Assembly (NCBI GenBank): GCA_964344235.1
Contig: CAYFMJ010000002.1
Location: 1 to 64,000 of the forward strand
DNA: 64,000 nucleotides
Direction of reading: 5' to 3'
DNA from: an uncultured Methanosarcinales archaeon
GTDB taxonomy: Archaea; Nanobdellota; Nanobdellia; Woesearchaeales; GW2011-AR9
The notes below the pieces were generated by a model, which ran no database searches, was not told where the DNA came from, and saw only the letters and a program-made list of their open reading frames with translations. Shown here one piece after another: positions 1 to 64,000 of this stretch (its first letter is position 1; each line of letters begins with the position of its first letter). The position numbers and the translations under genes were made by a program.

Positions 1-8237: not shown

Positions 8238-9632
8238 ATGAAATTAAAGCTCTTCAACACACTCACAAAGAAAAAACAACTATTTACACCCCTCAAAAAA
8301 ACGTCTGTGAGTCTTTACACCTGCGGGCCGACAGTCTATAATTACGCTCACATCGGTAATTTACGGAGTTATATCTTTGAAGATATTCTCAAACGCGCAC
8401 TATTATTCAACAAATATAAAGTCAACCATGTGATGAACATTACTGATGTTGGCCATCTTACTGGAGACAATGATCATGGTGAGGACAAGATGTTGAAAGG
8501 AGCGAAACGGGAGAAGAAAACCGTTTGGGAAATCGCAGAGTTTTACACAAAAGCATTTCAGGAGGATATGCAGAAACTTCACATTCTCCCACCCACTACG
8601 TGGTGTAAAGCAACTGACCATATCAAAGAACAAGTTAATTTGATTAAACAATTAGAGAAAAATGGTTACACCTATCAGGCAGGCGGTAATGTCTATTTTG
8701 ACACATCGAAACTGAAAGATTACGGTAAACTTGCTCAATTAAATCTAAAAGCGAAAACCAAAGAGCGTGTACAAAAGGATGCTAACAAAAAGAATCAACA
8801 CGACTTTGTCTTATGGTTTACCAAATCAAAATTTCAAGATCAGGAAATGAAATGGAATTCCCTGTATGGAACTGGCTATCCTGGTTGGCATCTTGAATGT
8901 AGTGCCATGGCATCTAAGTACCTCGGCAAACAGTTTGACATCCATTGTGGAGGTATTGACCACATTCCAATCCATCACACGAATGAGATAGCTCAATCAG
9001 AAGCTGCTTTTGGTAAGAAGCCATGGGTTAAGTATTGGTTACATAATGAATTTTTGGTGTTAGGAAAAGGCGAGAAGATGGCGAAATCTGGTGAAAACTT
9101 CTTAACACTTGCTACGCTAGAAAAGAAAGGCTTCGATCCGTTGGATTACAGATATTTCTGTTTAGGCACGCAATACAGAAACCCATTAATGTTTAGCTTC
9201 GCTGCTTTAGAAAGTTCAAAAACTGCTCGTAAACGGCTGTTTGAAAAAGTATTACAATTACAAGACAGTACGCATGGTAAAGATGATAAAACTGCACGAA
9301 AGAAATACCTGACTACATTTACCAAAGAAATTAACGACGATTTAAACACGCCGAAAGCACTTGCTATATTGTGGGATGTTGTCAAAGATAAAAAGTTAGG
9401 TGATCACGATAAATATTTCTTGTTATTAGAATTTGATAAAATCTTTGGCTTCAATTTAGGTAATATCAAACGTGCAGATGTTCCGGACAAAATTAAGAAA
9501 CTAGCCGAGAAGCGATTAGCCGCTCGGAAAGAGAAAGACTGGGCAACTTCTGATAAACTCCGCGATCAAATCAATAAGTTAGGTTGGACAATTGATGATA
9601 CGGATGGCGGGTATGAATTGAAGAAAAGATAG
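8238..9632 (+). CDS. cysS: Cysteine--tRNA ligase
   Basis: [39 protein letters not shown]. Confidence 0.97.
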
Positions 9633-9641
9633 CTTCAAACT

Positions 9642-10334
9642 TTATTCTGCGCTTCCCGCGAATACAAATGTTTTATTCGGAATACGTTTAATTATTTTCT
9701 TGATCTCTTTCAACAACTTTGGGATAAGGAATTTTGCTTCTCTAGTATACTTCTCAGGGTGTTCGAGAAGTTCTCGTTCAATTTCATTTGGGTAGTACAA
9801 TTCTACTCCCGATGTTTCTCCATCTTTAAACTTAACGCGTCCGTCATATACTCCAATGTAAATGGTTGCAATTTGAGGGAAGATATATGTGTGTCCATCT
9901 TTGTGAACTCGTTCCGACATAAAATTGTTATGTGTGACAATTTCTTTAAACACTCCGGTTGTCCCCAAGTCTGTTTCCTTTAACGCTGCATCAAACTCTT
10001 TCTCAGCTAAAACTGCAGCAGGGAAACCCATCTCCTCGGAACACTCTTTCATTAGAGTGTATTCTTTTGTTTCATCATACTTTATATTTGCCCCAATTGT
10101 TTTATCGTAAAGAAGTGAATTTTGATTTTTGAAACGGCTTCGCTTTGTAACATAAATCCCTCCATTTCTGTTTAGAAGAATAATTTTGATGGTTTGTACT
10201 TGTCTGGTAACTTTACCGGTTTTTCTGAATTCTTGCTTAGCTTCTCTATAGTATCGGACCCTGTCCTGAACTCCCAAGAACTGTCCGAATAAATCAAATA
10301 CTTTTAATTTCTCTTTTGGTTGTTTATTTTTCAT
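9642..10334 (-). CDS. Nudix hydrolase-like protein (degenerate Nudix box)
   Basis: YVTKRS..K......YDKTIGANIKYDETKEYTLMKECSEEMG; clear paralogue of the upstream gene. Confidence 0.7.
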   Translation of the reverse strand: MKNKQPKEKLKVFDLFGQFLGVQDRVRYYREAKQEFRKTGKVTRQVQTIKIILLNRNGGIYVTKRSRFKNQNSLLYDKTIGANIKYDETKEYTLMKECSEEMGFPAAVLAEKEFDAALKETDLGTTGVFKEIVTHNNFMSERVHKDGHTYIFPQIATIYIGVYDGRVKFKDGETSGVELYYPNEIERELLEHPEKYTREAKFLIPKLLKEIKKIIKRIPNKTFVFAGSAE

Positions 10335-10339
10335 TTTAT

Positions 10340-11017
10340 CTAATCATTGAGAACATGCACTTCTCTCGCAGGTGCAGGTTTCATCATGTGCTTGAACTTC
10401 TTCAGAATGTAATGCATATCTTTTGAAAACGCATCGGGATTCTCATGTAATTCTTCATCAAGTTCTTCTGCGGTGAATACTTGAATTCCACACGCTTCTT
10501 TGTCAATGAACTTAATGTGTCCATCATAGTACCCAATATAGAAACGAGTCATTTGTGGTTCAATCCAGTTCTTCTTTCCTTTTACCGAATAATTTGCTTG
10601 GAAATTGTCCAATTCAGTTAACTTGGTTAAAATTGCGAGGACATGCAAATCGGTTTTTGCAACAGTTCTCTCGAAAAGTTCATTCTTAACAACAGTTGCA
10701 GGAATACCCAACTCTTCAGCACATTCTTTAAGCATTGTAAGATCATATGAATCTCCACTTGATACATGACCACCAATAGTTTTATCCCATAAGCCTGCAT
10801 TGTTTCCTTTCCATTTTGATCTTCGTTGTAGAATGACCCTCCCCTTAGAAGTCATCAAAATGAGGCGGACGTGTTTGTGTCTGACACTTACTTGGCCTTT
10901 CTTGAAGTACTCCTTTCGCATCTTTTCATGGAGCTGTTTCTTCTCCATGCTCCCAATCAGTTCTCCTTGATAGGAATAGTAATCAATCATTTCTTCAGGA
11001 AAGTTCATTGTTCGCAT
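10340..11017 (-). CDS. Nudix hydrolase (IDI-type-1/YfcD-like)
   Basis: LQRRSKWK..NAGLWDKTIGGHVSSGDSYDLTMLKECAEELGI. Confidence 0.8.
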   Translation of the reverse strand: MRTMNFPEEMIDYYSYQGELIGSMEKKQLHEKMRKEYFKKGQVSVRHKHVRLILMTSKGRVILQRRSKWKGNNAGLWDKTIGGHVSSGDSYDLTMLKECAEELGIPATVVKNELFERTVAKTDLHVLAILTKLTELDNFQANYSVKGKKNWIEPQMTRFYIGYYDGHIKFIDKEACGIQVFTAEELDEELHENPDAFSKDMHYILKKFKHMMKPAPAREVHVLND

Positions 11018-11179
11018 CCTCAGTACTAATCTGTCTCATAATGTGCCTAAAAACCCTTTTTCATATAAATCTTTTGAGAATTAACCACTTTTTCATAGTC
11101 ACAAAAAGTAAGGATAAACTTTCAAACCATCAACACAACATTTATATTGTCCCTATTCCTCTTCAACACAGGTGATTTG

Positions 11180-11695
11180 ATGAAACATATCCTAATTATT
11201 ACACTTCTAACACTCACACTACTTATTACAGCATGTCAAAGTGCACCTGCAGTAACAACCACAGAAAATGCTGAATGGCTCTCCACACCTTTAACAGACA
11301 TCGCAACAAATCAGCAATTCACTTTAGACCAATTCAACACACCAATTCTCTTAGAATCATTCGCAGTCTGGTGTCCTACCTGTACAAAACAACAAAATAT
11401 CATCAAAGACCTCCACGAAATTGTTGGGGATACAGTAACATCAATCTCTTTAGACACAGACCCTAACGAAGACACCGCTATAGTACAAAACCACATCAAC
11501 CAACATGGTTTCGATTGGTATTACGCCATTTCTCCACCAGAATTAACACAATCACTAATTGACCAATTTGGTATCAATGTTGTCAATGCACCAAGAGCAC
11601 CTATTGTGCTTATTTGTCCAGATCACTCAGCTCGACTTCTCAAAAACGGTTTAAAATCAGTAGAAGAATTACAACAGGAGATTGCAACATGCTAG
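11180..11695 (+). CDS. Thioredoxin/redoxin-like lipoprotein
   Basis: Lipobox-like LLITAC; FAVWCPTC; RBS AGGTGA. Confidence 0.8.
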   Translation: MKHILIITLLTLTLLITACQSAPAVTTTENAEWLSTPLTDIATNQQFTLDQFNTPILLESFAVWCPTCTKQQNIIKDLHEIVGDTVTSISLDTDPNEDTAIVQNHINQHGFDWYYAISPPELTQSLIDQFGINVVNAPRAPIVLICPDHSARLLKNGLKSVEELQQEIATC

Positions 11696-12360
11696 CAAAT
11701 TTGTGGATCGCGTTTCTTGCAGGACTGTTCGCTCCTCTTGGAGCTGTCTGTGTCCTACCTTTATACCCTGGCTTTCTTGCATACTTAGCAGGTAAAGTAA
11801 CACAAGATGAAAATCCCAAACGTAAAATCATCATGTTCAGCGTGATCATCACGTTAGGGGTGATTCTTTCCATGTTTATTGTTGGATTACTCTTCACAGG
11901 AATTTTCCAATCCTCATTAACAAAAGCAATTGGTATTATTTCCCCAATCGCTTTTGGTATTCTGGCAATCATCTCGCTTCTATTGATCTTCAATGTAGAC
12001 TTCTCGCGATTCCTTCCAAAAGCCCACGCTCCTGTGTTGCAAAGCCCGTATTGGAGTGCTTTAGTCTTCGGTTTGTTCTTCGGAGCAATTGTTCTCCCCT
12101 GTAACCCTGCATCGTTAGCAGTTCTCTTTGCAGTGTCTACATCTGTCACAAGCTTCATCACAAATCTTCTCAACTTCATCGTCTTCGGTATTGGCATGGG
12201 TCTTCCACTATTACTTTTGGCATTCATCTCCGCTTCTGCCGGTCAGAGATTCACAACATGGTTAGGCACTCACAAAAAACCAATTGACATTGTTGCAGGA
12301 ATCATCATGTTAGGAATAGCACTCTATTACCTTATCTTCGTCTTCAACATCTTTGGTTAA
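11689..12360 (+). CDS. ccdA: CcdA/DsbD-family disulfide transporter
   Basis: About six TM helices; AVCVLPLYP and VLPC cysteines. Confidence 0.8.
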   Translation: MLANLWIAFLAGLFAPLGAVCVLPLYPGFLAYLAGKVTQDENPKRKIIMFSVIITLGVILSMFIVGLLFTGIFQSSLTKAIGIISPIAFGILAIISLLLIFNVDFSRFLPKAHAPVLQSPYWSALVFGLFFGAIVLPCNPASLAVLFAVSTSVTSFITNLLNFIVFGIGMGLPLLLLAFISASAGQRFTTWLGTHKKPIDIVAGIIMLGIALYYLIFVFNIFG

Positions 12361-12366
12361 CATAAA

Positions 12367-13353
12367 ATGAAATATTTTACATCCATCCTTGTTATGGTTT
12401 CATTAGTGCTAGTTGGATGTACAACTGCAGTGGAAACACCTTCAGCAGAACCAGTTGAAGTTTTCTCGGAAGAAATTCAAACCCTGCCTGACGGTACGAA
12501 ATATATTGTTAACCCAAACAAAATTCTCGGCGGTGGCCCCCCAAAAGATGGCATTCCCTCCATTGACGAACCTATCTATCAACCTCTTGCAATTGCAGAT
12601 AATTGGATTCAAGATAATGAACTAGTTCTGGCGATTGAATACAAAGGAGTAAAAAGAGTCTACCCTTTACAAATTTTAGTGTGGCATGAAATCGTCAACG
12701 ATGAAATTGCTGGCGACCCAATTCTTATTACCTACTGTCCGCTATGCGGTTCTGGAATCGCGTATGAAAGAACAATCACCATTAACGGAGAGAAAGTCCC
12801 AACAGAATTCGGCACGTCAGGCAAATTATACAACTCTAACCTAGTCATGTATGACCGTACTACAGATACGTACTGGCAACAAATTGACGGGAAAGCGATT
12901 GTAGGCGAGTTAACGGGTCAAGAACTAACAGAACTTTCCATCGACACAGTTGTCTGGCGAGACTACAAAGCAGCGAACGAGTTTGCTGAAGTCCTCAGCA
13001 AGGTAACGGGCTTTGACAGAAATTACAGGAATGATCCGTACGGGAGTTATTACGAAGATAGTTTACTCTTCTTCCCAGTTGACAATGAAAACAACGTTAT
13101 CCATCCCAAAACAATTATTTTCGGTGTGGAAGTTGATGGCACATTCAAAGCGTATAAAGAAGATGATTTGAAGGCAACACCTGTTATTGAAGATACAATC
13201 AATGGAGTTAACATCAGAATAGAGAGAGATGAAGTTGGTATTGTGAAAGTAACAAATCTTGACACTGACACTGAAATTATCAAAGAACGGGATATGTGGT
13301 TTGCTTGGTACGCTTTTCATCCTGAAACATTGTTATACGAACCAATCAAATAA
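12367..13353 (+). CDS. DUF3179 domain lipoprotein
   Basis: GGPPKDGIPSID, WHEIVND, TYCPLCGSG, FGTSGKLYNSNLVMYDR, WFAWYAFHP. Confidence 0.85.
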   Translation: MKYFTSILVMVSLVLVGCTTAVETPSAEPVEVFSEEIQTLPDGTKYIVNPNKILGGGPPKDGIPSIDEPIYQPLAIADNWIQDNELVLAIEYKGVKRVYPLQILVWHEIVNDEIAGDPILITYCPLCGSGIAYERTITINGEKVPTEFGTSGKLYNSNLVMYDRTTDTYWQQIDGKAIVGELTGQELTELSIDTVVWRDYKAANEFAEVLSKVTGFDRNYRNDPYGSYYEDSLLFFPVDNENNVIHPKTIIFGVEVDGTFKAYKEDDLKATPVIEDTINGVNIRIERDEVGIVKVTNLDTDTEIIKERDMWFAWYAFHPETLLYEPIK

Positions 13354-13986
13354 TTACTTCTGCATCTTCCTATGATGCTTTTGAATTGTTACTATAGATA
13401 ACAGAAACAACGCTATAATTGCAATAATACCACCCATCCCTAATGCCTGTACTTCTCCTACTCCCACCGAAGCTACTGCTGCTCCCGTAATGGAAGATGC
13501 ATGAGATGTTAACCCAACAACAATAATTATTAACACGGCAGCTACCGTTCCTGCAATTGTTTGATATTGTCCTGCAGCAAACTTGCTTGGCGGTGCAGTA
13601 ATAAAATGATGCTTACCGGCTTTGAACTGCGCTCCTTTCCGCACAGACCTAACGAGTGGTTTCCCAGATTTCGTCGCTACCCGCTGTTGTTTCTGCCTTC
13701 GTTCCTTCAACACTTCGGCTTGAATCTTCTGTACCCTTTTATGTAACACCGCAGCTGCACTTTTTTGGTCCTGTGCTTTCAATAACTGTGATGCTAATGC
13801 AGCATCCTTATGAGCATTCTTCACCCAATCATGGAAGTCATGCTGGCTAGCATTCACATGATGTTTAAACGATTCTTCCTCCATATTAATAATAGCATGC
13901 TGTAAATCTTTTAAATTCTTTAAAACAGTCCCATCTACAACTACAAAATGATCCTTCTTCGGCACGTTTCGTAATCCGTATTTCAT
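13354..13986 (-). CDS. Hypothetical membrane protein (DUF5752-like N-terminus, two C-terminal TM segments)
   Basis: F..DG..LKNLKDL...F.HHVN....DF..WV; operonic overlap with glutaredoxin. Confidence 0.7.
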   Translation of the reverse strand: MKYGLRNVPKKDHFVVVDGTVLKNLKDLQHAIINMEEESFKHHVNASQHDFHDWVKNAHKDAALASQLLKAQDQKSAAAVLHKRVQKIQAEVLKERRQKQQRVATKSGKPLVRSVRKGAQFKAGKHHFITAPPSKFAAGQYQTIAGTVAAVLIIIVVGLTSHASSITGAAVASVGVGEVQALGMGGIIAIIALFLLSIVTIQKHHRKMQK

Positions 13987-14216
13987 TTGAGCAATTTCTC
14001 CATTTCATCTGGGTTAAACCCAACAATAACAGTTCCATCGATATCTACCACTGGCACTCCCATCTGCCCAGACTTTTCAATCATCTCATTCCGAGCTTTT
14101 TCATCCTCTTCAACGTTCTTGTTAGAAAATTTGACTTTATGCTCTTTCAACCACTCTTTGGTTTTTTTGCACCATGGACAGGAATTTGTCGAATAAACAG
14201 TAACCTTCGCCATCAT
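13983..14216 (-). CDS. Glutaredoxin-like protein (YruB/NrdH family)
   Basis: YSTNSCPWC, GQMGVPVVDIDG..IVGFN. Confidence 0.92.
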   Translation of the reverse strand: MMAKVTVYSTNSCPWCKKTKEWLKEHKVKFSNKNVEEDEKARNEMIEKSGQMGVPVVDIDGTVIVGFNPDEMEKLLK

Positions 14217-14310
14217 ATCACCTTTACTCTATTAAACCACCATAGTTTATAACTCTTTTCCCTTCAACAGATTCAAAATCTTTATTAAAAACACAACAAA
14301 ACAACACAAA

Positions 14311-14733
14311 ATGGTGCGGGCAAAACTTTTATTACAACTTACCCTTATTTTGGCAGTTATTGGGATAGCAGTTTCTTGTTACTTAACATACAGTCATGAG
14401 CACCCCGATCTAGCACCATGCGACATTAATCACGTTGCTTCTTGCACAATTGTCAATCAAAGTGTTTATTCTGAAGTCTTTGGCATTCCAGTAGCATTAT
14501 TTGGTGTTCTGTGGTTTATTGTACTTGGGTTAATTGCACTCAAAACATTCAAATCAAAAAAATTCACACGTGAACTCTACGGTTGGAACATTCTTGGAGT
14601 CGTCTTCGTCCTCTATTTCATTTTCGCAGAATTCCAACTCAAAGCAATCTGTCCTTGGTGTACTGTTGTGCATGTTATTATCCTCATCACGTTCTTTATT
14701 TCACTTATTCTAAAGAAAAAAGCGTTAAGTTAA
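14311..14733 (+). CDS. Vitamin K epoxide reductase (VKOR) family protein
   Basis: CDIN..ASC loop, SEVFGIPVA, ICPWCTVVH. Confidence 0.9.
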   Translation: MVRAKLLLQLTLILAVIGIAVSCYLTYSHEHPDLAPCDINHVASCTIVNQSVYSEVFGIPVALFGVLWFIVLGLIALKTFKSKKFTRELYGWNILGVVFVLYFIFAEFQLKAICPWCTVVHVIILITFFISLILKKKALS

Positions 14734-14780
14734 ATTTATATACATCTCTCACTTCTCAAAATACAAAGAGAGGTGACTAT

Positions 14781-14891
14781 ATGCCAGCTAAAAAAACTGC
14801 CAAAAAACCAACTAAGAAAGCAACAAAATCGTCTTCTAAGAAAAAACCTAAAGTCATCAAGAGCGGCAAGAACGTCTGCACCTATTGTTAA
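14781..14891 (+). CDS. 36-aa Lys-rich microprotein ending in CTYC
   Basis: RBS GAGAGGTGA; MPAKKTAKKPTKKATKSSSKKKPKVIKSGKNVCTYC; stop 1 nt before the transketolase ATG. Confidence 0.5.
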   Translation: MPAKKTAKKPTKKATKSSSKKKPKVIKSGKNVCTYC

Positions 14892-14892
14892 T

Positions 14893-15786
14893 ATGAAAAA
14901 AATAACGAACGTGAAAGACCTGCAAATGATGGCAGATATTATTCGGGAAGATATTATCTCTTCACTATTAGAAGCGGGTTCCGGCCATTCAGCTGGCCCT
15001 CTTGGCATGGCGGAAATCTTTACAGCCCTCTACTTCAACGTTCTCAAACATAACCCAAAGAATCCTCGTTGGGAAAAACGGGACCGGTTCATTCTTTCCA
15101 ACGGCCATATTTGCCCCGGTATGTACGCTGCAATGGCGAATGTAGGCTATTTCCCTAAAAAAGAACTTCTGACACTCCGAAAGTTGGGCACACGCTTACA
15201 AGGCCACCCGCATAGAACTGCGCTTCCTGGCTTAGAAACAACATCTGGCCCCTTAGGTTCTGGTTTATCGCAAGCAGCAGGGATGGCTTTGGCGTTCAAG
15301 AGAGATAAAAAGCCGAACAAAGTCTTCTGCATGTGTAGTGATGGTGAGCAAAATGAAGGCAACCACTGGGAGGCTGTAATGTTTGCTGGGAAGTACAAAT
15401 TACATAACCTCATTGCAATCACTGATCGCAATTACATTCAAATAGATGGTAACACTGAAGACGTGATGCCCCTCGATCCGTTGGATGAAAAATATAAAGC
15501 ATTTAACTGGCATGTCAAAATGATTGATGGTAACAACATGCGACAAGTTCTCACAACGTTACAGAAAGCCCGTAACAATACTGGCAAACCATTAATGATT
15601 ATTGCTAACACCGTTCCTGGAAAGGGTGTTGATTTCATGGAAAATAAATACGAATGGCACGGTAAACCACCGAAAGCCGATGAAGCAACTACAGCAATAG
15701 AAGAAATCCATGCGCATGAAGTTGAAGAGAGGGGTGATTGGTTTACACAACATCAGAAACTGAAACCACTCCATCCGAAAAAATGA
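14893..15786 (+). CDS. Transketolase, N-terminal subunit
   Basis: GSGHSAG, DRFILSNGH, LQGHP, GPLGSGLS, SDGEQNEG. Confidence 0.95.
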   Translation: MKKITNVKDLQMMADIIREDIISSLLEAGSGHSAGPLGMAEIFTALYFNVLKHNPKNPRWEKRDRFILSNGHICPGMYAAMANVGYFPKKELLTLRKLGTRLQGHPHRTALPGLETTSGPLGSGLSQAAGMALAFKRDKKPNKVFCMCSDGEQNEGNHWEAVMFAGKYKLHNLIAITDRNYIQIDGNTEDVMPLDPLDEKYKAFNWHVKMIDGNNMRQVLTTLQKARNNTGKPLMIIANTVPGKGVDFMENKYEWHGKPPKADEATTAIEEIHAHEVEERGDWFTQHQKLKPLHPKK

Positions 15787-16763
15787 ACTTAACAGAACTC
15801 AAAAAGCTGAACAAAGCAATGCACCTAAACTTTTTCCGCCAGCTCGTTCCTACCAGAAATGGCTATGGTGATGCACTTGTACAACTAGGAAGAAACAAAA
15901 AAATTATGGTTCTTTGCGCAGATCTCAGTGATTCTACGAGAGTATCTGCATTTGCAAAAAAATACCCAAAACAGTTCGTGGAAATGGGTGTTGCCGAGCA
16001 AAACCTCGTCACCGTAGCATCTGGTTTAGCAGCTGTTGGGAAGATACCGTTTGCTTCCTCTTATGCAGCGTTTTGTCCTGGCAGGTGTTGGGAACAAATT
16101 AGAACAACTATTTGTTACAACGACCAGAATGTTAAAATCATTGGCGCACATGCGGGTATTTCTGTTGGGCCAGACGGCGCAACGCATCAAGCATTGGAAG
16201 ATATTGCAACCATGCGTTCCTTAGCTAACATGGTTGTTGTCGTTCCTGCAGATTATGACCAAACCAAGAAAGCAACCAAAGCTATTGCAAAGTACAAAGG
16301 TCCTGCTTACATGCGTTTTGCTCGTAATAAAACAGCGCAGGTAACCACTCCCAAAACGCCGTTTACAATCGGCAAAGCGCAAGTGTTGAAACAGGGAAAC
16401 GATATTGCTTTAATTGGAGCTGGGCCGCTAGTACATGAATGTTTAGTAGCAGCATTGATGCTGCAGAAAGAAGGCATCAATGCCATGGTAATTAACTGCC
16501 ACACCATCAAGCCGCTTGACGAGAAAACAATTCTGGCTGCAGCAAAAAAATGTGGTAAAATAGTAACGGCAGAAGAAGCGCAAATTACTGGGGGGCTAGG
16601 TAGTGCAATTGCTGAATTCCTATCTGAGAAATATCCCACTCCCATCCGCAGAGTTGGTGTCCAAGATCGTTATGGAGAAAGTGGTGAACCAACGGAATTG
16701 TTACATGCTTTTGGCTTAAGTGCGAAACACATCTATCGCGAAGCAAAAAAATTAGTAAGGTGA
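15783..16763 (+). CDS. Transketolase, C-terminal subunit
   Basis: EMGVAEQN, GPDGATHQALED, IKPLD. Confidence 0.95.
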   Translation: MNLTELKKLNKAMHLNFFRQLVPTRNGYGDALVQLGRNKKIMVLCADLSDSTRVSAFAKKYPKQFVEMGVAEQNLVTVASGLAAVGKIPFASSYAAFCPGRCWEQIRTTICYNDQNVKIIGAHAGISVGPDGATHQALEDIATMRSLANMVVVVPADYDQTKKATKAIAKYKGPAYMRFARNKTAQVTTPKTPFTIGKAQVLKQGNDIALIGAGPLVHECLVAALMLQKEGINAMVINCHTIKPLDEKTILAAAKKCGKIVTAEEAQITGGLGSAIAEFLSEKYPTPIRRVGVQDRYGESGEPTELLHAFGLSAKHIYREAKKLVR

Positions 16764-16767
16764 TAAT

Positions 16768-16857
16768 ATGTTAGAATGTCCGAGATGTGGGGAAGACATG
16801 AAGCTTCCCGAATCCTGTAATGGTTGCAAGTTTTGCATAACTTGTTGTGAGTGTTAG
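16768..16857 (+). CDS. 29-aa Cys-rich (8 Cys) CPxCG-type microprotein
   Basis: MLECPRCGEDMKLPESCNGCKFCITCCEC; RBS AAGGTGA overlapping the transketolase stop. Confidence 0.6.
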   Translation: MLECPRCGEDMKLPESCNGCKFCITCCEC

Positions 16858-16860
16858 ATT

Positions 16861-17067
16861 TTATTTTTTTGTAAACTTTTTTTGCAATGCATTCAGGGCA
16901 TCCTGCCACAAATCATCATATTCTCTACTTTTAGAAATAAACTTTGTTGATCCATCTTTCTTCATGCCATAGACTTTAAGATCTCTCCGAATCAGTGCCA
17001 TGTCATGTTGCAGTGCTAAAAGTACAGCTTTCTCTTTCGCTGATTGTCTCTGTTTTTCACTTACCAT
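16861..17067 (-). CDS. Hypothetical protein
   Basis: 68-aa ORF, 3 nt downstream of the oxidoreductase on the same strand. Confidence 0.6.
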   Translation of the reverse strand: MVSEKQRQSAKEKAVLLALQHDMALIRRDLKVYGMKKDGSTKFISKSREYDDLWQDALNALQKKFTKK

Positions 17068-17070
17068 TTC

Positions 17071-18426
17071 TCACACCGGCACATTCATCGCTGCCCGTTG
17101 CACAACTTCACTTAAAGCAGGGTGAATATGCACAACATTTCGTAATAACCGTAACCCGTCTTTTCCTGCTTTCATCGCAATCAACACTTCATGCAATAAC
17201 ACAGAAGCATGCGGCCCTATAACATGGCAGCCTAAAATCTTTCTACTACGAGGATCTACTAACAACTTCACAAATCCATCTTCTTCCGCTAACGCTTCTC
17301 CCATACCCGTATTCTTATACAACGCCTTTCCTACAACATATCCCTTTCCCTTCAACTCTTGCTCCGTTTTCCCTACGCCTGCAATCTGTGGAGTCGTAAA
17401 CACTGCATGTGGCATCGGAAAATAGTCAACCGGCTGCTTCTTATGAAATAAATTATACTGCACAAAATCTCTCTCGAGATTCGCACTGTGTCGAAACATA
17501 TACACTCCTGCAATATCTCCTAAAGCCCAAATATCTTTCACATTCGTTTCCATGAACTGGTTAACCCGAATAAAACCTCGTTTATCCATCTTCACGCCTG
17601 CCTTCGCCACATTAAGATAACCAGTATTCGGCCGAACTCCTGTTGCTACTAATAACTTCTCCGCTCGCAATTTCTTCCTACGTCCATTCTGCTTCACAGT
17701 AACCTCAACACCCTTCCCTCGCTTCGCAACGTTAACAACATCAGCTTTCGTTAACACATCATACCTCTTCCTCCACAATGCGGTAAATAACTCCGCAACC
17801 TCACGATCTTCTCGCGGTAATAATAATGCATTTCGTTGTACTATTGTTATCTTACACCCTAATGCTGCATAGAAATGCCCTAACTCTGATCCAATATAGC
17901 CTCCACCTATCACAATCATACTTTTCGGAAGTTTTGTCTGCCGCAACGCTTCCGTACTGGTCATATAATCAACATTATCTAATCCATCAATCGGCGGAAT
18001 AAACGGCCTTGCACCAGCTGCAATGACAATTCTCTTTCCAGAAATAATCTTACCGTTAACCTCAACGTCATACTTCCCCACAAACTTTGCTTCTCCCTGA
18101 AACAATGTAGGATTTCTTCTTGACAACAATGCCTTTTCAATCCCTTTAGAATCTCCATCTACAAGTTTGTTAGCCCTATCTGTTACTTTCTTAAATTTGA
18201 CACCAGTAACCTTTGAATCAACACCAAAAATGGATGACTTTCTAATTCCCTCAGCTACATCAGCGGAGTGGATAACGATCTTTGATGGAATGCACCCTCT
18301 GTTCAGACACGTTCCACCTAATGCTCCTTTCTCTATTAATGCAACTCTCCAGCCATTACGAGCAGCATCATTCGCCAACCCTAACCCCGCTCCGGAGCCA
18401 ATCACAATTAAATCAAATGATTTCAT
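17071..18426 (-). CDS. Pyridine nucleotide-disulfide oxidoreductase (dihydrolipoamide dehydrogenase/mycothione reductase-like)
   Basis: IGSGAG, GGTCLNRGCIPSK, GGGYIG, HIHPALSE; RBS AAGGAGA. Confidence 0.9.
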   Translation of the reverse strand: MKSFDLIVIGSGAGLGLANDAARNGWRVALIEKGALGGTCLNRGCIPSKIVIHSADVAEGIRKSSIFGVDSKVTGVKFKKVTDRANKLVDGDSKGIEKALLSRRNPTLFQGEAKFVGKYDVEVNGKIISGKRIVIAAGARPFIPPIDGLDNVDYMTSTEALRQTKLPKSMIVIGGGYIGSELGHFYAALGCKITIVQRNALLLPREDREVAELFTALWRKRYDVLTKADVVNVAKRGKGVEVTVKQNGRRKKLRAEKLLVATGVRPNTGYLNVAKAGVKMDKRGFIRVNQFMETNVKDIWALGDIAGVYMFRHSANLERDFVQYNLFHKKQPVDYFPMPHAVFTTPQIAGVGKTEQELKGKGYVVGKALYKNTGMGEALAEEDGFVKLLVDPRSRKILGCHVIGPHASVLLHEVLIAMKAGKDGLRLLRNVVHIHPALSEVVQRAAMNVPV

Positions 18427-18536
18427 AGTCTCTCCTTTTCCATCTACGATAACCACAAAGAATTATTTAAATCCATCGATATCTTTCCTAACTCATAGTA
18501 ACGCATCTTTATATACAATATAACACTCTTAATACC

Positions 18537-19517
18537 ATGAAACAAAAAGTGTTCGTCACACGTTCTATTCCGGGTGACGCAATTAAAACTCTCAAAAAAC
18601 ACTTCACTGTAAGAGTCTATCCTAAAGATCAAAAAATTCCACGAAAAGAACTTCTCAAAGGAGCCAGGTGGTGTGACGCTCTCTTATGCATTCTCACTGA
18701 AAAAATTGATAAGCAAGTCATTGACGCTAATCCAAACCTGAAAGTAATCTCCAACTACGCTGTTGGTTACAATAACATTGATGTGAAATACGCTACACAG
18801 AAAGGCATCCCTGTTTGTAATACGCCATCACAAGAAGTCGTTGATGCTGTTGCTGAACATACATTCGCACTCATGCTAGGCTTAGCAAAACGTCTACATG
18901 AGGATGAACGCCACGTACGGAAACATAAATGGAAATCCTGGGCACCTCGCCTGCTTTTAGGAACACAGATGTCTGGTAAAACAGTGGGTATTGTTGGTTT
19001 AGGTAGAATCGGTAAAGGTGTTGCAGGAAGAGCAGCGTGTTTAGGCATGGACATTATCTATTATGATGTCTACAAGGATACAAAGTTTGAAAAAAAATTC
19101 AACGCCAAGAAAGTTTCTTTTACCACTCTACTCAAAAAGTCCGATTTCATTACATTGCATGTTAACCTCACGAAGAAGACCCATCATTTAATCAGCACGA
19201 AAGAACTAAAGATGATGAAAAAGACGGCGTATATCATCAACACCTCTCGCGGTCCTGTCATTGATGAGAAAGCGTTAACAAAAGCTTTGGTGAAAAAACA
19301 AATCGCTGGTGCAGGTTTGGATGTGCATGAAACCGAACCAAGTACCAATCACACTCTCCACAAATTAACCAACTGCATCTTAACACCGCACACTGCTTCT
19401 GCAACGGTGGAAGTACGGTTACAGATGGGTAAGGATGCCGCAAATAATATTATTACAATTCTCAAAAAGAAAGGTAAACCTAAAATCGTTAACCCTGAAG
19501 TGTTAAGAAAATCATAA
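18537..19517 (+). CDS. D-isomer 2-hydroxyacid dehydrogenase (glyoxylate reductase-like)
   Basis: AVGYNNID, GLGRIG, INTSRGPVIDE, GLDVHETEP, TPHTASAT. Confidence 0.92.
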   Translation: MKQKVFVTRSIPGDAIKTLKKHFTVRVYPKDQKIPRKELLKGARWCDALLCILTEKIDKQVIDANPNLKVISNYAVGYNNIDVKYATQKGIPVCNTPSQEVVDAVAEHTFALMLGLAKRLHEDERHVRKHKWKSWAPRLLLGTQMSGKTVGIVGLGRIGKGVAGRAACLGMDIIYYDVYKDTKFEKKFNAKKVSFTTLLKKSDFITLHVNLTKKTHHLISTKELKMMKKTAYIINTSRGPVIDEKALTKALVKKQIAGAGLDVHETEPSTNHTLHKLTNCILTPHTASATVEVRLQMGKDAANNIITILKKKGKPKIVNPEVLRKS

Positions 19518-20165
19518 CTTCTCCAACTTTCTCGGCACATCGCATAAATTACTAAATACAAAATCAGCTTCTAAATCTCCTTTCAATTTCTCAAACGTAT
19601 GTTTCTTCCCTAACAGAATAATTTTCACCCCCATTTTTTTAGAAGCAACAACGTCAGAATGCGCATCACCAATATACAAAACATCTGACGGTTTCACACC
19701 ATGCTTTGCAATGACATGCTTGAAATTCTCAATCTTTGATGTAGGGCCACCTAAAATTTCATCAAAGTAACGCGCAACCCCACAGTGCCGAGCCACTTTA
19801 CGAACCTCCCGAGAATTCTCTAACGACAACATAAATGTAAACTTCACTTGTTTCTTCAACTCTTTAATCACATTGGCACATTGAAACAACGGACAGGTAT
19901 TCATACTTCTCACATAATGTTCTCCGAAATGATCAGCAACCATTTTTAACTCTTTCGTACTAGGCTTTCTATCAAAAAACCTCTTAAACAACAACACAAC
20001 TTTCGCATCTCTGCTGTAACCCTTCCCAATTAAATCCTCGTACGCTTTTCTAACCCCTTTAGAAACCCCAAATTTCTCTTTAAACACAGCTACCATCGCT
20101 GGGCCTTTCTTATCCTCAGACATGATTAACGTTCCATCGAAATCAAACCCGACAGCTTTAATCAT
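19512..20165 (-). CDS. HAD family hydrolase
   Basis: FDFDGTL, YIGDAHSDV; ATGA overlap with the upstream gene. Confidence 0.85.
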   Translation of the reverse strand: MIKAVGFDFDGTLIMSEDKKGPAMVAVFKEKFGVSKGVRKAYEDLIGKGYSRDAKVVLLFKRFFDRKPSTKELKMVADHFGEHYVRSMNTCPLFQCANVIKELKKQVKFTFMLSLENSREVRKVARHCGVARYFDEILGGPTSKIENFKHVIAKHGVKPSDVLYIGDAHSDVVASKKMGVKIILLGKKHTFEKLKGDLEADFVFSNLCDVPRKLEKL

Positions 20166-20848
20166 AAGAACCACTTCAATATAATCAGCACCGCATACAA
20201 TAAAAACCCAAAGATAAAGAATTCAATATTTCCTTTTCTTCCATACGGGATGTGGTGTCGTGTCACTGTAAAAAGTAATACCCCCGCAACCAACCCTACA
20301 AACAAGAACTCTAACCACATCGGCACAAATGAACCAATAGCAATTCCTAATAACGCCCCAACGAATGTCGAACTTGAAAGAAAAATCATTCTCCTTTCCG
20401 AGTTGTGTGGTACTGCCGGTAAATTACTCACAACAGTAAACGCTAAAATTGATACGCCAAAGAAGATTCCTTCCAACACATTCTGTGAGAGGAATAACAC
20501 CAATAAAATTCCCAAAATTACATGGTAAATATAATAGAATATATTCTCTTCTAACGATAACATCTTCACCAACTCATGCCGTCTATTATGTTGATAAATT
20601 GATTTCTCTGCTATGTGGTGACCGATAAACCCCACAAGCAACGCAATGAATAGTAACTTGTTAATTCTGAATGCATTCTCTGCAAACAATGGTAACAACT
20701 CCAACAGCAAATACGTCGCTGAAACCCCTGCAGAGAATGATAACAGTTTTGGGAAATACGGCCGCTTCTTTAAGTTTAAACTCTTACTGAGGTACTCCGT
20801 AACACTAATCGCAACCGCAAATACAAGCGGAATAATAACAGCATTCAT
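20162..20848 (-). CDS. Multi-pass membrane protein (ZIP-like, tentative)
   Basis: FSAGVSATYLLLELLP, His-rich loop, GVLLF; about 8 TM segments. Confidence 0.6.
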   Translation of the reverse strand: MNAVIIPLVFAVAISVTEYLSKSLNLKKRPYFPKLLSFSAGVSATYLLLELLPLFAENAFRINKLLFIALLVGFIGHHIAEKSIYQHNRRHELVKMLSLEENIFYYIYHVILGILLVLFLSQNVLEGIFFGVSILAFTVVSNLPAVPHNSERRMIFLSSSTFVGALLGIAIGSFVPMWLEFLFVGLVAGVLLFTVTRHHIPYGRKGNIEFFIFGFLLYAVLIILKWFL

Positions 20849-21000
20849 GTGTAAAAGAAATAATTTTAGATTTAATAATGTTTCGAATGAAGAAAAACAT
20901 AGAATTTTACATCCGCAAACCCAAACACTTTTAATAGGCAACATCTTTCTTCACAACAGCTTTATGAAAGCATTTGCTTGTTTTTGTAACGTATTTACGA

Positions 21001-21135
21001 ATGCCAAAATTTAAAATTAAATGTGGAATGTGTAAAGTTAATTGGGTAACCAAGGAAAGACGGAGCTACGCTCTATGCAACACTTGTAAGAAACGAATCA
21101 AGAAAGCAGAAGAAAAAGAAAGAAAAGGAAAGTAA
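21001..21135 (+). CDS. 44-aa zinc-finger-like microprotein
   Basis: MPKFKIKCGMCK...ALCNTCKKRIKK: two CxxC motifs. Confidence 0.5.
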   Translation: MPKFKIKCGMCKVNWVTKERRSYALCNTCKKRIKKAEEKERKGK

Positions 21136-21138
21136 AAA

Positions 21139-21300
21139 TTATTTCTTTTTACCTAAGATTCTAAACATTGTTGTCCCACAATCTGGACACTGGCCTTTCA
21201 TTGCTCTTCGCTGAACGCCACCTTTTCCTTTCATTGCTACTTCGTTTGCGTTTTTCATTTCACGCTTTGCTTTACATTTAACACAATATCCTTCAGTCAT
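21139..21300 (-). CDS. DUF5679-like zinc-ribbon protein (53 aa)
   Basis: MTEGYCVKCKAKREM...GQCPDCGTTMFRILG; RBS GAGGTG. Confidence 0.75.
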   Translation of the reverse strand: MTEGYCVKCKAKREMKNANEVAMKGKGGVQRRAMKGQCPDCGTTMFRILGKKK

Positions 21301-21404
21301 ATTGAACACCTCGATAGTTGTAGATAGAACGAATAATCCGCCCTCTACCTATAATTTAAGCGCGGACGCTTAAAAAGCTTTCGTAATTTTACCCTAAAAT
21401 ACGC

Positions 21405-23831
21405 TTATTTCTCAATACCGATAGAAATACCAAATTGTGCTGTTTCTAGGGAAGTTTCACCTTCAAAGAAGATCTCTTTCGCATTTAACACAGCTTTCAA
21501 GTCCCCTTCAATACTACTGACAACTGCAGCAAAATCAGCATCAGAACTCTTCAATACTAACTTAGAAATCTCTTCTTTCAGAGAAACGTTCTGCTCGGAC
21601 TTCCATTTTCTAACCACATTAATAATCTCTACTCCAACATCTCCAGCTTTCTCCGCAGTCTCATCTACGAGAGCAGGATCAAATGTAGGCCACCCGCCAC
21701 TATGAATACTCACGTGCCCTTCTTTCCCAGCAAAGTATAGTTGGTAAATCTCTTCCGTAATATGTGGCATCACTGGTGCCATTAACTTCAATACTCCTAA
21801 CACGGCTGCATACAGTGCTACTTGGCCGCTAGTTCTCTTTTCAACCCCCCTTGCATCTGGGTTATATAGTCTGTCTTTAACAATCTCTAAATATTGGTCA
21901 CAGAATATTTTCCAGAAGAAGGCATCAGTTTCCGCTTTTGCTTTAGAGTATTCATATTTCTCAAACACTTCCGTTGCTACATTTATAGTCCGATGCAGCT
22001 TCGATATTAACCACTTATCAAACATCTCAACAACTTCTCCATCAGAATAATCCTCTAAATGCATGATACTAAATTTAGATGCATTCCATAATTTGTTCAC
22101 CGTCTTCTGTCCTGTCAACAAATCTTTCTCTTGGAACGGTAGGTCATCACCTAACTTTGAACCAGCTGCCCAATACCGTAACGCATCTGCAGAGAATTTC
22201 TCAATCATTTTCTGCGGTTCAACAATATTCCCCAGAGACTTTGACATCTTCTTGCCATGTGGATCTTGTGCGTGGCCAGAGATAACAACATCATTCCACG
22301 GCACTCTGCCAAAATGATACCAACTTTTCACAATAGTGTAAAACAACCATGTTCTAATGATATCGTGCGCCTGCGGCCGTAGAGCCATTGGTTCGTCCAC
22401 ATAGGAGACATTATATTCTCCCTGGTGCACCCAATTTCGTGCAATCTCAGGAGTGATGGAAGAGGTTTGCCACGTATCTAACACATCCACTTCCCCTACT
22501 AAATTGTCAACATTTCCCGTATAATTTTTTGGCTTGTCAACCGTTGGGTCAACTGGTAATTCGTCCATTGCAGGCAACACCACTCCTCCTGTCTTTTTAT
22601 CCACCCACACAGGAATCGGAATCCCAAAATGTCTCTGACGAGAAATACACCAGTCCCAATTCAAATTCTGTACCCAATGGTCATACCGCACTTTCATATG
22701 TTTCGGATACCATTTAATCTTGTTTCCTGCATCTAATAACTCTTGTTTTTTATCAAGAACTTTAATGTACCACTGCTTTGTTTTCAAAAATTCGAGTGGC
22801 GTTTTACATCGTTCATGCACATTTACCGCGTGTGAAATTTCTTTTTGTCCTACTAACGCACCAAGTTCCTTCAGCTTCTCTAAAATGGCCTTTCGTGCTT
22901 CGACAATTTTCATCCCCTCGAACTCTCCAGCTAAAGAATTCATCTTACCAAACTTCTCAAATACAACTCGTAACTGTAAATCATGTTTATGCCACTTCTC
23001 TACATCTTCTTTATCTCCAAAGGTACAGACCATCATCAACCCAGTTCCTTTTTCTTTGTCGACGGATTCGTCGGATAAAATCGGCACTTTTTGACCAAAC
23101 ACTGGCACCACAGCATACTTATCCTCCAACTCCTGATAGCGCTCATCCCCTGGGTGATAGAATAACGCAACACACGCTGGCAACAACTCTGGTCGTGTTG
23201 TAGAGATAATCAACTCTTTGTCCCCACTCATAAACTTGATGTCATTAAAATGGGAATTCTTATCAACGGATTCAAACTCAGCTTGCGCGATAGCTGTTTG
23301 ACATTTCACACACCATGCAACTGGCGCTTCTTGTTGGAACACTCTTCCTTTCTTATACAGATCAATAAACGATGCCTGTGATGTAATTTGACAATGTTCA
23401 CTAATGGTTGAATACGATTTCGTAAAATCGGCTGACATGCCAATCTGCCGCCAATCTTGCACGAATGCAGGTTTATTTTCTTTGATAAAATCATTACAAA
23501 TTTTAACAAATTCCTCTCTGGAATATTTCCGTGATAAAATTTTCTTCGTCTTCTCTACTAAGATCGCTGTTGCTAACCCATTATCATCAGTACCAAACGG
23601 AAAAAACACATTCTTCCCCATCATTCTGTGATAGCGTGCAACAATATCTTGTTGCGCATACGAAAACGCATGTCCCATATGCATTTTTCCGGAAACAGTT
23701 GGCGGTGGCGTGTCTATTGCATACGTTTCTCTTGCTTCATCCGGGTTATACTCAAATACCTTCTTCTCTTCCCAGTACTTCTGCCACTTTGCCTCAGAGA
23801 CTTTAGGATCATATCGCTTTGGAAGTTCCAT
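21405..23831 (-). CDS. valS: Valine--tRNA ligase
   Basis: DTPPPTVSGKMHMGH, WDWCISRQR, KMSKS. Confidence 0.97.
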   Translation of the reverse strand: MELPKRYDPKVSEAKWQKYWEEKKVFEYNPDEARETYAIDTPPPTVSGKMHMGHAFSYAQQDIVARYHRMMGKNVFFPFGTDDNGLATAILVEKTKKILSRKYSREEFVKICNDFIKENKPAFVQDWRQIGMSADFTKSYSTISEHCQITSQASFIDLYKKGRVFQQEAPVAWCVKCQTAIAQAEFESVDKNSHFNDIKFMSGDKELIISTTRPELLPACVALFYHPGDERYQELEDKYAVVPVFGQKVPILSDESVDKEKGTGLMMVCTFGDKEDVEKWHKHDLQLRVVFEKFGKMNSLAGEFEGMKIVEARKAILEKLKELGALVGQKEISHAVNVHERCKTPLEFLKTKQWYIKVLDKKQELLDAGNKIKWYPKHMKVRYDHWVQNLNWDWCISRQRHFGIPIPVWVDKKTGGVVLPAMDELPVDPTVDKPKNYTGNVDNLVGEVDVLDTWQTSSITPEIARNWVHQGEYNVSYVDEPMALRPQAHDIIRTWLFYTIVKSWYHFGRVPWNDVVISGHAQDPHGKKMSKSLGNIVEPQKMIEKFSADALRYWAAGSKLGDDLPFQEKDLLTGQKTVNKLWNASKFSIMHLEDYSDGEVVEMFDKWLISKLHRTINVATEVFEKYEYSKAKAETDAFFWKIFCDQYLEIVKDRLYNPDARGVEKRTSGQVALYAAVLGVLKLMAPVMPHITEEIYQLYFAGKEGHVSIHSGGWPTFDPALVDETAEKAGDVGVEIINVVRKWKSEQNVSLKEEISKLVLKSSDADFAAVVSSIEGDLKAVLNAKEIFFEGETSLETAQFGISIGIEK

Positions 23832-23906
23832 CTCCGTAGTGATTTTGGATATATTTAAAAAACTACTGACGGAAAACATAAAAACATTCAGCACTTCTTT
23901 CCTTCT

Positions 23907-24251
23907 ATGAAATTCTACGGCTACAAAGGCTGCGGCACCTGCAGAAGAGCAATCAAATTTTTAGAAGAACATAATGTTGCTTATGACTTCATCCCCATCC
24001 GCGAACAACCTCCTTCAATGGACGAACTACGACAAATGCTCACCAGATATCCTTTAAAGAAATTATTCAACACATCTGGCCAGGATTATAGAAAATTAAA
24101 CATCAAAGAAAAACTTCCTTCACTAACGGAGTCACAAGCACTACAACTTCTCCACAACAACGGTAATCTCATCAAACGCCCTTTTGTTATTGGCAAGAAT
24201 ATTTTTTTAATTGGTTTTAACGAGGAGCTTTGGGATACAACATTCTCATGA
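23907..24251 (+). CDS. ArsC/Spx/MgsR family protein
   Basis: YKGCGTCRRA, LFNTSG..YR, LIKRPF. Confidence 0.9.
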   Translation: MKFYGYKGCGTCRRAIKFLEEHNVAYDFIPIREQPPSMDELRQMLTRYPLKKLFNTSGQDYRKLNIKEKLPSLTESQALQLLHNNGNLIKRPFVIGKNIFLIGFNEELWDTTFS

Positions 24252-24561
24252 GTTGGTAAGCTCTTCCCTTGGGTTCGATTTCCACTTTTACTAAAAACCG
24301 TTCTTTGTCTCTACTTGGGTGGTAATCTAACGTAACATACCCCTCGTGCTCTAACGCTTCTACCACGCCCATGCTATAACGGTCGCCACTTTCAATAAAT
24401 GTTCGTGTATGTCCATATTGCCCCATAAACTCTAGAAACTCTAGACCTCTTTTAACAGCTACGGCATAAGACAACTCACTTCCCGTAACTTTTCCTGGTC
24501 CTTTCTTTAAAATCTCCGCTAACCCTACGGCCGGCCTATCTCTTTCTGGTAATCGACTCAT
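24217..24561 (-). CDS. Hypothetical protein
   Basis: 114-aa ORF with ATG start, same strand as the kinase gene upstream. Confidence 0.55.
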   Translation of the reverse strand: MSRLPERDRPAVGLAEILKKGPGKVTGSELSYAVAVKRGLEFLEFMGQYGHTRTFIESGDRYSMGVVEALEHEGYVTLDYHPSRDKERFLVKVEIEPKGRAYQLMRMLYPKAPR

Positions 24562-24600
24562 TTTCTCTAAAAACTAGCATTTTTTTAAAAGTCTAACTCT

Positions 24601-25374
24601 TTATCTCTCGACACTCTTTCTTTCCTGAGGGAAATATAATGTAAACGTACTTCCTTCTCCTTCAACAGATTCAACTCTTACAAAACCATGAATTAAACCA
24701 CACACCATGTCAGTTAATGCAAGTCCTATCCCTCGGTTGTGACCATTAGAACTCCATCCCGGCTCAAAGACCTTTGGAAGGCTTTTTTCAGTGATTCCCT
24801 CTGCATCATCCGTGACAGAGATCTCAATAAATGGGTCTTCCAATCCATATATACCTGTATTCGGACCGAGATATCCATGGAGTTCCTCTGGCAGTGTGAC
24901 AACTCTGCCTATAAGAGCCAAATCCCAATCCGCGCCTCCCCCGTGAAGTCGAGAATAAGCCTCCTGTGCATTTCTTGCAAAGTTAAACAGCTGGGTATAA
25001 ATTACAGAACCATAGTTTAGCACTTTTACCTCTTCAATCTCAAAAGAATCGTTCACCACACTCATTCTACTTTCTCTTTTTGTCATGTAAGCAGCTAAAT
25101 CTGCTAAAACATCCCTTACAGAGAAGTCTGCAGCACTTATTCTTCCATACAAACCCAATTTACTCACAGCTGTAGTGACGGCTGCCTGGTGTCTCGTAAG
25201 GGCCAATAACCGCTCCGCAAAAGCCCCATCATAACTCTCCACGAGGGATTCAGCAATCCACGCTACCGCTTGCTCACACCCTTGCAAATCATGCCCCAAT
25301 CTTCGAAATAACAAATCCTTCTCTCCCTTTGTTGGATGTTCTATGCTGCTCGGTCTAAAGAAATATTCGGCCAT
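24601..25374 (-). CDS. Histidine kinase-like ATPase (HATPase_c) protein with no sensor domain
   Basis: GHDL H-box, FNFARNA N-box, VTDDAEGI G1, VFEPGWSS F, GIGLA G2, GEGSTFTLYFP. Confidence 0.75.
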   Translation of the reverse strand: MAEYFFRPSSIEHPTKGEKDLLFRRLGHDLQGCEQAVAWIAESLVESYDGAFAERLLALTRHQAAVTTAVSKLGLYGRISAADFSVRDVLADLAAYMTKRESRMSVVNDSFEIEEVKVLNYGSVIYTQLFNFARNAQEAYSRLHGGGADWDLALIGRVVTLPEELHGYLGPNTGIYGLEDPFIEISVTDDAEGITEKSLPKVFEPGWSSNGHNRGIGLALTDMVCGLIHGFVRVESVEGEGSTFTLYFPQERKSVER

Positions 25375-25474
25375 ACCAGAAGAATTTACTGCAACTATAT
25401 AAATTTACTCTTTCAAAGTAATAAACAAAACCAAGACCACAAATCTTTAATACATAACTAACCAAAAACAAAGC

Positions 25475-26671
25475 ATGACCTTATTCAGCTTGAAATACGC
25501 TCCCAAGAACACCGCACAACTATTTGGCCAGCAGTTAGCAGTGTCTCAACTGAAAGATTTCATTGTTAATTACAAAACCAAACAACAGAAAGCTGCTTTA
25601 CTTAACGGTCCAATTGGCACCGGTAAAACCTCTGCCGTCTACGCAATTGCCAAAGAACTCAACTATGACATTCTGGAAATCAACTCTTCCGATTTACGGA
25701 AAGCAGATAATATCAAGTCATTTCTCGACTCTGCTCTTGGGCAGCAATCATTATTCTTCACACCGAAGATTATCCTGATAGATGAAATCGATAACATCTC
25801 TGGAGTGAAGGATCGGGGATGTATTCCAGCTGTTGTGAAAGCCATTCAGAAATCGTCATTCCCTGTCATCTTCACTGCCAACGATGCAACGGATAAGAAA
25901 CTCAAGCCATTGAAAAAACTCTCTCTCACTATTGACTTCCATAAATTACAATATCGGACCATTACCCACTGTTTACAATGGGTCTGTGAGCAGGAAAATA
26001 TCAAAGCAGATGAAAAAGCACTCAACACGTTAGCCAGACAAGCTGATGGAGATATGCGTGCTGCGCTTATCGACCTCCAAATCTGCGCTTCTTTAGGAGA
26101 AATAACCTTTGACTCTGTCCTCCATTTGTCAGACAGAAAACGTACAGAGTCCATCATGAACGCTCTACGTATTATTTTCAAATCCTCTTCAGCTGAAAAC
26201 GCTTTAGGTGCATTAAACGATGTTGACGTTGACATTAACCACATTTTTTTATGGTTAGATTATAACTTACCAAAAGAATACCTCAAACCGTCTGCGTTAG
26301 CACGAGCGTATGAGCATTTAGCGCGGGCAGATATCTTTAACGGTAGAATTAGACGCAGACAACACTGGCGTTTCTTAGTGTACATCTTTGATCTCTTAAC
26401 AGCCGGCATCTCCTCTGCCAAAGATGAAAAGAATCCAGATTTTGTGCAATACAAACAAACGATGCGTTTGTTGCGAATTTGGCAATCAAACATGAAAAAT
26501 GCAAAGAAAAAAGAAATTGCGAAGAAGTTAGCTGAGCATACTCACACTTCTACTAAAGTAGCGATGCAACAATTACCGTATTTACAAACAATGCTCCGTC
26601 ACTCTAACCCCACAGCTATAGCAGAAGAGTTGGAGTTAACTGATGACGAAGTTAGCTGGTTGAGGAAGTAA
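25475..26671 (+). CDS. rfcL: Replication factor C large subunit
   Basis: KYAPK, GPIGTGKTS, EINSSDLR, IDEIDN, GDMRAA, ARADIFNGRI. Confidence 0.93.
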   Translation: MTLFSLKYAPKNTAQLFGQQLAVSQLKDFIVNYKTKQQKAALLNGPIGTGKTSAVYAIAKELNYDILEINSSDLRKADNIKSFLDSALGQQSLFFTPKIILIDEIDNISGVKDRGCIPAVVKAIQKSSFPVIFTANDATDKKLKPLKKLSLTIDFHKLQYRTITHCLQWVCEQENIKADEKALNTLARQADGDMRAALIDLQICASLGEITFDSVLHLSDRKRTESIMNALRIIFKSSSAENALGALNDVDVDINHIFLWLDYNLPKEYLKPSALARAYEHLARADIFNGRIRRRQHWRFLVYIFDLLTAGISSAKDEKNPDFVQYKQTMRLLRIWQSNMKNAKKKEIAKKLAEHTHTSTKVAMQQLPYLQTMLRHSNPTAIAEELELTDDEVSWLRK

Positions 26672-26712
26672 TCATAAAAACCTTAATAAACCTCAACAAA
26701 ATCAAATAACCA

Positions 26713-28182
26713 ATGAAACACACAGCAAAAGAGTTGGCAACATTCTGTAAAAAGAAAGGTTTCATCTATCCTTCTAGCGCTATCTACGGCGGTGTGGCAG
26801 GATTATATGATTACGGCCATCTTGGAACGAAGCTCAAACACAATTTTCAAAATGTCTGGAGAAATTATTTCCTCTCATTAAATGATAATTTCTACGAAAT
26901 TGAGACAGCCAATATTATGCATGAAAAAGTCTTCAAAGCATCCGGGCATTTAGATAATTTCACAGACCCTGTCGCAATCTCAGAATCGGGCCATTTCGAA
27001 CGAGCTGACCATTTAATTGAGAAAGCTATCGGAGAAAGAGTAGAAGGCCTCTCATCAGAGGAACTCAAAGAATTAATTGACAAATATAACATCAAATGTC
27101 CTACCTCCGGCACAAAGATAGTTGACGTGAAAATCTTCAACATGATGTTTCCGTTAACGATGGGAGTAAACTCCACAAACAAAGCCTACCTACGACCAGA
27201 AACAGCACAATCTCCCTACGTGAACTTCAAATTGCAGTATGAGTTATTGAGAAAAAAACTTCCTTTGGGGTTAGCCCTTATTGGAAGAGCATATCGAAAT
27301 GAAATCTCGCCACGTAACCTCACTCTTAGACAACGAGAATTCACACAGGCAGAATTGCAAATTTTCTTCAACCCCCACAACATCAATGAACATCCGGATT
27401 TTGATGACGTGAAAGACTACCCTCTGCGAACAATGTTAGTAGAAGATAGGGAAGCAAAAACCATTACCGAACGAACGCCAGAAATGTTATTGGAATTGGG
27501 ATTACCAAAGTTTTATGTCTTTCATCTAGTAAAAATCCAACAATTCTATCTTGACGTTCTACAAATCCCAAAAGACAGATTTCGGTTATATCAATTAAAC
27601 GATAAAGAAAAAGCATTCTACAACAAATTTCATTTTGACATTGAAATTGATCTAGCAGAACATGGCTTCTACGAAGTCGGCGGTTTACATTACAGAACAG
27701 ATCATGATCTCCATGGGCATCAAGATATTTCCAAAGAAAAAATGGAAGTGTTGGATGAAGCAACACAACAGAAATTCATTCCGCATGTGCTGGAGTTAAG
27801 TTTCGGTGTTGATAGGACGGTGTACGCTCTTCTCGACACCTCCTACCAAAACGATGCAGACCGAGGAAACATTGTATTACACTTACCAAAACTCTTCACG
27901 CCATTTCATTGTGCTGTCTTTCCGTTAGTAAAGAACAAAGAAGCAGTTGCCAAGAAAGCACGTGAAGTCTATAATGTAGTGAAAGAAAATTTTTCCTGCT
28001 TCTATGATGAAGCTTCTTCCATTGGGAGACGCTACGCACGTGCAGATGAAATCGGAATTCGCTACTGTATCACAATCGACTTCGAAACACTTGAAGATGC
28101 ATGTGTTACCATCAGAGATCGAGAAACAACCAAGCAAGAACGCATCCCTATTGCTAATTTATTAGAAACATTGTCGAAGTAA
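26713..28182 (+). CDS. glyS: Glycine--tRNA ligase (archaeal/eukaryotic type)
   Basis: LRPETAQ, RNEISPR, REFTQAE, IGRRYARADEIG. Confidence 0.96.
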   Translation: MKHTAKELATFCKKKGFIYPSSAIYGGVAGLYDYGHLGTKLKHNFQNVWRNYFLSLNDNFYEIETANIMHEKVFKASGHLDNFTDPVAISESGHFERADHLIEKAIGERVEGLSSEELKELIDKYNIKCPTSGTKIVDVKIFNMMFPLTMGVNSTNKAYLRPETAQSPYVNFKLQYELLRKKLPLGLALIGRAYRNEISPRNLTLRQREFTQAELQIFFNPHNINEHPDFDDVKDYPLRTMLVEDREAKTITERTPEMLLELGLPKFYVFHLVKIQQFYLDVLQIPKDRFRLYQLNDKEKAFYNKFHFDIEIDLAEHGFYEVGGLHYRTDHDLHGHQDISKEKMEVLDEATQQKFIPHVLELSFGVDRTVYALLDTSYQNDADRGNIVLHLPKLFTPFHCAVFPLVKNKEAVAKKAREVYNVVKENFSCFYDEASSIGRRYARADEIGIRYCITIDFETLEDACVTIRDRETTKQERIPIANLLETLSK

Positions 28183-28213
28183 ACTTTATATACCTCACTT
28201 CTCTTTTCTAACT

Positions 28214-28750
28214 ATGAATAAAAGAGGTTCAGCATTTGCAATCACTATTACTATTTCTCTATTATTAATTGGGGGACTGAGTGCGCTGTACTTTCTTATT
28301 GATGACACCAGAATACAATGGTTATCCCTCGCACTCCTTTTCGCAGTGTTCCTGTTCTTAGTGATAGATATTGTACGAACGTTCACTTCCCCCTCTCATC
28401 ATCTTAAAAAATCAATCAAAGAAATGCATTCCCTCATCAAAAAGGAGCCGTTGGAAACACTCCGGGAGAAATACGTTGCCATTTACGAATCCTACATGAA
28501 ATTATCTGAAAAGAAGAAACAACACTTCTACCAAGACATCCATTCTCTTAGGGAAACAATTGAAGACCAATTACAAGCAGAGAAAAAAGTAGAAGAATTA
28601 TTACAACAATCCTCCCAAGGAACAGTACAACAGCAACAGCAGATCTATGAGTTACTCCACACATATTCTCAGAAATTGCCACAGAAAGTACAAGAGAAAT
28701 TCTACCCGCAAATCGTTGCTATGAAAGAGAAATTGAGTCGAGGGACCTAA
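28214..28750 (+). CDS. Hypothetical membrane-anchored coiled-coil protein
   Basis: Two N-terminal TM segments followed by a helical region. Confidence 0.7.
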   Translation: MNKRGSAFAITITISLLLIGGLSALYFLIDDTRIQWLSLALLFAVFLFLVIDIVRTFTSPSHHLKKSIKEMHSLIKKEPLETLREKYVAIYESYMKLSEKKKQHFYQDIHSLRETIEDQLQAEKKVEELLQQSSQGTVQQQQQIYELLHTYSQKLPQKVQEKFYPQIVAMKEKLSRGT

Positions 28751-28800
28751 TCAATATCATAGAAATCTATATATACTACAAACGTCCCAACCCCCCCACA

Positions 28801-29190
28801 ATGGAAATCAAAGACATTCAAGCAAATCAGGGAAATATTGATGTGGTTATCGAAATCGTGGCGAAAGAAGAACCGCGGACGTTTGAGAAATTCGGAAAAC
28901 AGGGAAGAGTTTGCAACGCGAAAGCTAAAGACGGTTCTGGGGAGATTAAACTTACCTTATGGAATGAAGATGTGGATAAAGTAAATGTAGGTGATAAAAT
29001 CCATCTGCAAAACGGTTGGTGTTCTGAATACCAAGGAGAAAGACAACTCTCTTCAGGTAAATTTGGTAAGATTGAAGTTGTTGAACAATCCTCACAAGAA
29101 GTCTTCACCAACAGTGCTGAAATGTTGGGCCAACCGCAACCAGATCAAGAATCTTTAGAAGTCATCAAAGATGAAGAGATGGTTGAATAA
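28801..29190 (+). CDS. Single-stranded DNA-binding OB-fold protein (SSB/RPA-like)
   Basis: KDGSGEIKLTLWNEDVDKVNVGDKIHLQNGW; acidic tail. Confidence 0.88.
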   Translation: MEIKDIQANQGNIDVVIEIVAKEEPRTFEKFGKQGRVCNAKAKDGSGEIKLTLWNEDVDKVNVGDKIHLQNGWCSEYQGERQLSSGKFGKIEVVEQSSQEVFTNSAEMLGQPQPDQESLEVIKDEEMVE

Positions 29191-29228
29191 GACCGAACTT
29201 TTATATACTCTTTTTTTATTATAATTCT

Positions 29229-29555
29229 ATGAAACTCTTACCTGCATTAAAACAAAAAAAGCGGTACATTGTCTTTGAAATAATCTCAGATAATAAATTC
29301 TCCGCTTCAGAAGTACAAGCAGCAGTGAAGGAAGCACTCCATTCTTTCCTGGGTGAGTTAGGCATCGCAAAAGCAGGTCCGATGTTCATCAAAGAGAAAT
29401 ATACTTCCAATAAGTTTATATTAAAAGTCAATCATAAATATGTAGATGAGTGTAAATCTGCACTTATCCTCATCAAAACCATTAAAAAGAGGCCAGTGAT
29501 CTTCCGTTCTGTGATTACATCTGGCACAATAAAAAAAGCAAGCACATTCCTGTGA
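29229..29555 (+). CDS. rnp2: RNase P protein Pop5/Rpp14
   Basis: LPALKQKKRYIVFEI, SGTIKKA; position at the head of the psmA-SBDS cluster. Confidence 0.9.
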   Translation: MKLLPALKQKKRYIVFEIISDNKFSASEVQAAVKEALHSFLGELGIAKAGPMFIKEKYTSNKFILKVNHKYVDECKSALILIKTIKKRPVIFRSVITSGTIKKASTFL

Positions 29556-29565
29556 GGTGGATATT

Positions 29566-30291
29566 ATGCAACCAAGTAAACAAATGATCGATAAGATGGG
29601 CTACGACCGTTCCATCACTATGTTTTCTCCTGATGGTAGATTATTACAGGTAGAATATGCAAAAAAAACCGTACGACAAGGTTCAACCGCCATTGGCATC
29701 GCCTGTAAAGATGGCGTCGTTCTAGTAGCTGATAAAAGAATTAATTCAAAGTTAATGGTTCCTGAGGCTATTGAGAAAATGTTTAAAGTTGACGACCACA
29801 TCGCTGCAACCGCTTCTGGCATTATCTCAGATGCAAGAGTGCTAGTAGATAGGGTGCAGTTAAAAGCACAACAGCATTCTGTAACATACGATTCAAAGAT
29901 TGATATTCTCTCTATTGTGAAAGATATTTGCGATTTGAAACAAATCTGCACCCAGTCAGCTGGCTTACGGCCGTTTGGTGTTTCCATGCTACTTGGCGGA
30001 GTGGATGAGGATGGTGAAGTGAAACTCTTCTTAACAGAGCCATATGGAATTTACTTCCAGTTTAAAGCAGCTGTTATTGGAGAAGGTGAAAATGACATTG
30101 AACCTGCTTTACAGAAGGGCTACAAACCAAACATGTCCTGTGAGGATGGAATTCGGTTCGGCTTAAGTTTACTGAAAGGGTTCTTAGGTTCTGAGTTTAA
30201 CTTTGATAGAGTTGATACAGTTGTTGTGCGAGCATCTGATAAGCGCTACACAAAGTTAAGTAACGACGAAATGAAGAAGTTGATGAAGTGA
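29566..30291 (+). CDS. psmA: Proteasome subunit alpha
   Basis: GYDRSITMFSPDGRLLQVEYA, RPFGVS. Confidence 0.97.
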   Translation: MQPSKQMIDKMGYDRSITMFSPDGRLLQVEYAKKTVRQGSTAIGIACKDGVVLVADKRINSKLMVPEAIEKMFKVDDHIAATASGIISDARVLVDRVQLKAQQHSVTYDSKIDILSIVKDICDLKQICTQSAGLRPFGVSMLLGGVDEDGEVKLFLTEPYGIYFQFKAAVIGEGENDIEPALQKGYKPNMSCEDGIRFGLSLLKGFLGSEFNFDRVDTVVVRASDKRYTKLSNDEMKKLMK

Positions 30292-30298
30292 TTCATGC

Positions 30299-30991
30299 AT
30301 GTCAGAAAAACTATCTCTCGCGAGAATCAAAAAATTCGGACAAACGTTTGAAATAAGCATTGATCAAGATAAAGCAGTTGCTTTCAAAGAAGGTTCTCTT
30401 ACTGACGTTAGAGAAGCGCTCCAATCAGACGACATTTATACCGATGCAAAGAAAGGACTGAGAGCAACCTCTGAAAACCTTGCCAAAGCATTCCAAACAA
30501 CTGATCCATTAAAAATCGCAGAAATAATTCTCAAACAAGGAGAGATTCAAGTCAGCGCAGAGCATCGTGCAGCTGAGAGGGAGCAACGAAGAAAACAACT
30601 AATTCAATTAATCCACAAACAAGTTGTTGATCCTAAAACAGGTTTACCTCATCCAGTTACGAGAATCGAAGCTGCGTTAGAAGAAGGTAAAATTCATTTA
30701 GATGACCACAAATCTGTTGAAGAACAATTTGACAACATAATCTCTAAACTCCGTCCAATCATCCCTATTAGTATTGAGAGAAAAAAGTTAGCTGTTACCA
30801 TTCCTTCTACCTACACTGGGAAAGCCTATGCTGCCGTAAAGTCAATAGCCCCCATTATCAAAGAAGAATGGAAATCTGACGGGAGCTGGTTTGTTCTGAT
30901 AGAAATTCCTGCTGGTTTAGCGCCGGAAGTTATCGATAAACTCAACAGCTTAACGCAAGGCGAGGTAATGATCGAAGAAAAGAAAAATTAA
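30299..30991 (+). CDS. Ribosome assembly factor SBDS
   Basis: FEISID, IYTDAKKG.RA, DPKTGLPHPVTRIEAAL. Confidence 0.95.
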   Translation: MSEKLSLARIKKFGQTFEISIDQDKAVAFKEGSLTDVREALQSDDIYTDAKKGLRATSENLAKAFQTTDPLKIAEIILKQGEIQVSAEHRAAEREQRRKQLIQLIHKQVVDPKTGLPHPVTRIEAALEEGKIHLDDHKSVEEQFDNIISKLRPIIPISIERKKLAVTIPSTYTGKAYAAVKSIAPIIKEEWKSDGSWFVLIEIPAGLAPEVIDKLNSLTQGEVMIEEKKN

Positions 30992-31290
30992 CTACATTCA
31001 TTTACTCTTCGCACAAAATCATTGTACAACGTAACTCCATAATCTTCTGAGAGATCAACTTCAACTCGATACGTCTCTCTTAAATATTCTCTTGCGGCTT
31101 CTTCAAAACTTCCTTCCGGCACACTTTGCAAATGTCCATACCGCTCGCAGAACGCTGCTTTCTGGCCCGTCGCTTGTTGGTTTGCCCAATACGCGCCAAT
31201 TCCCAACATCGCAACTCCAACTACTGCTGCTTGCCACCCGGATATGCTTAAAATTCCATCCACAATTTCTCTCAGACCCATCCTAGACAA
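30988..31290 (-). CDS. Hypothetical membrane-anchored protein inserted between SBDS and rrp4
   Basis: 100-aa ORF with one TM segment; opposite strand to its neighbours. Confidence 0.5.
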   Translation of the reverse strand: MSRMGLREIVDGILSISGWQAAVVGVAMLGIGAYWANQQATGQKAAFCERYGHLQSVPEGSFEEAAREYLRETYRVEVDLSEDYGVTLYNDFVRRVNECS

Positions 31291-31449
31291 TTGAGGTAAT
31301 TACTATAAAAATATTGCCTCAAATAACCACAAATCAGTAACAACCAATAATCAACCAAAACCCTTATAAAAAACCCCCCAAACTAACACTCTAAAGAAAA
31401 ATACGGAGGCTATCCGCTAGAGTAGCATGAAAGTGGATAGAGACAAAAT

Positions 31450-32136
31450 ATGAGTAATATAAAAGTAGAAGATCGGGAAATTGTTATCCCGGGGCAAATT
31501 CTTGCAGAAGGAATGGATAATCTTCCAGGCGAAAATACCTACCGAGAAGATGATAAAATTCATTCTAAAAAAGTTGGCTTAGTTTCAATCCGAGACAGAG
31601 TCATTCGAGTAACAGCAATGTCTGGCCCTTACGTTCCAAAAGTAGGAGACAGAATTATTGCGCAGGTCATTGACATCACCATGAGTGGTTGGCGTGTTGA
31701 TACAGGCACAGCGTACTCAGCAATGTTAAATGTCAAAGACGCAACGACACGATTCATTAAGCGTGATGAAGATCTGAGCCAGATTCTAGCAATTGGCGAT
31801 TACCTAACTGTGGTTATTACCAAAGTTACCTCTCAGAATTTGATTGATGTAACAATGAAAGAACCTGGTTTAGGAAAAATTCAGGGTGGTCGAATCATTA
31901 AAGTTAACTCCCACAAAGTTCCAAGAATCATCGGAAAAAAGGGAAGTATGATCTCATTACTGAAAGAAAAAACCGGCTGTTCAATTACAGTTGGCCAAAA
32001 CGGCTTTGTTTCAATTAAAGGAACACCAGAAAACGAACTCAAAGTTGAGAGTGCTATCCATCTCATTGAAGCTAAATCTCACGAGTCTGGTTTAACCGAG
32101 AAAATTGAAGCATTCCTCGCAGGAGGTGCAGCGTAA
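31450..32136 (+). CDS. rrp4: Exosome RNA-binding subunit Rrp4
   Basis: VIPGQ, YVPKVGDRII, S1 domain then KH (KVPRIIGKKGSMI). Confidence 0.95.
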   Translation: MSNIKVEDREIVIPGQILAEGMDNLPGENTYREDDKIHSKKVGLVSIRDRVIRVTAMSGPYVPKVGDRIIAQVIDITMSGWRVDTGTAYSAMLNVKDATTRFIKRDEDLSQILAIGDYLTVVITKVTSQNLIDVTMKEPGLGKIQGGRIIKVNSHKVPRIIGKKGSMISLLKEKTGCSITVGQNGFVSIKGTPENELKVESAIHLIEAKSHESGLTEKIEAFLAGGAA

Positions 32137-32867
32137 TGGTATACAAACAACGATTAGACGGCAGAAAAGACGACGAGTTACGTCCAATGGAAGCTAAGGT
32201 TGGTGTTATTCCAAACGCTGACGGCTCCGCTTCATTTAAGATTGGGAAAACACACGCTATTGCAGCAGTCTACGGACCAAGGGAACTGTTTCCTAGGTTC
32301 TTACAGAATCCTAAAACGGGAATTTTACGATGTCATTACACAATGATGCCGTTCTCAGGTTCAGGAGAGAGAATCCGTCCTGGAAAAAGTAGACGAGCTC
32401 AGGAAATTTCCATGGTTATGACGAAAGCGTTATCTCCGGTGTTAGATTTAACAGAATTTCCAAACGCTGTTGTTGATGTCTTTGTACAATTACCACAAAC
32501 TGATGCAGGAACACGATGTGCAGCTATTACTGCAGCTTCCATGGCTCTTGCAGATGCAGGAATTCCAATGAAAGACATGATCTCTTCAGTGGCTGTGGGA
32601 AATGTTGATGATAAAATCGTCGCAGACCTAACGTACAAAGAGGAGCAGATCGGTCAATTCAATCCGGAATCAAAGGACGCTCCTGTATCCGACATTCCAT
32701 TAGCAATGTTGCATAACACCAAAGAGATTTCACTTCTGCAAATGGATGGTGAAATTTCCCGGGATGATTTAGTAAAATCATTAGAACTTGCAAAAATTGC
32801 TATGGAAAAGATCTACGAAGTGCAGAAGCAAGCACTGTTAGCAAAATTCACAGGTGACGCACAATGA
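32136..32867 (+). CDS. rrp41: Exosome exonuclease Rrp41
   Basis: RLDGRKDDELRP, ADGSA, RRAQEIS, DAGTRCAAITAASMALADAG. Confidence 0.95.
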   Translation: MVYKQRLDGRKDDELRPMEAKVGVIPNADGSASFKIGKTHAIAAVYGPRELFPRFLQNPKTGILRCHYTMMPFSGSGERIRPGKSRRAQEISMVMTKALSPVLDLTEFPNAVVDVFVQLPQTDAGTRCAAITAASMALADAGIPMKDMISSVAVGNVDDKIVADLTYKEEQIGQFNPESKDAPVSDIPLAMLHNTKEISLLQMDGEISRDDLVKSLELAKIAMEKIYEVQKQALLAKFTGDAQ

Positions 32868-33655
32868 TTAGCAACAAACGAACAGTAAAACAACTTGCAG
32901 CAGAAGGCAAGCGACTAGACATGCGTGGTTTAACCGACTACCGTGAACCAATTGAAATCTCGACAGAAATTTCATGGACCGCAGAAGGCTCAGCGCAAGT
33001 TACAATCGGCAAGACCGTTGTTATGGCTGGTGTGAAACTATCACTAGAGAAACCATACAACGATACTCCCGATGAGGGTGGCATTATGATTAATGCTGAA
33101 CTAACTCCTCTATCAAGTCCAGAGTATGAAGCTGGTCCACCGCCAATTAAAGCTATTGAGTTAGCGAGAGTAACGGACAGAGGAATTCGAGAAGCGAAAG
33201 CAATCGATGTGAAGAAACTCTGTGTAACTCCTGGCGAGAAAGCATGGTTTGTTATTGTTGATATTGTAACGATTAACGATGATGGAAACCTGTTTGACGC
33301 AGCAAGCTTAGCAGCAATCACCGCTTTGAAAGCAGCACGGTTCCCAGTTGTTGATGAAGCAACTGGAGCTATCAACTACAAAGAGAAAACAGATACACCT
33401 GTTCCTCTCGACAAAGAACCTCTTTCAGTAACTGTGTACAAAATCAACGGCGCATTAGTTGTTGACCCAACACGGGAAGAAGAGAACGCCTATGATGCTC
33501 GGTTAACTGTTGCTATTGATAAAAATGGCACAATCTCAGCAATGCAGAAAGGTGGTGAGGGTCTTTTGACTGTTGAAGAAGTTGCACAAGTAGCTGACAT
33601 CGCAATGGAAAAATCAGCATTTCTTCGTGAGAAAGTAAATGCAAAGGTGAACTAA
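32864..33655 (+). CDS. rrp42: Exosome subunit Rrp42
   Basis: GKRLDMRGLTDYR, AEGSAQVTIGKT, DDGNLFDA. Confidence 0.95.
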   Translation: MISNKRTVKQLAAEGKRLDMRGLTDYREPIEISTEISWTAEGSAQVTIGKTVVMAGVKLSLEKPYNDTPDEGGIMINAELTPLSSPEYEAGPPPIKAIELARVTDRGIREAKAIDVKKLCVTPGEKAWFVIVDIVTINDDGNLFDAASLAAITALKAARFPVVDEATGAINYKEKTDTPVPLDKEPLSVTVYKINGALVVDPTREEENAYDARLTVAIDKNGTISAMQKGGEGLLTVEEVAQVADIAMEKSAFLREKVNAKVN

Positions 33656-33656
33656 C

Positions 33657-33872
33657 ATGGCACATGACGAAGTAACATACACAAAGTACGAAAAAGCACG
33701 GATGATCGGATCCAGAGCTTTACAGCTTTCAATGGGTGCTCCGTTCTTGCTAAAGTTAAGTGAAGAAGAATTAACCAAAATCAGATATGACGTGATTCAG
33801 TTAGCAATCATGGAATTTGATGAGGGAGTTCTTCCAATCACCGTTAAGAGACCTATTGCGAAGGCCAAATAA
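33657..33872 (+). CDS. rpoK: RNA polymerase subunit K (Rpo6)
   Basis: YTKYEKARMIGSRALQLSMGAP, EFDEGVLPITVKRP. Confidence 0.95.
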   Translation: MAHDEVTYTKYEKARMIGSRALQLSMGAPFLLKLSEEELTKIRYDVIQLAIMEFDEGVLPITVKRPIAKAK

Positions 33873-33946
33873 CTTTATTTTATGCTTTTTTGAAACCACT
33901 TGTGGGTGACGAAAGACTTATAAAAGAACCTACCATATTACTAACT

Positions 33947-34576
33947 ATGGCTAGAAAAAAGGAAAAACGTCGTAGGAAGCGTGGTGCAAGGGCAGTTGTT
34001 TACACCCCCAAAGATCGTTCCAGGTCGAAGGAAGGCTTTTTCCACCCTTTATATTTTTACACTCTTGGGGTTCAGTTTGTATACACTATCAGTAGCCTGC
34101 CAGACTCATTTCAAGAACAACTGGCACAAAGCCCAATCACAACAATTACCGGTGCTAGTCTAACGGCTTTGGGAGTTGGGTTGGGGGTAAGAACTCAAGT
34201 TTACATGAAGCAACATTTCTCGCATAATCCAGATGGGAGTTTAGAAAATACACTTGCTACAGATGGTCCCTATGGTCTGGTTAGACACCCTATTTATTCC
34301 TGCTTTAGAGCAGCAAATGTGGGAATGGGATTAATGTTCCCAACTCCAATAAATATAGGATTAACCGTAGCTGCTTTAACCTTTTCTGAAGCACAATCAA
34401 GGGCGGAAGAGAGAAGATGCCTGAAAGATTTTGGTCCTAATTATGCTGAATACAAAGAAAGAACTCCTCGCTGGATTCCCCGAATTAAAACCTTAAAACA
34501 ACGCATTGGGGAATACTCAGTCAGACATCCAAAATTAACTGGTGTAGTAAATACACTGGGCACAATGCTTGGATAA
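33947..34576 (+). CDS. Isoprenylcysteine carboxyl methyltransferase-family membrane protein
   Basis: LATDGPYGLVRHPIY, EERRCL.DFG..Y.EY..RTPRWIP. Confidence 0.8.
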   Translation: MARKKEKRRRKRGARAVVYTPKDRSRSKEGFFHPLYFYTLGVQFVYTISSLPDSFQEQLAQSPITTITGASLTALGVGLGVRTQVYMKQHFSHNPDGSLENTLATDGPYGLVRHPIYSCFRAANVGMGLMFPTPINIGLTVAALTFSEAQSRAEERRCLKDFGPNYAEYKERTPRWIPRIKTLKQRIGEYSVRHPKLTGVVNTLGTMLG

Positions 34577-34581
34577 CAATT

Positions 34582-34872
34582 ATGAACTCCACAATAACCC
34601 AACAAAAACTGGACAAATATTTCTCGATCACCAAAGAAGCATTGGATATGGCACGTGATAAATTCAATCCTCAAAGAGAAACGGAAGCAGCAGACTTCTT
34701 CGATATGGCAGAACGCTACTACAACGACGCTCATTTCTTTCTCAATGAAAAGCAAGATGCAGTCCTAGCATTTGCTGCTCTAAACTACGCCCATGGCTGG
34801 CTTGATGCGGGGGCAAGGATTGGTTTATTTGACGTAAAAGACGATAGGTTATTCACAGTTGATGCAGAGTAA
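34582..34872 (+). CDS. DUF357 family protein
   Basis: MAERYYNDAHFF, AFAALNYAHGWLDAGARIG. Confidence 0.9.
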   Translation: MNSTITQQKLDKYFSITKEALDMARDKFNPQRETEAADFFDMAERYYNDAHFFLNEKQDAVLAFAALNYAHGWLDAGARIGLFDVKDDRLFTVDAE

Positions 34873-34978
34873 CCACTAAACGGTACTAAATAAACCAAAA
34901 GATTTATAAAGCGTTTACAGTTATAGAGTAATTAAGAGGTTCTGAGAGTGGTCGATGTGTTAATGGAGGCAAATAACA

Positions 34979-35764
34979 ATGATCGTCCAAAAAGATTTCC
35001 TGAACAAACTCAAAGACTTCGGTCTCAATTCATATGAAAGTAAACTCTGGATCGCTCTCTTAAGCCGTGGCGTTTCAACCGCAGGAGAATTATCAGATAT
35101 CTCAAACGTACCTCGATCACGAGCGTATGATGTTCTTGAAAGTTTAGAAAAGAAGGGCTTTATTATTGTAAAAGTAGGAAAACCAATCAAATATCTTGCT
35201 GTTCCACCGTCTGAAGTTATTGAAAGAGTAAAGAAAAAAGTACAAGACGAAGCAGAACAGCGGAATAAAATTCTAACAGAATTAAAAGATTCAAATATCC
35301 TTGGAGAATTAAACACACTTCACACAGAAGGTGTTAAATTAGTTGACCCAACCGATAAGAGTGGCGCTTTTCGAGGCCGAGATAAAGTCCATGACCACTT
35401 AGTTTCTATGGTAAAGCGAGCAAAGTCTAACATTACTTTAATGAATTCAAAAGAAGGAGCAGATAGAAAATTAGATTTGCTTGCAAACCATCTCAAAAAA
35501 GCAGCAAAGAATGGTGTTGAAATTAACGTAACAGTTCCTACTGGTACAAGCAAAGAAACTATTACACAATTCGAGACCGTTGCAAAAGTGAAGCAGCTGA
35601 AAAACACCACAGCACGATTCTGTATGGTTGACGGTCAGGAATTACTACTATTCTTAACAGATGATAAGAACGTTCACAAAAGTTACGATTGTGCAGTATG
35701 GTTAGACGCACCGTATTTCGTAAGCTACTTCGAGAACCTCTTCCAGAACGAATGGAGGAAATAA
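34979..35764 (+). CDS. TrmB family transcriptional regulator
   Basis: GLNSYESKLWIALL, TAGELSDISNVPRSRAYDVLESLEKKG. Confidence 0.92.
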   Translation: MIVQKDFLNKLKDFGLNSYESKLWIALLSRGVSTAGELSDISNVPRSRAYDVLESLEKKGFIIVKVGKPIKYLAVPPSEVIERVKKKVQDEAEQRNKILTELKDSNILGELNTLHTEGVKLVDPTDKSGAFRGRDKVHDHLVSMVKRAKSNITLMNSKEGADRKLDLLANHLKKAAKNGVEINVTVPTGTSKETITQFETVAKVKQLKNTTARFCMVDGQELLLFLTDDKNVHKSYDCAVWLDAPYFVSYFENLFQNEWRK

Positions 35765-35795
35765 TTTTTTAAATTAGAATAGGTTTTGCTTTAAA

Positions 35796-36160
35796 ATGGG
35801 AACCATCGATACATTTGTTGTGGTGACTCTAGAACCGGTCGTTGGCCACTCCCGCTTTGCTGAAGAATCTGATCACTATATCTGTGTTGGTGTCTATGCC
35901 GAGCCTTTGACAATAGATGGTGATGAGGCTGATTTTTCCACAGTTCTAGCAGAAGGCTTGCGGATCAAAGGAAACGGGGGAAAGTAATCTACGAAGGTGG
36001 ATTACTCTTGGACCCACTAAGCGCGTCGGATTATGGCTTCATGTTAGCTCAGGAATTTGGCGGCCAAGCAGATGAAACGTCGGGCTATGGTGGTCTAACT
36101 ATTCGCTTTCCCGCGAGTAGAGAGGAAGCACTATTAGCTCGCTTACAACCAGATCAGTAA
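35796..36160 (+). CDS. Hypothetical protein split by a -1 frameshift at G GGA AAG (programmed shift, pseudogene or sequencing error)
   Basis: Frame 0 stops at 35985-35987 directly after G GGA AAG; the -1 frame is open and protein-like to 36160. Confidence 0.45.
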
Positions 36161-36190
36161 ATTTTTAAACCCCCTTTCTTTTCTTTCTCT

Positions 36191-36535
36191 ATGTCCTTAA
36201 AACAAGTAATTCTCGTACGACAAGACCTCAAACTACCGAAAGGGAAGGCAGCAGCGCAAGCAGCCCATGCCTCTGTGGAAGCTGTTCTCAAATCCCCTCC
36301 ACAACTCGTCAAAGATTGGCGTGCAACAGGTATGGCTAAGATTGTGTTGAAAGTAAAGAATGAGAAAGAATTGATCAAATACTTTCAAATGGCCAAAGAT
36401 GAGGGCATCACAGCTTCGTTAATCACAGACGCTGGCAGAACTGTCATCGCTCCTGGAACAAAGACCTGCGTGGGAATCGGTCCGGATGAAGAAGAAACCA
36501 TCGACCATCTTACGAGTGAGTTACCTCTTCTCTAA
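36191..36535 (+). CDS. pth2: Peptidyl-tRNA hydrolase 2
   Basis: KQVILVRQDLKLPKGKAAAQAAHA, DAGRT, GIGP. Confidence 0.96.
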   Translation: MSLKQVILVRQDLKLPKGKAAAQAAHASVEAVLKSPPQLVKDWRATGMAKIVLKVKNEKELIKYFQMAKDEGITASLITDAGRTVIAPGTKTCVGIGPDEEETIDHLTSELPLL

Positions 36536-36572
36536 CCAAAAATTTATAAATAAACTACGTCCCAAACCTGTT

Positions 36573-36881
36573 ATGAAGCTACCAAAGACGATTAAACGGT
36601 ATAATCCGAAATTACGGAAGCATACCGTGCATAAAGTAGTACAAGTGAAGAAACGTCAGGCTAGTTCTCTCAAGCGAGGTTCAAAATATCGAGCGAAGAA
36701 ACGAGGAGAAGCACGTGGTGTTGGCGGTCACGGTAGATATTCTAAACCTGCCGTAACAAAGTTCAAACGGACTGGTGCGAAAGCTACCAAGAAAACCAAT
36801 TTAGTCTTTGAATGTACAGAGAGTAAAATGAAATTCTCTCAGAAAAGCGGGAAGCGAACAAAGAGATTGGAATTAATTTAA
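36573..36881 (+). CDS. rpl44e: 50S ribosomal protein L44e
   Basis: HTVHKV, GGHGRYSKP, KATKK; canonical order rpl44e-rps27e-eIF2a-nop10. Confidence 0.92.
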   Translation: MKLPKTIKRYNPKLRKHTVHKVVQVKKRQASSLKRGSKYRAKKRGEARGVGGHGRYSKPAVTKFKRTGAKATKKTNLVFECTESKMKFSQKSGKRTKRLELI

Positions 36882-36882
36882 A

Positions 36883-37059
36883 ATGGCTGAACCAAAAAGC
36901 AAATTTATCAAAGTACGATGTTCCGATTGTAAGAACGAACAGATTATTTTTGGTAACGCAAGTAATGTTGTAAAGTGCTTAGTATGTAGCAAAGAAATGG
37001 CCTACCCAACTGGCGGTAAATCCAAGATTTCTGCACGTGTTTTAGAAGTGTTTGGGTAA
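36883..37059 (+). CDS. rps27e: 30S ribosomal protein S27e
   Basis: Translated by hand: PKSKFIKVRCSDCKNEQIIFG....VKCLVC....PTGGK. Confidence 0.95.
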   Translation: MAEPKSKFIKVRCSDCKNEQIIFGNASNVVKCLVCSKEMAYPTGGKSKISARVLEVFG

Positions 37060-37101
37060 ACGACACAATCTTTTTAAAGAGCTCTCTTCCTTACAGATAA
37101 A

Positions 37102-37881
37102 ATGCTCTATAAATTATCTGGCTTACCGGAAGAAGGAGAAATCGTTCTCTGTAAAGTTACCAAGATCTATCCAAACTCCGTTTTCGTTGATCTCTTAGAA
37201 TACCGTGATTCAGGAATGGTCCACATTTCAGAAGTTTCTCCGGGAAGAATCCGGAACTTACGTGATTATGTAAGTGTCGGTAGACAAATTGTCTGTAAAG
37301 TTCTTAGAATTGATAGAGATCGTGGTCATATCGATCTCTCATTACGACGAGTTAACTCTAATCAGCGAAGAGAAAAATTAGATGAGATTAAACAAGAACT
37401 AAAGTCAGAACAACTTGTTAAAACAATCGCAAAAAAATTAGGAAAAAAGACCGAAGAATTATACAAAGAACTCACTGCGAAAGTGTTCAAAGAGTACTCT
37501 CACTTATACCTATGCTTCAAAGATATTGTTGATGGGGAAGTTGATTTAGCAAAACTTGGTGTCCCAACAAAAATTGCCAAAGAATTTACGGATGCCGTTA
37601 TTGAAAAATTCAAACCGAAGAAAATCACCCTCAAAGGAGAGATCACATTACAGACATACGATCCTGCAGGTATTGAGAAAATTAAAGAAACACTTCTTGC
37701 AATTGAAAAAGTTTCTGACACTATTGATTTATTCTACTTAGGAGCTGGAAGGTATAAATTAACGATTGAAGATTTTGACTATAAGCCAGCTGAGAAAACG
37801 TTAGCAAAAGCTAAAGACATTCTTGAGAAGTTTAATGGCAAACAGTCAACTGCAACATTCCAACGGGAGAAAAACGAATGA
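37102..37881 (+). CDS. eif2a: Translation initiation factor 2 subunit alpha
   Basis: LPEEGEIV, GMVHISEVSPGRIRNLRDY, GHIDLSLRRV, GAGRYKL. Confidence 0.95.
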   Translation: MLYKLSGLPEEGEIVLCKVTKIYPNSVFVDLLEYRDSGMVHISEVSPGRIRNLRDYVSVGRQIVCKVLRIDRDRGHIDLSLRRVNSNQRREKLDEIKQELKSEQLVKTIAKKLGKKTEELYKELTAKVFKEYSHLYLCFKDIVDGEVDLAKLGVPTKIAKEFTDAVIEKFKPKKITLKGEITLQTYDPAGIEKIKETLLAIEKVSDTIDLFYLGAGRYKLTIEDFDYKPAEKTLAKAKDILEKFNGKQSTATFQREKNE

Positions 37882-38054
37882 AGCAACAAATCCATAAATG
37901 TCCTTCTTGTTCACAATACACTCTGAATCAAGCTTGTTCTTGCGGCACGAAAACAGAATTACCCTGTCCACCGAAATTCTCATTACAAGATAAATACGCT
38001 TCCTATAGAAGAGAAGCTAAAAAAGAAAGTCTGAAAGAAAAAGGACTTTACTAA
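37878..38054 (+). CDS. nop10: H/ACA RNP protein Nop10
   Basis: Translated by hand: KCPSCSQYTL...CSCG.....PPKFSLQDKYASYRR; ATGA overlap with eIF2a. Confidence 0.9.
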   Translation: MKQQIHKCPSCSQYTLNQACSCGTKTELPCPPKFSLQDKYASYRREAKKESLKEKGLY

Positions 38055-38812
38055 CCTAAGTTAACATTCAAATCATCGCCTCTCACACGGATTCCCTGTG
38101 CTAGACCCTGTAATTGTAATGTTTCTTCAGCAGCTTTGTCAACCAAAAATTCTCCGTCAAATGAATCGATGAATACTTTATCCCCATCTAACTGCTGCTG
38201 TAATCTCTCACCAACAACTAACTCGCCGCTACCTCGCTCTAATTGCAGATCTTTCAATTCAATCTCATCAATATAGAGGTAATCATATCCTAAATTACTA
38301 AAGGAAATAGCAATCTCTTTTCCCGCTGAGAGTGCAACATCGTTAACTTCTAATCTCTTTGCGGTTCCTTTAATAGAGAAACCAACCCCCTGAAAGTCAA
38401 CGGTTCCTTTGAAATCTTCAATAACTAACGCAACCTCATTTAAGTTACTTAACTCTAATTTATCATTATTCACTTTAATCTCAGCTGCACTATCATCGAA
38501 GCGCAACTGCATATTCTTCACTTTCGCTTCCTCTTTAAACGTCGGCACTTTATCAAACGCCAGAATCATATCTACTCTCTTTGAAGGAGAAGACGTTTTC
38601 GTTGTACTCGTAGTAGCAGTTGTTTCTGCTGCATCGTCCGCTTTTTCCGTTGTATTCCCAATCGAACTTACGATAGCATTTGTAATACTAAATCCATCCC
38701 CATCATTATTCGCTAAGAGTAGAATAAAGATACCACCAACAACCAACGTTACCATCACTATATAGAACCGTACGTGATGATGTGCTGAATGCCCGCCTGC
38801 TGGATGAACCAT
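38051..38812 (-). CDS. Hypothetical membrane-anchored protein
   Basis: N-terminal TM segment, Thr-rich linker, beta-rich domain. Confidence 0.7.
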   Translation of the reverse strand: MVHPAGGHSAHHHVRFYIVMVTLVVGGIFILLLANNDGDGFSITNAIVSSIGNTTEKADDAAETTATTSTTKTSSPSKRVDMILAFDKVPTFKEEAKVKNMQLRFDDSAAEIKVNNDKLELSNLNEVALVIEDFKGTVDFQGVGFSIKGTAKRLEVNDVALSAGKEIAISFSNLGYDYLYIDEIELKDLQLERGSGELVVGERLQQQLDGDKVFIDSFDGEFLVDKAAEETLQLQGLAQGIRVRGDDLNVNLG

Positions 38813-39011
38813 AATATGACCTCGTTTTCAGGGAGTATGAAGTTCTCTAGCGTTAATAAGTTTTTTGGTTGTTAAACAATACTGACCTCTCAGAATTGAG
38901 CATAACCTTTATAAAAAACCCTCCTAACTAACACTCTATCGAGAGGTACACCGGCTACGGCTTGTGTATACTGGAGAGAAGCATAGACTTATTCTCCAAG
39001 AGGCAAATATA

Positions 39012-39464
39012 ATGGCACGAATGCATAGTAGAGATAAAGGAAAAAGTCGAAGTTCCAAACCACCAAAGAGTATCCCCTCCTGGGCACCTCACAAAGGTAA
39101 GGAAGTCGAGAAATTAGTGGTAAAATACGCAAAGGCAGATCACAGCTCCAGCGAAATTGGCATGATCTTACGAGATAATTACGGAATTCAAAGTGTAAAA
39201 GCACTTACCGAAAAAACAATTTCCCAAATCATGGAAGAAAATGGTATCACTAAAACCCTTCCAGAAGATTTACTAAACTTAATCCGAAAAATGATTCATG
39301 TAAAAACACACTTCGAGAAGAACCGACAAGATAAAACAGCGAAGCGTGGTTTACTCTTAACCAGTTCCAAAATCAGACGGTTAGTGAAGTATTACAAAGC
39401 TTCAAAGAAACTACCAGCTGATTGGAAATTAGACATGAATCGATTAAAGATTTACTTAGAATAA
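39012..39464 (+). CDS. rps15: 30S ribosomal protein S15 (S15P/S13e)
   Basis: MARMHSRDKGKSRS, IGMILRDNYG, LPEDLLNLI, SKIRRLVKYYK. Confidence 0.96.
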   Translation: MARMHSRDKGKSRSSKPPKSIPSWAPHKGKEVEKLVVKYAKADHSSSEIGMILRDNYGIQSVKALTEKTISQIMEENGITKTLPEDLLNLIRKMIHVKTHFEKNRQDKTAKRGLLLTSSKIRRLVKYYKASKKLPADWKLDMNRLKIYLE

Positions 39465-39495
39465 GTTTTTTATTTTCTTTTTCAATTAAAAAACA

Positions 39496-39837
39496 ATGGG
39501 TGACTTACCAAAAACAAAATTTACCAAATGCAATCCTGGAGACTATATTATGTCTCTTGACACAACAGTGATTTTCGAGATTGTAAGGTCCGGTGATGCC
39601 ATGCCTACTGCATTTCAAGACCGCGATGGTTGGGCGGGTGGAACTTTTGCTCCAGACACTCCTGTTATGAAGTGTTATTGGGTTCATCCCGAATTTAGAG
39701 ACCAACAACCTCTCTCTGAAGGCCAAACAACCATTGATTACTTCAGGCAAGATTTTTATGGGCCTTTCACAAGAGAATTTGTTGATTTTGGAATTGAGAA
39801 AATGATGGAAGAATATAAGTCTCATGAAAAAGTGTAA
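39496..39837 (+). CDS. Hypothetical protein
   Basis: 113-aa ORF with ATG start filling the gap. Confidence 0.55.
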   Translation: MGDLPKTKFTKCNPGDYIMSLDTTVIFEIVRSGDAMPTAFQDRDGWAGGTFAPDTPVMKCYWVHPEFRDQQPLSEGQTTIDYFRQDFYGPFTREFVDFGIEKMMEEYKSHEKV

Positions 39838-39895
39838 ACAACAAAAAAATAAACTTATAACATAGTTTTGATACTTGCGCTAGTAAGTTCCAAAA

Positions 39896-40183
39896 CTAGA
39901 GCATAGTTTTGATACTCTCAATCGAAGATGCAATGTCTTGACCTTTCTTCGTTAACTCTAATAACTTCAAGCGGCCTTCTTTCTTAAAATTAATTAACTC
40001 TGCTTTCTGCATCTCTTGTAAAATCTTTACAACATGAGAATATGTGCAATCAATTTGCTTTGCCAAGACAGATGCGTAGACATTGCTGTTTGCATTCTTT
40101 AACTCAACCAACATCATTGCCGGCTTCTCTCTGAAAAAAACGTCGAATATTCCTTTTTCTTTGATCAATGTAAAACCCCCCAA
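39896..40183 (-). CDS. Winged-helix (MarR-like) DNA-binding protein
   Basis: YASVLAKQIDCTYSHVVKIL, GRLKLLELTKKG; start uncertain (TTG). Confidence 0.8.
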   Translation of the reverse strand: MGGFTLIKEKGIFDVFFREKPAMMLVELKNANSNVYASVLAKQIDCTYSHVVKILQEMQKAELINFKKEGRLKLLELTKKGQDIASSIESIKTML

Positions 40184-40313
40184 ACATCCACCTAACCCCG
40201 ATCATTCGGGTTGAATAGGTATATTTAAACATTTATTGACTCTAATGGATATTTTGGAGAACACATTCTTATTTAAACTTTCTGGTTCGTTTTTTCACTA
40301 CATATTACCTAAA

Positions 40314-42167
40314 ATGCTTTCTCCAGATGTCAAAGAATTCTTCCCGTACGACCAGATACGAGATGGTCAAAAAGAACTCATTAACGACGTAGAACGTACC
40401 TGCAAGGAACAGAAAATTCTGCTTGCACATGCTCCTACTGGTTTAGGAAAAACTGTAAGCTCTTTAGCAGCAATTCTTTCCTATGCAATCAAAGAAAAGA
40501 AAGTTGTGTTCTTTCTCACTAACAGACACACACAACACCGCATTGCTGTTGAAACGATCAAACACATCCGTGACAAAACGCATGAACCCCTTTCCTGTGT
40601 TGATTTAATTGGAAAACGATGGATGTGTAATCAAGAAGTTTCCAGCTTGTTTGGTAGTGACTTTAACGAGTTCTGCAAGTCAATCGTTGAGAAAGGCGAA
40701 TGTGAATTCTATAACAACATTAGAACAAAGAAAGGCCTCAGCGTACCAGCACAAGCACTGATTAAAGAACTTGAACGGCAAACGCTCCACAACGAAGAAC
40801 TTGTTGCCAGAGGGAAAGAAGAAAAGATGTGCAGTTATGAAATTGCTATGGCCATGGCCAAGAAAGCAACTGTAATTATTGGCGATTATTATTACCTCTT
40901 CAACCCGTTTATTCAAGCTACTCTCTTCACTAAAATGGAAAAAGAGATGGAGGATGCCATTGTGATTGTTGATGAAGGTCACAACCTCCCTGCAAGAGTT
41001 ACAGACATGGTAAGTAATACCCTCACCAGCCTCATGATCAAAAATGCCATTATGGAAGCAAGGAAATACCATTACCAAGGCCTTATTGAGTGGCTACAAA
41101 AGTTACAAGAAATTCTTACTCAATTGGCAGTATTTGATGATGCTTCCAAAGAAAAGAAAGTGAGTCGAGAACAGTTCTCACAGAAGGTAGCGGCGTTTAT
41201 TGACTATGAAAATCTCATTGAAGAGCTAGATGCCGCAGCTGATGAGGTTCGCAAACGGCAGCGAAAAAGTTATCTTGGTGGAATTGCTTCTTTCTTAGAA
41301 GCATGGAATGGTGCAGATGATGGTTTTACTAGAATCATTAACGAAACAGAAACCAAATTCGGTCCGAGTATTGCACTCAAATATCTCTGTTTAGATCCTT
41401 CTATTATTACTAAACCCGTATTTTCCCGTGTTCATGCTGGTGTTATCATGAGTGGTACACTTACTCCTGTCTCTATGTACAGCGACGTATTGGGCATAGA
41501 TAACCCACTTGAGAGAGAGTACCACTCTCCATTTCCACCGGAGAATAAACTTGCTCTTGTTGTTCCTGAGACAACTACCAAATACACTGCCCGTAATAAT
41601 GGCATGTATAAAGAAATTGCAGAACGTTGCTCTACCATCGCTTCACTTGTTCCGGGAAACGTCGCTCTGTTCTTCCCTTCCTATTACGTTCGTGACTGTG
41701 TTGGTGAGTTTTTCCAATCAGAGAAACAATTATTTTGGGAAAAAAGTTCTATGCAGAAAGAAGAAAAAGAACAATTCCTCAGGGACTTTCGGGCAATAAA
41801 AGAAACGGGTGGCGTTCTGTTGGGTGTAACGGGCGCTAACTTCGCTGAAGGTGTTGATTTCCCTGGTGATTTATTGCATGGCGTCGTTGTTATTGGTATC
41901 CCTTTAGCAAAACCAGACTTGAAAACGAAAGAAGTTATCAACTACTACCAGCAAAAATTCGGCAAGGGGTGGGAGTATGGCTATACATTCCCTGCCATCT
42001 CTAAATGTATTCAGTCGGCTGGCAGGTGTATTAGAAGTGAGTCAGATAAAGGTGCCGTTATTTATTTAGACGAACGCTTTGCCTGGTCACGCTATTATGG
42101 TTGCTTACCACGCGAGGGTTTAATCGTTAGCAAAGAGTATACAAAATACTTAACGGAATTCTGGTAA
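40314..42167 (+). CDS. XPD/Rad3-family Fe-S DNA helicase
   Basis: APTGLGKT, four Cys of the Fe-S domain, VDEGHNL, SGTL, AEGVDFPG, QSAGRCIR. Confidence 0.92.
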   Translation: MLSPDVKEFFPYDQIRDGQKELINDVERTCKEQKILLAHAPTGLGKTVSSLAAILSYAIKEKKVVFFLTNRHTQHRIAVETIKHIRDKTHEPLSCVDLIGKRWMCNQEVSSLFGSDFNEFCKSIVEKGECEFYNNIRTKKGLSVPAQALIKELERQTLHNEELVARGKEEKMCSYEIAMAMAKKATVIIGDYYYLFNPFIQATLFTKMEKEMEDAIVIVDEGHNLPARVTDMVSNTLTSLMIKNAIMEARKYHYQGLIEWLQKLQEILTQLAVFDDASKEKKVSREQFSQKVAAFIDYENLIEELDAAADEVRKRQRKSYLGGIASFLEAWNGADDGFTRIINETETKFGPSIALKYLCLDPSIITKPVFSRVHAGVIMSGTLTPVSMYSDVLGIDNPLEREYHSPFPPENKLALVVPETTTKYTARNNGMYKEIAERCSTIASLVPGNVALFFPSYYVRDCVGEFFQSEKQLFWEKSSMQKEEKEQFLRDFRAIKETGGVLLGVTGANFAEGVDFPGDLLHGVVVIGIPLAKPDLKTKEVINYYQQKFGKGWEYGYTFPAISKCIQSAGRCIRSESDKGAVIYLDERFAWSRYYGCLPREGLIVSKEYTKYLTEFW

Positions 42168-42563
42168 GTTGTTAAGAATTGGAAAATACGTTTTTGGCTT
42201 GTCCCTTCGCTTTTTTCGATCATGCTGTGCTTCCTGTAGTAGTATGTCTATTGCCCCCGGACTTTCATCTCTACCACAATCATAATGCCTACACCAAAAT
42301 GGCTTTCTCTCTTCAATCCCACACGTATTTGTCGCCTCATCAAGAAAAAGGCAAGCGATCGACTCGGGCTTTGATACAATGGCCCATTTTCCCCTTCTTC
42401 GCTTAACATTTTCCCTACCAATACGATCTAACTCTTCTTCTGCAACAACCCTCCCGGCTTTGTAGCAACAAGCGTTGTGACAGGAAGATGCGTATTTCAT
42501 CCCACAAACAGCTTGCTTTCCTCCACCAAACTCTTCCATCAAGAAGCGAATATTTCCCTCCAT
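42150..42563 (-). CDS. YkgJ-family cysteine-cluster protein
   Basis: CHNACC, CLFLD..TNTCGIEERKPFWCRHYDC. Confidence 0.8.
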   Translation of the reverse strand: MEGNIRFLMEEFGGGKQAVCGMKYASSCHNACCYKAGRVVAEEELDRIGRENVKRRRGKWAIVSKPESIACLFLDEATNTCGIEERKPFWCRHYDCGRDESPGAIDILLQEAQHDRKKRRDKPKTYFPILNNLPEFR

Positions 42564-42668
42564 TTATACTTTCTGGCAAATTTATTGCTTTGTATACAAA
42601 ACAACAAAAAAGCAACCAGTATACAAAAACGTAACATTTATATACAAGTACTACTTTGAGACTCAATA

Positions 42669-42763
42669 AGGGAAAAAGAGGTGATAGTTACCCTAACTAT
42701 CCACAATAACGGGGCTCCTTCGATTCTACCACCCTCACCCCCTCTAGGGGGCCCCACTTCCCT
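42669..42763. ncRNA. Orphan GC-rich structured RNA candidate (strand uncertain, minus favoured)
   Basis: Closing helix AGGGAA/TTCCCT, perfect 8-bp GATAGTTA/TAACTATC hairpin, GGGGC/GCCCC helix enclosing a CCCCT/AGGGG hairpin; TATA-like CTTTTATAAG at 42791-42800. Confidence 0.4.
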
Positions 42764-42851
42764 ATGATTTCTGAGGCTATTTTTACGATACTTTTATAAG
42801 CAAACCAAGGGTCCAGCGCTTTCTCAAAACAATTTGGAGTGTGAAATAAAA

Positions 42852-43169
42852 ATGGCAAAAGAATTACCAAGAAAGAGACTGTTTACGATGTTAAGAGAAA
42901 AACCAATTGGTAGTGAAGAGGTTCCAGAGATCTCAGAAATCTTTAAAGATCATGGAATCAACATAGATCCAGATACCGAAGGGTTAGTCGCTGAATATGG
43001 TGGTAGACAAGTTGTGATTTATGGTGAGAAAGGCAACCCTGGCGATTGGGTCCAAGCATTAACAGCAACCTACGATCTTAGTCAAATGGGTTTTGCAAAA
43101 GCACCATTTAGAAATTTTGTTGCAGCTGAAGTAGGTGACCGGTTACCTGGTCGTGGTTACCGCGCTTAA
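42852..43169 (+). CDS. Hypothetical protein
   Basis: ATG at 42852 with GGAGTG upstream; open frame. Confidence 0.6.
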   Translation: MAKELPRKRLFTMLREKPIGSEEVPEISEIFKDHGINIDPDTEGLVAEYGGRQVVIYGEKGNPGDWVQALTATYDLSQMGFAKAPFRNFVAAEVGDRLPGRGYRA

Positions 43170-43170
43170 T

Positions 43171-43797
43171 TCACTCAACATATTTCTTATTTTTACTTGC
43201 ATAACTGTAATGTACTTCTCCAAAACCACAACCAACACACGTTGCATCCATATCTACCCAATTCTCTGCATCTTTATACCGCGGTGTCGCTTCTGGCAAG
43301 TACACTTGCACATACACATGCCCCGGCACAAACACAAATCGCGTCCTAAAACCCACAGATTGTAATAAAGAAGATAATAGAATAGAAGAATCATCACAAT
43401 CCCCAACAGAAGAATGAAACGCTTCCTGTGGTGTTTTGTAATACTCATACACTAATGGATCATTAACATACTTAAAATTCTGCTGCACAAAATAAAACAT
43501 CGCTTTGGCAATACACACTCGATGTGTTTCCTTACATGATAACGCAATAATTTTGTCAGCTACTTTCTTAATCTCTGACGTTGTTTGCACATATGAAGTA
43601 ATCCCTCCACTTACCACTGGAATACTCATCTGCGGCACTCCTACCTCTTCTATGCTAGGAATCATAACTGGTTCGGGATTTTGTTTCACTCCATAATACG
43701 GCACAGCCCATAAAACAATGATAAAAATCAGAAACAACCCTAGGAAAATCTTCCACACACCTTTCTTCTCCTCTTCGAAATGTTCTTCTTCCATCAT
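43171..43797 (-). CDS. Transglutaminase-like domain protein, membrane-anchored
   Basis: GDCDDSSIL, GHVYVQV, WVDMDAT. Confidence 0.85.
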   Translation of the reverse strand: MMEEEHFEEEKKGVWKIFLGLFLIFIIVLWAVPYYGVKQNPEPVMIPSIEEVGVPQMSIPVVSGGITSYVQTTSEIKKVADKIIALSCKETHRVCIAKAMFYFVQQNFKYVNDPLVYEYYKTPQEAFHSSVGDCDDSSILLSSLLQSVGFRTRFVFVPGHVYVQVYLPEATPRYKDAENWVDMDATCVGCGFGEVHYSYASKNKKYVE

Positions 43798-44261
43798 AGC
43801 AACCGATAATACTGAACAAACTCTTCTTCAGAAATAACAAAACCGGCGTCAATAAAATGTTTTGCTAGTATTGGTGCATCTTTCGCAACGTCATCACTCT
43901 TTTTAAAATTCAAAATACGTTTTACCGTAAAATCACACAAATACCCTTCATTTATCTTTAACACAATTGACTTCCCATTTTTTTGTTTTAAACTTTTATC
44001 AAACACAACATTCTCACAACAAAAACTACTTTTATTCTTCACAAACCCATGTGACAATAATTCTTTCTCGATTAAACAACGCACCAATTCTTTCTTCGTA
44101 TTATATTCTCCACTTCTTACAATCTCATCTCTTTCAGAAAATTCATGCACTTTCCCTAAATACTTCTTCACCTTCTGCCGCGGCCCTTGGGGTGTTGTTG
44201 TACTTTCTACTAAATACGCATACTGACTTCCGTTAATTCTTTTACAACGAATATAGGCCAT
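43794..44261 (-). CDS. Hypothetical protein
   Basis: YIRCKRINGSQYAYLVES...RQKVKKYLGK; ATGA overlap with the next gene. Confidence 0.7.
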   Translation of the reverse strand: MAYIRCKRINGSQYAYLVESTTTPQGPRQKVKKYLGKVHEFSERDEIVRSGEYNTKKELVRCLIEKELLSHGFVKNKSSFCCENVVFDKSLKQKNGKSIVLKINEGYLCDFTVKRILNFKKSDDVAKDAPILAKHFIDAGFVISEEEFVQYYRLL

Positions 44262-44525
44262 GCAACGAACAACTCATACACTAATATAAATCTTTAGAAA
44301 TCAACGAAAAGAAACAAGTGGGAAAAGAAGTAATTCACGCAACTATTTATTCCTGCCGTTACCACCGCTTTTAGTACGCATATATGCCATATGGGGTAGA
44401 TGTGGAATACATATATATTTCAACGTTTCTCTTCCAACTGTGCTCAACAACAATATTTGGCGTCAGTATTAACAGAGTTTCTTATTATTTTGCCAACTGC
44501 ACAAACACAAAGTTTGGAGGTGGAT

Positions 44526-44843
44526 ATGATAACAATGAAAACGGCACCATTTAATAGGTGTATTGAATGTACCGATGTGATTACTAACCCAGTTTGTCCC
44601 GGCTGTCTAGCAAAAGAGATGCAAGTTATGGTTTCTGAGCACAACGAAGCTCTAGCCATGCAAATCACTGCCCCTCACATCCCGGGAGGAGAGACCATGT
44701 GTATCTCCTGTGGTGATTCCATGAACCTGTGTGCGCACTGTTTCAGTAAGGATGTCTACCTCTTCCTTGAACACCATAACGAACAAATTGCTGAAGAGTT
44801 CATGCGCCGTTTCGACTTTGAATTACGACAAGAATTTTATTAA
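44526..44843 (+). CDS. Cys-rich putative zinc-binding protein
   Basis: CIEC...NPVCPGC...CISC....LCAHC; RBS GGAGGTGG. Confidence 0.7.
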   Translation: MITMKTAPFNRCIECTDVITNPVCPGCLAKEMQVMVSEHNEALAMQITAPHIPGGETMCISCGDSMNLCAHCFSKDVYLFLEHHNEQIAEEFMRRFDFELRQEFY

Positions 44844-46282
44844 CAATTAATACCAATCACGCTGCTAATCTCCTCAGAGGTAAAACACTGCTGCAGCACT
44901 TTACAATATTGCGAATATTCTTTCTCAGGATTCTTAATGAAACCACTCAACACATATTCTGATGGTAACACATACATTCTTTTACTTTTATGTGTTTTCT
45001 CAATGGAACCACACGTTAAACTCTGCACAGTCTTCTGGAATGCCTGCCAACTGTTGAACTTCACACTATAATCAGCTTCAACACCTGTTTCACACTGCTG
45101 CTTTGACCGTAAGATCAAATCGCTCTTGCCGGGAGTTTTCACAACATGATATGATGCACTATTTGGTCCATCCACCGTTTGCACACAGATATGGAACGCA
45201 TCAACTTTGTCATAAAACGCGTTCTTCGTGAGATACGTCCCCAATTCCGCTTTCATAGAACTATGTAATTGCGCTTCTGACTGGAAATACACTGCATGTC
45301 CTGTTGCTCCTTTCAAGATAAAGAACACGCCAACCAACACTAAAATACTGAACCCAGCAATAAACGCTACTTTGTGGATATCTACATCAACCTCAGCACT
45401 ACCGTCAGCCCGAGGGGAACCAGCTTTCTTATATTTCTTATAATTATGCCGCATCGTCTCCTTATACGCCCATTGAACATCATTTGGATGCCAACCTGCT
45501 TTCACTAAATTCGATTTAATATGGGGAAACTTCTTTCCCGCAGCAATGTGTTTTGTAATGTAATTCTTTACCTCTGGATGAACTTTCGGTGAACCTTTAG
45601 ACTTCATTACATACTTAATACCAAAGAACGCTACCATAAACACTAATAGTGCAAACAAACCGACTGTTAAAAATTTTGTAAATGCTCTTTCTTTATCAAC
45701 ATCCTGTTCCACATTCTTCAACTCTGCCTGTGCAGCTTCCACATCTTCTTGCAACCCTGCTAACCCCACTGTGTTCTCTTGTACATCTCCTTCAATCGAA
45801 CCTTGCATTGAGTTTAGTAATTGAATATTGTCGTTAAGATCATTGATTTGCTGCTGCAATACCAAAATGTTACTTTCTGTCTGCATGACTCTACTCTCCA
45901 AATCAGCAGAACTTGCTTCCAGGATACTTACCTCCTCTTGTAATTCATCAATTACTTGTTGATCAACACTTGGTGTTACTTCTGTTACATTTGTGTCATT
46001 AATCTCTTCTCCTCCACCAAAGAAATTTTCAAAAAATAACTCCTCTTCCGTCCCCCCAACAGATTCATCATCAATATCATTAGGATTCTGCCACATACAT
46101 GTCAACGTCTCAACGCCACAATAACAGATTTCATCACTACTTCCCGTAAACACTTCACATGGCAAAGAACAGTCAGCATTACTTGTACACATCTCCTCCA
46201 AATTAATATCTGCACCCAAGACAAACGAACCGCCACCTATAGTAAACAGCAATACAAACAGCACATACACACTTTTTTTCAT
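44840..46282 (-). CDS. Hypothetical membrane protein with Cys-rich N-terminus and coiled coil
   Basis: Signal peptide, long heptad region, two further TM segments. Confidence 0.75.
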   Translation of the reverse strand: MKKSVYVLFVLLFTIGGGSFVLGADINLEEMCTSNADCSLPCEVFTGSSDEICYCGVETLTCMWQNPNDIDDESVGGTEEELFFENFFGGGEEINDTNVTEVTPSVDQQVIDELQEEVSILEASSADLESRVMQTESNILVLQQQINDLNDNIQLLNSMQGSIEGDVQENTVGLAGLQEDVEAAQAELKNVEQDVDKERAFTKFLTVGLFALLVFMVAFFGIKYVMKSKGSPKVHPEVKNYITKHIAAGKKFPHIKSNLVKAGWHPNDVQWAYKETMRHNYKKYKKAGSPRADGSAEVDVDIHKVAFIAGFSILVLVGVFFILKGATGHAVYFQSEAQLHSSMKAELGTYLTKNAFYDKVDAFHICVQTVDGPNSASYHVVKTPGKSDLILRSKQQCETGVEADYSVKFNSWQAFQKTVQSLTCGSIEKTHKSKRMYVLPSEYVLSGFIKNPEKEYSQYCKVLQQCFTSEEISSVIGINC

Positions 46283-46334
46283 AGTCCTCTTTTTCCTACA
46301 TTAAAGAAGTCCTTTTTTGATTTATATACTTTCC

Positions 46335-46343
46335 TATAATTCC
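46335..46343. repeat. Left target-site duplication TATAATTCC
   Basis: Identical 9-mer at 52187-52195; each copy directly abuts a terminal inverted repeat. Confidence 0.9.
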
Positions 46344-46356
46344 GGCTTTGCACAAA
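46344..46356 (+). repeat. Left terminal inverted repeat GGCTTTGCACAAA
   Basis: Reverse complement of 52174-52186. Confidence 0.9.
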
Positions 46357-46402
46357 CGCTTAGTTCTGCACAAAGAGATTGCATTTTGCACAAACAATAT
46401 CT

Positions 46403-46422
46403 CCCCAAATTAGGGGTTTTTT
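46403..46422 (+). terminator. Possible terminator inside the left end
   Basis: CCCC-AAATTA-GGGG followed by TTTTTT; short stem. Confidence 0.3.
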
Positions 46423-46488
46423 GGGTGTTTAGTTAACTATGTGTTCCACACAAGAAGTTTTTAAATAATATCAGCCGTAAGATACGTC

Positions 46489-46902
46489 ATGGTTAAAATT
46501 AGGGGGTCAGAGGCTATTAGGAGAATCCGCCAAATACAAAAGAACATTGAAGAGCAGAATAGAAAAGACATAGATGATGAATTAGAACTGCTTGGTCTGA
46601 ACAGAAATGATCCTGACCTAAAAAAAATCGTAGAGAAAATCATTGAGAAAACAGAATCAGAAAGGGCCCTTTTGAAAATACTTAACAAACGTTTTGAGAC
46701 GAATAAAGCAGTCAATATCAAAAGAACATTTGAGATCATAGATCGGATTAGATCTAAGAAAAATTTCTACGTCAATTTAGCATATATCAGGAAACAAGAA
46801 AAAATAAACGGGAGGCTATTACGCCTGAACCGAGATACAATCCGCTTGACTATTTTGGTTTTGTTGTTGATGGCAGTTCAGATATTCTTAATGGTTCGTT
46901 GA
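46489..46902 (+). CDS. Hypothetical helical protein (transposon cargo)
   Basis: 137-aa ORF with a hydrophobic C-terminus, convergent with the nuclease gene. Confidence 0.55.
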   Translation: MVKIRGSEAIRRIRQIQKNIEEQNRKDIDDELELLGLNRNDPDLKKIVEKIIEKTESERALLKILNKRFETNKAVNIKRTFEIIDRIRSKKNFYVNLAYIRKQEKINGRLLRLNRDTIRLTILVLLLMAVQIFLMVR

Positions 46903-47551
46903 CTCTTACCCATTTACAAAACCCGCACTCTTCAGAGCTCTCTGGCAAACTGCCTTCAAGAACCGCTATCGCCTCTTTGAAGATTTTCTTAGCGTTGTTA
47001 ACATTAACTTTCATTTTTATTAGTTCTGCGTGAAAGTCAACATCGCCATTCTCGTGAACTTTATTTGGATGGTAGAAGAGCAGGTAAGCGTAATCTTCGG
47101 TTTTGTAATCATTTAACTGCAGTAGGTGGTTGTAAATGTCTAACTGATTCTGGTAATGGTCTGCTGTATCCTCTTTTAATGGGTATCCTCTAGTTTTGTA
47201 ATCTAAAACGATGAGTTTGTTGCCTTTCTTTAGAATGTTGTCTACGGCTCCACGAAAGAGGTTTCCTTCTTTGTCCGTCCACTGAATACCTTTGAAATTG
47301 TTTCTCCAAATTGTAAGTAACTCTTCATCATCAAAGAGTTTTACTTCACCATTGAGTTTCTCTAATTCTGGAGGGAGTGTTTCCAACTTCATAAACTTAT
47401 CAAAGTGGTTTTTTAAGATTCTATCTATTCCAGAAGGTAAACTTGGAAAGATTCCGTTAGGCCTACGCAACTTTTTATTATGGTGTAGCCAGAAACAACG
47501 TGGACATTCTTTTAGAAGGCTTAGTGCTGAAGGGGAGAGTTTGTATGCCAT
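46850..47551 (-). CDS. PD-(D/E)XK nuclease (RecB/Cas4-like)
   Basis: LSPSAL...CPRCFW, GAVDN, VLDYKT, QLDIY, CGFC. Confidence 0.88.
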   Translation of the reverse strand: MAYKLSPSALSLLKECPRCFWLHHNKKLRRPNGIFPSLPSGIDRILKNHFDKFMKLETLPPELEKLNGEVKLFDDEELLTIWRNNFKGIQWTDKEGNLFRGAVDNILKKGNKLIVLDYKTRGYPLKEDTADHYQNQLDIYNHLLQLNDYKTEDYAYLLFYHPNKVHENGDVDFHAELIKMKVNVNNAKKIFKEAIAVLEGSLPESSEECGFCKWVRVNEPLRISELPSTTKPK

Positions 47552-47552
47552 T

Positions 47553-48497
47553 TTAGTTTAGGGATTTTGAATAAGGTAATGATTTAATATAATTCCTCAT
47601 AAAAATCCAATCTGGCCTGCCATCTTTATCGACAGGCAACATTATTTTACTCTTTGACATCCTATCAAATCTCCATTTACGGCCGTAATTAAACCGATAT
47701 TTTTCTTTACCAATTAAAGGGATTAAGAACATCGAGATATATACATCTAGATGCCCATCTTTGATTCTTAAAATGTTTACATCATGAGAACAAGTAAATT
47801 CTTCTGGTTGATAGAATGCAGCACCAGCATGGCCATTGTTAACTACTGTTAAACAATTCCCCTTGAAGACTTTTTCTACAATCGATTTGTCAAGATAATC
47901 TGTAACGCCATTGTTATAAACGGATGCTGAGATGAATTTCAATTCCCCCTCCTTAGTTGGCCTTTTATTATAAAATCCTCTTTCAATTGCGAATACCTCA
48001 CCATACAAGAAATACTTCCACTTTCTACTTGATAAATTTGTTTTTTCGTTTAATAACCTTGCATTAAGATTCCTTCGGACAAATTTTTTCTTTTTATAGA
48101 CCCACGAGGGCATATTAATCTCAACCAATGTTCTCCCAAGCCTACTAGGTGTAACCTTTCTACCATAGCTATATCTAAAAACTTCCCTTCTTATTAAAAG
48201 GACAAAATACATCATCTCCTCCCTTGAAAATTTCCTTTTTGGTGAAAGAACAATGCTATCACTATTTATACAACAACCCCTCTCTTGTAAGAATGCATAA
48301 CAAACCGTTCCAGTCCTGGGTACATTAATGACATTTCTATAGGTTGGTTCAATATCTACATAACCCACAACTCCATTATCGGTTCCTTTTGATGAGATAA
48401 GTGGAGTTTTCCCTCTATCAACAGTATCTCTTACTAAGAGGTTGTCTTTTCCATACTCCATATCAAACAATTCACGTAGTTCAATCAACTTCCTCAC
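47553..48497 (-). CDS. Restriction-modification specificity (S) subunit, two TRDs
   Basis: Two repeated halves (LF....G...P.IS....NGV..Y.D...YGRK). Confidence 0.85.
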   Translation of the reverse strand: MRKLIELRELFDMEYGKDNLLVRDTVDRGKTPLISSKGTDNGVVGYVDIEPTYRNVINVPRTGTVCYAFLQERGCCINSDSIVLSPKRKFSREEMMYFVLLIRREVFRYSYGRKVTPSRLGRTLVEINMPSWVYKKKKFVRRNLNARLLNEKTNLSSRKWKYFLYGEVFAIERGFYNKRPTKEGELKFISASVYNNGVTDYLDKSIVEKVFKGNCLTVVNNGHAGAAFYQPEEFTCSHDVNILRIKDGHLDVYISMFLIPLIGKEKYRFNYGRKWRFDRMSKSKIMLPVDKDGRPDWIFMRNYIKSLPYSKSLN

Positions 48498-50364
48498 CCA
48501 ATTCTTTGAATAACAAATATTTTTTCATCTCTCTCTCAAAATCACTTATCTTAATTGATGAGAAATCTGATTCTAAATACGCTTCTGGAACTAATTCCAA
48601 TAACTCGTCATCTGGGTCTAATTCTGTGGAAATTTTAAATTCTGGGACTGCCTTAACTTGATGATTATTGTTGGACATAAAGGCTTTTAATTCATCTTTA
48701 ATCTCAAGAAGCCTATTACTTTCTTGTTTGTCAAAAATTCTTTTCCCCTTTCTTTTTATGAAACCATCTGTATTAGCCTTTGCAAAATAAACCTTCTGGT
48801 TTATAAAATCATGAGGTACACCTTTTTTTATAAACATCCCAACAGTATGGACACCAACAGGGTAAAATAACTCCTCTGGGAGAGTCAATACACTTACAAG
48901 GGAGTTTTTTCTTAATAATTCTCTCCTCCATTGCTTACCACCAGACTCAATAAGGACGGATATTGGAACAATTGCAAAAAGATGCCCACCGTCTTGCATT
49001 TGCTCAAGCGCATAGTCTATGAAATGACTCTCTTTTTCATCAGATTTTTTTAATGCAAACGGGGGATTCATAAGAACTTTAGTTATGATGGGACTTTCAT
49101 TTTTATTTCCCTCCCTTCTTTTAAATTCTCCTGTTGGAAAACCTTTCTTTTGAGTGTATACTATATTCTTCTGAAAGCAATTCCCTTCACTGATATTGTT
49201 TTTTCCATCCCCTCGAAAAATCATATTAACTAGCGATAGTGAAACCACTTCATCATCTTGTTCTATTCCAAAAACATTATAATTTTTGAATTTGTCTAGC
49301 TGTTTATCATTGCTAGAGTTTTTCACATAATCAAAAGCAGACACTAAAAAACCACCTGTTCCACAGGTTGGGTCAAAAACATAATCATTGTGTTTTATAT
49401 CAAGGACATCCACCGCAAATTTGGTTATATGTCTTGGGGTAAGGACTATGCCAATCTCTTTTGCACCATTACCATATTTTAAAAATTTTTCATAAAACTT
49501 TCCGAGGACATCATTACCAGATGCCATAGCATTCTTTATATCCAAGGTCTGGAGTTCTTTTAGTGTGTTTATTATTGCTCTTCTATACTTAATATGGTTC
49601 TCTTTGCTTGGAGGCACTTCTAGTTTTATAAAATCAAAAAAACTTTCTTTATTTACTTCCTCTAACTTTGTTTTAATGAGATTATTGATATTATCAACAA
49701 GAAGTTTTGTTTTAGATGTCCTTAAACTTATCTCTTCATTTAGAGACAAAGATAAAACAAGCCCAGCTATAAACCTCGCTCTTTTATTTTTGTTTATCCC
49801 TGCGTTGTGTAATATCTCATTTATTCTCTCAGCTGATGCCAAGTATTTTTCTTCAGGAAAATCAGGAAATTCTTTCCAATTAGGTGTTTTATTTGATAGT
49901 AAGTATTCTGCTTGCTCCCTTGATAATAATGTATCTTTTGGTTTTCCATTGAATAACACTGTTTCCCATTTGCCATCGTGAAGGAATTGGTTGATTATTG
50001 TATAACCATCAGTGTCATTTCCAGCTAACCCTGTTATTATCAGGCATTTAATTTTCTTACTTTTATTTATCTTCTTGGCATATTGGTTTTTTGCTTCATC
50101 CAATGCTTCATTAATATCCTTTTTGTCCCTTTTGCTCTCTATTACCCAATATTCAGAATCATTCAAACACACAACGGCTTCAGGCATATCTCTACCTAGA
50201 ACTTGTTTAATATTTTCATTGTACAAACATTCGTTCTGTTTGTAAACCTCTCCCTCTGGGACCCTGGCAGGATTTTTTACTACCCAACCTAATTCTTCTA
50301 ACTCCTCTTTAATATAAGCATATGCATCAACCTCTGAATTTTTAGGTTTTTTTGAATGAACCAT
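48481..50364 (-). CDS. N6-adenine methyltransferase with N-terminal endonuclease-like domain (BcgI A-like, Type IIB/IIG)
   Basis: PEA..-VIESKR nuclease-like motif; LTPRHI, FDPTCGTGGFL (SAM binding), VLMNPPF (catalytic). Confidence 0.9.
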   Translation of the reverse strand: MVHSKKPKNSEVDAYAYIKEELEELGWVVKNPARVPEGEVYKQNECLYNENIKQVLGRDMPEAVVCLNDSEYWVIESKRDKKDINEALDEAKNQYAKKINKSKKIKCLIITGLAGNDTDGYTIINQFLHDGKWETVLFNGKPKDTLLSREQAEYLLSNKTPNWKEFPDFPEEKYLASAERINEILHNAGINKNKRARFIAGLVLSLSLNEEISLRTSKTKLLVDNINNLIKTKLEEVNKESFFDFIKLEVPPSKENHIKYRRAIINTLKELQTLDIKNAMASGNDVLGKFYEKFLKYGNGAKEIGIVLTPRHITKFAVDVLDIKHNDYVFDPTCGTGGFLVSAFDYVKNSSNDKQLDKFKNYNVFGIEQDDEVVSLSLVNMIFRGDGKNNISEGNCFQKNIVYTQKKGFPTGEFKRREGNKNESPIITKVLMNPPFALKKSDEKESHFIDYALEQMQDGGHLFAIVPISVLIESGGKQWRRELLRKNSLVSVLTLPEELFYPVGVHTVGMFIKKGVPHDFINQKVYFAKANTDGFIKRKGKRIFDKQESNRLLEIKDELKAFMSNNNHQVKAVPEFKISTELDPDDELLELVPEAYLESDFSSIKISDFEREMKKYLLFKELGEEVD

Positions 50365-50487
50365 CTATCTTTTCCTCTTTTTTGTTTTCTTTTTTGGAGC
50401 AGAGAATATTTTGGCATAGTTAAGGCTCCACTTAACTGATTTGCCTCTAGGCTTACTTCTTGTTTTTGTAGCTTTCTTCTTCACCAT
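50365..50487 (-). CDS. 40-aa basic microprotein translationally coupled to the methyltransferase
   Basis: MVKKKATKTRSKPRGKSVKWSLNYAKIFSAPKKKTKKRKR; TAG directly adjacent to the MTase ATG. Confidence 0.45.
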   Translation of the reverse strand: MVKKKATKTRSKPRGKSVKWSLNYAKIFSAPKKKTKKRKR

Positions 50488-50656
50488 GTTTAATCAAAAT
50501 CTCTTCTTTGTATAATTTATCAAGATACTTTTTAACTGTTACATAACTTATTCCAGTATACTTAGATATTTCATGAGCAGTCATAAAACCGCCGTGTTTA
50601 TGAATCGCCCTGATTATTTCTCTCTCTTTATCTTTAAGTATCGGTTTGCTCGTCAT
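50453..50656 (-). CDS. Small HTH DNA-binding protein
   Basis: MTAHEISKYTGISYVTVKKYLDKL. Confidence 0.8.
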   Translation of the reverse strand: MTSKPILKDKEREIIRAIHKHGGFMTAHEISKYTGISYVTVKKYLDKLYKEEILIKHGEEESYKNKK

Positions 50657-50885
50657 CTACCACCTCAGCGAAAAGACGAGGAACCATCTCGCCATGCTCA
50701 CTTTTGTCTAACTCAACTCTAAATCGCATTATTTCATCGCCAGTTAGTCTTGCTCGTTCGGCGATCCTTTTTGGGATTTTAACCGAGAACTGCCCCGTGT
50801 TTTTGTGAAGCGTAACTTTTGCAGTCAACTCAGAACCTTGTTCTCCTTCGATTATTTCTCTAACTTCTTCGATTACCTTTCTCAT
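50634..50885 (-). CDS. AbrB/MazE-like DNA-binding protein
   Basis: GQFSVKIPKRIAERARLTGDE.MRF. Confidence 0.7.
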   Translation of the reverse strand: MRKVIEEVREIIEGEQGSELTAKVTLHKNTGQFSVKIPKRIAERARLTGDEIMRFRVELDKSEHGEMVPRLFAEVVDDEQTDT

Positions 50886-51103
50886 TGGAACTAAATATTA
50901 ATCTTTATTTCATAATAAATAGTCTATTGATTTATATAATTATCGTTATTTTCATCATAATTAGACTAATTATTGGTAATTTTTAGAAAGTTTTAAATAA
51001 AAGTGACAATAAATAGACTAAATATTGTAAAATGAAACTTGCGAGGTTGATATTATGGATGTTGTTACTGCTACTGCACGCACGGTTAGCTGGAGGATGA
51101 TGT

Positions 51104-52165
51104 GTGTTACAAAAGAGAAAAACCGAGATGTGGAAAAGAGGTCGTTTAGGAGAACGACAAATGGAACTACGGGAATTCAACAAGAAAGTCAAACAGCTCA
51201 CCTACCCTCAAAATTGGGAAGCATACAATCGAGCCAAAACGCAGGAGAAAATCCTCGCTGAACGATTACTCTCAGAATTGCTAGAAGCGACAGCTAACAT
51301 CAAGCCAGCAAGAAAAGGCGACCAGTACGCTTCTGTGAAAGATAAAATATTCTGTATGTTCGTTTACAACTTTTCTGGACTTAGCTCAAGACGTTGTATG
51401 TCTGATGTTAAGATCGCCCACCAGAGGGGTTTAATCGCAAGGACACCACACTTTAACTCAATCTTGAACTATTTTGCCGATCCCAACACAACTCCCATTA
51501 TCAAGAAGTTAATCACTCTCACGGCGTTGCCATTACGAAACGTGGAGAAAGACTTCGCTGTTGACTCTTCGGGTTTCTCAACATCTCTCTTCGACAGATG
51601 GGTAGATTACAGGACGCAGAAAGTAACAAGAAGAAGACATTGGAAGAAATGCCACATCACAGTCGGAGTTAAGAGTAATGTGATCACTGCTGTAAAAATA
51701 ACATCTGGCAGTTCCCCTGACTGTTCAGAATTCATAGAACTGGTAAGGGAAACGAGGGGGTTCTTTGACGTTGAAGAAGTTTCGGCGGACAAAGCATATT
51801 CAAGTAAATCAAATCTCGAAGCGGTCTCCCAACTTGGAGCGATTCCGTATGTGCCTTTCAAGAAAAACACAACAGGAAAAGCAAGAGGTTCTTACACATG
51901 GAGTCGAATGTATGATTACTTCCTTAACAACAGAGAACGATTCGATCAATCATATCACAAACGGTCAAACGTTGAAACAGCTTTCCACATGATCAAGCGG
52001 AAGTTTGGAAATAATCTCAGAACAAAGAAAGATATTTCTCATGTCAATGAAATTTTGATGAAGTGCTTGTGCCACAATCTTTCGGTTTTGGTTCAGGAGT
52101 CGTTTGAACTTGGGCTAGAAATTGATTTTTCTCATTGTGCAGAAATCTATGCTGCACAGACGTAG
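51104..52165 (+). CDS. DDE transposase, IS5 family (IS903-like)
   Basis: AVDSSG (D), WKKCHITV, ADKAYSS (D), YHKRSNVETAFHMIK = Y-x2-R-x3-E-x6-K. Exact start uncertain. Confidence 0.92.
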   Translation: MLQKRKTEMWKRGRLGERQMELREFNKKVKQLTYPQNWEAYNRAKTQEKILAERLLSELLEATANIKPARKGDQYASVKDKIFCMFVYNFSGLSSRRCMSDVKIAHQRGLIARTPHFNSILNYFADPNTTPIIKKLITLTALPLRNVEKDFAVDSSGFSTSLFDRWVDYRTQKVTRRRHWKKCHITVGVKSNVITAVKITSGSSPDCSEFIELVRETRGFFDVEEVSADKAYSSKSNLEAVSQLGAIPYVPFKKNTTGKARGSYTWSRMYDYFLNNRERFDQSYHKRSNVETAFHMIKRKFGNNLRTKKDISHVNEILMKCLCHNLSVLVQESFELGLEIDFSHCAEIYAAQT

Positions 52166-52173
52166 GGTTATCA

Positions 52174-52186
52174 TTTGTGCAAAGCC
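52174..52186 (-). repeat. Right terminal inverted repeat (TTTGTGCAAAGCC on +)
   Basis: Perfect reverse complement of 46344-46356, 9 nt after the transposase stop. Confidence 0.9.
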
Positions 52187-52195
52187 TATAATTCC
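52187..52195. repeat. Right target-site duplication TATAATTCC
   Basis: Identical to 46335-46343. Confidence 0.9.
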
Positions 52196-52247
52196 CTTTC
52201 CTCATGTAGTCGTAATCTTTATATAACTCTCTGCAATCCTGCCTTCC

Positions 52248-53543
52248 ATGCTAGCGATCCAATTTATTCGTGATAATCCTAAAATTGTAAAAGCCTCCGA
52301 GAAGAAAAGGGGTCGTGATCCTAAGCGAATTGACCAACTTCTCACATTAGACGAGGAATGGCGTTCTCTTAAACAGAAGGTAGAAAAACTTCGCCACACA
52401 CGTAACACTGTTTCCGAACAAATCAACAAAGCGAAAAAAGCGAAGAAAGAGAAAGAAGCGCAACAAAAAATTACTAAGATGCGCTCTGTAATCGCTGATA
52501 TGAAGAAACAGGAAGAAAAATTTGCGAAAGTAGAACTGGAACGTAACACTCTGCTGGCGAGCATTGGTAACATTCTTCAAAAAACAGTTCCCAAAGGCAA
52601 AGATGATTCTGACAATGTTGAATTAAAAAAGGTTGGTAAGAAACCGAAATTTACGTTTCCCCTTAAAGACCACATTGAGTTAGGAGAATCACTTGATTTA
52701 ATTGATTTAGAAACAGCAGCGAAAAATTCTGGTTCCCGTTTCTACTATCTCAAGAACGAAGCAGTGCTTCTAAGCCAAGCTCTCCAGAGATTTGCAATCG
52801 ACCTTCTTCTCAAGAAAGGCTTTACCCTCATCAAAACACCATTCATGCTCAACCGTGCAGCTCTTGCGGGCGGAGTAAACTTAACCGACTTTGAAGATAC
52901 TATTTACAAAATTGAGGGGGAAGATCTTTACCTCATTGCAACCTCTGAACATTCCCTTGTTGCATTAAAGCGTAACCAAGTTCTTGAAGCCTCAGAACTA
53001 CCAATGAAAATCGTTGGTGTCAGTACTTGCTTTAGAAAAGAATTAGGTGCACACGGTCGAGATGACAAAGGAATCTTTCGTGTCCACGAATTCAACAAAG
53101 TAGAAGAAATCATTTATTGTAAACCAGAGAATTCAGAGAAATACTTCAACGAATTGCAAAAACTCTCTGAAGATATTTTCAAAAAGCTTGGTCTTCCGTA
53201 TCGGGTAGTTAACATCTGTACGGGGGATTTAGGAAATAAACAATCATTACAGTATGATATTGAAGTGTGGTTCCCAGGACAGAATGAAAAGAAAGGAGCG
53301 TATCGAGAAGTAACCTCTTGCAGCAACTGCTTAGACTATCAGTCAGTTTCTCTTAACACAAAATACACAACCAAAGACGGCAAGCGAGAGTATGTTCATC
53401 TTCTTAACAATACCGCTTTAACTGACACCAGGCCAATTGCTGCTATTCTCGAAAATTACCAGCAGAAAGATGGTTCCGTGAAAATTCCGAAAGCCCTCTG
53501 GCCGTATATGAATGGGATTAAAGTAATCAAACCAACAAAATGA
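52248..53543 (+). CDS. serS: Serine--tRNA ligase
   Basis: N-terminal coiled-coil arm, LIATSEH, FRKE...GIFRVHEFNKVE, EVTSCSNC, LNNTA. Confidence 0.97.
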   Translation: MLAIQFIRDNPKIVKASEKKRGRDPKRIDQLLTLDEEWRSLKQKVEKLRHTRNTVSEQINKAKKAKKEKEAQQKITKMRSVIADMKKQEEKFAKVELERNTLLASIGNILQKTVPKGKDDSDNVELKKVGKKPKFTFPLKDHIELGESLDLIDLETAAKNSGSRFYYLKNEAVLLSQALQRFAIDLLLKKGFTLIKTPFMLNRAALAGGVNLTDFEDTIYKIEGEDLYLIATSEHSLVALKRNQVLEASELPMKIVGVSTCFRKELGAHGRDDKGIFRVHEFNKVEEIIYCKPENSEKYFNELQKLSEDIFKKLGLPYRVVNICTGDLGNKQSLQYDIEVWFPGQNEKKGAYREVTSCSNCLDYQSVSLNTKYTTKDGKREYVHLLNNTALTDTRPIAAILENYQQKDGSVKIPKALWPYMNGIKVIKPTK

Positions 53544-53605
53544 GTGTCACTTTGTAGTGATTCATTTTCGCAACATTTATATATTTCATATACATTCCTC
53601 TCGTA

Positions 53606-54718
53606 ATGTTTAAGAGCCTCCTCGCAACATTACTCGCTGGGGGGATAGCAGCAACAACATTTCTGAGTGATGGAGCACCACTACAACTGGCAGCAGCGTA
53701 TCATCAACCGTATACTGCAAGTATTCTCAGTCCACTTTCTGTTGAATCGGTCCCACCTCCTGCCGCACTTACAACCTCCTCTATAACCACCACTCCACCT
53801 CCAACCCTGCCTCGGAAAGCTCTCTCATACTGCACAACCACTCGGAGAATTCATCACTATCCTTCTGAAAGTGTCATTGACAGTACGGGATGTCCCCAAT
53901 GGTGGAACCTTTTAGCGGAAGAATCTGAAATTCGTGAGCTTGACCGTGGTTGTGGTAGAATGGAAGACCTACGGGAAGATCTTTATCATCGTCTCGGCAG
54001 GTCGTGTGACTCTCCTGTCCTACGAGAACTAAGAACAAAAGCTCCTTCACCTGACTTTGTTATTTACTTTTTACAAAACATGTATGATGATAACCACCGT
54101 GATGGTGCAAAACCAAGTCCATTTGCTCCACCTGCTGCAGTTATAGAGATTCACAACGCTCTTGATGATCAACCAACATTCCGCCGGCGAGATATCCTGA
54201 ATATACTCTGTGATGATTACGCTGCCACTTCAAAACCTCCAGAAGGCAAAGAAGATGTTTGTCTTTCATTACAACAAGCATATCCTGATGATTTTGAGGT
54301 AATAGTAGAAGATCCCTCAGAAAGTCTTTTCTGCTCTATGCTTGAACCCGTCTTCAATTTTCTTGATTGGCGGCCCCCGTTTTTACATCCAATGCCCTCC
54401 GTAGACCTCTCGGAAGAATTTCCAGGCATCTTTCCTCCTGGTGAAGCGGGTGTTAGTTTAAGGACCTATAAAATAATTACTACTCCCCTAAATGTGACTT
54501 ACCACAAAGATGACATTGAAATGGTTGCTGAGGATTTAGTTCATGTTATTCGCTCAACTGTTCCTGCTGGTAAAGATGTTCTTGCTTATGGTCTAGAATT
54601 GAAATCTCAGTTTGGTGAACTTTTCACTCTTCCACCAGGCACAGTAGAACTTGTTACCAATAAGCTAGTTGGCTATGACCCTTTGTCCAGGACATTTGCT
54701 ATTGATAATATTGATTAA
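53606..54718 (+). CDS. Hypothetical secreted protein
   Basis: Signal peptide, Pro/Thr-rich linker, Cys-containing globular part. Confidence 0.65.
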   Translation: MFKSLLATLLAGGIAATTFLSDGAPLQLAAAYHQPYTASILSPLSVESVPPPAALTTSSITTTPPPTLPRKALSYCTTTRRIHHYPSESVIDSTGCPQWWNLLAEESEIRELDRGCGRMEDLREDLYHRLGRSCDSPVLRELRTKAPSPDFVIYFLQNMYDDNHRDGAKPSPFAPPAAVIEIHNALDDQPTFRRRDILNILCDDYAATSKPPEGKEDVCLSLQQAYPDDFEVIVEDPSESLFCSMLEPVFNFLDWRPPFLHPMPSVDLSEEFPGIFPPGEAGVSLRTYKIITTPLNVTYHKDDIEMVAEDLVHVIRSTVPAGKDVLAYGLELKSQFGELFTLPPGTVELVTNKLVGYDPLSRTFAIDNID

Positions 54719-54770
54719 CTGCCCTTTTACCCCCAAAATCCTTATAAACACCTTTCTCTCTCATCATGAG

Positions 54771-55838
54771 ATGTCCTTATTCAAAGATATGCTCCATGCC
54801 AACGAATCGTTGTTCAGAGACACCATCTTTCTCAGCTACGATTTTCAACCAAAAATCCTCCATGGCCGGGAAAATGAACAACAACGCTTTGCTGTAGCTA
54901 TCCGCCCTTTATTACAAGGCCACAATGGCAGAAATGTCTTCGTCTATGGAGCCCCAGGTATTGGAAAAACTACTGCCTGTAAACATGTCCTCCGGGAATT
55001 GGAAGATGAAACTGATGACGTCATTCCTTTATACATCAACTGTTGGAAAGAAAATACAACCTATAAAATCTTCTACAAAATCTGTGAACAACTTGGTTAC
55101 AAATTTATTCAGAGTAAAAAAACCACAGAACTCTTTGCGTTAATCGCACAGAAACTGAACAAAGTAAGTGCCGTCTTCGTTTTTGATGAAATCGACAAAT
55201 TAGAAGATACAGACTTCCTCTACACGATCTTGGAAGACATTTACAGAAAATCAATTATTCTTATTACAAATTACAGAGACAGCTATTCCGAAATGGATGA
55301 ACGCATTCGTAGTAGATTAAATCCAGAATTCCTTTGCTTTCGAGCGTATAACGAATCAGAAGTTGCAGAAATTCTCAAGCAACGAAAAGAATATGCTTTC
55401 GTACCTACTGCCTGGGATGATGCCGCGTTTAAAGAAATTGTTGAGAAATGTACGGAAACAAACGACGTGCGTGTTGGTTTGTATATGATGCGGGAAGCAG
55501 GGAACGTAGCTGAGGATAAAAGTTCTAGAACCATCAACGCAGAGCACGTTGCGGAAGCTGTCAAGAAAGTGCAAAATTTTCATATCAAACCGAAGGATGG
55601 ATTGGATGAGGAGTTACAATCAATTCTTGACCTTGTTAAAGCCCACACTGGTAAGAAAATTGGTGATATGTATAGTGAGTATCAACAAACTGGCGGTCAG
55701 TTAAGTTACAAAAGTTTCCATAGAAGAGTTATGAAATTACAAGATGGCCGCTTCGTTTCGTCAGAAAAAGTTACGGGAAAAGACGGCAATACAACACTTG
55801 TCCATTACGCAAGTACAAAAAAATTAACAGATTTCTAA
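54771..55838 (+). CDS. cdc6: Orc1/Cdc6 family initiator
   Basis: LHGRENE, YGAPGIGKT, VFDEID, RIRSRL, YNESE..EIL..R. Confidence 0.92.
   Translation: MSLFKDMLHANESLFRDTIFLSYDFQPKILHGRENEQQRFAVAIRPLLQGHNGRNVFVYGAPGIGKTTACKHVLRELEDETDDVIPLYINCWKENTTYKIFYKICEQLGYKFIQSKKTTELFALIAQKLNKVSAVFVFDEIDKLEDTDFLYTILEDIYRKSIILITNYRDSYSEMDERIRSRLNPEFLCFRAYNESEVAEILKQRKEYAFVPTAWDDAAFKEIVEKCTETNDVRVGLYMMREAGNVAEDKSSRTINAEHVAEAVKKVQNFHIKPKDGLDEELQSILDLVKAHTGKKIGDMYSEYQQTGGQLSYKSFHRRVMKLQDGRFVSSEKVTGKDGNTTLVHYASTKKLTDF

Positions 55839-64000: not shown

Follow-up and report, generated by a model that had tools for sequence, protein, structure and literature searches.

What delivered a restriction-modification (R-M) cassette, bracketed by transposon-type ends, to a site beside serS in a tiny DPANN archaeon, and why there? 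That R-M systems travel from genome to genome is established, but for most of them, and especially in archaea, the vehicle is to our knowledge unidentified. The block in question spans 5,843 bp (46344-52186) of a 64-kb window, the whole stretch of DNA analysed here, from a 1.19-Mb metagenome-assembled genome in 37 contigs. Taken as a whole, the evidence makes it very likely that the block is an autonomous unit transposon with R-M cargo, inserted at the edge of a promoter (Table 1).

Table 1. Coordinates and supporting evidence for the element and its flanks.
Feature	Position	Strand	Evidence or content
Promoter of left flanking 480-aa gene	46321-46334	-	Direct sequence read; phasing is that of the family
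Left TSD copy	46335-46343		TATAATTCC; direct read and TIR+TSD scanner
Left end	46344-46394	+	Terminal 13-bp IR (IRL) GGCTTTGCACAAA at 46344-46356
Doubtful 137-aa ORF	46489-46902	+	Overlaps 3' end of nuclease gene on opposite strand
Cas4-like PD-(D/E)XK nuclease, 233 aa	46850-47551	-	PF12705, 1.2e-12
Putative Type IIB specificity (S) subunit, 314 aa	47553-48497	-	PF01420, 5e-19
RM fusion protein, 627 aa	48481-50364	-	PF02384, 2.6e-33
Winged-HTH protein, 67 aa (operon gene 2)	50453-50656	-	HTH_24, 6e-5
Possibly SpoVT/AbrB-like protein, 83 aa (operon gene 1)	50634-50885	-	Weak leads only
AT-rich divergent control region between cargo operon and transposase gene	50886-51103		Direct sequence
DDE transposase, 353 aa from GTG	51104-52165	+	PF01609, 6e-21 (6.3e-21)
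Right end	52135-52186	-	Terminal 13-bp IR (IRR) at 52174-52186
Right TSD copy	52187-52195		TATAATTCC; direct read and TIR+TSD scanner
serS promoter	52211-52225	+	TTTATATA at 52218-52225; direct sequence read

Boundaries of the element

The 13-bp inverted ends are perfect (13/13) and each abuts an identical 9-bp target duplication (TSD, 9/9), the left flank reading ...TTTCC TATAATTCC GGCTTTGCACAAA... and the right flank ...TTTGTGCAAAGCC TATAATTCC CTTTCC.... By chance, ~4e-5 occurrences are expected per window of this size for perfect 13-bp inverted repeats that lie within 10 kb of each other and each adjoin one copy of a perfect 9-bp direct repeat, and this TIR/TSD pair was the only one that the scanner returned around the transposase gene. 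Even with two mismatches tolerated, the 13-mer is confined to these two sites in the window; the whole 1.19-Mb genome holds no further exact copy, and its one-mismatch matches occur at the control rate. The only DDE_Tnp_1 gene of the genome is the one in the element, no internal end-like sequence was found within the element, and neither a second copy nor a solo end was found in the genome. The block meets the description of a unit transposon, with passengers and one transposase inside one inverted-repeat pair and no flanking IS copies. A composite transposon was rejected, there being one transposase gene, no internal ends and no bracketing IS pair; the initial annotation had read the locus as a single, non-composite unit on these same grounds, and that reading is retained. 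Its description of an AT-rich cargo is likewise confirmed by GC fractions of 0.31-0.36 across 47400-51200, compared with 0.38-0.43 in the flanks; the transposase gene lies at 0.40-0.44.

Cargo GC unlike that of the flanks, in a metagenome-assembled genome of 37 contigs, could also arise if the assembler had mis-joined a 5.8-kb block into the serS locus. This can be dismissed for practical purposes. Five contigs, assembled separately from four sequencing runs, match the window at 100% identity; both junctions are crossed by two of them and the right junction by two more, and the shortest extends into the transposase gene. Moreover, a mis-join would not leave perfect inverted repeats flanked by a 9-bp duplication. 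The misjoin that the initial annotation had allowed for is thus answered by four independent assemblies, two of which reproduce the sequence across both junctions. The insertion is fixed: each of the four samples that contain the organism has it at this one site. Its description as recent has the perfect TSD as its sole basis.

Transposase, ends and relatives

By sequence comparison, the transposase is a member of the IS5 family and a distant relative of the IS903 group. Catalytic residues D154, D229 and E291, the signature Y284-R287-E291-K298 and the WKKCH motif are all conserved, in agreement with the earlier view of an intact, IS903-like enzyme. The residues D154, D229, E291, Y284, R287 and K298 are invariant across 21 homologues, and homologues at 81% identity span 98-99% of its length. 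The best tblastn matches among 72,556 plasmids were ISAte1, ISAba13, ISVa2 and IS17, and identity to IS903-group transposases in this search was 24-29% over 40-69% of the query (E 1e-8 to 1e-5). The NCBIfam IS5 model NF033579 scored 126.6 bits, under its cut-off of 140. Since the protein falls below this cut-off and shares so little identity with the IS903 group, any transposition chemistry derived from IS903 is an extrapolation.

The element shares DDE_Tnp_1, the D-D-E triad and the spacing Y-(2)-R-(3)-E-(6)-K with IS903/IS903B, ISVa2, IS17, ISAba13 and ISAte1. Its ends start GGC(TTTG) and it makes a 9-bp target duplication, as presumably does IS903, whose ends we take to start GGCTTTG; an armA-linked IS5-family element has a GGCGTTGTTGACCAAATC end. 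Classical IS903-group elements, however, are ~1 kb in length (~1.05 kb, with a single ORF), have simple inverted repeats and carry no cargo, whereas this element is 5.8 kb long, with passengers, multi-repeat asymmetric ends, archaeal hosts and insertion at promoter edges. The plain IS903-group frame of the initial annotation does not fit an element with such complex ends and a transposase this divergent.

The left end carries three direct TGCACAAA copies (46349-46356, 46367-46374 and 46387-46394). Internal to its terminal repeat, the right end has an inverted CTGCACA (52152-52158) and a direct copy (52135-52142), and the right-end repeats overlap the 3' end of the transposase gene. The family shares this architecture: a left end carries its repeat three times in direct orientation, a right end has one terminal, one inverted and one direct copy, and the subterminal repeats follow the terminal motif as it varies among members (GCACAA, GTTTAA, GCCCGA, GTAGGT, GCCTCA). 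We infer that the transposase would contact the terminal site and two subterminal sites at each end, and that joining of the ends to the target with a 9-bp stagger would produce the TATAATTCC duplication.

Present-day mobility is likewise an inference. No excised form of the element was seen, no same-species empty site was found among the assemblies searched, and the element is single-copy and fixed in four samples, so current activity is unproven. The element could be a relic that inserted as a unit, has since become inactive and is kept by a useful or addictive R-M system, its perfect ends recording only a short time since insertion. Such a history would fit the single copy, the lack of solo ends or MITEs and the site shared by four samples. 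We nevertheless consider it unlikely: every catalytic and family-invariant residue is present in an unbroken transposase ORF, the TIR (13/13), TSD (9/9) and subterminal repeats are undamaged, and a single copy is expected in a 1.2-Mb genome even if the element is active.

The element belongs to a family. A survey of ~160 loci that encode related transposases delimited 32 further elements, 2.9-10.2 kb long, by their GGCTTTG-type ends and 9-bp duplications. Hosts include archaea (Woesearchaeota, Pacearchaeota, Iainarchaeota, Thermoplasmatales and Methanoperedens) and bacteria (Dehalococcoidia, Bryobacteraceae and Dojkabacteria), and one Dehalococcoidia genome has two copies with different TSDs (L066, L067). 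The transposase is the sole gene common to the related elements and is always at the right end. None of the 32 bounded relatives is of plain-IS size, and no left-end candidate at the 100 loci with a recognisable right end would give an element below 1.7 kb. We found no published description of this transposon family in the literature; it appears to be a large, undescribed, IS903-related family in which every bounded member bears cargo.

These relatives bear on whether the R-M genes were captured by accident. A ~1.3-kb IS903-like IS whose own left end was lost or passed over might once have recruited a chance end-like sequence farther away, dragging the R-M genes along, and both the cargo-free ~1-kb form of classical IS903-group elements and the single copy in this genome are compatible with such an event. 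It is nonetheless highly improbable, given the lack of internal end-like sequence, a left end whose three-repeat architecture is shared with 30 other elements, cargo in 32 of 32 bounded relatives with none IS-sized, and flanking genes that are adjacent in relatives. The initial annotation pictured a normally transposase-only IS903-group element that had captured a cassette; this frame was wrong, the whole transposase clade being cargo-bearing. Described transporter IS (tIS) are scattered exceptions in families of plain IS, in contrast to this clade, in which cargo is carried by every bounded member with a strong R-M bias. A tIS or unit transposon in the sense of ISfinder and TnCentral likewise has one transposase plus passengers, one IR pair and one TSD.

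Restriction-modification cargo

All the DNA between the ~50-bp left end and the transposase gene is passenger, with up to six ORFs, five of them supported; the cargo forms a single leftward operon. Two small genes for DNA-binding-type proteins come first, followed by the RM fusion and S subunit and then the Cas4-like nuclease. In the RM fusion, an N-terminal PD-(D/E)XK motif (D69...E76-S-K78) precedes an N6-adenine methyltransferase with FDPTCGTGGF and then NPPF; residues 173-620 of the fusion match PADLOC REase_MTase_IIG (5e-49) and residues 268-519 match Type I HsdM structures. The S subunit matches PADLOC Specificity_II (2.9e-26) over residues 8-305 (profile positions 13-325 of 341), and the S and RM genes overlap by 17 nt. 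The initial annotation's complete R-M cassette is upheld by these two PADLOC matches and by the PD..ExK and NPPF motifs. On profile matches only, the pair is assigned to BcgI-like Type IIB R-M systems, with recognition site and double-sided cleavage inferred. BcgI similarly combines an endonuclease-methyltransferase fusion of ~630 aa with an S-like subunit of ~320-340 aa; the present operon differs in having a Cas4-like nuclease gene coupled to it. If active, as we infer, the R-M system should restrict incoming DNA and could stabilise the element via post-segregational killing.

The start of the nuclease gene, last in the operon, overlaps the S-gene stop, and its translation is predicted to be coupled. 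The nuclease has four cysteines (a CxxC close to each terminus) and DYK and QxxxY motifs. However, TIGR00372 (Cas4) scored only 27.6 bits against a cut-off of 65, other Cas4 models were also below cut-off and no cas genes were found near the nuclease, so we call it Cas4-like only, on the strength of its four cysteines and DYK.

The two small DNA-binding-type proteins are probably regulators, with counterparts beside 81%-identical transposases, and their roles are inferred. The winged-HTH protein matches many HTH families other than HTH_24, and an HTH gene occupies the same position in the closest transposase relatives. The 83-aa protein had no Pfam match even at E up to 5; a weak Atlas lead to MazE_antitoxin (0.85) and an AF2 beta-beta-alpha-beta-beta fold with a pLDDT of only 57 are its sole leads. 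The gene itself is supported by genes of 79-81 aa at the same position beside 81%-identical transposases, but the AbrB label given to it at first is unproven. The gene list stands for the nuclease, S subunit, RM fusion and HTH protein, but not for two further entries. The 137-aa ORF had no Pfam, NCBIfam or PADLOC match and no tblastn match in 160 related loci, although metagenome gene callers nonetheless call it, and a 40-aa 'basic peptide' (50365-50487) is unsupported by any search run. The control region contains TATA-like boxes, short palindromes, an inverted repeat (I2) and a direct repeat (D17).

R-M genes are a bias of the family's cargo and not a rule, since ~40% of related elements lack a methyltransferase motif. 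The motif is present in at least 18 of 31 elements, and Pfam searches of 110 cargo ORFs returned C5 methylase (8), D12 methylase (6), N6_N4 (4) and N6_Mtase (3), as well as Eco57I, MmeI, Vsr, NgoPII, HinP1I, BsaWI and MutH-type enzymes. In the motif-less elements that were sampled, the cargo includes a TrkH transporter, surface proteins, a peptidase or an ADP-ribosylglycohydrolase; restriction-type domains are still present in two of them.

R-M genes within inverted repeats with a short TSD have been described as transposon-like units (Furuta, Abe and Kobayashi 2010, PMC2853133), one of which, from Neisseria, combines a transposase remnant with a IIG RM gene and a homologue of S. The window's element resembles these units in its R-M genes, inverted repeats and short TSD, which is 9 bp here and 8 bp there. 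They are isolated bacterial cases without an active transposase or a family, and no archaeal case survived that screen (PMC2853133).

Insertion at a promoter edge

Homologues of the 480-aa gene and serS are direct divergent neighbours in 8 of 11 family-level relatives, with an intergenic gap of ~130 nt where the full N-terminus was aligned (L020, L021). The cargo is therefore not derived from the serS locus. Relatives that held the cargo here without TIR or TSD would have told against a single unit; instead, their flanking genes are adjacent and the cargo is absent. On the minus strand, the promoter of the 480-aa gene reads GGAAAG (BRE-like, 46334-46329) and then TATATAAA (TATA box, 46328-46321); the TSD starts at the base adjoining 46334, so the TATA box begins at offset 6 from it. 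The serS promoter lies intact 22 nt from the TSD, its TTTATATA at leaderless-type spacing from the serS ATG at 52248 (serS identity: TIGR00414, 1e-142). Core promoters on both sides are intact, as expected from the original placement of the insertion between divergent promoters with no gene broken. That location is real; treating it as incidental is not justified, as it fits a family-wide rule of insertion ~6 nt upstream of TATA.

At 24 of 32 family sites, a BRE/TATA box lies 5-7 nt (mode 6) from the duplication and points away from the element. An all-A/T 8-mer starts 5-7 nt outward of the TSD at 24/32 sites; control offsets give 3-6/32. Read outward, the sites have the consensus RAAAMA-TTTWWAWA, represented in the window by GGAAAG-TATATAAA; bacterial members have GC-rich, non-TATA insertion sites. 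Like most archaeal members of the family, the element landed directly upstream of an outward-pointing BRE/TATA core, in this case that of the 480-aa gene, which diverges from serS; the insertion spares every gene and core promoter. Recognition of promoters by the family is inferred, and what is read may be the DNA itself, through its sequence or shape, or a promoter occupied by TBP/TFB.

It is quite possible, if short of probable, that sequence alone suffices, the transposase preferring a short A/T-rich motif or bendable DNA by the 9-bp target without any role for TBP/TFB. Classical IS903 has been reported to favour particular flanking sequence. A motif at fixed distance with a purine-rich spacer could be read directly by a DNA-reading protein, the family transposes in bacteria too, where archaeal promoters are lacking (L066, L067, L082, L079), and some sites adjoin the ends of other elements and not promoters (L117, L046, L159, L156). 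Against this, most sites have the motif on one side only, and it always runs outward from the element as BRE-then-TATA, the signature of a functional promoter and not of a symmetric target preference, although this is not decisive. A more tentative proposal, which we would not call likely, is that the transposase, alone or via TBP/TFB, reads the bent BRE/TATA complex and integrates at its upstream edge, shuttling R-M systems and other cargo among archaeal phyla and into bacteria. Simple random targeting of promoters does not account for an 81%-identical transposase in a different host that likewise adjoins serS.

Like this element, the Tn7-like transposons that carry defence cargo (Benler et al. 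2021, PMC8649781) have asymmetric ends with several transposase-binding repeats, target safe sites and bear cargo rich in defence systems. They differ in having a 5-bp TSD and one attachment site, whereas this element has a 9-bp TSD, a class of sites (promoter edges) and no target selector. Tn7-like identity was rejected: no ORF has a TnsA, TnsB or TnsC domain, and the single DDE gene is of IS5 type.

The element and its relatives provide a defined R-M vehicle with a single transposase in DPANN, other archaea and several bacterial phyla. Their covarying terminal and subterminal repeats form a natural series of transposase-DNA specificities, and one protein with ~50-bp ends would be a candidate archaeal genetic tool. 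Precise insertion at BRE/TATA edges would explain how a 3-10-kb parasite persists in 1-Mb genomes with scant spare DNA, and may allow promoter-directed integration to be put to the test in archaea. If the transposase does read the promoter complex, promoter edges would give the family a refuge in the gene-dense genomes of DPANN, in the way that TFIIIB serves yeast Ty3, and the family would parallel, in archaea, the Tn7-type defence carriers while relying on only one transposase, of IS5 type.

Integrity of the element and of its insertion

The 5,843-bp element is real, and its initial annotation as an IS903-like transposon with a captured restriction-modification (R-M) cassette was essentially right. 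Perfect terminal inverted repeats (TIRs) abut an identical 9-bp target-site duplication (TSD), exactly where first read, and a scanner written for a TIR with an abutting TSD returned only the 46344/52186 pair. The TIR 13-mer has no further site in the window with up to two mismatches allowed, and no further exact match in the genome (1.19 Mb, 37 contigs), where one-mismatch matches occur at the control rate. The single transposase reported earlier is the sole DDE_Tnp_1 gene of both element and genome, and the cargo is indeed AT-rich (GC 0.31-0.36, against 0.38-0.43 in the flanks and 0.40-0.44 in the transposase gene). Between the left-end repeats and the first open reading frame, a GC-stem hairpin (CCCCAAATTAGGGG, 46403-46428) is followed by a T-run; possibly this is a terminator shielding the element from the promoter next to it.

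Features of the element and products of its genes
Feature	Coordinates	Strand	Size	Description
TSD TATAATTCC	46335-46343 and 52187-52195		9 bp	two copies, read from sequence
TIR GGCTTTGCACAAA	46344-46356; reverse complement 52174-52186		13 bp	read from sequence
Left-end repeats TGCACAAA	46349, 46367, 46387			three copies
Right-end subterminal copies	52152-52158 and 52135-52142			two copies
Transposase	51104-52165	+	353 aa	GTG start
First operon gene			83 aa	no Pfam match; weak Atlas lead to MazE/AbrB; low-confidence model
Second operon gene			67 aa	winged-HTH protein
RM protein			627 aa	PD..ExK motif (D69, E76, K78), then FDPTCGTGGF and NPPF; PADLOC Type IIG model 5e-49
S subunit			314 aa	matches PADLOC 'Type II specificity subunit' over nearly whole length
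Cas4-like nuclease	46850-47551		233 aa	four cysteines, DYK motif

The proposal that the unit inserted as one piece is upheld by the perfect TSD and by gene order. In 8 of 11 family-level relatives, serS and a homologue of the 480-aa gene on the left are divergent and directly adjacent, with an intergenic gap of ~130 nt where the full N terminus aligned (L020 and L021), so the 5.8 kb represents an insertion into a conserved divergent promoter region. A possible misjoin was checked in assemblies: contigs from four separately assembled runs of project PRJEB17505 (ERR2281800, -01, -02 and -04) are 100% identical to the window, and two of them span both junctions. The element is not an assembly artefact. 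We note that one assembly contig (L025), identical in sequence, ends at window position 48416, ~80 nt into the S-subunit gene from its 5' end and near the RM overlap, a break that may stem from low coverage or from strain differences in this gene.

The insertion had also been called apparently recent, for which the perfect duplication remains the only support. No same-species empty site was found, as every contig with an identical serS also has the insertion or its transposase end, and no other genome of the host genus exists for comparison. All samples holding the organism carry the element, so it is fixed in them.

An 81%-identical transposase (P0004) lies on a 5,322-nt Logan contig from an unrelated run (SRR22388301). 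It is accompanied by the same two small genes, again divergent, and directly downstream of it come serS and a Cdc6-like gene. The serS product of this contig (424 aa) does not appear among the top 120 matches of the window's serS, which all reach at least 67% identity, and is thus inferred to be less than ~67% identical, so the element is more conserved than the serS that adjoins it. This recurrence on the serS side could represent independent insertion at a hotspot, or transfer with the flanks by homologous recombination. In the second 81% relative (JGI 3300072015), which shares the small-gene pair, no methylase or other R-M domain is recorded among the upstream genes; transposase and small genes therefore look like the stable core of a sub-lineage.

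Cargo operon and Cas4-like nuclease

The cargo forms one leftward operon of abutting or overlapping genes, in which the 627-aa and 314-aa proteins are, on sequence grounds, a predicted BcgI-like Type IIB pair. The R-M pair, HTH protein and nuclease of the initial gene list were retained, but no support was found for a 137-aa ORF or a 40-aa 'basic peptide', and the AbrB-like assignment is only a weak lead. The AF2 model of the 83-aa protein (pLDDT 57) is too poor for a fold search, and a comparison of its gene with the wHTH cluster (82-87 aa) of other elements found no homology. The RM gene of the window has homologues in a Dehalococcoidia bacterium (L092:6978-9362, 44% identity, with an S homologue also at 44%) and on a metagenome contig (L149:4-972, 42% identity). 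Both occupy the same place and orientation as in the window, upstream of related transposases. Neither transposase is closer to that of the window than are the transposases of elements with different cargo, so elements seem to swap cargo with one another.

Eight related loci have a homologue of the Cas4-like nuclease (47-62% identity) within or next to them. In L003 it overlaps the stop codon of the transposase gene, the two being translationally coupled, and in L054 and L090 it directly follows the transposase, an arrangement that suggested a part in transposition. A core role analogous to that of TnsA was rejected on the basis of a census of 201 genomes of the order (including one unpublished genome, G155, on which alone no claim depends): 41 genomes have the nuclease and 20 the transposase, with both in 7 and adjacent in only 4. 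Ten other contexts place the nuclease after HsdR/HsdM genes or among housekeeping genes, and no transposon ends were found near it in any of them; in two it is the immediate neighbour of a Type I hsdR or hsdM gene. Identity between nucleases reaches 73% across the order (G101, G214, G154, G056 and 36 other genomes), exceeding that of serS between the same families. The nuclease gene is often within 1 kb of a contig end. Patchy in distribution but highly conserved, it acts like a mobile gene by itself and often travels with the family as a passenger that moves independently; it is probably a self-standing mobile or defence-linked gene.

Distribution, cargo and ends of the family

Transposase homologues are abundant in DPANN archaea. 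As the initial annotation had advised, assemblies were searched for similarly bounded elements and their cargo was catalogued, using 160 loci from species-representative genomes and JGI metagenomes. The scan of each locus looked for a right end no more than 250 nt from the transposase stop, paired with a matching left end at most 10.5 kb upstream, and for a 9-bp duplication abutting these ends. GGCTTTG-type ends flanked by such a duplication were found in 32 loci; the duplication is perfect in 31 and has one mismatch in L031, and the bounded elements measure 2,885 to 10,154 bp. Their archaeal hosts are Woesearchaeota, Pacearchaeota, Nanoarchaeota, Iainarchaeota, Thermoplasmatales and Methanoperedens, and their bacterial hosts are Dehalococcoidia, Bryobacteraceae and one Dojkabacteria bin. 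The transposase is the sole gene common to the elements and always lies at the right end. In none of the 100 loci whose right end is recognisable does a candidate left end define an element of less than ~1.7 kb. An inverted-repeat search in three relatives of 41-43% identity (L003-L005) gave no clear ends.

Two contigs of one Dehalococcoidia genome (L066 and L067) carry near-identical elements (~4.07-4.09 kb) whose 9-bp duplications are each perfect and differ from one another, the best indication of recent transposition within the family; L071, from a second Dehalococcoidia genome, is a TIR-only candidate of the same length. A JGI metagenome contig (L152) and a Woesearchaeota MAG (L078) share one 3,271-bp element with the same duplication (CCTGTAATC), its cargo being a 438-aa protein without clear family.

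Methyltransferases were recognised by motif in at least 18 of 31 elements. Pfam matches among 110 cargo ORFs of at least 100 aa include C5 (8), D12 (6) and N6_N4 (4) methylases and N6_Mtase (3), as well as Eco57I, MmeI, Vsr, NgoPII, HinP1I, BsaWI and MutH-type proteins. Two elements without a methyltransferase motif still encode restriction-type domains, namely a split MmeI/Eco57I-like gene and an HSDR_N protein. The largest cargo in motif-less elements includes a TrkH transporter, surface proteins with PKD/beta-propeller and C1-peptidase domains, and an ADP-ribosylglycohydrolase.

When both ends of every element are aligned over their outermost 56 nt, a common plan emerges. The left end has a terminal GGCTTTGCACAA and two more direct TTGCACAAnAA copies at ~+23 and ~+44. 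At the right end, the terminal copy is accompanied by an inverted one at ~+28 and often by a direct one at ~+45. The window's element conforms to this plan at both ends. Subterminal copies change as the terminal motif does (GTTTAA, GCCCGA, GTAGGT, GCCTCA, GCACCA), and this covariation is strong evidence that the repeats are transposase-binding sites.

Target sites and relation to known transposons

An all-A/T 8-mer begins at offset 5-7 outward of the duplication in 24 of 32 sites, compared with 3-6 of 32 at five control offsets, and peaks at offset 6 (13 left and 8 right flanks, versus ~2 elsewhere). The consensus RAAAMA-TTTWWAWA reads as a BRE followed by a TATA box, directed away from the element. 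The window agrees with the claim that insertion between divergent promoters disrupted no gene: the left flank keeps GGAAAG-TATATAAA, the promoter of the 480-aa gene, and the serS promoter is intact (TTTATATA at 52218-52225, 22 nt past the right duplication, with the ATG at 52248). Bacterial family members occupy GC-rich sites without a TATA-type motif. The targeting signal could be the sequence or the shape of the DNA, or else the TBP/TFB complex. A sigma-70 promoter and terminator scan was uninformative for an archaeon. Five loci (L117, L046, L159, L156 and L079) have a GGCTTTG-type transposon end, rather than a promoter, directly outside the duplication, and in L159 and L156 such ends lie on both sides, facing each other across 9 bp; family elements seem to insert beside or between the ends of resident copies.

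The 81%-identity homologues align across 98-99% of the transposase, and no variation is seen at D154, D229, E291 or Y284-R287-E291-K298 when 21 homologues are aligned. The protein scores 126.6 bits against the NCBIfam IS5 model NF033579, below the cut-off of 140, and the nearest classified plasmid elements (ISAte1, ISAba13, ISVa2 and IS17) share only 24-29% identity with it across the catalytic half, making it a distant relative of the IS903 group. The IS903-like designation holds for the catalytic signature, GGCTTTG ends and 9-bp duplication, but not for the group's size, simple ends or curated score. Classical IS903 has a single IR per end, whereas the multi-site ends of the window's element resemble those of Tn7 or Mu. 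The plasmid matches examined for the IS903 inverted repeat were an armA-linked IS5-family element, not IS903 itself. Tn7-like elements are known defence carriers with multi-site ends, but their multi-protein machinery is unlike that of the family.

The nearest published work describes isolated transposon-like R-M units in bacteria, with none found in archaea (Furuta et al. 2010, PMC2853133). Literature searches returned no description of the family, nor of promoter-edge targeting in archaea. The window's element qualifies as a transporter IS or unit transposon. Beyond the earlier single-element reading, the added value of these analyses lies in family-wide rules, which are obligate cargo with an R-M bias, covarying multi-repeat ends and insertion at the edge of BRE/TATA promoters.
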